A DNA stretch of 41,475 bases from a virus (lineage: Duplodnaviria; Caudoviricetes), in the IMG/VR virus record IMGVR_UViG_3300037761_000092, positions 1 through 41,475 of that record. One strand, given 5' to 3'. The translations under genes and the position numbers were made by a program. The notes under the pieces were generated by a model. That model was not told where the DNA came from. It saw only the letters and a program-made list of their open reading frames with translations, and made no database searches. Shown here piece by piece: positions 1 to 41,475 of the stretch (within the stretch, counting starts at the first letter, position 1; each line of letters opens with the position of its first letter).

Positions 1-127
1 CAAGCCCAAGCAGAAGCGCCGCTCCGCGCCCCGAAAGAAGAAGTAAGCCATGAGCCTCGTCGCCCTCGCCAGCGCCCAAGCCCGCGCCGGGTCAGCCGTC
101 ACGCAGGAGATGATCGACGGGGTAGAG
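1..127. repeat. 127-bp terminal overlap identical to 41349-41475 (circular assembly)
   Basis: caagcccaag...ggtagag occurs at both ends; the ORF 41164-41394 and the start of the 50-625 ORF are duplicated across the junction. Confidence 0.97.
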
Positions 128-625
128 CTGTGGCTGGCCGGCGAGATTGGCCCGCTGACCGGGGAACGGACCGAGACGTTCTACCTCAGTGAGCGCAGGG
201 ATCTCGGCATCGTCGACGGGCTGTGGCTCAGCCGTCGCACCGATAGCGTCACGCTGACCAACGACGGCGCCTCCCTGACCGTGGATACCGACTATCGGCT
301 CATCAACGGTCTGCTCATCGTCCATGTTCCAACAGGTGCAGGCTGGCTCGAGACGATGGTGGCGCAGTACACCCCCACCGACGAGGACTTGGTGATCGAG
401 GCCATCTACGACCTGCTCACCGTCCGCTCCCTGCCGAGCAACCTCCAGTCCGTCCGCATCGGGGCGTACTCCGAGACGTATGGAACAGGGGGATCGCTGA
501 ATCCGGTCGTGACCGGCATTCTGGGGCGGGTCAAGCCCGCTGTGCGCCTTGGAAGGTACGCCAGTCCGTTCCGCTACCGCCGCACGCGGGAGGACCGCAC
601 GCTCATCGAGGCCGTCGAGTCGTGA
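50..625 (+). CDS. head-tail connector/adaptor protein
   Basis: two ORFs after MCP and before the head-closure gene; SVRIGAYSETY motif typical of adaptors. Confidence 0.65.
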   Translation: MSLVALASAQARAGSAVTQEMIDGVELWLAGEIGPLTGERTETFYLSERRDLGIVDGLWLSRRTDSVTLTNDGASLTVDTDYRLINGLLIVHVPTGAGWLETMVAQYTPTDEDLVIEAIYDLLTVRSLPSNLQSVRIGAYSETYGTGGSLNPVVTGILGRVKPAVRLGRYASPFRYRRTREDRTLIEAVES

Positions 626-867
626 GCGACGAGGATTGGGAGTGGGAGGACGAGTCGGTCACTCTCATGGTCGGCTCCGCGCAAGCGGCCGGCGGAGCGA
701 TGGACGATGACGGCGACGAACCGCTCGACCTACGGTGGCAGTCGCTCTACGTCCCTGACATGACTTCGATGACCGGCTGGGCGGTGCACCGCGTCCGTGA
801 TCGCACTCCGCAACCACAGGCCCGCGCCCGACGCGTCGGGTTCCGCATGATGCGGAGGAAGCGATGA
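622..867 (+). CDS. hypothetical protein (acidic N-terminus, basic C-terminus)
   Basis: GTGA/ATGA coupling with both neighbours. Confidence 0.55.
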   Translation: MSDEDWEWEDESVTLMVGSAQAAGGAMDDDGDEPLDLRWQSLYVPDMTSMTGWAVHRVRDRTPQPQARARRVGFRMMRRKR

Positions 868-1205
868 CCGCCTTCTTCGGACTCCTCAACCGCACCATCG
901 CCGTCACTGGCTGGACCGAGACGGGCACCGATGGGGGAGGGCAATCGACCGGCTCCTTCACCTCCAAGGGCTCGGTCAAGGGCAGGATCGACCCCAAGGT
1001 CACGCCCGACGAGGTGAACGGCCCGGACCTCAACCCGGTTATCAGCGAGTACATCGCCATTACCGCCATCCCGAGCTTCACCATCACCGAACGCGACGTG
1101 CTCACCGCGGATGCCGTGACCTACGAGGTTGTGGGAGTGGCGACGCTGTACGGCCGCTCCACGGCCCATCACCTCGAGATCGACCTGCGAAGGATCGCGG
1201 CATGA
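864..1205 (+). CDS. head-closure/stopper protein
   Basis: 113 aa, TDGGG...YEVVGV...HHLEIDL pattern, synteny. Confidence 0.75.
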   Translation: MTAFFGLLNRTIAVTGWTETGTDGGGQSTGSFTSKGSVKGRIDPKVTPDEVNGPDLNPVISEYIAITAIPSFTITERDVLTADAVTYEVVGVATLYGRSTAHHLEIDLRRIAA

Positions 1206-1564
1206 CGTTCAAGATTCGTCGCTCGGGCATCGTCGCGCTCCAGAACGAGCTATCCGATGGGCTGGAGGCCGTGGCCGATCGGCTGCTGGCGGAGTGCCAA
1301 GCGAGGGCTCCGGTGGAGACCATCCGCGACCCTGCCTTCACGCGCGACACGCTGCACACCGACAAGACCCACTCCCGCGAGTGGCCCCGCCCAGCGGTGT
1401 TCGTGGCGACGGCATCGGGCGACGGCTTCTTCGTCCATGAGGGAACCGTGGACACGCCGGCCCAGCCGTTCATGTCCCAAGCGCTCGATTCGATCCAGCG
1501 CCAGATACCCTCCATCATCCGCTCCGAGACCAGGGGCCGCGAGTACGGGATCTTCCGACGATGA
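1202..1564 (+). CDS. HK97 gp10-like neck/tail-completion protein
   Basis: APVET and VHEGTVDTPAQPFM motifs, synteny. Confidence 0.75.
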   Translation: MTFKIRRSGIVALQNELSDGLEAVADRLLAECQARAPVETIRDPAFTRDTLHTDKTHSREWPRPAVFVATASGDGFFVHEGTVDTPAQPFMSQALDSIQRQIPSIIRSETRGREYGIFRR

Positions 1565-1746
1565 CAATCTCTTTGGAAGAAGTTGACGGCATGATTGACG
1601 TCGACAAGGGCACTCCACCGTTCGACTTCGGAGAGTTGGTCGTTGGTGAACCCGACCGGTTTCCGTGGTTGATGCCGGTTCTCGGTGGTGTGGCATTTGG
1701 GGCTTACATGTTCATGTTGATTCTCGGGAAGGCCCCCTGGCAATGA
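1561..1746 (+). CDS. small membrane protein
   Basis: C-terminal hydrophobic helix; ATGA overlaps on both sides. Confidence 0.5.
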   Translation: MTISLEEVDGMIDVDKGTPPFDFGELVVGEPDRFPWLMPVLGGVAFGAYMFMLILGKAPWQ

Positions 1747-2192
1747 TCGACGCCCACAGCGCCCTGCGGCTGCACCTGCTCGAAGCCTCCGACCTACGGA
1801 CGCTGCTGGGCGGGCCATACGTCTACTGGCCCGAGCTCCCTGCGGGTACCAGTGGGGCCGCCAAGCGCGTCGTGTTCCGCTTCAATGGTGGCTCGGCCGA
1901 CGACGACCTACCCCTGCATCGCTATACGGTCAACTTCCGCTGCTACGGCGAGACGGCCTATAAGGCGTTCGAGGTCTATCGCGAGCTGCACGACCGGCTG
2001 GTTCGGACGGGGCCGTTCATCGTGACCGACACCTTCCCGAACCCCGATGAGCATGTGGCCTTCTACAACGTGGCCGAGATCACACCGGGGCAGCCGCTCC
2101 AAGATCCGGGAACGGGCTGGCACTACACGTTCAGCGTGTGGAGCGCGACGGTTGCAACGACCGGAGTGGTCGCGCCTACGTTCCCGAGCTAG
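1743..2192 (+). CDS. tail terminator protein
   Basis: ATG at 1743 overlaps the previous stop; size, beta-rich pattern (YTVNFRCYGET) and position before the tail tube. Confidence 0.65.
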   Translation: MIDAHSALRLHLLEASDLRTLLGGPYVYWPELPAGTSGAAKRVVFRFNGGSADDDLPLHRYTVNFRCYGETAYKAFEVYRELHDRLVRTGPFIVTDTFPNPDEHVAFYNVAEITPGQPLQDPGTGWHYTFSVWSATVATTGVVAPTFPS

Positions 2193-2380
2193 GCGGCGGC
2201 CCAGAACGGGTCAAGCACCCACACGACCTGATTGCCTACGTCGATCTTGCGCCATTGGCGCGAGCCGGGATTCGGTGACGCGCCCGACGAACTCGGCTGC
2301 TTCGCGCAGTAGAGGAGAAAGCGCGGGTCCGTCAGCAACTTCTCAAGCGCCCGAATGGCGTCCATCTGTGGAGTGTACAT
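2189..2380 (-). CDS. possible small opposite-strand protein (63 aa)
   Basis: fills the gap between the terminator and the next gene; G-rich upstream; no homology recognised. Confidence 0.35.
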   Translation of the reverse strand: MYTPQMDAIRALEKLLTDPRFLLYCAKQPSSSGASPNPGSRQWRKIDVGNQVVWVLDPFWAAA

Positions 2381-2708
2381 GCTCCCCCCACCCATCCTCC
2401 CCTCGAATCTCGACGCCTTGCTCCGCCTCATCAGCAATGGCCTCGTCTACCCAGTCCCCGTGAGAGGCGCTAGGGCCGACTGTACGGCCCGCGAGACCCA
2501 TGACATGCAGTTGTGGGTGACTGGCTCGCTTTCGGGGCGCGACGTGCGCCTCAACAAGTGCGCCAACTGTGAAGCGGTCGAGGTCCGCGACGTGAGCCTT
2601 GACCTTGCCATCGGAGACACCCGTCTTTCGAGGCGCCCGCTGAATCGGTTACTTGGCTGGTACACCGGCCGTCGCCAAGCCAACCGAACTTACGCACGAA
2701 GCCGGTAG
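2379..2708 (+). CDS. hypothetical protein with C...H...CxxC
   Basis: ORF ahead of the major tail gene; start 2355 or 2379 uncertain. Confidence 0.5.
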   Translation: MLPPPILPSNLDALLRLISNGLVYPVPVRGARADCTARETHDMQLWVTGSLSGRDVRLNKCANCEAVEVRDVSLDLAIGDTRLSRRPLNRLLGWYTGRRQANRTYARSR

Positions 2709-2731
2709 CAACCGAATAGGAGGATGCGGCG

Positions 2732-3262
2732 ATGGCCGTTTCTAGCAGCACCGCGTCGAACCTCGTTATCGGGGCCGGCGATGTATTCCTCGACGGCTCG
2801 GATGTCGGGGCCACCCAAGATGCGAACTCATTCGCCGTGGAAACCGAGTGGACCGTCCCTGACCTCAACGGCGTGCCCGGCGAGCTCCAGGGCATCCGCT
2901 ACAAGCAGAACGAGACCGTCCGCCTCGGCGTGACCGTGGCCGAACTGACCGGCGCCAAGCTGGTCGCCGTCCTGCCCGGCTGGGACACCGCGACCAACGG
3001 CACGATCACCACGATCGACACCGACGACACCCGCCGGATTGCCACCGCCGACTACCACGACTGGGTTCTCCAGGTCGACGGGCTCGACGGCAAGCAGTTC
3101 AACTTCTACGCCGACAACGCCATCAACGAAGGCGGGTTGGAGATGGAAGCCAGCGACGATGGCAACCTGAACTACCGCGCCGAACTGATGTCAACCTGGG
3201 ACGGGGCCGACCTCACGACCTCGCCCTTCCGCATCAAGATCATGACGGGCATCTCGTCCTGA
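2732..3262 (+). CDS. major tail (tube) protein
   Basis: NLVIGAGDVFL...DVGAT motif, AGGAGG RBS, upstream of the chaperones and tape measure. Confidence 0.85.
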   Translation: MAVSSSTASNLVIGAGDVFLDGSDVGATQDANSFAVETEWTVPDLNGVPGELQGIRYKQNETVRLGVTVAELTGAKLVAVLPGWDTATNGTITTIDTDDTRRIATADYHDWVLQVDGLDGKQFNFYADNAINEGGLEMEASDDGNLNYRAELMSTWDGADLTTSPFRIKIMTGISS

Positions 3263-3876
3263 TGATGCAGCCCACCCCCCTGCGGCCTGACGATCAGGTC
3301 GCGGGGGGCTTCATTGCCATGCGCCTCGGGGGACAGTCCTTCGAGGTCAAGGTCCTGCCGATGGCCCTGTCCCGGAAGTGGCTGGTCGACGCCAAGGCCG
3401 CCATCGTCACTCTCAAGGGCACAGCTGAGGGGCTGGACTCCTTCGAGGACATCGCCGACTTCATCGCCGGCCAGTCCACAGCCATGATGGACCTGCTCAT
3501 CGCGTATGACGCCCTCGGTGACAAGGTGCTGCCCGAACGCGAGTGGATCGACACCACGGCCACCGATACCGAGTGCTACGACAGTTGGAAAAGGGTCACG
3601 GCCGCGACCAGCCCTTTAGCCCAGGAGGCGCTGCGTATCGTGCCGGATCTCATGCCGGTCCTGATCGACGCCTTCCGCAAGGCGGTGACGCGGGGGACGG
3701 CGATAGGGCTGATCGCTATGAGCTCGTCGAAGTCTACGAGTGGTTCGCCGCCGAGTACGGATGGAGCCCCGGTTTCCTCGCCGCCCACCTCACCGACGAG
3801 CAGTTCGCGCTCTACGCCCAGAAAGGCGCGACGCGTCGCAAGCACCAAGCCTTCGCCGAGCTCGACCGCATCGTAA
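3262..3876 (+). CDS. tail assembly chaperone (G form)
   Basis: between the tail tube and tape measure; contains an in-frame slippery heptamer. Confidence 0.75.
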   Translation: MMQPTPLRPDDQVAGGFIAMRLGGQSFEVKVLPMALSRKWLVDAKAAIVTLKGTAEGLDSFEDIADFIAGQSTAMMDLLIAYDALGDKVLPEREWIDTTATDTECYDSWKRVTAATSPLAQEALRIVPDLMPVLIDAFRKAVTRGTAIGLIAMSSSKSTSGSPPSTDGAPVSSPPTSPTSSSRSTPRKARRVASTKPSPSSTAS

Positions 3877-4085
3877 GCGGCACGTCATGGGGCGTGTCCA
3901 TCGCCTTTGACCACAAGGGCCGTTCTGCTCGGAAGTGGCAGGGCATCCGAAACAAGGTCATGCGTGACACCGGCCAGTCCAAGGGGCTGTCGGGTGCTGC
4001 GCTCGAAGCCGCCGTCATGGGTATCGCCTTAGCCGATCCGTCCCTGGTCAAGATAGAGCCGCGTCAAGCGGCAGGAGCGCCGTAG
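3262..4085 (+). CDS. tail assembly chaperone, -1 frameshifted (GT) form
   Basis: the -1 frame is open 3543-4085 and encodes YEWFAAEYGWSP...LTDEQF without a good start of its own. Confidence 0.7.
3612..3618 (+). promoter_or_regulatory. -1 ribosomal frameshift heptamer C CCT TTA
   Basis: X XXY YYZ in the correct phase (CCT begins at 3613, 117 codons after 3262). Confidence 0.7.
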
Positions 4086-4117
4086 AGATCCCGATTGTCG
4101 CCGACGCCGCGGTCGCT

Positions 4118-5932
4118 GTGAGAGGCGATCTGAGCCAGTTCAACCGCGACCTCAAGACGGGTGCCACCCAGGGCACCAGGACCTTGGGCGGGATGCTCAA
4201 GGGCGTGTTCAGCCCGCGCAACCTCGCCATCGCCGGCGTGGCAGGTGGTATCGCGCTGGCCGGGGCCATCACGGCGGGACTGGCGGATGCGGTCCGGGCG
4301 CTCATCGACATCGAACGGCTGAACGCCCAGACCGACGCGGTTATCAAGTCCACCGGAAGCGCGGCCAACGTCACTCGGCAACAGATCGAGGATGCTGCCG
4401 AGGCAGCGGAATCTGCGACGACCATTCAGCGTGAGTCGGTGCAGGAAGCCCAGAACATGCTGCTCACTTTCACCAACGTCCGCAACGAGGTGGGTGAGGG
4501 CAACGACATCTTCACCCAGGCCACGGATGCGGTGCTCGATATGTCGGTGGCACTGGGGACCGATGCCAAGGGCGCGGCCATCCAGCTCGGCAAGGCCCTG
4601 AACGACCCGATCAAGGGCGTTACTGCACTGACTCGCGTGGGCGTCACCTTCACGGATCAGCAGCGTGACCAGATTGCGGCGATGGTGGCCTCAAATGATC
4701 TGCTCGGTGCTCAAGGCATCATCCTAGCGGAGCTCAATAAGGAGTTCGGAGGTTCGGCCGAAGCCTTCGCCGGCACCACGGCTGGCAAGGTGCAACGTTT
4801 CCAGAACGATATCGGCAACATGTTCGAGTCCGTCGTGGTCGGCATCGTGGACATGGCGGACGAAGCCACCGCGGCCGGCGAGGCGGTCGGCGGCTGGGTT
4901 GTGGATCAGAAACTTAACTTCGGGGCCTACGGTGAGCTGATTCACCGAGTCGCCGACGACACGGGCTCGACCTTCCAAGAAGTCAAGGACCAAGTTCTCC
5001 GCAACATGCGCGAGATGGGAGTTGGGTTCGAGGAAGCGATGGACATGGTGCAGGGCACCGCTGCCACCACGGCCGAACGCCTGGATGGTGAGTTCCGCAT
5101 GATCGCGCAGTCGCCAACCGCGCGACTGAACGAGGCCATCCCGGACATCACGGCTTCGGCTAGGGCTGCTCTGAGCGACCCGATCATTGAGGCGTTGTTG
5201 GGCGGCAAGGCCGAAGCCGAGCGTATCGCGTCGGAGACTCCGGGCGGTATCGCCCAAGCCCTGTTGGACGCGCAGTTCAGCGTTGAGGACGCCGCGGCGT
5301 CGATCGCGCAGGCGATGGAAGACGCACTACACCCGATGATCGAGATGGCCCAGATCACCGGGTTCCTGTCGTCATCTGAGTTGGCGCAAGGACTCCAAAG
5401 CAACATCCCCGCTGTTCGAGCTAGGGCGATGGAACTCAAGGAAGCAGCGGAGGGTCGCTTCCGGGAACTACAAGCTGCGTCTTACTCCTATGGCTTTAAC
5501 ACCGGCACGTCATACGCCGCCGGCATGAAAGCCGCCTACGGCTGGGTTAGGGATGAAGCCGGAAATCTTGCTGCCGCGGCCCGTAACCAGATTGGCATTC
5601 AGTCGGAACCGAAGGACCACTCGTCGCCGCTGTACGGCATTACCAAGTGGGGCGGCAACATCGCCAAGACGCTGGCCGAAGGCATCAACAGCGAACTCGG
5701 CCTCGGGCGGTCGGCGGCGCGCAATCTCGCCGCTTCGCTGGTCCCCGGATTCGCTGGTAGCGGCGCTGTTCCGAGAATGGCGGGTGCCGCCGGGTCCGTG
5801 GCAGGGGTCGGCAATACGTACCACGTCCACCTCGAAGATAAGCTCCAGGCCCGCACCGTGACCGATATCGGCCATGCCCTGCGGCGTTTGGGTGAGGCGG
5901 GTCTGCTTCCGGGCAGCCTGACGCCGAAGTGA
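4118..5932 (+). CDS. tape measure protein (start may lie 4082-4094)
   Basis: 604 aa Ala/Gly-rich helical; AAIQLGKALNDPIKGVTALTRVGVTF motif. Confidence 0.92.
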   Translation: MRGDLSQFNRDLKTGATQGTRTLGGMLKGVFSPRNLAIAGVAGGIALAGAITAGLADAVRALIDIERLNAQTDAVIKSTGSAANVTRQQIEDAAEAAESATTIQRESVQEAQNMLLTFTNVRNEVGEGNDIFTQATDAVLDMSVALGTDAKGAAIQLGKALNDPIKGVTALTRVGVTFTDQQRDQIAAMVASNDLLGAQGIILAELNKEFGGSAEAFAGTTAGKVQRFQNDIGNMFESVVVGIVDMADEATAAGEAVGGWVVDQKLNFGAYGELIHRVADDTGSTFQEVKDQVLRNMREMGVGFEEAMDMVQGTAATTAERLDGEFRMIAQSPTARLNEAIPDITASARAALSDPIIEALLGGKAEAERIASETPGGIAQALLDAQFSVEDAAASIAQAMEDALHPMIEMAQITGFLSSSELAQGLQSNIPAVRARAMELKEAAEGRFRELQAASYSYGFNTGTSYAAGMKAAYGWVRDEAGNLAAAARNQIGIQSEPKDHSSPLYGITKWGGNIAKTLAEGINSELGLGRSAARNLAASLVPGFAGSGAVPRMAGAAGSVAGVGNTYHVHLEDKLQARTVTDIGHALRRLGEAGLLPGSLTPK

Positions 5933-6378
5933 CCACCGCCGTCGCGCCCGTCACGCTCACCTATGACGGGACCGATATCCAGGACCTCGAGGGCATCTTC
6001 CTCGAGATCATCCGCGGTGCTCCGGGCGAGCCTGCCGAGATCCGGGGCCGGGATGACGTGGCGCTGGGCCGTGACGGGCGAGTCGCTCGCAATCGGCGCA
6101 AGGACCGTCGCGTCATCGAGCTCGTCGGCTGGGTCAAGGGAACAGGGGCGACCGAGGCCACGCAGCGGGGTGATTATTGGGACAACCGCATCACGCTCGA
6201 AGGCGTGTTCGATTCCACTGCTACGGCTGTTCTGTCGGCCACGCTGCCGAGTGGTGATGTCTACACCATCAGTTGCCGCTTGAATCCGCCGATCCTATAC
6301 AACCAGGTCGTTCCCGCCTACGCCACGGTCTCGCTGGAACTGGAATCGGTCGACCCCGATTGGACGCTCGGCTCGTGA
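5929..6378 (+). CDS. distal tail (Dit-like) protein
   Basis: directly after TMP; GRDG...RVIEL...DPDW pattern. Confidence 0.65.
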   Translation: MTTAVAPVTLTYDGTDIQDLEGIFLEIIRGAPGEPAEIRGRDDVALGRDGRVARNRRKDRRVIELVGWVKGTGATEATQRGDYWDNRITLEGVFDSTATAVLSATLPSGDVYTISCRLNPPILYNQVVPAYATVSLELESVDPDWTLGS

Positions 6379-9300
6379 GCGTCGTCCAGCTCGACTTCTT
6401 CGACCGGGAAGACCTCAACGGCGCGGTCATCGACACCATCACCGACGAGGACACCTTCTTCGAAGGGTTCGAGATGCGGATTGCGCTCCGCGATCTCGGG
6501 TCAGGACTGCTCACCGTCTCGCGCCAAGGTATCTCGGCCGGTGCGCCGTTCATCATCGACATCGCCCGTTCCGAAGCCTTCGTGCGCGTGCTGGTGCCTG
6601 AGATCAGTTCGGACTACCTGTTCGGCTTCTTCCTCGACAGCCGCAAGTCGCACGTGCTCTCGCAGGACGAGTCGGCGGGTCTTGACATCGTGGTGGGCGG
6701 GTCGGGGTCGCTGTACTACCTGTCTCGTGGAATCTTCTGGAACGAGCGGTTCAGCGGGCTGTCGGGCTTCACGTTCGACGAGGCCAACGGCATCATCCGC
6801 TTCCCGGCGGGCTCGACTCCCGGTGACGTGCTGGCCTCGTTCTTCCAGGAGGACGCCGCCAATACCATCGCCGAGTTCATCCCGGCGCTGACCAAGGACT
6901 TCAGCGAGAACACCGACTCGGCCGGCAACGCTTGGGATGACACCTTCGGCGATGGGCTGGAGTTCGCGGTCGGAACGCACTACCTCCAAGCCCTGCGTAT
7001 CGCGCAGGAGGCGTCCACCGACCTCGATGTCATCATGGACCTCGGATCTCCGGGCTCTCCGCAGATGCTCATGCGGGCCTTCAACCGCTACGGCACCGAC
7101 CGCACCTCCACTACTTTCGCGGCGGGCAAGGTGCTGTGGAAGGCGGGCATCGACTCCGACCCGTTGTCGGGGAATATCCTCACCGGACTGGAGCAGGCGG
7201 GCTCCTCGACCCGCAAGCCCTCGCACGTCCTGGTGCGCGGCGCGGATGGCGTGTACCAGCGCGTCGTCAAGGGCGGCTACGCGGCGGGGCAGTTCACCAA
7301 GGCCGTTGCTCTCGATTACCCCAATGCCGATAGCGCCGGACCGCTGAACCAAGCCGGCCTAAGACTTATTCGGACGTGGACCGACCGCAGCGAAGGGCTC
7401 CAGCTCGAAATCCATCCCGGCTTCGATGAGCTGGTGGGTCGCTACATGCCCGGCCCTTCGGGCTCCAACGGGCACTTCTGGCTGGGCGACGACATCACCC
7501 TCAAGACCGGCGGCGACGCGGTTCACTCCATCCTCGACTACCACTACGACACCGAGCGGGTCACCGGCATTCGGATGGTGCTGGATGAGGCGGCCGATGG
7601 CTCCACGGCTGAGAAGGCCGCGCTGTCGTGGCACGTCGTTCCCGAGCTCAACGAGGTGTTCGGGACCGATGGCGAGCTGGACAAGGGCGGCGTCGGGATC
7701 TGCTGCGGTCCGAAGTTGTGCAGCGCCCTGACCCCCGGCACCGAGACGGTTACGCGCCTGTACCTGACCGACGACAACTCGGCCATCCAGCCTGCTGGTG
7801 ATGCAGCGTGGGACGTGGGCTCCCCAACGACCAAGAAGCTCAACCCGATCCACCAGGAGACGTATTCCTCGACGGCCAACTCTGGCAGCACGGGCGGTGG
7901 CGGTGGGGCGACCGTCGATGTGATGCTGTGGAGCGGCTCCTACTCGATGCCCTCGGGCTTGGCTGCCATCATCGCGGCCGGTGGAGCGACGGTGCGGATG
8001 CAGGCGCGTACCGGAGCCCGTCACGGCATCGGCATAAGCGAGGCCGGCCAGGACCTCATCGCCCAGATGTGCCTCCGGGTCACGGAGGGTGCGACGACCG
8101 CTATCCGTGGAACTGCGCTCGCCCTGCACTCCCTCGCGTCGTCGGCGGGGGCCGCCAAGTGGCCGGCGTCCGAGACCGTGCGCAACCGCGTATTCCCACC
8201 GACCCCCGCAAGCAACGTCCTGACTGCCGTCTCGGGTACCGCTGCGGATGACCATCTGCTGCTCGAGGCCGGCTATCGAAACTTCACAGTTCCAGTAGCG
8301 ACGGGCGGCACGCTCTGGCTTCGGGACCAAGCTGCCGCCGACGACTTGCCGGAGGACGAGTCAACCACCACGGCCTTCAACCCGTGGATCGAGGTTCGCG
8401 CTCTCTCGGCTGCGACCGGGTCGGGTCATCATCCCGATCTAGTCGGGACTTCCAGCCAGGCCGCCGGCTGCGATCACAAGCACCACGTCCTGTCCAATCG
8501 CGCCCCGACCGTCGACGACAATATCGACCAGGGCTACCCCGAGACGACGCTGTGGACGAACACCGACACGTCACAGACCTACTTGCTCACCGACGAGGAC
8601 GCTGGGACGTGGCTGCTGGTGGGGACAGCCGGAGAGCACACCCACGATGTGTCGGACATCACGAATATCTCCGCCTCCAGCCTGCCGTGGTTCGATGTCA
8701 CTGCCTATGGAGCCGTGGGCGACGGGTCCACCGACGACACGGCGGCCATCAACCTCGCCATCGCGGCGCTGAATACGGCGGCTGCCGGGGTTCTGTACTT
8801 CCCAGCCGGCACGTATCTCATCTCGTCGGCCCTCACCACGATCACCGCGCGGAGTTTGGTCAAGGGCGACGGGATGGCGACCTTTGGCGGCACCCCGGCG
8901 GTGTCGATGATCCAGATGACCGTCAACAACGCGGCGGTCCTGACCTTCACCGGGCATCCGATCAAGGTCAGCGACCTTGCCCTGTCCTGCACCTCGGGTT
9001 CGACGCCGGTCAGCGGCAGCATCGGCATCAACATCAGCAGCTCGATCGCCCAGAACCATTTCGTCCTCGAGAACGTCAGCGTCCGACGCTTCTACCGCAA
9101 TGTCCAGATCACCTCATCGGCCTATTCGCAAATCAACGGCTGCGTGCTCACTCGGGCCATCCAGTACAACCTGTATATCGACAACACTCTGGATGAGGAT
9201 CACGGCGACTGGTCGATCAGCGATACGTCCTTCCTCTCGGCGGGGGCCGCCCTCGATGCTCACCTTCGGTTCGAGGGCTCGGGCGGCGGGAAGGTCACCA

Positions 9301-10127
9301 ACTGCAAGTTCAACTGGGAAGACCACAACGACGCCAAGGCGGCGCATGCGATCGACTTCGCCATGTCGTCCGGCTCGACCGGCATCATCCTCATCAACAA
9401 CTGCTCGATCGAGAACATCAGCAGCCACTTCATCCGCATCGTGCAGAGCGGATCGGCGGCGCTGCACTCGGTACTCATCAACGGCAACCAGTTCGCCGAC
9501 TACACCGGCAACACCGGGCAGGGCATCTCGATCGTGGGAACGTCGGGTGCCAACCTGCACGACTTCGTGATCGCCAACAACCTGTTCCGCTCGAACACCG
9601 GCTCCGACCGCCACGCCATCCAGCTGACGAACGTCGATAACGTCACCCTCGTCGGCAACGAACTGGTGGACAACTACACGACGCTGTACTCGCAGTCGGG
9701 CTCGACCAACATCTCTGTCCAGTCCGGCGACCATGGCGACCTGGCCGGACTCACCGACGACGATCACACCCAGTACACCCGCAAGGACACGCTGGCCGCG
9801 ACGGGTGACACCTACTACGCCTCGGCACCGAACGTTCCCGCTCGGCGGCTGATCGGCACGTCGGGTCAAGTCCTCACCGTGGCGGGCGGAGTGCCCGTGT
9901 GGGCCGATCCAGCCGCCGCGGAAGGCTTGGTTCCGGTCGATGTCGGGGCCATCGCCTATGACACCTCGACCCCCGGCGAGCTCGGCATCACCGTCACGTC
10001 CGATTGGGGCGTGGATGGCGGCGTGGCCTATTACGACGACACCGGAGCCGCGGCAGGGGAGGAAGCCGCCTTGTTCTGGGACGCCAACACGGCCGAGTAC
10101 ACCGTCATTCCATTCGAGTTCCCGTAG
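6375..10127 (+). CDS. large tail-tip/tailspike protein with pectate-lyase-like beta-helix
   Basis: GTG 6375 coupled to the Dit stop; FDVTAYGAVGDGSTDDTAAIN...LYFPAGTY motif followed by parallel beta-helix repeats. Confidence 0.85.
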   Translation: MSVVQLDFFDREDLNGAVIDTITDEDTFFEGFEMRIALRDLGSGLLTVSRQGISAGAPFIIDIARSEAFVRVLVPEISSDYLFGFFLDSRKSHVLSQDESAGLDIVVGGSGSLYYLSRGIFWNERFSGLSGFTFDEANGIIRFPAGSTPGDVLASFFQEDAANTIAEFIPALTKDFSENTDSAGNAWDDTFGDGLEFAVGTHYLQALRIAQEASTDLDVIMDLGSPGSPQMLMRAFNRYGTDRTSTTFAAGKVLWKAGIDSDPLSGNILTGLEQAGSSTRKPSHVLVRGADGVYQRVVKGGYAAGQFTKAVALDYPNADSAGPLNQAGLRLIRTWTDRSEGLQLEIHPGFDELVGRYMPGPSGSNGHFWLGDDITLKTGGDAVHSILDYHYDTERVTGIRMVLDEAADGSTAEKAALSWHVVPELNEVFGTDGELDKGGVGICCGPKLCSALTPGTETVTRLYLTDDNSAIQPAGDAAWDVGSPTTKKLNPIHQETYSSTANSGSTGGGGGATVDVMLWSGSYSMPSGLAAIIAAGGATVRMQARTGARHGIGISEAGQDLIAQMCLRVTEGATTAIRGTALALHSLASSAGAAKWPASETVRNRVFPPTPASNVLTAVSGTAADDHLLLEAGYRNFTVPVATGGTLWLRDQAAADDLPEDESTTTAFNPWIEVRALSAATGSGHHPDLVGTSSQAAGCDHKHHVLSNRAPTVDDNIDQGYPETTLWTNTDTSQTYLLTDEDAGTWLLVGTAGEHTHDVSDITNISASSLPWFDVTAYGAVGDGSTDDTAAINLAIAALNTAAAGVLYFPAGTYLISSALTTITARSLVKGDGMATFGGTPAVSMIQMTVNNAAVLTFTGHPIKVSDLALSCTSGSTPVSGSIGINISSSIAQNHFVLENVSVRRFYRNVQITSSAYSQINGCVLTRAIQYNLYIDNTLDEDHGDWSISDTSFLSAGAALDAHLRFEGSGGGKVTNCKFNWEDHNDAKAAHAIDFAMSSGSTGIILINNCSIENISSHFIRIVQSGSAALHSVLINGNQFADYTGNTGQGISIVGTSGANLHDFVIANNLFRSNTGSDRHAIQLTNVDNVTLVGNELVDNYTTLYSQSGSTNISVQSGDHGDLAGLTDDDHTQYTRKDTLAATGDTYYASAPNVPARRLIGTSGQVLTVAGGVPVWADPAAAEGLVPVDVGAIAYDTSTPGELGITVTSDWGVDGGVAYYDDTGAAAGEEAALFWDANTAEYTVIPFEFP

Positions 10128-10136
10128 AGGTACGCC

Positions 10137-10946
10137 ATGACCCGCATCGACCTGCTCTCCAATCCCATGACCACCGCCGAGGACATCATTGTCGGCGGTG
10201 CCTCGGGCGTACCGGAGCGCCTGGCGGCGGGAGCCGAAGGCCAACTGTTGACGGTGGTCGGTGGGGTGCTGCAATGGGCGGACCCCGGCGTCGGCGGCGG
10301 CACGGCCTGGGAGGACGGCGTTCCTTCCGGCAATGGACCGGGCGGGACGGACGATGACGAGTTCGATGACGCCACCCTGACCGGCTTCACGGCGCAGACC
10401 GTTTCGGGTACGGCGACCTGGACCGAGGGCCGGGACGTGCTATCGGCCTTGTTTCATTCGCAGACCTCGGGCGACTGGGCGGCGCAGCTCAAGGCGCTGA
10501 CGACCCCGAGCGCGCCACTGGTCATTGAGACGGCGGTCCGCGTCTTCTCGCCGCATACGTCGTCTGCTCTGGTCGGGCTTCTGCTGACGGACGGGACGAC
10601 AGCCACCGCCAACTGCATCGCCGCCACGACCATCGTCACGACCAGCAACAACAACATCGTCGCTGCGCGCGGTGGGACGCTGACCGACTTTCAAAATCCG
10701 GTCCTCGACCAGCATGCCAACAGCTTCTCGATGATGATTCCGTGGCTGCACATGCGCCTGACGTGGAGCGCGGCGAACACGTTCCTCGGCGAGTGGTCAC
10801 CGGATGGTGTGACGTGGAGCGACTTCGGGCTCGGCACCCAGGCTCACACCATGACCCCGACGCACATGGGCGTGGCCGTGACGAACACTGGCGGCGGCAC
10901 GACGACCCCGCGTATCGCCACCTTCGAGTATCTGCGGCGGAGCTAG
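10137..10946 (+). CDS. second receptor-binding/tail fibre protein with lectin-like beta-sandwich
   Basis: N-terminal fibre attachment motif; DDEFD...WSPDGVTW...ATFEYLR ConA-like pattern. Confidence 0.65.
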   Translation: MTRIDLLSNPMTTAEDIIVGGASGVPERLAAGAEGQLLTVVGGVLQWADPGVGGGTAWEDGVPSGNGPGGTDDDEFDDATLTGFTAQTVSGTATWTEGRDVLSALFHSQTSGDWAAQLKALTTPSAPLVIETAVRVFSPHTSSALVGLLLTDGTTATANCIAATTIVTTSNNNIVAARGGTLTDFQNPVLDQHANSFSMMIPWLHMRLTWSAANTFLGEWSPDGVTWSDFGLGTQAHTMTPTHMGVAVTNTGGGTTTPRIATFEYLRRS

Positions 10947-11897
10947 AAACCTCGACTCGACCAACCGGAACGACAGCTCGGCGATCGCGATTGACGCCGC
11001 GATGAGCAGCACGCCGCCGAACGGAGAGTCAAGGAGCACGCCGGTCGCGCCGAACATCAGCGGAAAGTGCCATAGGTAGACGCCGTAGCTGATCCGGCCC
11101 AGCCGCCGCAACGGGGACCATTCGAGCAGGCGCGACCCGTCGAGTGATGCCGAAACAAGCCACATCGCCGCGAGGCCGGAGGCGAGCAGGCCGATGGTCA
11201 AGCCGGCCGCGTCGGGCTGTACGCTGAGCGACAGCACGACGAGCAGCACGGCCGCGACGAGCGGATGGGGCATCGTACGGCCGCTGCGCCAGGCGAAGGC
11301 CAACAGGCACCCCAGCAGTAGCGCCTCGGCTCGCACGTCGGTCCCGTAGGCCAGCCGCACGTCCGGGGCACCCGACGCCATGAGCGCCACGCGCAGCGCG
11401 AACGACGCGATGATGCCCACTACGACCAGGATCACGAAGCGGCGCGTCCCGAGCCACGGCAGCAGGGCCATGACCGCCAGCGGCCACAGCGCGTAGAAGT
11501 GCTCCTCGACCGATAGCGACCAGGTGTGAGTCAGCAACCCCACATCGCCGGTCAGGATGAGATCGACGTTGGCGACGTAGAACAGGGCCGAGGCGGCATC
11601 GCCCCATGGGCTCCGGCCCGCCACCACCTCGACCGTGGTGACGACTGCGAGGAGCACGACGAGCGCAGGCAGCAGACGACGTATGCGGCGTCGATAGAAG
11701 GCCCACAGGCCAATCGTCCCCGTGCTCCGCAACTCGGTGAGCAGCAGCGACGTGATGAGAAAGCCGGAGAGCACGAAGAACAGCGTCACGCCCACCGGCC
11801 CGCCCCCGTAGAACGGTCCGAGCTGGGCGTGTGACAGCAGCACCAGCAGGATGGCTAGGCCGCGGATGCCGTCAAGGGCCGGGCGGTGGCCTAGCAC
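10797..11897 (-). CDS. acyltransferase-3 family (OafA-like) membrane O-acetyltransferase
   Basis: PALDGIRGLA, GVTLFFVLSGFLIT, RRIRRLLP, HTWSLSVEEHFY, GRISYGVYLWH motifs; multi-TM. Confidence 0.93.
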   Translation of the reverse strand: MLGHRPALDGIRGLAILLVLLSHAQLGPFYGGGPVGVTLFFVLSGFLITSLLLTELRSTGTIGLWAFYRRRIRRLLPALVVLLAVVTTVEVVAGRSPWGDAASALFYVANVDLILTGDVGLLTHTWSLSVEEHFYALWPLAVMALLPWLGTRRFVILVVVGIIASFALRVALMASGAPDVRLAYGTDVRAEALLLGCLLAFAWRSGRTMPHPLVAAVLLVVLSLSVQPDAAGLTIGLLASGLAAMWLVSASLDGSRLLEWSPLRRLGRISYGVYLWHFPLMFGATGVLLDSPFGGVLLIAASIAIAELSFRLVESRFLAPPQILEGGDTRGRRAAASVRHGHAHVRRGHGVSLGAEPEVAPRHTIR

Positions 11898-11932
11898 CCT
11901 AGCTCCTGTAACGCTCGCATCGCTTTCCTCCC

Positions 11933-11941
11933 TGTGGATAA
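11933..11941 (-). promoter_or_regulatory. DnaA-box consensus (TTATCCACA)
   Basis: TGTGGATAA on +; near-match CGTGGAAAA at 11965-11973. Confidence 0.35.
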
Positions 11942-12039
11942 CCGCCCAGCGGTTCGGTCAATCCCGTGGAAAACTCTGCAAGTATTGGTTGACCGCTTGC
12001 TAGCATGACGAGCGACACCCCACTCTCGAGGCGCTGCCC

Positions 12040-12240
12040 ATGGCCGATCTCATTCCCGTCCAGCGTTTGGGACTGGAGGTGACTCAGATCCTCGGCCTTG
12101 TGGCGATTCTGCGGCCGGACCTTCCGTATCGGCTGGATCGTCAGGCGCTTCGACGCCTTGCGGCGGGAGAGCTTCGAGCCGTCCGATCACACGCCACGCA
12201 GCCTCGACCAGATCAGCGGGAAGTGCCAGCGCCTCGATGA
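12040..12240 (+). CDS. possible antisense-overlapping small protein
   Basis: amphipathic-looking 66 aa ORF downstream of a TAGCAT -10-like box; overlaps the repressor 3' end. Confidence 0.3.
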   Translation: MADLIPVQRLGLEVTQILGLVAILRPDLPYRLDRQALRRLAAGELRAVRSHATQPRPDQREVPAPR

Positions 12241-12481
12241 GCTGACGGTTCCGGTGTAGCTCGTCGACAATCCGAGACTCCAACTCCGCCCCCCATGCGG
12301 GGGCGGTTTCGTTGTGTCCGAACATCTCGAACACGATGCGCTCGACCACGGCAGGGACTTCCGACCGCTGGCGGTACCAACGGTTCAGGGTTTCGCCGCT
12401 GACTCGGTAGCCGCGTCTGGTGATCTCCTGGGCTACCGCCGTCCGGTTGGCCCAGCGCAGCACCTCATGGATGTCCGGCAT
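12050..12481 (-). CDS. repressor-like HTH protein
   Basis: RTAVAQEI...VSGETLNRWY HTH; divergent from the Cro-like gene. Confidence 0.6.
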   Translation of the reverse strand: MPDIHEVLRWANRTAVAQEITRRGYRVSGETLNRWYRQRSEVPAVVERIVFEMFGHNETAPAWGAELESRIVDELHRNRQLIEALALPADLVEAAWRVIGRLEALPPQGVEAPDDPADTEGPAAESPQGRGSESPPVPNAGRE

Positions 12482-12485
12482 GCAC

Positions 12486-12584
12486 TGACAGCATGACCGA
12501 ATACGCACAACGTGGCGCATCGAACTGAGCGACGGCCAAACTGGTGCTTGACAGAATCCGGGCAACGGTGGCAGTATTCTGTCA
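12486..12584. promoter_or_regulatory. divergent promoter/operator region
   Basis: TTGACA(12548)-18-CAGTAT-6-ATG; operator-like TGACMGMAT at 12486, 12494, 12549 and inverted at 12576-12584. Confidence 0.7.
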
Positions 12585-12745
12585 TGAAGCAACCGCCGCG
12601 CGTCAGTGAGGCATTGCTACGGGAAGCACTGACGGCCGCCGGGTCGCCGGAGAAGGCCGCACCGCTGCTGAACGTGAGCCCTCGGACGATCTACCGCTGG
12701 ATGAAGTTCTACCGGATCACCCGAACCTACGCCGCCGCGGCATAA
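12584..12745 (+). CDS. Cro-like small HTH protein
   Basis: EKAAPLLNVSPRTIYRWMK HTH; first gene of the rightward operon. Confidence 0.75.
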   Translation: MKQPPRVSEALLREALTAAGSPEKAAPLLNVSPRTIYRWMKFYRITRTYAAAA

Positions 12746-12811
12746 GCCAAGGCCGCTCCCACCGCCGGTCAGACGAGCGGGAACGGCCTCAACGAAAGGA
12801 ACGGTACACCA

Positions 12812-12946
12812 ATGGCGACCGTTAGCGAAGTCACCATCTTCATTGAGGCATCGGACGGGCTGCCCGGCTGCCCTTACTGCGGCCAGATCGACCCCGAGCC
12901 GGAGACGCATCTGGCGCGTGTTCACGACGCGGATGGCGCGGCATGA
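12812..12946 (+). CDS. small Zn-binding hypothetical protein
   Basis: AAAGGA RBS, CPYC...HLARVH, ATGA coupling. Confidence 0.5.
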   Translation: MATVSEVTIFIEASDGLPGCPYCGQIDPEPETHLARVHDADGAA

Positions 12947-13311
12947 CCCTGCTTTCAAGGACCACCGCCCGCCGCCATGCGGCAGCCTCGTCCCTCGGCC
13001 GTCGCCTGTCCGAAGCCTCGGGCCTGCGAGTTGAGGAAATCGGGGCCGTGACCGACATCGAGCCCACCTACCGCGCCGTCGATAGCGCAGGCGACCTCGA
13101 GATGGCATCGTGGTTCAAGCGGCACTACGCAGCGCAGACCACCGAGGACGGCCGCGAGGACGTGGCCGCGGGCTTCGCCATCCTGCAGCGCACCGAGCGC
13201 CGCGAGGAGCTGGCGGTCACGACCTCCGTTGAGGATGCGGCCGATACGTTGCGGGCCAATAACCCCTTCTGGCTTTCGGATGGCTGCGGCCCCGATGGAC
13301 GTGCGGCATGA
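12943..13311 (+). CDS. hypothetical protein
   Basis: ATGA-coupled ORF in the early operon. Confidence 0.6.
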   Translation: MTLLSRTTARRHAAASSLGRRLSEASGLRVEEIGAVTDIEPTYRAVDSAGDLEMASWFKRHYAAQTTEDGREDVAAGFAILQRTERREELAVTTSVEDAADTLRANNPFWLSDGCGPDGRAA

Positions 13312-13700
13312 ACCCAGAAGATGTCGGACGCATCCTCGATGAGATCGGGGAGCGTATTGGTCCGGCCGGTTCCCACGTGTTCGAGTTGGCGATCCGGCAA
13401 GCCATCATTGATGGATCGGCCTCGTTGGTGGCCGGGGTCATCCTGATAGTCGTCGCGGTATGGGCTTTCCGCCGAGCGCGAACGGCCATCTACCGCAAGC
13501 CTGAGCCAGACCCGAACCGCGGCACCTACTACAGCTCGACCGACAAGATGGACGAGTACTTTCCGATGGGTGGAGTGGCGGCCGCAACCGGCATCGTCTT
13601 CATCCTTGGAATTTGGACCGTCTATGACGGTGTGACCTCCCTCCTGAACCCCGAGTACGCGGCCATCCGAGACCTCCTGTCACGGCTGGTGCCGCAATGA
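13308..13700 (+). CDS. two-TM membrane protein
   Basis: two hydrophobic helices; ends NPEYAAIRDLL. Confidence 0.65.
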   Translation: MNPEDVGRILDEIGERIGPAGSHVFELAIRQAIIDGSASLVAGVILIVVAVWAFRRARTAIYRKPEPDPNRGTYYSSTDKMDEYFPMGGVAAATGIVFILGIWTVYDGVTSLLNPEYAAIRDLLSRLVPQ

Positions 13701-13807
13701 CCCTCATCGCCGCCGTCGACACCCTGACCCTCGTGGTCACCGGAATCTTTGTCGCTGCCGTCCTCGTCGCATGTATCGCCGCCTACCGGACGAGGGGGGA
13801 CAAGTGA
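13697..13807 (+). CDS. 36-aa membrane peptide
   Basis: ATGA/GTGA coupling, hydrophobic core. Confidence 0.5.
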   Translation: MTLIAAVDTLTLVVTGIFVAAVLVACIAAYRTRGDK

Positions 13808-14157
13808 CTGTCGAAACCCGAACCGCCGTTGTCCCGGCCACCAAGACCGTTGCGGACGTGCTGCGCCACGCGGCGCTCATCATCGAAGAACGGGGCTGGC
13901 ACAACGACCAGCCGAGCGTCTACCAGACCCGCCAAGGAACGGTCTGCATGATTGGGGCAGTCGCTTCTGCCACCGGCTTGTCCGATCCCGACATAGACCC
14001 TTGGCCCACGGTCGTTGATGCAGTGCGGGAGTTCTTGCGGGATCGGCTTCGCGACGTCTCGTGCGCCGAGGAGTGGAACGACGCTCCCGGTCGTACCGCC
14101 CCCGAAGTAACCGTTGCCCTCCGTGCTGCGGCCGATGCGTGGGAGGCCGACCAATGA
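13804..14157 (+). CDS. DUF6197-like phage protein
   Basis: RGW...CMIGA...WNDAPGRT.EV..AL motif. Confidence 0.65.
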   Translation: MTVETRTAVVPATKTVADVLRHAALIIEERGWHNDQPSVYQTRQGTVCMIGAVASATGLSDPDIDPWPTVVDAVREFLRDRLRDVSCAEEWNDAPGRTAPEVTVALRAAADAWEADQ

Positions 14158-14366
14158 ACCCCCTCCATGACGCCGAGCAGGTCGTCGGTCGGATCACCAA
14201 CAGCCACCGCTTCGATCTGCGATATCGGATTCGGTTCGCCCCGCCCGAGCCCATCGAGGTCCCCTGGAAAGAGGTGGCCGAGATCATCGGGGGCATGCTC
14301 GTCTTTGGCGGGCTGATGGTCGGCCTGTTCCTGTGGCTGGCGATTGCCGAGGCCGCCCGTGTCTAG
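14154..14366 (+). CDS. membrane protein
   Basis: C-terminal TM helix, coupled start. Confidence 0.55.
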   Translation: MNPLHDAEQVVGRITNSHRFDLRYRIRFAPPEPIEVPWKEVAEIIGGMLVFGGLMVGLFLWLAIAEAARV

Positions 14367-14709
14367 AGCACAAGAGCTGCTGGACGCCGCGACCCCGTTG
14401 CCGTGGCGGGCATCAGGCCCATGGTGGAGCACCGCCCGCAAGGATGGCGACCCGCCGAGTTGGGCTGTGGACACGCCGCATCAAGGCGTCGTGAAGCACG
14501 CCTACAAGGAAGCCGACACCGCTCTCATCGTCTACGCCGTCAATGCACTCCCGGCATACGAGCGAATAGCCGAAGCCTTGGACCGGCTGATTACGACGAT
14601 GGAGCTTTCGGGCGAAGACCTTGGAATCCCCACCGATCAGTGGGACGAAACCCTCAAGGAAGCCCACCAAGCTTTGGCCGAAGTTCGCGGGGTGGCCCTC
14701 AATGTGTGA
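14359..14709 (+). CDS. Ead/Ea22-like hypothetical protein
   Basis: ATPLPW...ADTALIVYAVN pattern. Confidence 0.5.
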   Translation: MSRAQELLDAATPLPWRASGPWWSTARKDGDPPSWAVDTPHQGVVKHAYKEADTALIVYAVNALPAYERIAEALDRLITTMELSGEDLGIPTDQWDETLKEAHQALAEVRGVALNV

Positions 14710-15314
14710 GTCACGACGACCCGCCAACGGAGCCGACTCCGGCTTGGACCCGAAGCCGTACCGAATCTTGATGGAAGACGAGACGGGCGACCGCATCACC
14801 GTCCGCGTCGAAGCGGCCATAGGCAAACGGGACGCGTTCAACCAGGCGAGGTTCCGCCAGCCCGAGTACGTGCCGCTTGCGGCGGAGGAGGTGGCGTGAC
14901 CATTCCGTTGTCGAAAGTGCCCGTCGTCCCGAAGAAGCCGAGCGAGTGCAAACGTCACCACTGGTCGCAACGATTCGACCTGAGAACGGGTGAGTTCTTG
15001 GACGGCGCGGCGTGCTGGCATTGCGGGACGCCCGCGCCCGAGCCGAAGCCATGACCTTCTCCGGCCCCTACCTCGCTGCGCGAATCGAGGCCCGCCGCAA
15101 CGTCGCGCTGGCTGAGTACAAACGCGCACGTCGCTGGTTCTGCGACCCCGCCTCCAAGCTGTCGCCCGAAGCCCTCCAAGAGCGCTACCGCATCGAAGCC
15201 TTCGTGGCCCGTGCGGTGTGGAGCGCGTACGCCGATTTACTGCGGGAGCCGGATTGGATCGAGCGGCGGGTCAGCGGCATTGACTTGGATGACCTCGCGA
15301 GGATGGCGTCGTGA
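14702..15314 (+). other. three coupled small hypothetical ORFs (14702-14899, 14896-15054, 15051-15314)
   Basis: RBS plus overlapping start/stop chain. Confidence 0.5.
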
Positions 15315-16084
15315 CCGGCCTCGCAGTGACCCGCGCCATCGAGCGCACCCAGGGCCACCTGTACACGCTACGGACGGCCGAGGAGGTTCACGGACCCTTC
15401 CCCGGTGCGACGGCCATCACGGGCCTTCAGGACTCGCTGGGCGGCTCTGACGGGCTCATGGGCTGGGCCGTGAACCTAGCCCTCGATGAAGTGGCGCGCC
15501 ACGTTCTCGAACCGGACCCGGCTGTTGGATGGTCCGACGTTCGCGCACGCGCGTTCGCGGCCAAGAACGGACCCCGCGACCTCGGGTCGGCCATCCACGC
15601 CGACTGCGACCGCATCAACCGCGGACTTCCACCGACGATGCAGTACGCAGGGTCCGCACCCTACCTCGCGCAGTACGGCGCGGCCCTGTACCAGAAGGGG
15701 ATTCGGGTCCTCGGCTCCGAACGCTACGTGGTCAACACCGAGGTCGGGTTGGGCGGCCAGTACGACTCGCTGGTAGAGATCGACGGAGAGCGGGGACTAC
15801 TGGACGTGAAGTCCGGGTCCGAGAAGCCGTCGCAACGGCTCCAGCTCACGGCCCTGTCGATGGGCCAGTGGCACGGAGAGGCGGGCCTCGAGGCCGAGCT
15901 CATGCCGAAGTTGTCTGGGGTCGGGTTCATCCTCCTGCTCCGGCCGGACGGCTACGAACTGGTCCGCCACGAGATCACCGACGCCGACCGGGCACACGTC
16001 ATCCGCTTGGTCGATACCTACCACGCCATCCGAGAGTGGGCGGCTGCGTTCGCCCCGACAGCATTGAGGGAGATCGCCGCATGA
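15311..16084 (+). CDS. PD-(D/E)XK exonuclease (RecE/Cas4-like recombination nuclease)
   Basis: GSAIH...E...GGQYD...LLDVKSG...LQLTAL motifs. Confidence 0.8.
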   Translation: MTGLAVTRAIERTQGHLYTLRTAEEVHGPFPGATAITGLQDSLGGSDGLMGWAVNLALDEVARHVLEPDPAVGWSDVRARAFAAKNGPRDLGSAIHADCDRINRGLPPTMQYAGSAPYLAQYGAALYQKGIRVLGSERYVVNTEVGLGGQYDSLVEIDGERGLLDVKSGSEKPSQRLQLTALSMGQWHGEAGLEAELMPKLSGVGFILLLRPDGYELVRHEITDADRAHVIRLVDTYHAIREWAAAFAPTALREIAA

Positions 16085-16305
16085 CTACCCAGACCATTTG
16101 CGACTTCCCCGAGTGCGGCAAGACCGCCGTGTGGAAGGTGGAGTTGTCGGATATCACCCCTCACGTCTGGGGCGACCTGAGCTTCACCATCAGCAGTGGT
16201 ACCCCCCAGCCTCGACGTGAGATGGATGTGTGCGCCAAGCACCTTCCGCGCGTGACCTTCGACCTCAATGAGATCGCCGAGTTCGATCGGGCGAAGTCGG
16301 CATGA
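16081..16305 (+). CDS. small Zn-finger hypothetical protein
   Basis: CDFPEC...DVCAKH. Confidence 0.55.
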   Translation: MTTQTICDFPECGKTAVWKVELSDITPHVWGDLSFTISSGTPQPRREMDVCAKHLPRVTFDLNEIAEFDRAKSA

Positions 16306-16703
16306 ACCGAGAACGCGCAGCACGCGCCTACGACCTCATCGCAGAAGGATTCGCGGAGCTGGCGATCGCCGTCCGCGAGATTGAACCGGCTGCTGCTCGG
16401 GCGGCCGTGCCGGAGGCGGGGACTGCCCACCCCGCCCCGGCTGACCCACCTCGCGAGGCTTACCTCATGGATGCCGACGAAACCAGCAGGGAGCAGCCGG
16501 CCCTCAAGCCGCAAGTCGACGCAGGACTCGGGAAGTGCCCGACACACGGCACCTCATGGACGGTCAAGGCCGGGGGCATCTCGCGCAACGGCAAGCCCTA
16601 CAAGGCGTTCTGGAAGTGCTCGGAGAAGGACGGCGATGCGTTCTGCAACGAGAAGCCCCAGAAGATTTGGGCCGACACGCATCCTGCGGAGCGGGCGGCA
16701 TGA
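16302..16703 (+). CDS. Zn-ribbon protein, possibly recombination/ssDNA-associated
   Basis: CPTHG...GKPYKAFWKC...C motif next to the exonuclease. Confidence 0.55.
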   Translation: MNRERAARAYDLIAEGFAELAIAVREIEPAAARAAVPEAGTAHPAPADPPREAYLMDADETSREQPALKPQVDAGLGKCPTHGTSWTVKAGGISRNGKPYKAFWKCSEKDGDAFCNEKPQKIWADTHPAERAA

Positions 16704-16867
16704 CCTCACGCAGATACGCATGGTGGAAGCCGTGGGCGTTCGTCATGGTGGGTACCCTTGTCTCTGCTGCAGTGCTCTCATTCGTCCCCGACGACTGGAC
16801 GACCGCTGTTGCCTTGGGGCTTGGGGGGGTTATCGGCGGATACGCCCAGCGGTGGTGGCCGTCGTGA
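16700..16867 (+). CDS. small two-TM protein
   Basis: two hydrophobic segments, coupled. Confidence 0.5.
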   Translation: MTSRRYAWWKPWAFVMVGTLVSAAVLSFVPDDWTTAVALGLGGVIGGYAQRWWPS

Positions 16868-17103
16868 AGCGCCCGACGCCCAACGCTCGCAAGGTGCTCG
16901 AGGTCTTCGTCGCCAGCAACTACGGCTGGGTGCGCGGCGGCAGGCTGGTCGAGGTGGGCGGGACACGGTTCGGGGCACGCCTGTTCGAGCTCAAGGAGTT
17001 CGGATACGCCCACGAGAAGCGGCACGACCCTACGTCGGCCCAGCCGATGTACCGCCTGTACCCGGTGGACCGGCAGCTCACCCTCGAAGAAGCGGTCGCA
17101 TGA
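16864..17103 (+). CDS. winged-HTH DNA-binding protein
   Basis: RFGARLFELKEFGY motif. Confidence 0.6.
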   Translation: MKRPTPNARKVLEVFVASNYGWVRGGRLVEVGGTRFGARLFELKEFGYAHEKRHDPTSAQPMYRLYPVDRQLTLEEAVA

Positions 17104-17462
17104 CCCGGCCCGAATCCGCGTTCGCAGCCCCACCACCTCGCAAGGCACCGAAGGTGAAGCGGGACACGCCCGACGAGGCCGCGGAGAAGCGGTACGTCCG
17201 GCTGCGGGACCGAGGCTGCGTGGCCGTCCGGGCAATGCAGAGCGCCCATCCTGGCACCGCAGCATGGGCGCTCATCTGTAGCGGCCCCATCGAGGTCGAC
17301 CACGTTCGAGCATCGGGCGGGCTGGGGCTCAAGTCGGAGACACATCGCCGAAACATGGTGTGCCTCTGTACATGGCACCACAAGGCGAAAACAGATTACG
17401 GCAAGACGTGGCGGCCGTTGCTCATCGCCTACCTCGATAGCGTCGAGGGGCCGTCGACATGA
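17100..17462 (+). CDS. HNH-fold nuclease
   Basis: RDRGC...C..IEVDHV...NMVCLCTWHHKAKT. Confidence 0.75.
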   Translation: MTRPESAFAAPPPRKAPKVKRDTPDEAAEKRYVRLRDRGCVAVRAMQSAHPGTAAWALICSGPIEVDHVRASGGLGLKSETHRRNMVCLCTWHHKAKTDYGKTWRPLLIAYLDSVEGPST

Positions 17463-17731
17463 CCGCGCAGAAACATCAGGTCTTTTGGCCGGTGTCGGAA
17501 TGGGAGGCACTAGAGGCACAGCGTCGTGCGCGGGATGCGGCTCGTCTTCCGAGAGGATTCCGGTCTGAGGCTCGTCGGCGGATCGCCGCTGACTATGGGA
17601 TCTCACCGCGAACCGTGGAACGCTGGGCCAACTACAAGATTCGGACGGTGCGGTGCGCGGGCTGGTCGGCGTTGTTTGTGGTCGGGCAGCGGCGGCCCTC
17701 CCAGGTGACGCCGTGGGAGAAGGTGGCATGA
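17459..17731 (+). CDS. HTH DNA-binding protein
   Basis: RIAADYGISPRTVERW. Confidence 0.6.
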   Translation: MTAQKHQVFWPVSEWEALEAQRRARDAARLPRGFRSEARRRIAADYGISPRTVERWANYKIRTVRCAGWSALFVVGQRRPSQVTPWEKVA

Positions 17732-18299
17732 CCGCCGACTTCCGCCAACGCAACAGCCAGTGTCCGACGTGCCGGATGCGCTGGAGGTTCCCGCAGGCCG
17801 CCGTGAGAGCCCTGTACGGGCCGCTGTATATCGACCGCAAGGCCTACCACTGGCTGGAGAACGCGGCCCGCGTGTTCGATGAGCAGTCCGAGGAACTGTT
17901 CACGGCGGCCGAGTTCGTGGCATGGGTGCGGGCCGATATCTTCGGTGAAAAGGCGTCGATGGTCGAGTTCGATGGTGCCCCGCCTCGCAACGACACTGGA
18001 AACCTCACAAAGCGCAACGACCGCAGCGCACACCGGCATCCGTTCACGCTGCCGCAGACGACGCGATGACGATTGACCTGGCCTTCTGGGCTACCTATGG
18101 CCTCGAGACTGAGCCGGCCCAACGCGTCGATGTGGAACATCAGGCCCGTGAGTGGGCGGCGAGTGAACCGCGCATAACCGCTTGCCGAATCGTCAAGGCT
18201 GAACGGCCCGACCCTGAGCGGCCGATGCGATGGACCGTCACCGTCGACGTGGACTTCGAGGAAGCGGCCGACAACCTGTCCTTGTGGGACGTGGCATGA
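17728..18299 (+). other. two coupled hypothetical ORFs (17728-18069, 18066-18299)
   Basis: ATGA coupling. Confidence 0.5.
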
Positions 18300-18538
18300 C
18301 CTACCACGTCGAGCTCCACAACCCCGCGCGCTGCTTCAGAGATGAGAACGGCGAACTGGTCTGCGAATGCGTCCCTGTAGTAGTGCGGGAATCCGATACC
18401 GAGCGGGCGCTCGCCGGCTATACTTCGAAGGTCGGAGTAAGCGACGAATCTGATACCATCCGCGCGGCCCCGTCGCTCCTGCTTACTCCAGGGACGGCGG
18501 GGTCATTGCGTGGCACAACACCGGGAGTAAGACGGTGA
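18296..18538 (+). CDS. leader ORF spanning the RNA switch, coupled (GTGA) to the rep gene
   Basis: starts at ATGA 18296 and stops over the rep start. Confidence 0.45.
   Translation: MTYHVELHNPARCFRDENGELVCECVPVVVRESDTERALAGYTSKVGVSDESDTIRAAPSLLLTPGTAGSLRGTTPGVRR
18419..18535 (+). ncRNA. structured leader/antisense-type RNA controlling the replication gene
   Basis: hairpin 18466-18504 whose loop region GCTTACTCC is complementary to 18434-18442 and to the SD 18524-18531; -10-like boxes at 18419 and 18454. Confidence 0.6.
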
Positions 18539-19053
18539 CACGAGCCTATCTACGTCTCGATCCCCACCTAGCGGATCGGAAGGCGACGTATCCCGATGGT
18601 GCCTTCCGGGCATTCGTGGAGTGCCTGTGCTTCGCGGTTCAGCAGCCTGAGCGGGGTTACTTTCGCAACGAGAAGCTGCTGCGCGTGATGCTCGAGAAGC
18701 GTGCCCGGTGGGTTCCGTTCCTCATTGAGCACGACGACCTCATCCGCCAGCCGGACGGCCGCATCTATCTGGACGGCTGGAAGGAATGGCAGGAAGGGGA
18801 TGTGACGGTCCCCGAGCGGATGCAGCGGCTCCGCAATCGGAAGCAGGGCGTTACGGACGACGTTACGCCACCCGTTACGTCTCCGACTGTATCGCCTCCG
18901 TCTAGCGGTAGCGGTAAGCAAGAAGCATCTACGGAGACACCTCGCCGTAACGACGGCTCGGCAACCTTCATGGGCTATCGCCCAAAGCCCCGCGACCACT
19001 TCGGGCAGCACCCTGGTTGCGCGGTGTGCGCTCCCTTGCAGGTGAAGTCGTGA
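18535..19053 (+). CDS. replication initiator (replisome organiser-like)
   Basis: AYLRLD N-terminus, DGWKEWQ...ERMQRLR motif, internal iterons. Confidence 0.7.
   Translation: MTRAYLRLDPHLADRKATYPDGAFRAFVECLCFAVQQPERGYFRNEKLLRVMLEKRARWVPFLIEHDDLIRQPDGRIYLDGWKEWQEGDVTVPERMQRLRNRKQGVTDDVTPPVTSPTVSPPSSGSGKQEASTETPRRNDGSATFMGYRPKPRDHFGQHPGCAVCAPLQVKS
18849..18879 (+). repeat. iteron-like CGTTACG x3 (putative origin)
   Basis: copies at 18849, 18861, 18873 (12-bp period); inverted copy at 18946. Confidence 0.55.
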
Positions 19054-20075
19054 ATCCCAGTGAGCGTGGTCGACTGGCGGCTTTGAAGCGATGGAGTGCT
19101 CCGCGACCTTCGAGTATATGGAATGACCCTGAGTTCAGACGCGAATACGGCAAGCGTTGGCGTGCGGCCAACCCTCCGAAGCCTCTATCCGCGGAGCGCC
19201 ACGAGCGGAAGCTTATTAGTGACCGTAAGCACTACAACGCGAAGCTTCGAGTTCAGCATCCGGTGATCGTGTGTGACGAGTGCGGAGGCCAGTTCAAGCG
19301 AGCAAAGAAGGGTCAGAGGTTCTGCAGTCGCTTGTGTGTGGGACGGGCGTGGAGAGCTCGGAACGGGGATCGAGTACGCCAGCATCGAATCAAGGCCCAC
19401 CCACCGGTCGACCTGTCCGAGGTTCGATGTAAGCGGTGCGCTAAACCATTCATGCCAAAGAGCATGAAGCACACGTACTGCTCGCAATGGTGCAAGCAGG
19501 GCGGAACAGGTGTCGGCTCTGGCGGGGCGACTCGTGGCAAGGAGCTTGTTCCTCGCCGCAATTGCGAGCTCTGCGGCAACAAGTTCTACGCGGAGCCCAA
19601 GCGTGTGGCTCGTGGTGGTGGTCGCTTTTGCTCAACCGCATGCCGCGTCCGAAACATCGGAATGAATCCAGCCAACTTCCCGCAACTCAAGCCAGGTAGA
19701 TGGCGAGGTGGCAAGCGCGCTGACCTCGAGGATCGCTATTTCCGGTCCTCCTGGGAGGCCAACTACGCCCGCTACCTGAACTGGCTCGTCGCCCACGGGC
19801 AGATCCGAGGATGGGAATACGAGGTCGATACCTTCGAGTTTCCGATCAAACGTGGCTCCAAGTTCTACACGCCTGACTTCAAGGTGGTGGAGAACGATGG
19901 CCGGGTGGTCTACCACGAGGTCAAGGGCTACATGCGGCCCGAGTCGGCCACCAAGCTCAAGCGAATGCGGATTCATCACCCCATGGTGGAAGTCCTGCTC
20001 ATTGACCGGGATGTCTATTACGCGCTCCAGCGTCAGGTGAGCGCGCTGATTGACGGTTGGGAGCGTGCAGCATGA
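19050..20075 (+). CDS. DUF1064-like PD-(D/E)XK nuclease with N-terminal Zn-finger repeats
   Basis: FRSSWEANYA...YTPDF...HEVKG; three CxxC..F..(F/Y)CSxxC modules. Confidence 0.75.
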   Translation: MNPSERGRLAALKRWSAPRPSSIWNDPEFRREYGKRWRAANPPKPLSAERHERKLISDRKHYNAKLRVQHPVIVCDECGGQFKRAKKGQRFCSRLCVGRAWRARNGDRVRQHRIKAHPPVDLSEVRCKRCAKPFMPKSMKHTYCSQWCKQGGTGVGSGGATRGKELVPRRNCELCGNKFYAEPKRVARGGGRFCSTACRVRNIGMNPANFPQLKPGRWRGGKRADLEDRYFRSSWEANYARYLNWLVAHGQIRGWEYEVDTFEFPIKRGSKFYTPDFKVVENDGRVVYHEVKGYMRPESATKLKRMRIHHPMVEVLLIDRDVYYALQRQVSALIDGWERAA

Positions 20076-21308
20076 GCCGTCCACCGCTCCGCTTCGAGAC
20101 GATGGGGGAACCCGAACCACTCACGCCGCTGTCTAGGACGGCTGATCTATCCGAGCGGGCCTGCCAAGCTCGAAAGCGGGATGGTGCCAAGTGCGGCCAA
20201 CCATCGCGGCAATGGACGGACGGAATAGGCCTTCGCTGCTGGCGTCACCGCGAGGACCATTGGTGCCGCGTCTGCGAGAAGTCGGCATGACTTGGGTCGA
20301 TGATGCGCGGGCGCTGCGCTGGATCATGGACGCGATGGGGGAGCGTGCGGCGTGATGGCTAATCCAGGCGATTGGGCTCCCGGCGAAGGACCGGTGAAGT
20401 TCTGCCATGACCCAGCGTGCTGGCAATCTCGCTTTGGCGTACACGCCCGCCACCCAACCAGCGATGAACGGCGCGCCTACGAACTCCATGAGTACGAAGC
20501 CATGCGGGGAATCGTGGCTGACATGGGCGGCAGCGAGTCATACCAGCCCTCGGGTGACTACGCCCACGCCGACGAGACTAGGAAGCTCCGTGAGGATATC
20601 TTCGGCCTCCGCGTCGGGATCGCCGTTCTCACCATCCTCGTCCTAGTTCTGTTCATTGCTGAGGTGCTGCGATGGTGACGCGGTTCTGGAGATGGCTACG
20701 CCGCGAGGCCGTTATTGAGGCGGCCAAGCGTGAGGGCTATAACAAGGGCACCCGAGAGGCAGCCGTTACTTTGGTGGAGTTCACTAAGGTTGGCGGCCGC
20801 ATCGTCCTGACCAACGAAGCCTTTCTGCTCAACACGGTGAGCCTCGGCCTGGAGTGGGTGATCGTGCAGCCCGAGACGCCGGCCATCTTCCTCGGTATGG
20901 AGAAGACGATGTACTCCGTTGAGCGGCGGCGTGTCTTTGACGAGAAGCTGGGAATCACGCAATGAGATTCATCCAGCACAAGGACGGCGACCCGTCCAAC
21001 GTGAACCTCTCCAACCTCGAAGTCCACGACCACGCGACGGGTGACTTCACGCACCATACGTCCCGGCCGGCCTGTGTCATCTATGACGGCGCACGGGTCG
21101 TTGAGAAGGAGGGCGGCCTGTGGATTTTGCCGCCATGGGACGAGGACAAGCCATGACCCCATCCTTCCCCCTGTCCCTCCTCCTCGGCGGTCTGTTCTTC
21201 TTGGTCCTGTACCGCTTCTTCGGCCCACCCTGGGTCATAGCCGTGGGTGCCCTGCTCTTCGGCTGGGAACTGTACGGGGAGTGGCGGCTGTACCGGAGCG
21301 AGCGATGA
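20072..21308 (+). other. chain of small hypothetical ORFs (about 20072-20290, 20355-20678, 20675-20965, 20962-21156, 21153-21308)
   Basis: overlapping start/stop chain; two have TM segments. Confidence 0.5.
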
Positions 21309-21802
21309 CGGTCCGAACCATCGACTCATCCGACAACCCCGCGGTGGTGAACACCATGCGAACCCGGAACAACGGCCGGTACAACGGCAACGGCCGGGAG
21401 TGGGAGACGCCACCCGAGGTCTTCGAGCCGCTGGATGCCGAGTTCGGGTTCACCCTCGACCCCTGCGCCACCCTCGATAACACGAAGTGCCGTTCGTTCT
21501 TCACCGAAGAAGACGATGGCTTGGCTCAGGACTGGGGCACCGACCGGGTGTTCATGAACCCGCCCTATGGCCGCGAGGTCTACGCCTGGACCGCAAAGGC
21601 TCGAGAAGCGGCGGCTCGTGGAGCTCTCGTCGTCGGCCTCCTTCCGGCGTCGACGGATCTGGCGTGGTGGCACGACGACGTGGTGGCCGCTGGTGCCGAG
21701 GTCCGCTACATCCGTGGCCGAGTCAGGTTCCTTACCGGCGGCCCATACCGCGCCAGTGGATTCTTCGCTTCGGTCATCGTGATCTGGAAGCCGGCCGCAT
21801 GA
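21305..21802 (+). CDS. phage DNA N6-adenine methyltransferase (phage Dam family)
   Basis: WETPPEVF...FTLDPCA...VFMNPPYG...LLPASTD. Confidence 0.9.
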   Translation: MTVRTIDSSDNPAVVNTMRTRNNGRYNGNGREWETPPEVFEPLDAEFGFTLDPCATLDNTKCRSFFTEEDDGLAQDWGTDRVFMNPPYGREVYAWTAKAREAAARGALVVGLLPASTDLAWWHDDVVAAGAEVRYIRGRVRFLTGGPYRASGFFASVIVIWKPAA

Positions 21803-22006
21803 AGGACCTCTACGACCCCGTGTCTCGGCGCTGGTATCGAGGCGATGCCGATCGAGTGCAGCATTACTTCGACCACACCCGTAGCCAGTGGGTCACGGTC
21901 GACGTAACCCGGTTCCCAGGGGCAAAGTGCTCGTGCTCGCAGTGTGCTGAGCCGGCGGCATGACTCTGGGGTACGGGGAGTGGCGCTTGATTCGAGGGGC
22001 GAAGCG

Positions 22007-22261
22007 ATGAGCGAACTCACCGCGCCCGGCCCGATGGTCGAGGTCGAATGGTTCGACTCCGGTGGTCAAGCCGGCTGGCACGACTCCACCCAATCGACCA
22101 AGGGCTTCGATGAGCAGGACTGCCGCACCCTCGGGTATCTCATCGAGGAATCGGAACGTGGCGTGTGCCTCGTCATGGGCTTCGGTGGTACCGGCATGCA
22201 CATGGATTCGATGACCATTCCACGGGCCAACGTCGTAAAGGTCACGAGGCTACGGCGATGA
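22007..22261 (+). CDS. conserved small phage protein (Sm-like fold suspected)
   Basis: VEVEWFDS..GW...C.TLGYL...IPRANV pattern. Confidence 0.6.
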   Translation: MSELTAPGPMVEVEWFDSGGQAGWHDSTQSTKGFDEQDCRTLGYLIEESERGVCLVMGFGGTGMHMDSMTIPRANVVKVTRLRR

Positions 22262-22542
22262 CCCTGTGCCCTCACTGCGGCCAGACCCTCCCCATCGGAG
22301 GTGCGTACCTCACGCCGCGCGAGCTCGACGTACTCACCGAGTGGTGGCTCACCGCCAGCGTCAAGAAGGCGGCGGTCAATCTGGGGATCGGGGAGCAGCG
22401 GGCCAAGAACCTCCTCGTCCAAGCTCGAAACCGCAACAACGTCCAGAACACGGCCCAGCTCTTGGCTCTGCACATCGTGGATGTACGCGCAGCGGTGGGC
22501 AGCCGAGTGCCACAAAACAAGCGGAAAGGGGAAGCGGCATGA
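22258..22542 (+). CDS. LuxR-type HTH regulator with N-terminal CxxC
   Basis: LTPRELDVL...KKAAVNLGIGEQRAKN...NTAQL. Confidence 0.75.
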   Translation: MTLCPHCGQTLPIGGAYLTPRELDVLTEWWLTASVKKAAVNLGIGEQRAKNLLVQARNRNNVQNTAQLLALHIVDVRAAVGSRVPQNKRKGEAA

Positions 22543-24224
22543 CCATCAGTGGACACCAGGGCGGCGGAATCGTGCTCAATCCGACTAGGTACGCAGCCCG
22601 GTACGCTACATATCATAACGTACAGAGACGGGCGGTACGGGGCGAGGTACCCCTAGCGGGAAGCGGCGATGCGCCTCGACCGGACTCTAGGGTAGATCAT
22701 AACCTCGCCTACCGATTCGGGATGCGGCGGGAAGAACCCGCCCCAGCTCCGGTAGTCCCGCCAGCGGCAGGCCGGCACGCCCTGGCGGCCCCAGAACGTG
22801 AGCCAACGCTCCACGTCTGCTTCGGGAACCCACACCCGCTCACGCCCGGAGCTCTGTCGGAAGATCACCAAGTCGGGCATCCCTTCGATGATAGCGAGTT
22901 GCCCGCGTGACCCCGGATAGCACGACCACCCAACCAACCACCGAAGTCAGCCGCTACGAACTGCTCGAAGATGACGAGCGCTTTGGTCTGAGCAGGGGCG
23001 ACATCCTCATCTGCGAGTCGATGCATTGGGCATGGGCTCCCGAGAAGGTGGCCGTCGTTCGCCGCGAGTCTGACGGCTACGACCCCGGATGCAATCAGTA
23101 CCGAGGAAGCGTGCGGCACGTTTCAGGGCCGGTCCTGTGACCACCCAACCGACCACCCGGAACCCAGAGGAGACCCCGATGACCACCTTCACCGATGAGC
23201 AGCGCGGCGTCTATGGCAAGTACCGTATCGAGCGTATTGGCGGAACTCCCGGCAAGCACGACGAGTGCTGGTACTACGTTCTAGACCTGAAGCACGACAA
23301 ATTCGCTATCCCGGCGCTGCGGGCGTACATCGAGGCGTGCCGTGAGGAGTTCCCTGACCTAGCCGCTGATCTGACGCGGATCGTGGATGGCTCCGATCCC
23401 TGGACTGTGGCCGATGTCGCTTGACGGCCGACGATTACGCTTTGCGACCTGTCCTCATTGCGAGGAGCAAATGTTGGTGGCCGTTACGCCCGACCTCGAC
23501 GCCGCCCTCGCCCATGAGCGCCAGCAAGGCCGCGAGGACGGCGCCAGCCTATGCGACCGCCGAATGCGAACCCTCATCGACTACGCCGTGCAGGTGTGGG
23601 GGCCAGAGTCCGACGTGGACCCCGAGGCCGATCCGGGCTCGATGCGGGCCGACCTAGAAACCTTCCTCGATGTAGGTGGCGCCGCCCCACCCCCCGAGGA
23701 GCCCAGTGAGCACAAGCACGGCCCGTGGATTCGTGACCCCGTTCATGGGAGCAGCGATGCGTTCTGTGAAGGATGTGGTAGGCCGTGGGAGTCCGACCAT
23801 GAATGACCGCCCACCCGCAGCCCCGAGCACCGAGTACCCCGACCCAGAGTCGTGCAACTGCGCTTGCATGGAGTGTGGCGGGCCAGACGACATTCACTGC
23901 CTGCAATGCGCCGCCGACTTCTCCAGCTCCGCATCCGGGGAGCCGAGCACCGAGGCCATCCAGACGTTCCTCGACAAGTTGCTGCACACGGACCCCGAAA
24001 TCCTCGTCTGGATTCGGTCGCTGCTACAGGAGCGGGAGGCCCGCGCCACCCCGCCTGCGCTGGACGCTGCCCGATCCGAGATTCAGGCTAACCGTGCCCA
24101 AGGTGTCCAGTGGGACCCGCCCGTGAGCAAACAGATTGAGCGGTGGTATGCCGAAGGCTACGACCGTGGTTTGCGCGATGCCGACGCCATTCTGGCCCGC
24201 CTGAGCACCGGTGACACCGAATGA
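22539..24224 (+). other. mosaic cluster of small hypothetical ORFs (22539-22910, 22907-23140, 23137-23424, 23414-23806, 23799-24224)
   Basis: coupled ORFs sharing short repeated modules. Confidence 0.5.
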
Positions 24225-24817
24225 GCCTCCTCGATGAACTCCTCGCCGAGCTCAGGACTGAACTTCGAAATGAGCTGCCGATTGTTCTGCATCCGGGCGC
24301 TCGAATCCGCGGTCATCGTCACACCAAGCGGGCCATCCGTGACGAGGACACGTCGCACGAATCGGGCGGGAGCGGCTGGCACTCGAGCGGGGCCGGCTAT
24401 GGGACGAGGATCGGTCTGCCATTTACGGTGGGCTTTGAGCGCCGGCTGAGTCACCCGGACTGGTGGGGCATCAACGAACTAGCCGCCCGCTCTATCCTCG
24501 AAGTCGGAGATTTCTGCCGGTCACGGCATCAGTCGGATCTCCACCGCTGCCCTGGCCGGTCGACCTCGTTGTGCGAGCGGGTCGTGTCAGCGATGGCGCA
24601 GTTCGGCCAGCCGGTCGGTCAGATCGCATGGCGGGAGGGGCTGGACGAGGAGCTGGTGTACGCGCTGGCCGTCCAAGGGCTACGCCATGCTTTCGCTTGG
24701 CGTCACCGCCGGCTGCATCAGTACATGCGCTCGGCCACCGATCGGGAGCGGGACCAGCGCGTGACGTGCCCGCTGTGCGATGGTAGGCCGATCAGGATGC
24801 GGAGGAGGGCGGCGTGA
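24221..24817 (+). CDS. putative late transcriptional regulator (sigma region-4-like HTH)
   Basis: PVGQIAWREGLDEELV HTH; last substantial gene before the late promoter. Confidence 0.5.
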   Translation: MSLLDELLAELRTELRNELPIVLHPGARIRGHRHTKRAIRDEDTSHESGGSGWHSSGAGYGTRIGLPFTVGFERRLSHPDWWGINELAARSILEVGDFCRSRHQSDLHRCPGRSTSLCERVVSAMAQFGQPVGQIAWREGLDEELVYALAVQGLRHAFAWRHRRLHQYMRSATDRERDQRVTCPLCDGRPIRMRRRAA

Positions 24818-25020
24818 GTTACGAGTTCCATTGCGCGAAGTGCGGCTCGGCAAACGAGATAGAGCAGCGGAAGGCCGGTCGATTCACCATCGACCTCGGA
24901 TGGCCGATCTACGAGACCCGCTATGTGTGCCCCAACAAGCGTTTCATCGGGGATGGGCACTCGCGTACGGGATGGGAAGGGCGCGCGGTCGATCCGAAAT
25001 ACGAGAACGATGTTTCGTAG
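24814..25020 (+). CDS. small Zn-ribbon protein
   Basis: CAKC...CPN..H. Confidence 0.5.
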   Translation: MSYEFHCAKCGSANEIEQRKAGRFTIDLGWPIYETRYVCPNKRFIGDGHSRTGWEGRAVDPKYENDVS

Positions 25021-25039
25021 TACGCGCGACCGCACAACG

Positions 25040-25063
25040 CACGCTTGACTGAGCGTGTACTCT
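25040..25063 (+). promoter_or_regulatory. putative late promoter with palindromic site
   Basis: CACGCT-N6-AGCGTG abutting TACTCT at the head of a 200-nt non-coding leader. Confidence 0.5.
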
Positions 25064-25237
25064 AGGCGCGACGGCGTATGACAGCCGCCGGGTGGGTTAG
25101 GCGTGCCGTCCGCACCTAGCCTCTAAGGCCCCCGGAGTCACGGCCCCCTCGATCTTCGCCGTCCCTGTTTCCAGACCGCCCCTAGCTGGGCGGTGCCCAC
25201 CTCACCGAATCGCCCACTTGAGCCCTGAGGTGTCCGT

Positions 25238-25699
25238 GTGCCTGAAGAAGAATCTACCGGCGTTGGGCCGGTTGTGGACCCTACGAAGAATGTCCTCGAC
25301 TTGGTTGCGGCCGCAATGCAGCGGCAGGATGACTTGCGCAAGGCGGAATCTCGACGCCAGGACGACCTAGCCGCTCAGGAGCAGCGGCACCGCTCGGTAG
25401 TTCGTGAGCTTGAGGGCAAGTATCGCGATGCCCAGTTTGCCGCCGAGCAGCGCCGCCTGGATGCCCTTCTGGCCGCTCAGAATACGGCGGTCGCCATCGC
25501 TGCCACTCGCGCCGAAGGAACGGCGTCGGCTCTGGCCGAACGTGTGGATACAGCAGCCAAGACGCTCGCCGCTGAGGCTGGCTCAAAGGAGCAGCGCAGC
25601 GAAGGCCGCGCGTCGAGCCAGTGGACCTTTCAGCAGGTTCTTACGATTGTGGCGCTAGGACTCGGGGCGTTGTACTTCATTCTGAGCCAAGCGCCCTGA
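25238..25699 (+). CDS. coiled-coil protein with C-terminal TM (lysis module)
   Basis: heptad-rich body, hydrophobic C-terminus. Confidence 0.65.
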   Translation: MPEEESTGVGPVVDPTKNVLDLVAAAMQRQDDLRKAESRRQDDLAAQEQRHRSVVRELEGKYRDAQFAAEQRRLDALLAAQNTAVAIAATRAEGTASALAERVDTAAKTLAAEAGSKEQRSEGRASSQWTFQQVLTIVALGLGALYFILSQAP

Positions 25700-25790
25700 G
25701 ATGGTGGCGTAACTGGTAGAATGAGCACGAAATGGCCCCGCGAGACTTGGGATCTCCGGGGCCCGGCCAAACCTTCTGCGGAGGTCTGAC

Positions 25791-26321
25791 ATGGCGCAGC
25801 CTACATGCTCCCATTGTGAGCAGCCAGTAGAGATTCGCGGCCTATGCCATATGCACTATCAGCGATGGCGACGCGGTGCCCGATTAGATGCTCCGGTCAT
25901 GCCGTGGCGGTCGCCGTGGACCCCTGACCAGATCCTGGCGGGGAAGTTCGAGAAAACTGACACCTGCTGGAATTGGACTGGCTATTTGGATCGCGCCGGT
26001 TACGGAGTGGTCAACAGCCGGGGACTACGGATAAGGCAGGCCTATCGACTGGCATACACGGCATGGGTTGGGCCGATCCCAGACGGTCTGCACCTTGATC
26101 ACCTGTGCCGGAATCCTCGATGTATCCGACCAGATCACTTGGAGCCCGTAACGCCTGCTGAGAATGCTCGTCGCGCTGGCCCATATCGGCGTCCGACTCA
26201 TTGCAAGCGGGGTCATTTGTTGAGCGAGGACAACGTGTACCGAGCGCCTTCCCGTCCGCAGTGGCGCGTCTGCTTGACTTGCATCAAGGCCTATAGAGCA
26301 CGTCACAGGGCAGCGCGCTGA
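25791..26321 (+). CDS. free-standing HNH homing endonuclease
   Basis: CWNWTG...LDHLCRNPRCIRPDHLEPVTPAEN...THCKRGH. Confidence 0.9.
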   Translation: MAQPTCSHCEQPVEIRGLCHMHYQRWRRGARLDAPVMPWRSPWTPDQILAGKFEKTDTCWNWTGYLDRAGYGVVNSRGLRIRQAYRLAYTAWVGPIPDGLHLDHLCRNPRCIRPDHLEPVTPAENARRAGPYRRPTHCKRGHLLSEDNVYRAPSRPQWRVCLTCIKAYRARHRAAR

Positions 26322-26332
26322 AGTGGATTCTC

Positions 26333-26824
26333 GTGTTTGCCATGCTCCTGACTCCCCTCACGACGCCGGCACCCGTTAGCGCCTGCGAGTACGCCGGGAC
26401 GAGCTGGTACAACCCGACCGGCTGGCAGGGCTGTGAACAATGGGGGACCGGGCAGGCTTCGATGTGGGGCGGTCCGGGCGCTGCCTCCAATGACTGTCTG
26501 CACCCTTGGACCGATTGCGCTCCGAGGATCGTGATCAGCCTCGACACCGGGCGGTCCCTGCTCATCGTCCCGGTCATGTTCTGCGGCTGTTTCGTGAAGG
26601 GCGTCGGCCCCAACGGCGAGACCGCTCGACTTATCGACTTGGACCCGTCACAGGTGGCGGCGCTCGGCCTTGACGCCTCACAAGGATTGTTCGCGATTCG
26701 CGTCGAGCCCGCCACCGTAGTTCTGCCGGATACGGCCGTTACTCATACAGCAGGCATTGGTTCACGAAGCAATCGTGCTCATGCTCAAGGCGTCGGTTTA
26801 GGGTCTCTCGTAGCTGCTCGATGA
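26333..26824 (+). CDS. secreted RlpA/double-psi-barrel-like protein (start possibly CTG 26318)
   Basis: signal-like N-terminus; GQASMWG...TGRS...RLIDLDPSQVAALGL; LPDTA motif. Confidence 0.55.
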   Translation: MFAMLLTPLTTPAPVSACEYAGTSWYNPTGWQGCEQWGTGQASMWGGPGAASNDCLHPWTDCAPRIVISLDTGRSLLIVPVMFCGCFVKGVGPNGETARLIDLDPSQVAALGLDASQGLFAIRVEPATVVLPDTAVTHTAGIGSRSNRAHAQGVGLGSLVAAR

Positions 26825-27110
26825 AGTAGCCGTCGTCCTCATCCTTGATCTCGGGGATGGCCCGCTCCAAGGCGATTGTCAGGTATCGGATGCGGTTGGA
26901 GATTGCTTGGCGGAGACGCTTGCGCGTTTCGTAGTGCGCTTCCGTCCCGACGCCTTGCCCGATCCAATAGGCGGCGTCCTCCAATTGGGTGAGCGTCGAG
27001 GCTAGGAACATGGGTCCGTCGTAGTTCTCCCATGTCTCTGTGTCGCGAACCTCAAGGTTCTCCCGATTGTTATTCGCCGGGTCGCCGTCCTTGTGGTGAA
27101 CGTACCGCAC
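26739..27110 (-). CDS. opposite-strand protein with N-terminal half-HNH motif
   Basis: VHHKDGDPANNNRENLEV; own -10 (TATGAT 27202-27197) and GGAGCAAGG RBS. Confidence 0.65.
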   Translation of the reverse strand: MRYVHHKDGDPANNNRENLEVRDTETWENYDGPMFLASTLTQLEDAAYWIGQGVGTEAHYETRKRLRQAISNRIRYLTIALERAIPEIKDEDDGYFIEQLRETLNRRLEHEHDCFVNQCLLYE

Positions 27111-27128
27111 TTCCTTGCTCCAATCAAA

Positions 27129-27190
27129 TGCCCCGATCCTGTGGAATCAGCACAGAACCGGGGCAACGAAATGACCTGCTGATTCCAGGT
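27129..27190 (-). ncRNA. two-hairpin leader with complementary loops
   Basis: TGGAATCAGCA (27142-27152) and TGCTGATTCCA (27177-27187) each centred on a hairpin loop. Confidence 0.6.
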
Positions 27191-27222
27191 GCAACCATCA
27201 TACACCCGAGGTCAACGGCCCG

Positions 27223-27489
27223 GTGGAGAAGCATCCCGCCGCTCTCATGATCTGCCACGAGCACGTCGATGAAAAGGCGGCGAGCTCGGCCCGGCCGGAG
27301 ACGTATGCGTTCTGCAACCTACCGGCCCATGGCTGGTGCCTCGACGACAGGACGTACATCTGCGAGATCCATCTCGTCGCCCGCCACGAGCGGCACCGCA
27401 TCCAGAGTGTGAGCGACGAGCGCTCGGAGGGCTTTCGCGAGGTGAGTGACGTTCGGGATCGGCGCTCAGGCGACGAGCGGCGCAAGTGA
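27223..27489 (+). CDS. Cys/His-rich hypothetical protein
   Basis: GTGA-coupled to the endolysin; start uncertain. Confidence 0.4.
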   Translation: MEKHPAALMICHEHVDEKAASSARPETYAFCNLPAHGWCLDDRTYICEIHLVARHERHRIQSVSDERSEGFREVSDVRDRRSGDERRK

Positions 27490-28331
27490 CCAGCTACGCC
27501 CTCGCCCAGCCGGTGCCCGGACCCCGCATCGTGCCCTTCGGCGAGGACCGGCTAGCCACCGATGTCTTGGAGAATGGTCGGCCGGCCTTCCGCATCACGC
27601 AACGCTTCCATGACATCAACCCGGCCTTCCCTCAGAACGGGGAACACGGGGCGACGGACTTGGGTAACTGGGCTTGCGGCGATCCGGTGTACGCGGTGTG
27701 GGACGGCAAGGCCAAGACCATCGGCCCGGACCAGTACGGGGCGCTCGGAATCATCATCGACCACGGCGGCTGGAGCTCCCTGTACTGGCACCTCAATGGG
27801 TTCTCCATCGCTCGAGGCGATGCCGTCCCGGTCACGCGCGGCCAGCAGATCGGGATCGTCGGCAAGACCGGCCTCGGCGCAGTGTGCCATGTGCATTTCG
27901 AGCTGTCGGTCAACGGCAAACGGATCGACCCCGAACCCTACCTACTCGGAGCCTCCCTGATTATCGAGGAACCCGTGGCGCTGATCGAGGGCTACGTCCT
28001 CAAGTCGACCCGCCTGCGCGATGCACCCAACTTGTCGGCCAATCACCTCGACCCACTTCCGGTCGCCCAATGGCTGCCCCTGCGCGACTTGGCCGAGGGC
28101 CAGGAGTACGAGATCGGCGGCGTGCGCTCCAATCTATGGCTCGAGGTCGAGCGCAGCGGCAAACGGTTGTGGGCCGCACGGCTGGCGGTGGGCCGGGTCA
28201 GGTTGACGGCGGCCGGACAGTCCCTGCTGCCCGTAGTCGAGCCGCAGGTGGATTTGCGCCTCAGTCGAGCGGGGGAGGCGTTCGATGCCATCCGTGACGC
28301 TGCGGTGGCTGGAAGGGTGATCGTGGGATGA
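27486..28331 (+). CDS. endolysin, M23 peptidase with SH3b-like C-domain
   Basis: HGATD (HxxxD), YWHL, V.RGQ.IG.VG.TG and HVHFE motifs; RLRDAPN. Confidence 0.88.
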   Translation: MTSYALAQPVPGPRIVPFGEDRLATDVLENGRPAFRITQRFHDINPAFPQNGEHGATDLGNWACGDPVYAVWDGKAKTIGPDQYGALGIIIDHGGWSSLYWHLNGFSIARGDAVPVTRGQQIGIVGKTGLGAVCHVHFELSVNGKRIDPEPYLLGASLIIEEPVALIEGYVLKSTRLRDAPNLSANHLDPLPVAQWLPLRDLAEGQEYEIGGVRSNLWLEVERSGKRLWAARLAVGRVRLTAAGQSLLPVVEPQVDLRLSRAGEAFDAIRDAAVAGRVIVG

Positions 28332-29181
28332 GTGACTTCGGCGGGATTGTGTTCATCTTCTGCTTCCTAGCGCTCATCGGTATGGCGATCGCGGGGCAGA
28401 TTCAGTACCACCGCGTGAAGGGCCAGATAGAACACTTCAATGCCGATCGGCCGGTCGATCCCGAGCTGGGGATTGTGGACCCCCGTAACCCGCAGATGTG
28501 GTGAAGGGTAATCGTGGGATGACGAGAGCCGTTGACCCTGAGCAGGGCGAGGTTTGCATCCGCTGGGCGGTTGGACCCGATGGAGTGCGCCAAGAGGATT
28601 ACGCCACGTCCTATGTCGTCCTGTGGCACGACCAGTTCGGAACACGTCACGCCGCTGCCCAGCACACGGTTAGTGACGACAACCCCGACTCGGACTTGAT
28701 GGATGCGCTGTCGTTTGAGGCAGCACGACAACTTCTGGAGGCTGCTGATGGCGATACCTCGTAGGTGTGAGGGTAAGCCCGTGGATTTGGGAGATGGAAC
28801 CTTCATCGACGGGGTATCGCCGGAGCAGCATCAGTACGTCGAAGGCCCTGTCTATGAGGGTCCGGGCCCGGAAGGCGAGGACCCGGTTCGATGGGAGACG
28901 CTGGTGTGTGAGAACTGCGGCTACGTATTCTCCGGCTGGACGCGGATGCCGACTCCTGTGTTCGTATGACCGCAGAGCTCGTCGTCGGCGACTGGATCGT
29001 CCGACAGAAACTCCGCATCCCGCACCTCGTGGAATCGCTCGTCTCAGGCGACGTAATCACGAGATGCGGCAAGAGGCTCAAGGATGAACCGACGAAGACG
29101 GGCGGACCCCTTCTCCTGGCCGTGATGGAAGGCGGATTCTCGGCCCGAAACTGCCAAGTCTGCACCTACCGAAAAGGGTAA
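28328..29181 (+). other. four small ORFs (28328-28504 TM, about 28519-28764, 28748-28969, 28966-29181)
   Basis: coupled ORFs in the late region. Confidence 0.45.
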
Positions 29182-29253
29182 AATCTGGGTACTGAATGGC
29201 CCCGCGCGCGCTAACGCCGGGGCCGTGGACCGTACCTGTCAGGAGGCACGATC

Positions 29254-29781
29254 ATGGCGCATCGTACATGCTCCGTTTCTGGGTGTGGCCGAGTGCATCG
29301 AGCCCGCGGGTTCTGCATGAAGCACTACCACAACTGGGCCTACCACACCGGCCGTCATCCGGTTCCGCCGCTTATGGAGCGGTTCCGTCGCCGGTATGCG
29401 GTGGATGAGAGCGGCTGCTGGTTGTGGCACGACCCTTTGCACAAGGACGGGTACGGCGTCTTCCGGCTCAACGGCCGAATGGAATGGGCGCACCGAGCCG
29501 CGTACAAGCTCCTGGTTGGTCCGATTCCCGAAGGCTTGCAGCTAGACCATCTGTGCCGAGTGCGCCATTGCGTGAATCCAGCCCATCTGGACCCCGTAAC
29601 TCCGGCTGAGAACAACCGACGTAGTTTCAGCCCGAGCGCCGAGAACGCGCTCAAGACGCATTGCGTCAATGGACACCCATTCGATGTCGAGAACACCATC
29701 TATGGCGTGGGTCGCCGATCCTGTCGAACCTGCCAAAGGGCGGCGGAACACCGTTACCGAGAACGGAGGAAAGCGGCATGA
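29254..29781 (+). CDS. free-standing HNH homing endonuclease (paralog of 25791-26321)
   Basis: GCWLW...AHRAAY...LDHLCRVRHCVNPAHL...THCVNGH. Confidence 0.9.
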   Translation: MAHRTCSVSGCGRVHRARGFCMKHYHNWAYHTGRHPVPPLMERFRRRYAVDESGCWLWHDPLHKDGYGVFRLNGRMEWAHRAAYKLLVGPIPEGLQLDHLCRVRHCVNPAHLDPVTPAENNRRSFSPSAENALKTHCVNGHPFDVENTIYGVGRRSCRTCQRAAEHRYRERRKAA

Positions 29782-29972
29782 GCGGAGCCTGCCACTACTG
29801 CGGTTTCCAGACCATGACCGTCCACGGCTCCAAAGGCCCCAAGGGCGTGGACCGCCGACCCGAACCAGACCCCGGCTACCGGCTGGGCTACGTCCGCGAA
29901 ACCTGTCTCGGCTCGTGGCTGATCTGCCGCGCCTGCTTCGTCAACAAGCTCCCGTCCAGTATCGCCGCATAG
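29778..29972 (+). CDS. small CxxC protein
   Basis: ATGA-coupled; CHYC...CRAC. Confidence 0.45.
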   Translation: MSGACHYCGFQTMTVHGSKGPKGVDRRPEPDPGYRLGYVRETCLGSWLICRACFVNKLPSSIAA

Positions 29973-29982
29973 AGGTTCCCCA

Positions 29983-30120
29983 ATGTCCGTAGACCAAATC
30001 CTGCTCATCATCGCCGCCATCGCCTTCGCCCTCGCCGCCTTCGGCGTGACCATCCCGCGCGTGAGCCTCAACCTCGTGGCGGTGGGGTTGTTCTGCTTCG
30101 TCGTCAGCCTGCTGATCTAG
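29983..30120 (+). CDS. two-TM small membrane protein (holin-like)
   Basis: MSVDQILLIIAAIAFALAAFGV...LVAVGLFCFVVSLLI; GAGG RBS. Confidence 0.6.
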   Translation: MSVDQILLIIAAIAFALAAFGVTIPRVSLNLVAVGLFCFVVSLLI

Positions 30121-30122
30121 CC

Positions 30123-30404
30123 ATGAACAACGACACGATCCGCACGATCTTCACGTACGTCACCGCCTTGGTCGTCATCGTCGGAGGCGGGCTGCTGGTG
30201 GTGATTCCGACCCAGCTCGACTCGGCCACCCTGCTCCCGTTCCTGACCGGAGCCATCGGGACCGTCCTCGGGTTCGTGTTCGGTGAGCGCACCGCCTCGA
30301 GCGCCGTGGCGAACCAGCCGACCGTGACGACGACGGCCGGGCCGCCTCCTTCCACGACCGTCACACCTCCTGGGAACGATTCCTCCGGTGACGGTATCGG
30401 CTGA
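30123..30404 (+). CDS. putative holin
   Basis: two TM helices, GTVLGFVFG motif, Pro/Thr tail. Confidence 0.65.
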   Translation: MNNDTIRTIFTYVTALVVIVGGGLLVVIPTQLDSATLLPFLTGAIGTVLGFVFGERTASSAVANQPTVTTTAGPPPSTTVTPPGNDSSGDGIG

Positions 30405-30553
30405 TGCTGGCCCTGCTCAACCCGGCCGGCCTCATCTTCCTAGCCGTCATCGCTGTGTTGGTGGCGGCTGCGGTGTGGCTGCTGCTGGCGGGGGAGCGGG
30501 CAGGGGACACGGTTGACGAGGAGCCGACGCTCAACACTCGTTCCGATCGGTGA
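30404..30553 (+). CDS. single-TM small protein
   Basis: TGATG and GTGA coupling, hydrophobic N-terminus. Confidence 0.5.
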   Translation: MLALLNPAGLIFLAVIAVLVAAAVWLLLAGERAGDTVDEEPTLNTRSDR

Positions 30554-30996
30554 AAGTCGCCGTCGTCTCGGGTTCGGTGGATATCGCCGGCCAGGGAGCT
30601 CGGATCGTCTCGGCTTTCCGGCGTCACAGCGATTGGGACGTGCGCTCGATGGCGCGCGAAGCCCAATTCATGGCTTATCCCAAGGACTTGCCCTTCCGGC
30701 GGGGTGAGCTCGACGAGCTGTACCAGGCGTGCGACGTGTTCCATGCCCGCCTCAACTTCGGCTTGTACGACCAGCTTGCAGCGAAGCACGGCCCCAAGCC
30801 CGTCGTCCTCCATTGCCACGGCTCGGCGTACAGATCCGACCCGAACCGACTCATCCGTGAAGCCATCGAGCGAGGGGCCACCATCTTGTGCTCGACGCTC
30901 GACCTGTACCTGTTGGCTCCTGATATCTCGGTCTGGTGTCCAGCCCCCTACGACGTGGATGAGCTCATGGAGATCCGGCGCAAGGCTCGACCGTGA
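30550..30996 (+). CDS. stand-alone GT-B N-terminal domain (paralog of the 31649-32590 N-half)
   Basis: shared DWDVRS, YPKDL, PKP, HGS..R.DP, STLDL.LLAPD. Confidence 0.75.
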   Translation: MKVAVVSGSVDIAGQGARIVSAFRRHSDWDVRSMAREAQFMAYPKDLPFRRGELDELYQACDVFHARLNFGLYDQLAAKHGPKPVVLHCHGSAYRSDPNRLIREAIERGATILCSTLDLYLLAPDISVWCPAPYDVDELMEIRRKARP

Positions 30997-31652
30997 AGTT
31001 CGTCGCGTCCTACGTCATCCACAACGAGGCGGAGCTGATCGCCGACTCCATTCGTTCCGTCAAGGCTTACGTCGACGGATTCGTGTTCTTCGATGTCGTG
31101 TTCCGCTCCAACCCGGTCGATGCGACTCATTCCACCGACGCAACTCGCGAAATCGCCGAATCCACCGCTGACCCGCTGCCCGTGACCTACATCGAAGCCT
31201 CCGCCAAGATGGAGCTCGACGAGGCGCGCAACCTGGCCCTCCGGGAATCGGATGGCGACTTCGTGCTCATCATCGACGGCGACGAAACCCTGATGGGCGA
31301 ACACGCCGAGATGGACGAGCTGGTCGACGAGATCCATCGCGGCTACATCCGAGAACCCGTAGGCGTGACGGTGTTCACCTCGGCCCTGCTGTTCAAGGGC
31401 CATGCGCCGGCCATCGGTCCCGAGGCGTACCGGACACTGCCGGTCATCCACAGCAGGGGAGTCCAGCCGCGCATCGTGCCCGCCAAGGGCTCGGCGTGGC
31501 GCAGGGTTCCCAATGGGCCGTCATACGGCTTGTTCCGGGACGGCGCTCTGGTCAAGGCTCGGCCGGACCCACGGCTTGTTTTCGTCAACCATCGCACGCG
31601 GCAGACGTTCGCGGCCTATCAGTCGGACTACACCTGGGAGTCGGCTCTGTGA
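30993..31652 (+). CDS. GT-A (family 2-like) glycosyltransferase
   Basis: IHNEAELI..SI.SV...STDAT...ARNLAL...LIIDGDE (DxD). Confidence 0.85.
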   Translation: MKFVASYVIHNEAELIADSIRSVKAYVDGFVFFDVVFRSNPVDATHSTDATREIAESTADPLPVTYIEASAKMELDEARNLALRESDGDFVLIIDGDETLMGEHAEMDELVDEIHRGYIREPVGVTVFTSALLFKGHAPAIGPEAYRTLPVIHSRGVQPRIVPAKGSAWRRVPNGPSYGLFRDGALVKARPDPRLVFVNHRTRQTFAAYQSDYTWESAL

Positions 31653-32590
31653 ACGTGCTGTCCTTCATGATGGGAGCCGCCAACGGCGGGGTTCCGTGCT
31701 TCATCGCCGATGCCTTCCGGGATGACCCGGATTGGGACGTTCGCTCGCTGGTATCGGCCACCAACTACATCGGTTACCCCAAAGACCTCGACTGGACCCG
31801 CGACAACATCGTCGAGCATTGGTCGAAGGCCGACGTGGTGCACATCCACCACAACTACCGCTCCGTCGACAAGATCATGCGCGAGGTGCGGCACCTTGCA
31901 CCGAAGCCCTACGTCATCGAGTACCACGGCTCGTCGTTCAGGGATGACCCCGAGACGCACCTGCGCGAATTCCGACGCCGCGGACAAGTTGCCCTGGTCT
32001 CGACGCTGGACCTGTTTCTCTTGGCACCCGACGAGCTCGAATGGCTGCCCCAGCTCCAGAATGTCGAAAGGTTGAGGGCCATGCGAACCGAACGCGACGA
32101 CGGCAAGGTCCTGATCGCCCACGCTCCTACCAATCGGCAGGTCAAGAGCACCGAGAAGCTGCTCGAGGCCGTGGACCGGCTCAAGGCCGAGGGCTATCCG
32201 GTTGAGCTCGACCTGATCGAGCACCGCCCGTGGACCGAATGCCTCGAGCGCAAGGCGCGGGCCGATATCTACTTCGATCAGGTGATTCTCGGCTACGGCT
32301 GCAACGCCCTCGAAGCGTGGGGCATGGGCATTCCGGTGATTGCCGGGGCGGCCGATGAGACCCTCGATGAGATGGAGCGCAGGTTCGGCCAACTGCCGTT
32401 CTACCACGCCACCGAGGACACCATCTACGACGCCCTCAAGGAGCTGGTGGAATCACCCAAGCTGCGGGCCAAGTACGGCAAGATCGGCCATGACTACGTT
32501 CGGAAATACCACGACGAGCCGGTGGTCGTGGAGCAGCTCAAGGGGCTCTATCTTCGAGCAGCAGGGCAGGCCCAAGAACGGGCCGCGTGA
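31649..32590 (+). CDS. GT-B (family 4-like) glycosyltransferase
   Basis: HAPTNRQVK...ADIYFDQ...YGCNALEAWGMGIPVI. Confidence 0.85.
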   Translation: MNVLSFMMGAANGGVPCFIADAFRDDPDWDVRSLVSATNYIGYPKDLDWTRDNIVEHWSKADVVHIHHNYRSVDKIMREVRHLAPKPYVIEYHGSSFRDDPETHLREFRRRGQVALVSTLDLFLLAPDELEWLPQLQNVERLRAMRTERDDGKVLIAHAPTNRQVKSTEKLLEAVDRLKAEGYPVELDLIEHRPWTECLERKARADIYFDQVILGYGCNALEAWGMGIPVIAGAADETLDEMERRFGQLPFYHATEDTIYDALKELVESPKLRAKYGKIGHDYVRKYHDEPVVVEQLKGLYLRAAGQAQERAA

Positions 32591-33435
32591 GGCCCATCCG
32601 CTTCGTCTACGACTACGCCCACCTGCCCGAGAACCGGCTCCAGTACAGCGCCGTGCTCGATGCCCTGGTGGACCCGGTGCTCAAGCACCTGCCCGAAGCA
32701 GTCAAGGCGACCGAGGCAGACCCCAACGCAATCAACGTGCGCTACTGGTCGAACCACCCGTGGGACGTGTTCAGCTACCACGGCATCAGTGACAAGGGCG
32801 ACCGGGAGGCCAAGACCATCGGCCACTACCCGTACATCTTCCACTCCGGCCCAGCGTGGCAAAAGCGTTACATCGAGCAGGGCATCGAGCCCGACCGATT
32901 GTTCCAGGTCGGATACGCCAAGCTGGACCCGCTGTTCGACGGCACCATCAAGCAACGCAAGCACACCGTCCTGTGGGCTCCGACGTTGAGAAGGGACTGG
33001 CCGGGCGGCTACGACCACCTCTCGGGGCTCATCGACGAACTGGACGTGGTGAAGGCGCTCCATCCCCGCGAGAACCCCGGAACCGCAACCCTCCAAGCCC
33101 TGGCCGATGCAGACGTGGTGATCGCCGACGCCGGCTCGACCCTGTATGAAGCGTGGGCGCTGGGTAAGCCCGTCGTGTTCCCCGACTTCGCGGTGAGCTA
33201 CGCGATGCTGTCGAGCCCGCAACTCAGGCGTATCTACGACGAGCAGATCGGGTGGCACGCCAAGCGCCCCGAGTCGCTGCCCAAGATGATCCAACTGGCC
33301 GGACAGAACGGCATCACTGTCGCGGAGCGAGCCTTCATCGACGACGTGTTTCCGCCGGAGCTCAGGGGCACGTCGGGACAAGCCCACGCCGACGCCCTGC
33401 GCTCCATCGCATCCCGCCCACTGAGGAGGCCATGA
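32587..33435 (+). CDS. TagF/TagB-like CDP-glycerol glycerophosphotransferase-family protein
   Basis: HGI..K, GYAKLD, VLWAPT, LHP, DVVIADAGSTLYEAWALGKPVVF. Confidence 0.75.
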   Translation: MRPIRFVYDYAHLPENRLQYSAVLDALVDPVLKHLPEAVKATEADPNAINVRYWSNHPWDVFSYHGISDKGDREAKTIGHYPYIFHSGPAWQKRYIEQGIEPDRLFQVGYAKLDPLFDGTIKQRKHTVLWAPTLRRDWPGGYDHLSGLIDELDVVKALHPRENPGTATLQALADADVVIADAGSTLYEAWALGKPVVFPDFAVSYAMLSSPQLRRIYDEQIGWHAKRPESLPKMIQLAGQNGITVAERAFIDDVFPPELRGTSGQAHADALRSIASRPLRRP

Positions 33436-33698
33436 CAGAGCCCCGCATCCCCCTCGACCCGGACGGCTACGCCGTGAACCCGGTCACGGGAACCGTCCAC
33501 ACCCGCTACCCGAAGCATGACGCCGGCCTGCACTTCCGAACCCGCACCGTCAAGGGCGTGCTCCACTACCTCGCCGGTCGGGAACCCATCATCTGCGCCA
33601 CCTGCTACGCCAATCCGGTTTACCCCGCTCCTCCTCCGACGACCACCCCCCAGCATCGGCGCAGCGGAACGAAGCGTAAGGCGAAGGTCAAGGGCTAG
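33432..33698 (+). CDS. hypothetical protein with CxxC and basic tail
   Basis: GAGGAGG RBS, coupled. Confidence 0.55.
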   Translation: MTEPRIPLDPDGYAVNPVTGTVHTRYPKHDAGLHFRTRTVKGVLHYLAGREPIICATCYANPVYPAPPPTTTPQHRRSGTKRKAKVKG

Positions 33699-34033
33699 TG
33701 CTGCGACCCTGCCTTGACTGCGGCATCCCCTCCGAGAAGACCCGCTGCCCGGCCCACACCTCCGCCCAGGAGTCCCGCAGGCCCTCCCGCAGGGTCCGGG
33801 GTAGGTACGACACCCGGTGGGTACGACTCAGCAAGATAGCCATAGCGCGACAACCGTGGTGCTCTGGCTACAACCGCCCCCCCCATGCTTCGGATGACCT
33901 CACCGGGGACCACCGCACCCCGCTGGGCGGTGGAACGCAGCACGTTCAGCTCAAGGACATCGACGTACTGTGCCGGGCCTGCAATGCGGCGAAGCGAGAT
34001 CGGAGTGACGGGATAGGGGCCTCGAATCTCTGA
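33698..34033 (+). CDS. terminase-associated HNH endonuclease (HK97 gp74-like)
   Basis: RPCLDCG...RCPAH...YDTRW...GDH...LCRACNAAK upstream of the packaging genes. Confidence 0.8.
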   Translation: MLRPCLDCGIPSEKTRCPAHTSAQESRRPSRRVRGRYDTRWVRLSKIAIARQPWCSGYNRPPHASDDLTGDHRTPLGGGTQHVQLKDIDVLCRACNAAKRDRSDGIGASNL

Positions 34034-34095
34034 GGGGTGGCGCTCGCTGCACCCGCCGCCAGTGAAAACCACACACTCGGGGGACACACACCCCG
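34010..34095. other. putative cos/packaging-initiation region
   Basis: G-run-rich gap directly after the gp74-like HNH, the usual cos position in HK97-like phages; cut site not determinable. Confidence 0.4.
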
Positions 34096-34106
34096 GACGA
34101 TTCCAT

Positions 34107-34160
34107 AGGGGTCGGAGCTAGAGCCTCCGGCCCCTTCCCATGCCTGGCTCTAGGAGGCAT
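34107..34160 (+). ncRNA. two-hairpin leader with complementary loops sequestering an SD
   Basis: stems 34107-34135 and 34140-34160; CTAGAGCC vs GGCTCTAG. Confidence 0.6.
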
Positions 34161-34161
34161 C

Positions 34162-34764
34162 GTGGCTCGAAACGTAGGTCCAGCTTGTCGTTGGACTCCA
34201 CCGACCATGGACCCACAACAAAAACCTTGTCGGCGATGCTTGCTCATTCGCCCCATCACCGACTTCGGCAGACTTGCCCACACGCGGGACGGTCTATCGA
34301 GTTGGTGTACGCCTTGCCATCGTGCGACAGTCGGAGCTAATCGGCAGGAGTACCAGCGGCGCTATCGAGAGAGAAACGGCGAAGCGATCAAGGTACGTGA
34401 ACGCGCACGCTACCAATCTCGACCGCTTCGCCCGAAGCCGTGTGAGACATGCGGTGAGGTGTTCATACCGATAGAACGGAACCAGCAACGCTACTGTTCG
34501 GTAGAGCACCGAGAGCTGCGTCATCGGCTTCGGCCGGCTGTCCCTAAGAATCTCCGACGCAAGGTGCTCGCACGCGATGACTGGACTTGCTACTTGTGCG
34601 GCGGAGCGATCCCTGAATGGGTGCCGTGGCCGCACCAACTTGCCGGGACAGCGGATCACGTTATTCCGTGGATCGCGGGCGGCAAGGGAACACTCGATAA
34701 CCTACGCGCCGCTCATTGGGCCTGCAATCGTAAGAAGGCGGGCAGGCTCTTGGAGGTCGCATAG
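34162..34764 (+). CDS. HNH endonuclease with Zn-finger modules
   Basis: VLARDDWTCYLCG...DHVIP...GG..DNLRAAHWACN. Confidence 0.85.
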   Translation: MARNVGPACRWTPPTMDPQQKPCRRCLLIRPITDFGRLAHTRDGLSSWCTPCHRATVGANRQEYQRRYRERNGEAIKVRERARYQSRPLRPKPCETCGEVFIPIERNQQRYCSVEHRELRHRLRPAVPKNLRRKVLARDDWTCYLCGGAIPEWVPWPHQLAGTADHVIPWIAGGKGTLDNLRAAHWACNRKKAGRLLEVA

Positions 34765-36269
34765 TGCCGAAGCAGTACGGATACGCCACCAAGCGGGTTG
34801 CGAACGCAGCTCCTGGGCCGTGGAAGACGTGGCCCAAGACGCTCTCTCGGTGGGGACGGGCCATCCGCTTCCTCGAGACCTACTGCCGAGCGCCAAAGGG
34901 CGAGGGTCATGGCCGGCCGCTCAAACTGGCGATGGAACAGAAGGAGTTTCTGGAAGAAGCTCTAGCCGACGGTGTGGATCTCGCCATGCTCGGAACGCCG
35001 AGAGGTAATGGCAAGTCGACCTTCGGCGGTGGGCTCGGAGCGTGGGCCGTCTTTGATGATGACGAGACAGGTGCTCCACAAGTTCCTATCGTCGCCACGA
35101 CCGTAGGACAGGCGATCCGCTCCTGTTACGGCGTCGGCGTCTCGATGATAAAGGCCGAGCCGGAACTCCTGTCGCGGGCGCTGATCTACACCGGCATCGC
35201 CACTCCGAGGGTGGTGGTGCCCTTCAACGAAGGCGAGCTGTTCCCGATCTCCAATGACCCGGATGGATTGCAGGGCCTCGACTACTCCCTGTCCATCGTG
35301 GATGAGATCGGGTTTCAGCCCATCGAGTCGTGGAACTCGCTACGCATGGCATCTGGCAAGCGGTCGCGCTCCCTTGCGATCGGGGTGGGAACGCCTGGCC
35401 TGGAGCGCAACAACGCCCTCGCGCATATCCGCAAGGTGCTCAAAGAAGGCGGCGAACTACCGGGCCTGTATTTCAAGGAATACGCAGCTCCCGATGGATG
35501 CGACATCAACGACCGCGAGGCGTGGAGAGTCGCCAACTTCGCCATCGGTGCCGGGTTCCTGCGCGAATCAGCCTTGGAGACGGACGTGGGTATCACGCCC
35601 GAGGGCCACTTCCGTATCTTCCGTCTGGGCCAGCACTACGACGGCGTTGACTCCTGGCTCGGACCGAACGGACGCCCGATGTGGGATGCGCTGCACGACA
35701 CCTACGACTTCGTATCAGGCGCTCCGACGTGGGTCGGGGTGGACGTTGCTATTCAGCGTGACTCAACCGCCGTAGTGGCGATCCAGCGCGACGACAAGGG
35801 GATGCTGCGGGCCACCTGCCGGATGTGGGTGCCGACCAAGGACGAGCCGGTCGACGTGACCGACGTGATGGAGCATCTACGCGAACTGGATCGGGCCTAC
35901 GACGTGAAAGCAGTCAGCTACGACCCACGCTTCTTCGATGTGCCGGCCAAGATGCTCCACGACGACGGGCTGCCGATGGTGCGGGTAGATCAGTCCGTCG
36001 AGCGTATGACGCCGATCTGCGGAACGCTGCTCGAACTCATCAAGCGCGGCGAGATCCGCCACGACGGGGACGAAGCTCTCGCGACCCACGTCCTCAATGC
36101 CGTGCCTCGTTTCAACGAGCGGGGCTTCACCCTCCAGAAGTCCAAGAGCCGGGGAAAGATCGACGGCGCGATTGCCCTCGCCCTGGCTGTCGATCGCGCC
36201 ATCCGAACCGAAGGCCAGCGCAAGCCCTCCAAGTACAACGACCCATCCAAGAGGCTCGTCGTCGCATGA
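34764..36269 (+). CDS. terL: terminase large subunit
   Basis: PRGNGKS Walker A, IVDE Walker B, GVDVA..RDST, KIDGAIAL. Confidence 0.95.
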   Translation: MPKQYGYATKRVANAAPGPWKTWPKTLSRWGRAIRFLETYCRAPKGEGHGRPLKLAMEQKEFLEEALADGVDLAMLGTPRGNGKSTFGGGLGAWAVFDDDETGAPQVPIVATTVGQAIRSCYGVGVSMIKAEPELLSRALIYTGIATPRVVVPFNEGELFPISNDPDGLQGLDYSLSIVDEIGFQPIESWNSLRMASGKRSRSLAIGVGTPGLERNNALAHIRKVLKEGGELPGLYFKEYAAPDGCDINDREAWRVANFAIGAGFLRESALETDVGITPEGHFRIFRLGQHYDGVDSWLGPNGRPMWDALHDTYDFVSGAPTWVGVDVAIQRDSTAVVAIQRDDKGMLRATCRMWVPTKDEPVDVTDVMEHLRELDRAYDVKAVSYDPRFFDVPAKMLHDDGLPMVRVDQSVERMTPICGTLLELIKRGEIRHDGDEALATHVLNAVPRFNERGFTLQKSKSRGKIDGAIALALAVDRAIRTEGQRKPSKYNDPSKRLVVA

Positions 36270-36457
36270 ACTTTCCGAAGATCGCCACCGATGACCTCGT
36301 GCTGTTCGGCAGCCTCGCCCTTGCCTCCATAGGGGCTGCCCTGGTAACGGCCGGGACGACCAGCGACAGCCTGCTCGCCTTCGGAGTGGCGCTGCTCGTG
36401 TTCGGGCTGCCGTCAGCCCTCATCGCCTTCATGGCTGCGGCCGAGGAACCTAAGTGA
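36266..36457 (+). CDS. small two-TM protein between terL and portal
   Basis: hydrophobic, coupled on both sides. Confidence 0.6.
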   Translation: MNFPKIATDDLVLFGSLALASIGAALVTAGTTSDSLLAFGVALLVFGLPSALIAFMAAAEEPK

Positions 36458-37845
36458 GCATCGCAGGCCGCGCCGCCAAGACCGTTACCTGGACCTTCGA
36501 CACCACCGTCAGCCCCGACAACGACATCATCCGCGAGCGGGTGCTGCTGAACGGAGCCGGCGGGGTGTGGAACGGGTCGAGCATCACGGTCGACAAGGCG
36601 ATGGGCTTTATCCCGGTCATGGCCGCCATCCGCGTCATCTCCGAGACGATCAGCTCGCTTCCGTTGCAGGTGTTCGAGCGGCTGGAGCAGGGCAAGCGCC
36701 TCGCGCCCGAGCATCGGCTGTACTCGATGCTGCACGACTCGCCCAACCCCGAAATGACCTCCATGACCTTCCGAGAGGTGATGCAGAGCCACATCGAGTC
36801 GTGGGGCAACGCCTACGCCGAAATCGAGTACGACACCGACGGCTTTCCGCTGAACCTGTGGCCGCTGCGTCCCAGCGACATGACGGTCTACCGGATCGAC
36901 GGGGAACTGGTGTACCTGTACCGCACCGCGGACGGCGAGGAGAAGCGCCTCAATCGACGCAACGTGTTCCACATCCCCGGACTGGGGTATGACGGCCGCA
37001 TCGGATACTCGCCGATCCATATGGCCCGACGCGGGATCGCGCTAGGGATCGCGGTCGAGGAGTTCGCCGGCCGCTTCTACGACAACGATGCGCGACCGGG
37101 TATTGCCATCACCCTCGGCCCGGAGTTCGACTACGACGACGACGCCAAGAAGCGCCTAGCCGAGTCCTTCGACGCCACCCATACGGGACTGACGAATAAG
37201 CACCGCACCGCCGTCCTCGATGAAGGCATGGGTCTCGAGGAGATCGGTTGGCCGCCCGAACTCGGCAAACTGGTCGGGGACTCCCAGAAGTGGACGATCC
37301 CGACCGTCAGCCGCGTGTTCAACCTGTCGCCCCACATGCTGCATGACCTCGAACGTGCGACCTTCTCAAACATCGAGGAGCAGGGCATCAACGTCACGAC
37401 CTACCAGTTCCGCCCGCGGACGGTGCGGTGGGACCAGCAGATCAAGCTCCAGCTCATGCGCGAGGACGCAAGGCACTTCGCCGAGCACAACCTCGACGGC
37501 CTTCTGCGCGGCAAGCTCGAAGATCGCATGAAGTCCTACTGGCAGATGTTCCAGATGGGCGCGATCACGCCGAACGAGATCCGGGCCAGTGAGAACCGCA
37601 ACCACCGTGACGACCCCGATGGCGATACGTTCTACGTCCCGGTCAACATCGCCCCGGTCAGCGAGGAGGCCGAGATTCCGGTTCTGCCGCCGCTGCAACT
37701 CGCCACGCGATCAGCCAAATCCATCGAGGACCGCGCCAAGATCGCGGACAAATACCGCCCCCTGTTCGAACGCGTCACACGCCAACTGATCGAGTTCGAG
37801 TCCGAGCAGGTGCTCGCGGAGGCTGAACGCCAGGCGGTGGCGTGA
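36454..37845 (+). CDS. HK97-family portal protein
   Basis: ISSLPL, PNPEMT, GNAY, GYSPI, ATFSNIEEQ, TPNEIR. Confidence 0.95.
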   Translation: MSIAGRAAKTVTWTFDTTVSPDNDIIRERVLLNGAGGVWNGSSITVDKAMGFIPVMAAIRVISETISSLPLQVFERLEQGKRLAPEHRLYSMLHDSPNPEMTSMTFREVMQSHIESWGNAYAEIEYDTDGFPLNLWPLRPSDMTVYRIDGELVYLYRTADGEEKRLNRRNVFHIPGLGYDGRIGYSPIHMARRGIALGIAVEEFAGRFYDNDARPGIAITLGPEFDYDDDAKKRLAESFDATHTGLTNKHRTAVLDEGMGLEEIGWPPELGKLVGDSQKWTIPTVSRVFNLSPHMLHDLERATFSNIEEQGINVTTYQFRPRTVRWDQQIKLQLMREDARHFAEHNLDGLLRGKLEDRMKSYWQMFQMGAITPNEIRASENRNHRDDPDGDTFYVPVNIAPVSEEAEIPVLPPLQLATRSAKSIEDRAKIADKYRPLFERVTRQLIEFESEQVLAEAERQAVA

Positions 37846-38402
37846 TCGACTGGCTGGAGGAGTTCTACGGCGATGCGCTGAGAGGCTCCCTGCTGGCAGC
37901 CCTCGGTCCCTTGTTCACCCGCTACGCCGCCGAAGTGTGGAAGGCCGAGGGCGGTACCGGCAGCCCGCCGGCCGCATTCGTCCAAGCCCTTGCCGAAGGC
38001 TACGCGGACCATCACCTCAACTCGTCGCGCATCCAGCTCCAGGAGATCGTCAAGGAATCGGGGCAGGACCGAGCTCTCGAAGCGATCCGCGAACGTCTGG
38101 CGGAATGGGCCGACAAGCGCCCCGCCAAGGTCGCTGCGAACGAAACGGTGAGGACGGCCAACGCCATCGCCGTCGAGCAGATGCGCTCCGAGGGCGTCGT
38201 CACCAAACGCTGGCAGTCGTCAGGTGGGGCGTGTCCGTACTGCTCCAGCCTCGATGGGACGGCCGTCGAGATCGAGCGCCCGTTCTTCACTCCCGACGAT
38301 TCATACCAGCCCGAAGGGGCTGAGACACCGCTGACCTTCACCTCGGAGATCGGCGCACCACCCGTCCACCAAGGCTGCGCGTGTTCCGTAGTGGCCGGAT
38401 AG
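37842..38402 (+). CDS. MuF/SPP1 gp7-like minor head protein
   Basis: NETVR...KRW...CPYC..LDG...PPVHQGCAC. Confidence 0.8.
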   Translation: MIDWLEEFYGDALRGSLLAALGPLFTRYAAEVWKAEGGTGSPPAAFVQALAEGYADHHLNSSRIQLQEIVKESGQDRALEAIRERLAEWADKRPAKVAANETVRTANAIAVEQMRSEGVVTKRWQSSGGACPYCSSLDGTAVEIERPFFTPDDSYQPEGAETPLTFTSEIGAPPVHQGCACSVVAG

Positions 38403-38421
38403 CAAGAGGAACTCACTTGCC

Positions 38422-39339
38422 ATGACTGATACCAAGAGCCCCCTTCACGGTGCCGCCGAGTGGGGTAAGAAGATGGCGGAAGACTTCGCCGCCGGAATCC
38501 GAGGCGAGTCTCCGATGGCGGTCAAGTTCGCTGACGGCTCGGACCACATCATCGAAGGCATCGGTATCCCATTCGGTGGCCCGCTGGCCGGTAAGGACAT
38601 CCAGGGTGAGGCGTTCACCAAGTCAACCGACTTCTGCCTCGACTGGTTCGAGAAGCGGCCCCTGCTGTACGACCACGCCCTCAACGGCACGATCAAGACC
38701 TACAAGGTCGGCGACGTGTTCCAAGCAGAGACCCAGGATGCCGGCGTGTTCGTCAAGGCCGAGCTCAACAAGCGCGGCCGCTACTACAACATCGTGTCCA
38801 AGCTGATCGAGCAGAACGCGCTCGGCTTCTCGTCAGGCGCCGTACCGTACCTCGTCCAGCAGGACGCCCAGAAGAACATCACCCGCTGGCCGTGGTTCGA
38901 GCTCTCGCTCACCACGACTCCAGCCAACCCGGATGCGGTGGTCTACGCGGTCAAGGCGGCTGACGCCCTCGACCACTTCGACGCCGCCAACATCGACATC
39001 CCCGCCCCCGTCGAGGCCGCCCTCAAGGCGTTCGATGAGTGGGCCAATGAGCAGACCCCCGAGACCCCGGAATCGGAGTCTTACGCCGACATGTCCCAGC
39101 GGGTACTAGCTGAGATCAAGGCATGGGTCGAGTTCACGGAGGCCCGAGTGGACTTCCGTGCCAAGTCCGGCCGCGAACTGTCCAAGGCCAACATCGAATC
39201 GCTCAGGGAGGCGCACCGCATCATCGGTGGCCTGCTTGAGCGGGCCGACAAGCCTTCGCAGGACGAGGCCGAGGCTGCCAAGAGTGTCGCGGAGTACCTG
39301 CGCCTCGAAGCAATCCAGTTGGGCATGACGCCCGATTGA
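38422..39339 (+). CDS. HK97-type prohead protease with C-terminal extension
   Basis: LLYDH, GFSSG, ELSLTTTPANP; K.GR.LS..N tail. Confidence 0.88.
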   Translation: MTDTKSPLHGAAEWGKKMAEDFAAGIRGESPMAVKFADGSDHIIEGIGIPFGGPLAGKDIQGEAFTKSTDFCLDWFEKRPLLYDHALNGTIKTYKVGDVFQAETQDAGVFVKAELNKRGRYYNIVSKLIEQNALGFSSGAVPYLVQQDAQKNITRWPWFELSLTTTPANPDAVVYAVKAADALDHFDAANIDIPAPVEAALKAFDEWANEQTPETPESESYADMSQRVLAEIKAWVEFTEARVDFRAKSGRELSKANIESLREAHRIIGGLLERADKPSQDEAEAAKSVAEYLRLEAIQLGMTPD

Positions 39340-39361
39340 CCTAACCCAACCCCCGCATACC

Positions 39362-39386
39362 GAGCCCGCCGAGAGGTGGGTTCTTT
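39362..39386 (+). terminator. hairpin plus short T-run upstream of MCP (attenuator or stabiliser)
   Basis: GAGCCCGCC-GAGA-GGTGGGTTC-TTT. Confidence 0.4.
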
Positions 39387-39400
39387 GGAGTACCCCAGAA

Positions 39401-40618
39401 ATGTCCACGACCCTTGTCGAGAAGCAGCAGGCTCTCGACGCCGCACGCCGCGAGGCGAGCGAGTTCTACGCTGCCAACCCGACCGAGAAGATCGCGGCCG
39501 ACGCGACCCTCAAGGACCAGGCCAAGCAGCACAACATGAAGATGTCCGACCTCCACGATGAGGTCGCTGACCTCCAGGAGATCGAGAACGGCCAGAAGGC
39601 CGCCAACGAGGGCCGCAAGTCGGCTGGCCGCGTTGTCACCGAAGACGACGGCGAGGTCAACACGAGCGCCACCAAGGCGTTCGATGCCGACGACGCATGG
39701 GCTTCGAGCGACGGCCTCAAGTCCCTCCAGAAGACCGGCGCCGACAAGTTCCGCGGCACCGTGGAGCTGGTCAGCTACCCGTCGTTCAAGGCGTTGCTCA
39801 CCCTCGCCGACCTGACCCCGCAGAGTCAGCGCCTCCCGTTGGTCCAGTCCGCGCAGGACGAGACGACGGTCGGCGACCTGATGCTCCAGGGCACGACCGA
39901 TTCCAACGTCATCTCGTACTACGAGGAGACGACCTTCACCAACGCCGCCGCAACGGTGACGGAAGGCGAAGCCAAGCTGGAGTCGACGCTGGACTTCACC
40001 GAGCGTACGTCCACGGTGCGGAAGATCGCCACGTGGATTCCGGCCACCTCCGAGTTCCTCGAGGACAACGCGGGCATCCGCTCGTACATCGAGGGCCGGC
40101 TGCGCTTCATGGTGGAGCGCGCGGAGGAGAATCAGCTCCTCAACGGAGACGGCAACGCGCCGAACATCTCCGGCATCCTGGATCACTCGATCCAGTCGGT
40201 GACCTCGACCAACGACCTCGACGCGATCTACCACGCCATCACGGAAGTCCGGGTGGATGGTCAGGCCGAGCCGACGGCGGCGGTCTTCCATCCGCTGAGC
40301 TGGCAGAACCTTCGGCTGGCGAAGAATGCGGACGACATCTACTACGGGCCCGGCCCGTTCAATCCCGACAACGTGGAGCGCATCTGGGGCCTGCCCGTGC
40401 GAATCACTCCGCTCATCGCGGAGGGCACGGCTCTGGTCGGTGCCTTCCGGCCGTTCGCGCAGGTGTTCCGCAAGGGCGGCATCCGCGTCGTGGCCTCGAC
40501 GGAGCACGCTTCGTACTTCATCGAGAACAAGGTCGCCATTCTCGCCGAGGAGCGGCTGGCGCTCGCGGTCTATCGGCCCGCGGCTTTCTGTAAAGTGACG
40601 GGGCTCGCTTCTAGCTAG
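39401..40618 (+). CDS. HK97-fold major capsid protein
   Basis: N-terminal delta domain; EGEAK.ES, RKIA.W, QLLNGDG, AEERLALAVYRP.AF. Confidence 0.97.
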   Translation: MSTTLVEKQQALDAARREASEFYAANPTEKIAADATLKDQAKQHNMKMSDLHDEVADLQEIENGQKAANEGRKSAGRVVTEDDGEVNTSATKAFDADDAWASSDGLKSLQKTGADKFRGTVELVSYPSFKALLTLADLTPQSQRLPLVQSAQDETTVGDLMLQGTTDSNVISYYEETTFTNAAATVTEGEAKLESTLDFTERTSTVRKIATWIPATSEFLEDNAGIRSYIEGRLRFMVERAEENQLLNGDGNAPNISGILDHSIQSVTSTNDLDAIYHAITEVRVDGQAEPTAAVFHPLSWQNLRLAKNADDIYYGPGPFNPDNVERIWGLPVRITPLIAEGTALVGAFRPFAQVFRKGGIRVVASTEHASYFIENKVAILAEERLALAVYRPAAFCKVTGLASS

Positions 40619-40634
40619 TCACCGGTCTAACTAG

Positions 40635-40675
40635 TACAATGGGCGGGTAAGTCCGCATCGGGTTACCCGCCCATG
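40635..40675 (+). promoter_or_regulatory. -10 box plus hairpin occluding the HNH start codon
   Basis: TACAAT 40635; ATGGGCGGGTAA(40639-50)/TTACCCGCCCAT(40663-74). Confidence 0.7.
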
Positions 40676-41167
40676 ACAACCCCTCGTCCCAAGCGCCGAA
40701 CCGGTCGCGAGAAGCCCTGCCACCAGTGCGGAAAGATGATCTACGCATCGGCGTGGCAAGAACGGAAGGGGCAGGGAAAGTTCTGCTCCATCGACTGCAA
40801 GAACGAGTCGATGCGCCTCCAGGGACCGGGCGCCGCGTTCAAGCGTCCCGACGGCTACGTGATGATCTACTACCCCAAGCATCCAGACGCCGGAGGCAGG
40901 AAGTTCGTCCTAGAACACCGCCTCGTCATGGAGCAGAAGATCGGCCGTCGCTTGCTCAAGACCGAGCACGTCAACCACATCAACCATGTTCGGGACGACA
41001 ACCGGCCCGAGAACCTGATGCTCATCAATGCCAGTGACCATGCCCGCGAAACGGCTGCCTGGAGCGTTGTACAGCGCAAGCGAGCGCGTGAACGGCTCCG
41101 GGCGTTGGAAATGGAAGTCGCGGAATATCACCGTCGGTACGGACCACTAGAGGGTTTCACTCCATGA
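40673..41167 (+). CDS. free-standing HNH homing endonuclease
   Basis: DGY...VLEHRLVME..IGR.L...EHVNHINHVRDDNRPENL. Confidence 0.9.
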   Translation: MTTPRPKRRTGREKPCHQCGKMIYASAWQERKGQGKFCSIDCKNESMRLQGPGAAFKRPDGYVMIYYPKHPDAGGRKFVLEHRLVMEQKIGRRLLKTEHVNHINHVRDDNRPENLMLINASDHARETAAWSVVQRKRARERLRALEMEVAEYHRRYGPLEGFTP

Positions 41168-41394
41168 CCGACAACGTGTATCTCAACAAGGACCGGACGG
41201 CGGTCGTGTCCGAGTTCGCGGCCGGTAAGAAGTGGCAGGTGCCACGCGCCGAAGCCGTCCGTCTCGGGCTGCTGGACTCACCCGACAAGCCGGTTCAGGC
41301 ACGACGGGCTCCGGCCTTCGATGCCAGCGCCGCGGTGGCACCCACCGACAAGCCCAAGCAGAAGCGCCGCTCCGCGCCCCGAAAGAAGAAGTAA
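41164..41394 (+). CDS. small post-capsid protein with basic tail
   Basis: A.RLGL motif common after capsid genes; duplicated at 1-46. Confidence 0.6.
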   Translation: MTDNVYLNKDRTAVVSEFAAGKKWQVPRAEAVRLGLLDSPDKPVQARRAPAFDASAAVAPTDKPKQKRRSAPRKKK

Positions 41395-41475
41395 GCCATG
41401 AGCCTCGTCGCCCTCGCCAGCGCCCAAGCCCGCGCCGGGTCAGCCGTCACGCAGGAGATGATCGACGGGGTAGAG
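41349..41475. repeat. terminal overlap copy of 1-127
   Basis: direct identity with the window start. Confidence 0.97.

Follow-up and report, generated by a model that had tools for sequence, protein, structure and literature searches.

A phage leader with complementary hairpin loops is a candidate transcription attenuator and belongs to a family with co-varying loop addresses

The CI RNA of P4 pairs with seqA and seqC, resulting in termination, and the IsrK RNA of Gifsy-1, which ends at a terminator, acts on the longer transcript that results from read-through; both are precedents for control of a transcript by an RNA that is terminated within, or processed from, its own leader (PMC4825925). 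The C4 RNA of P1 and P7 is described as three stem-loops with two antisense loops, a′ and b′, which is processed by RNase P and bears its addresses in loops (PMC5320573). In pIP501, attenuation is exerted by RNAIII, an RNA from a convergent promoter (PMC4981023), and in the I-complex plasmids a kissing complex forms on stem-loop I (PMC10724649). Endonuclease genes of T4 carry hairpins that hide the ribosome binding site (RBS) (PMC2988022).

Here, we analyze a leader on the minus strand of a phage genome in which the loops of two successive hairpins are exact complements, together with sister elements before a rep-like gene (the rep leader) and at position 34162 (the 34162 leader). The window, that is, the whole stretch of DNA analyzed, is one phage record (41,475 bases; GC content 64%) that ends in direct terminal repeats, and the genes encoded in it include those for terminase and the major head protein. 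Behind the tail genes, a gene in antisense orientation (10797–11897, minus strand) encodes a membrane protein that by eye resembles acyltransferases and is a candidate for moron-like modification of the surface. The rep-like protein has relatives in five assembled genomes (labeled Anaerolinea, Ca. Limnocylindrales, Acidimicrobiales, Vicinamibacteria, and Chloroflexia) and in 3 of 401 genomes from the class of the Limnocylindrales genome; these few relatives weakly suggest that the phage host is probably a member of Chloroflexota.

By analogy, the minus-strand leader would function like the P4 CI, P1 C4, and pIP501 control RNAs, yet without their defining features. As described for P4, the RNA made from the leader is complementary to another part of the same leader and control would operate via premature termination, and the rep leader also has the order target, antisense, target (PMC4825925). 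However, the minus-strand leader has a single address of 6–7 nt, placed in the loop of the predicted intrinsic terminator itself, and it has the upstream site only, with no downstream target, whereas the rep leader has both. The likeness to C4 consists in short loop addresses that set specificity and differ between phages and, in sister elements, in an antisense loop covering the RBS, but the minus-strand leader has two hairpins and one antisense loop in place of the C4 arrangement as reported (PMC5320573). Moreover, it has no RBS target, which was found only in the rep and 34162 leaders. P1 C4 targets icd/ant, whereas the genes downstream of the elements described here are endonuclease-like, rep-like, or of no known function. 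Like IsrK, the leader would combine a promoter, a short intrinsically terminated RNA, and partial read-through, with the short RNA acting on its own long form; IsrK, however, activates translation by invading a long helix, whereas the loop–loop match is here predicted to affect termination (PMC4825925).

With pIP501 and pT181, the leader shares a loop–loop recognition that would decide between terminator and antiterminator, and one of its sisters precedes a rep-like gene; in these plasmids, according to the cited text, the antisense RNA comes from a convergent promoter, whereas here the complement lies on the same strand (PMC4981023). A motif scan for TAnnnT on the antisense strand within 100 nt found boxes in two of five elements, at unrelated positions, and none in the other three, the minus-strand leader included. 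The IncI/IncB systems likewise have a hairpin loop for which a cis and a trans partner compete, and loop letters that define incompatibility, but control there is translational and employs a counter-transcript, whereas the minus-strand leader has no Shine–Dalgarno (SD) partner (PMC10724649). Finally, as in T4-type homing endonuclease genes, leader structure would limit selfish endonuclease genes, and several sister elements precede HNH- or EndoVII-type genes; the T4 hairpins, as presented in the source, are single, are switched by promoter choice, and lack complementary loops (PMC2988022).

The minus-strand leader and the gene behind it

The leader is located antisense between a small gene (26333–26824) and the M23 peptidase gene at 27486. 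Reading along the minus strand, its putative promoter is a −10 box, TATGAT (27197–27202), without a −35 element at normal spacing; a consensus scan found no full promoter at the element and, therefore, only the −10 box was counted. From a start predicted near 27190, the RNA would open with H1 (ACCTG-GAATCAG-CAGGT, 27174–27190), a 5-bp, predicted 5′-terminal hairpin and predicted antiterminator strand whose loop a reads GAAUCAG (27185–27179). A linker of 8 nt (27166–27173), short relative to both stems, leads to H2 (27129–27165), a GC-rich 15-bp hairpin with two G–U pairs and the loop a′ CUGAUUC (CTGATTC in DNA; 27150–27144). With a stability of −27 kcal/mol and, directly on its 3′ side, a U-rich tract (27122–27128) that is weak and interrupted (5 T in 8), H2 is a predicted intrinsic terminator, and it was terminator-like in a scan. 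The SD sequence GGAG (27118–27121) stands 7 nt before the GTG start (27110–27108) and is not complementary to loop a′ (computed pairing −3.8 kcal/mol), that is, it carries no copy of the address.

The letters named in the preliminary description (the −10 box, both hairpins with their loops, and the GTG) were all found on the minus strand, the GTG just beyond the range of 27111–27216 given for the element, and the claimed exact complementarity of the loops over 11 nt, flanks counted, was borne out. That description overlooked, however, the U-rich tail at 27128–27122, the address copy on the SD of the rep leader, and a further loop pair at 34118/34146. A short inverted repeat surrounds the −10 box (27191–27210, minus strand) and was seen only here and in one close relative (L227:2480–2505, plus strand); an operator role is conceivable, as is pairing of the repeat with the H1 5′ arm in read-through transcripts.

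Among 165 hairpins per strand with a 7-nt loop and at least four Watson–Crick pairs, a complementary loop within 120 nt was found only for the minus-strand leader and the rep leader, and none of 100 dinucleotide shuffles yielded a tandem loop-matched pair. The folding z-score was about −3.0 on the minus strand versus −1.7 on the plus strand, and H2 has a stability of −27.0 kcal/mol on the minus strand versus −20.8 kcal/mol on the plus strand; the two G–U pairs mark the minus strand as the folded one. We conclude that the leader is a real, selected RNA element.

The cargo ORF behind the leader (26739–27110, minus strand) encodes 123 aa, with an N-terminal HNH_3-like fragment (residues 1–21) below the Pfam cut-off, followed by a predicted helical part; by eye, the last metal-binding histidine of the HNH motif is missing. 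Its composition is gene-like (GC1/2/3 of 0.63/0.35/0.76) and it has an SD, and these features, together with its location in a segment that is replaced in a co-occurring variant, make the antisense gene postulated earlier look real. No full-length relatives were found among 5.8 billion similar-length proteins or 1.84 billion representatives, the hits obtained for the protein against the atlas were all below 0.9, and a single-sequence structure model had a pLDDT of 52. The product is unlikely to be an intact nuclease, and a role in lysis is not indicated. The lysis region named earlier is a link by position only: in a relative, the same element precedes an HNH endonuclease gene beside a long structural-looking gene.

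Leader and gene together make up a swappable segment (26735–27196, minus strand), in place of which one contig (depth 5.3) carries about 228 other bases. This single contig, from a run that is possibly the source of the window, links 26734 to 27197 and retains the −10 box, so that precisely the leader and its gene are replaced. If the loose end of the contig is assumed to adjoin 27197, its minus strand shows 6 nt and then another 5-bp hairpin, GTCGC-ATCGGGAA-GCGAC, which occupies the position of H1. Two other sequencing runs contained only small shares of the window, outside the element, and none of the runs listed as containing the sequence was an RNA library. The plus-strand ORF at 26333–26824 overlaps the end of the cargo ORF by 86 nt and crosses the exchange point 26734, so that its C-terminal tail may stem from cassette insertion. 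A second plus-strand ORF (20951–21156; ORF 20962) shares the N-terminal HNH_3-like motif with the cargo ORF (16 of 26 residues identical), and its RBS region contains 7 nt complementary to loop a′.

Related elements in the window and in other phages

On the plus strand, the rep leader (18419–18537) has a −10 box, TATACT, and three hairpins before the rep-like gene. The loops of H1 (GAGUAAG, 18435–18441) and H2 (CUUACUC, 18482–18488) are followed by H3 (18519–18537), which places a third address copy on the SD and holds the GTG start in its stem; the wiring is a-a′-a, whereas the minus-strand copy has no SD partner. The two-letter difference between the loops of the two copies, with the matching change in the partner, had been described correctly. 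As to the homologous look of the copies, the sequence likeness is weak (a model including the minus-strand leader scores the rep copy at 12.3 bits, E 3.5), and they are not the same kind of switch, because the minus-strand leader has no SD loop partner (−3.8 kcal/mol) and has a U-tail. A frame of 80 codons (18296–18538, plus strand) spans the entire rep leader, its stop overlapping the rep GTG; it may be a leader-peptide-like frame for translational coupling or a disrupted gene.

The third address pair (34107–34164, plus strand) consists of an H2 loop, CUAGAGC (34118–34124), and the loop of an SD hairpin, GGCUCUAGG (34146–34154), and precedes an HNH/EndoVII-type gene; the same address is found in the rep leader of L116. 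Computed pairing of the three pairs in the window was −13.6 to −14.0 kcal/mol for cognate loops, compared with −7.2 kcal/mol for the best non-cognate combination, so the three addresses of this genome are predicted to be mutually orthogonal. The orthogonality proposed in the preliminary description thus has predicted support within the genome but is only partial between phages: the first loops of two other phages (G026 and L106) pair with the second loop of the minus-strand leader at −13.6 kcal/mol, and the address of G026 is identical to that in the rep leader of L106. In the leaders of two other HNH genes (25715–25790 and 29180–29253, plus strand), a −10 box is accompanied by an H2-like hairpin (GGCCCCG...CGGGGCC) and a hairpin at the SD (CCT...AGG), without a clear loop partner; they are possibly degenerate members of the family. 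At 40635–40675 (plus strand), an HNH-like gene has TACAAT and then a single strong hairpin enclosing the ATG.

For other phages, a search with 39 aligned rep proteins gave 80 metagenome, 22 viral, and 5 genome loci, and whole related viral records were also read. We kept 20 elements, most of them found by demanding loop complementarity, and these fall into three wirings. In type A (n = 6, including the rep leader of the window), the H1 loop a and the H2 loop a′ are followed by a third copy of a at the SD or start; in type B (n = 9, including the 34118 element), the partner of the H2 loop is presented by a hairpin further downstream, in most cases on the SD; in type C (five distinct sequences in six records), to which the minus-strand leader belongs, H1 and H2 occur without an SD partner. 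The G–U pairs speak for the sense RNA strand in each of the five elements of type C and in 17 of the 20 overall. A TAnnnT box, with a chance of 0.5% per position, ends 10–12 nt upstream of loop 1 in 10 of the 11 elements with a first hairpin (types A and C), and H1 begins 6–7 nt past the −10 box; this fixed distance predicts H1 as the extreme 5′ end of the RNA. A U-tail (at least 5 T in 8, as at 0.68% of genome positions) is present in 5/5 type C elements versus 0/15 others. The a′ loop contains a YUNR word, typical of loops in antisense recognition, in all type C elements (that of the minus-strand leader begins with it), in four of six of type A, and in two of nine of type B.

Besides the minus-strand leader, type C comprises four other sequence variants in related phage records, with the same layout, co-varying loops, and different genes downstream. 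The closest one, G180 (86% identity over 101 nt), is also antisense in a late region and has the same promoter box, an identical linker, and the same SD (GGAG kept before another gene, an unrelated 81-aa ORF), with both loops altered in step (GUUCAG/CUGAAC). G005 (81% identity over 65 nt; GAUCAG/CUGAUC) precedes an ORF that by eye resembles endonuclease VII, and G001 and G181 share an identical element (GGUUCAG/CUGAACC) upstream of a gene for an HNH endonuclease, assigned at E 1e-28 in G001. G026 has a full promoter, TTGACA-17-TAAGAT, a tail of 7 T, and the loops GAGUCAG/CUGACUC, its contig stopping about 30 nt past H2. The pattern that yielded G180 left the variable loop letters free and matched 22 loci, 17 non-matching and 5 complementary, of which 4 had the two-hairpin fold as judged by eye. 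Chance would produce the match at the free letters of G180 about once in 16, and G180 is the sole unbiased hit of this pattern because G001 and G005 had shaped it; since G001, G005, and G026 were initially found by requiring complementarity, G180 and the following test are the evidence free of this bias.

Given that most elements were found through the complementarity requirement, a test defined by position was run on rep leaders. From the 107 loci and the window, 54 rep starts had 130 nt upstream, and 52 were left after removal of near-duplicates. A strong hairpin with a loop of 6–8 nt was present in 15 of these 52, and 8 of the 15, the window's own included, had a downstream loop partner: all eight hairpins at −24 kcal/mol or better, and none of the seven weaker ones. 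As a control, loops were exchanged between rep leaders, which gave a partner in 5 of 210 trials. Most rep relatives thus lack the element, but those with the strong hairpin preserve the match while differing in its letters. Together with the elements of types A, B, and C, this supports the existence of the family with co-varying loop addresses that the preliminary description had suggested. Pair counts in alignment A7 (85% paired; 0/500 shuffles) are supporting evidence only, because the model-fitted alignment misplaces several 6-nt loops and leans to structure.

Loosened descriptors carry a real background (14 hits in 2.4 Mb versus 15 in 0.8 Mb, and 9 versus 24 in 1.29 Mb), and their hits were retained only if located directly before rep- or endonuclease-type genes or behind a −10 box. 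The H2-only pattern matched 18 loci in viral contigs, none with a nearby partner, and the mixed-address pattern 16 loci, four of them complementary, with G026 alone having two hairpins. The exact top-stem pattern returned five loci (the already known G005 and four by chance), and the linker 16-mer three (the already known G180 and two by chance). No match was obtained by blastn against isolated phages and plasmids, and 0 of 21 related records matched. Model R1 found none in the 151 genomes searched from the class of a Limnocylindrales genome, and its weak hits in loci lacked the design; the G-GANNNAG-C motif pair was absent from the first four rep relatives. In Rfam, the window had no match at the gathering threshold, with only sub-threshold miRNA hits on the element, and the elements of seven related loci had no hit at E ≤ 1; the C4 antisense RNA is family RF01695 there. 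Full-text searches, mainly of papers outside subscription journals, yielded no description of this design, and large motif catalogues could contain one (PMC8040213). The loop-matched phage leaders are thus apparently a family so far undescribed. Two three-hairpin elements with the address AGUGAC and a TTGACA-17 promoter (L061:1790–1910 and L086:2040–2160, both plus strand) precede ORFs of 51–55 aa with a single membrane helix, an arrangement that recalls tightly repressed small membrane proteins.

Proposed attenuation and its alternatives

Our preferred reading, to which we assign a probability of about 45%, is that the leader is a promoter-proximal transcription attenuator, its terminator loop being captured by the H1 loop, and not a translation switch. 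During synthesis, the H1 loop would capture the complementary loop of the terminator hairpin, and some polymerases would read into the small swappable gene. H1 would serve as a decoy in cis and switch expression on: in type C it would delay the terminator, and in type A it would spare the SD copy. In the rep leader, the same logic would have H1 capture a′ and set the SD copy of a free. A terminated RNA of about 65–70 nt would accumulate, and its exposed a′ loop could bind loop a of newly started transcripts in trans, block cis capture, and force termination, resulting in a short burst of expression followed by shut-off by RNA of the same address. Such shut-off would give a reason for different addresses in one genome. 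In known systems, however, processing separates the trans RNA from its 5′ partner, whereas here H1 would be retained and self-pairing would be possible, and a purely cis pair would co-vary identically.

In step-wise minimum-free-energy folding, which leaves out polymerase and pseudoknots, a loop:loop helix of 11–14 bp dominates the transcript at 47–57 nt, when the top of H2 is unable to close, and the terminator prevails from 59 nt. In each of the five type C elements, the loop:loop helix has a probability of 0.94–1.0 up to the point at which the lower GC stem has been synthesized, and mutually exclusive terminator and antiterminator folds are likewise predicted in 5/5. Scrambling the H1 loop led to terminator closure about 6 nt earlier. 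The equilibrium fold of the finished RNA has two hairpins (−32.5 versus −19.4 kcal/mol), so that any antitermination would have to be kinetic; the one long duplex that the preliminary description had named as a contrary outcome is not predicted for the finished RNA, given this advantage of 13 kcal/mol. In transient folds, the 5′ arm of H1 additionally pairs with the 3′ arm of H2, but this pairing was not counted, as it clearly beats the symmetric alternative in only 1 of 11 elements. Counting against attenuation, the U-tail is weak (5 of 8, interrupted), and there are only five distinct type C sequences.

In a first alternative, which is unlikely, the unit would be mainly a small RNA gene, consisting of promoter and terminator; the trans targets of its loops would be leaders with a matching address, in front of other genes or in rival phages, and the cargo would be expressed only by leak. 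G026, with its full promoter, its tail of 7 T, and an address that recurs unchanged in a rep leader of another phage (L106), would suit such a gene, as would the match to loop a′ in the RBS region of the paralogous ORF 20962. However, no comparable cognate target was found before a convincing gene in G180, G001, G181, G005, or G026, several of which are incomplete records, and the matches at gene starts did not exceed those of the controls, non-cognate addresses hitting ORF starts about equally often, and an SD with the cargo gene follows directly downstream in four of five cases (the G026 contig ends).

We give slightly less weight still to a static arrangement, in which the loop–loop pair is a tertiary contact or a dimer interface that lends stability to the leader or terminator, with fixed low expression and drifting letters, and no switch. 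Purely cis co-variation explains all comparative data, addresses overlap between phages, and the cargo genes include endonucleases, the translation of which, as reported for the cases in the source, is often damped by leader hairpins (PMC2988022). Against this, the 8-nt linker looks too short, from geometry, to bridge about 27 bp of coaxial stacking if neither stem opens, and the a-a′-a sister elements give one loop two exclusive partners, which suggests switching.

A translation switch like that of IncI repZ, in which loop pairing would draw the linker off the RBS or start codon and turn translation on, is improbable for the minus-strand leader. One fold does pair the linker and the H2 5′ arm with the SD–start region, and the sister elements with an SD partner are most simply translational, but the SD here has no address copy (−3.8 kcal/mol), holding the 5′ part away changes predicted SD accessibility only from 0.51 to 0.58, without a consistent shift in four elements, and the U-tail is specific to type C. 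The least probable reading places the feature in the DNA, as inverted sites for recombination or for an operator that share a 7-bp core, or explains it as a by-product of template switching between nearby inverted repeats: the two 11-mers are an inverted repeat in DNA and the exchanged segment of the variant starts just past the −10 box, but the G–U pairs favor the sense RNA strand, the stems differ between sites with the match limited to loop and closing pairs, the position behind the −10 box is fixed, and the exchange points lie outside both sites, with no inversion joint listed. REP/REPIN doublets, tRNA remnants, ribozymes, pRNA, and HK022 put were dropped on anatomy.

Implications for phage RNA control

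If the attenuator reading is true, the leader would be a protein-free attenuator of about 70 nt in which the sensing site is the terminator's own loop, and RNA control of the C4/CI type would be extended to an unstudied phage group. Such control would also account for the restraint of replication and selfish endonuclease genes where no repressor acts on them. The natural variants with re-coded loops are ready-made compensatory pairs, so that the question of cis versus trans action is directly testable, and they could serve as compact orthogonal parts.

A broader reading, which we regard as rather doubtful, is that one minimal part, a stable hairpin with an antisense loop of 6–8 nt, is used in three wirings (a 5′ decoy with a terminator, a 5′ decoy with an SD target, or an SD target alone), the terminated RNAs being address-specific trans counters that throttle cassettes or co-infecting phages of the same address. 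Were this true, these phages would hold a natural orthogonal library of self-limiting switches, and the addresses would define RNA immunity groups for rep and homing-endonuclease genes.
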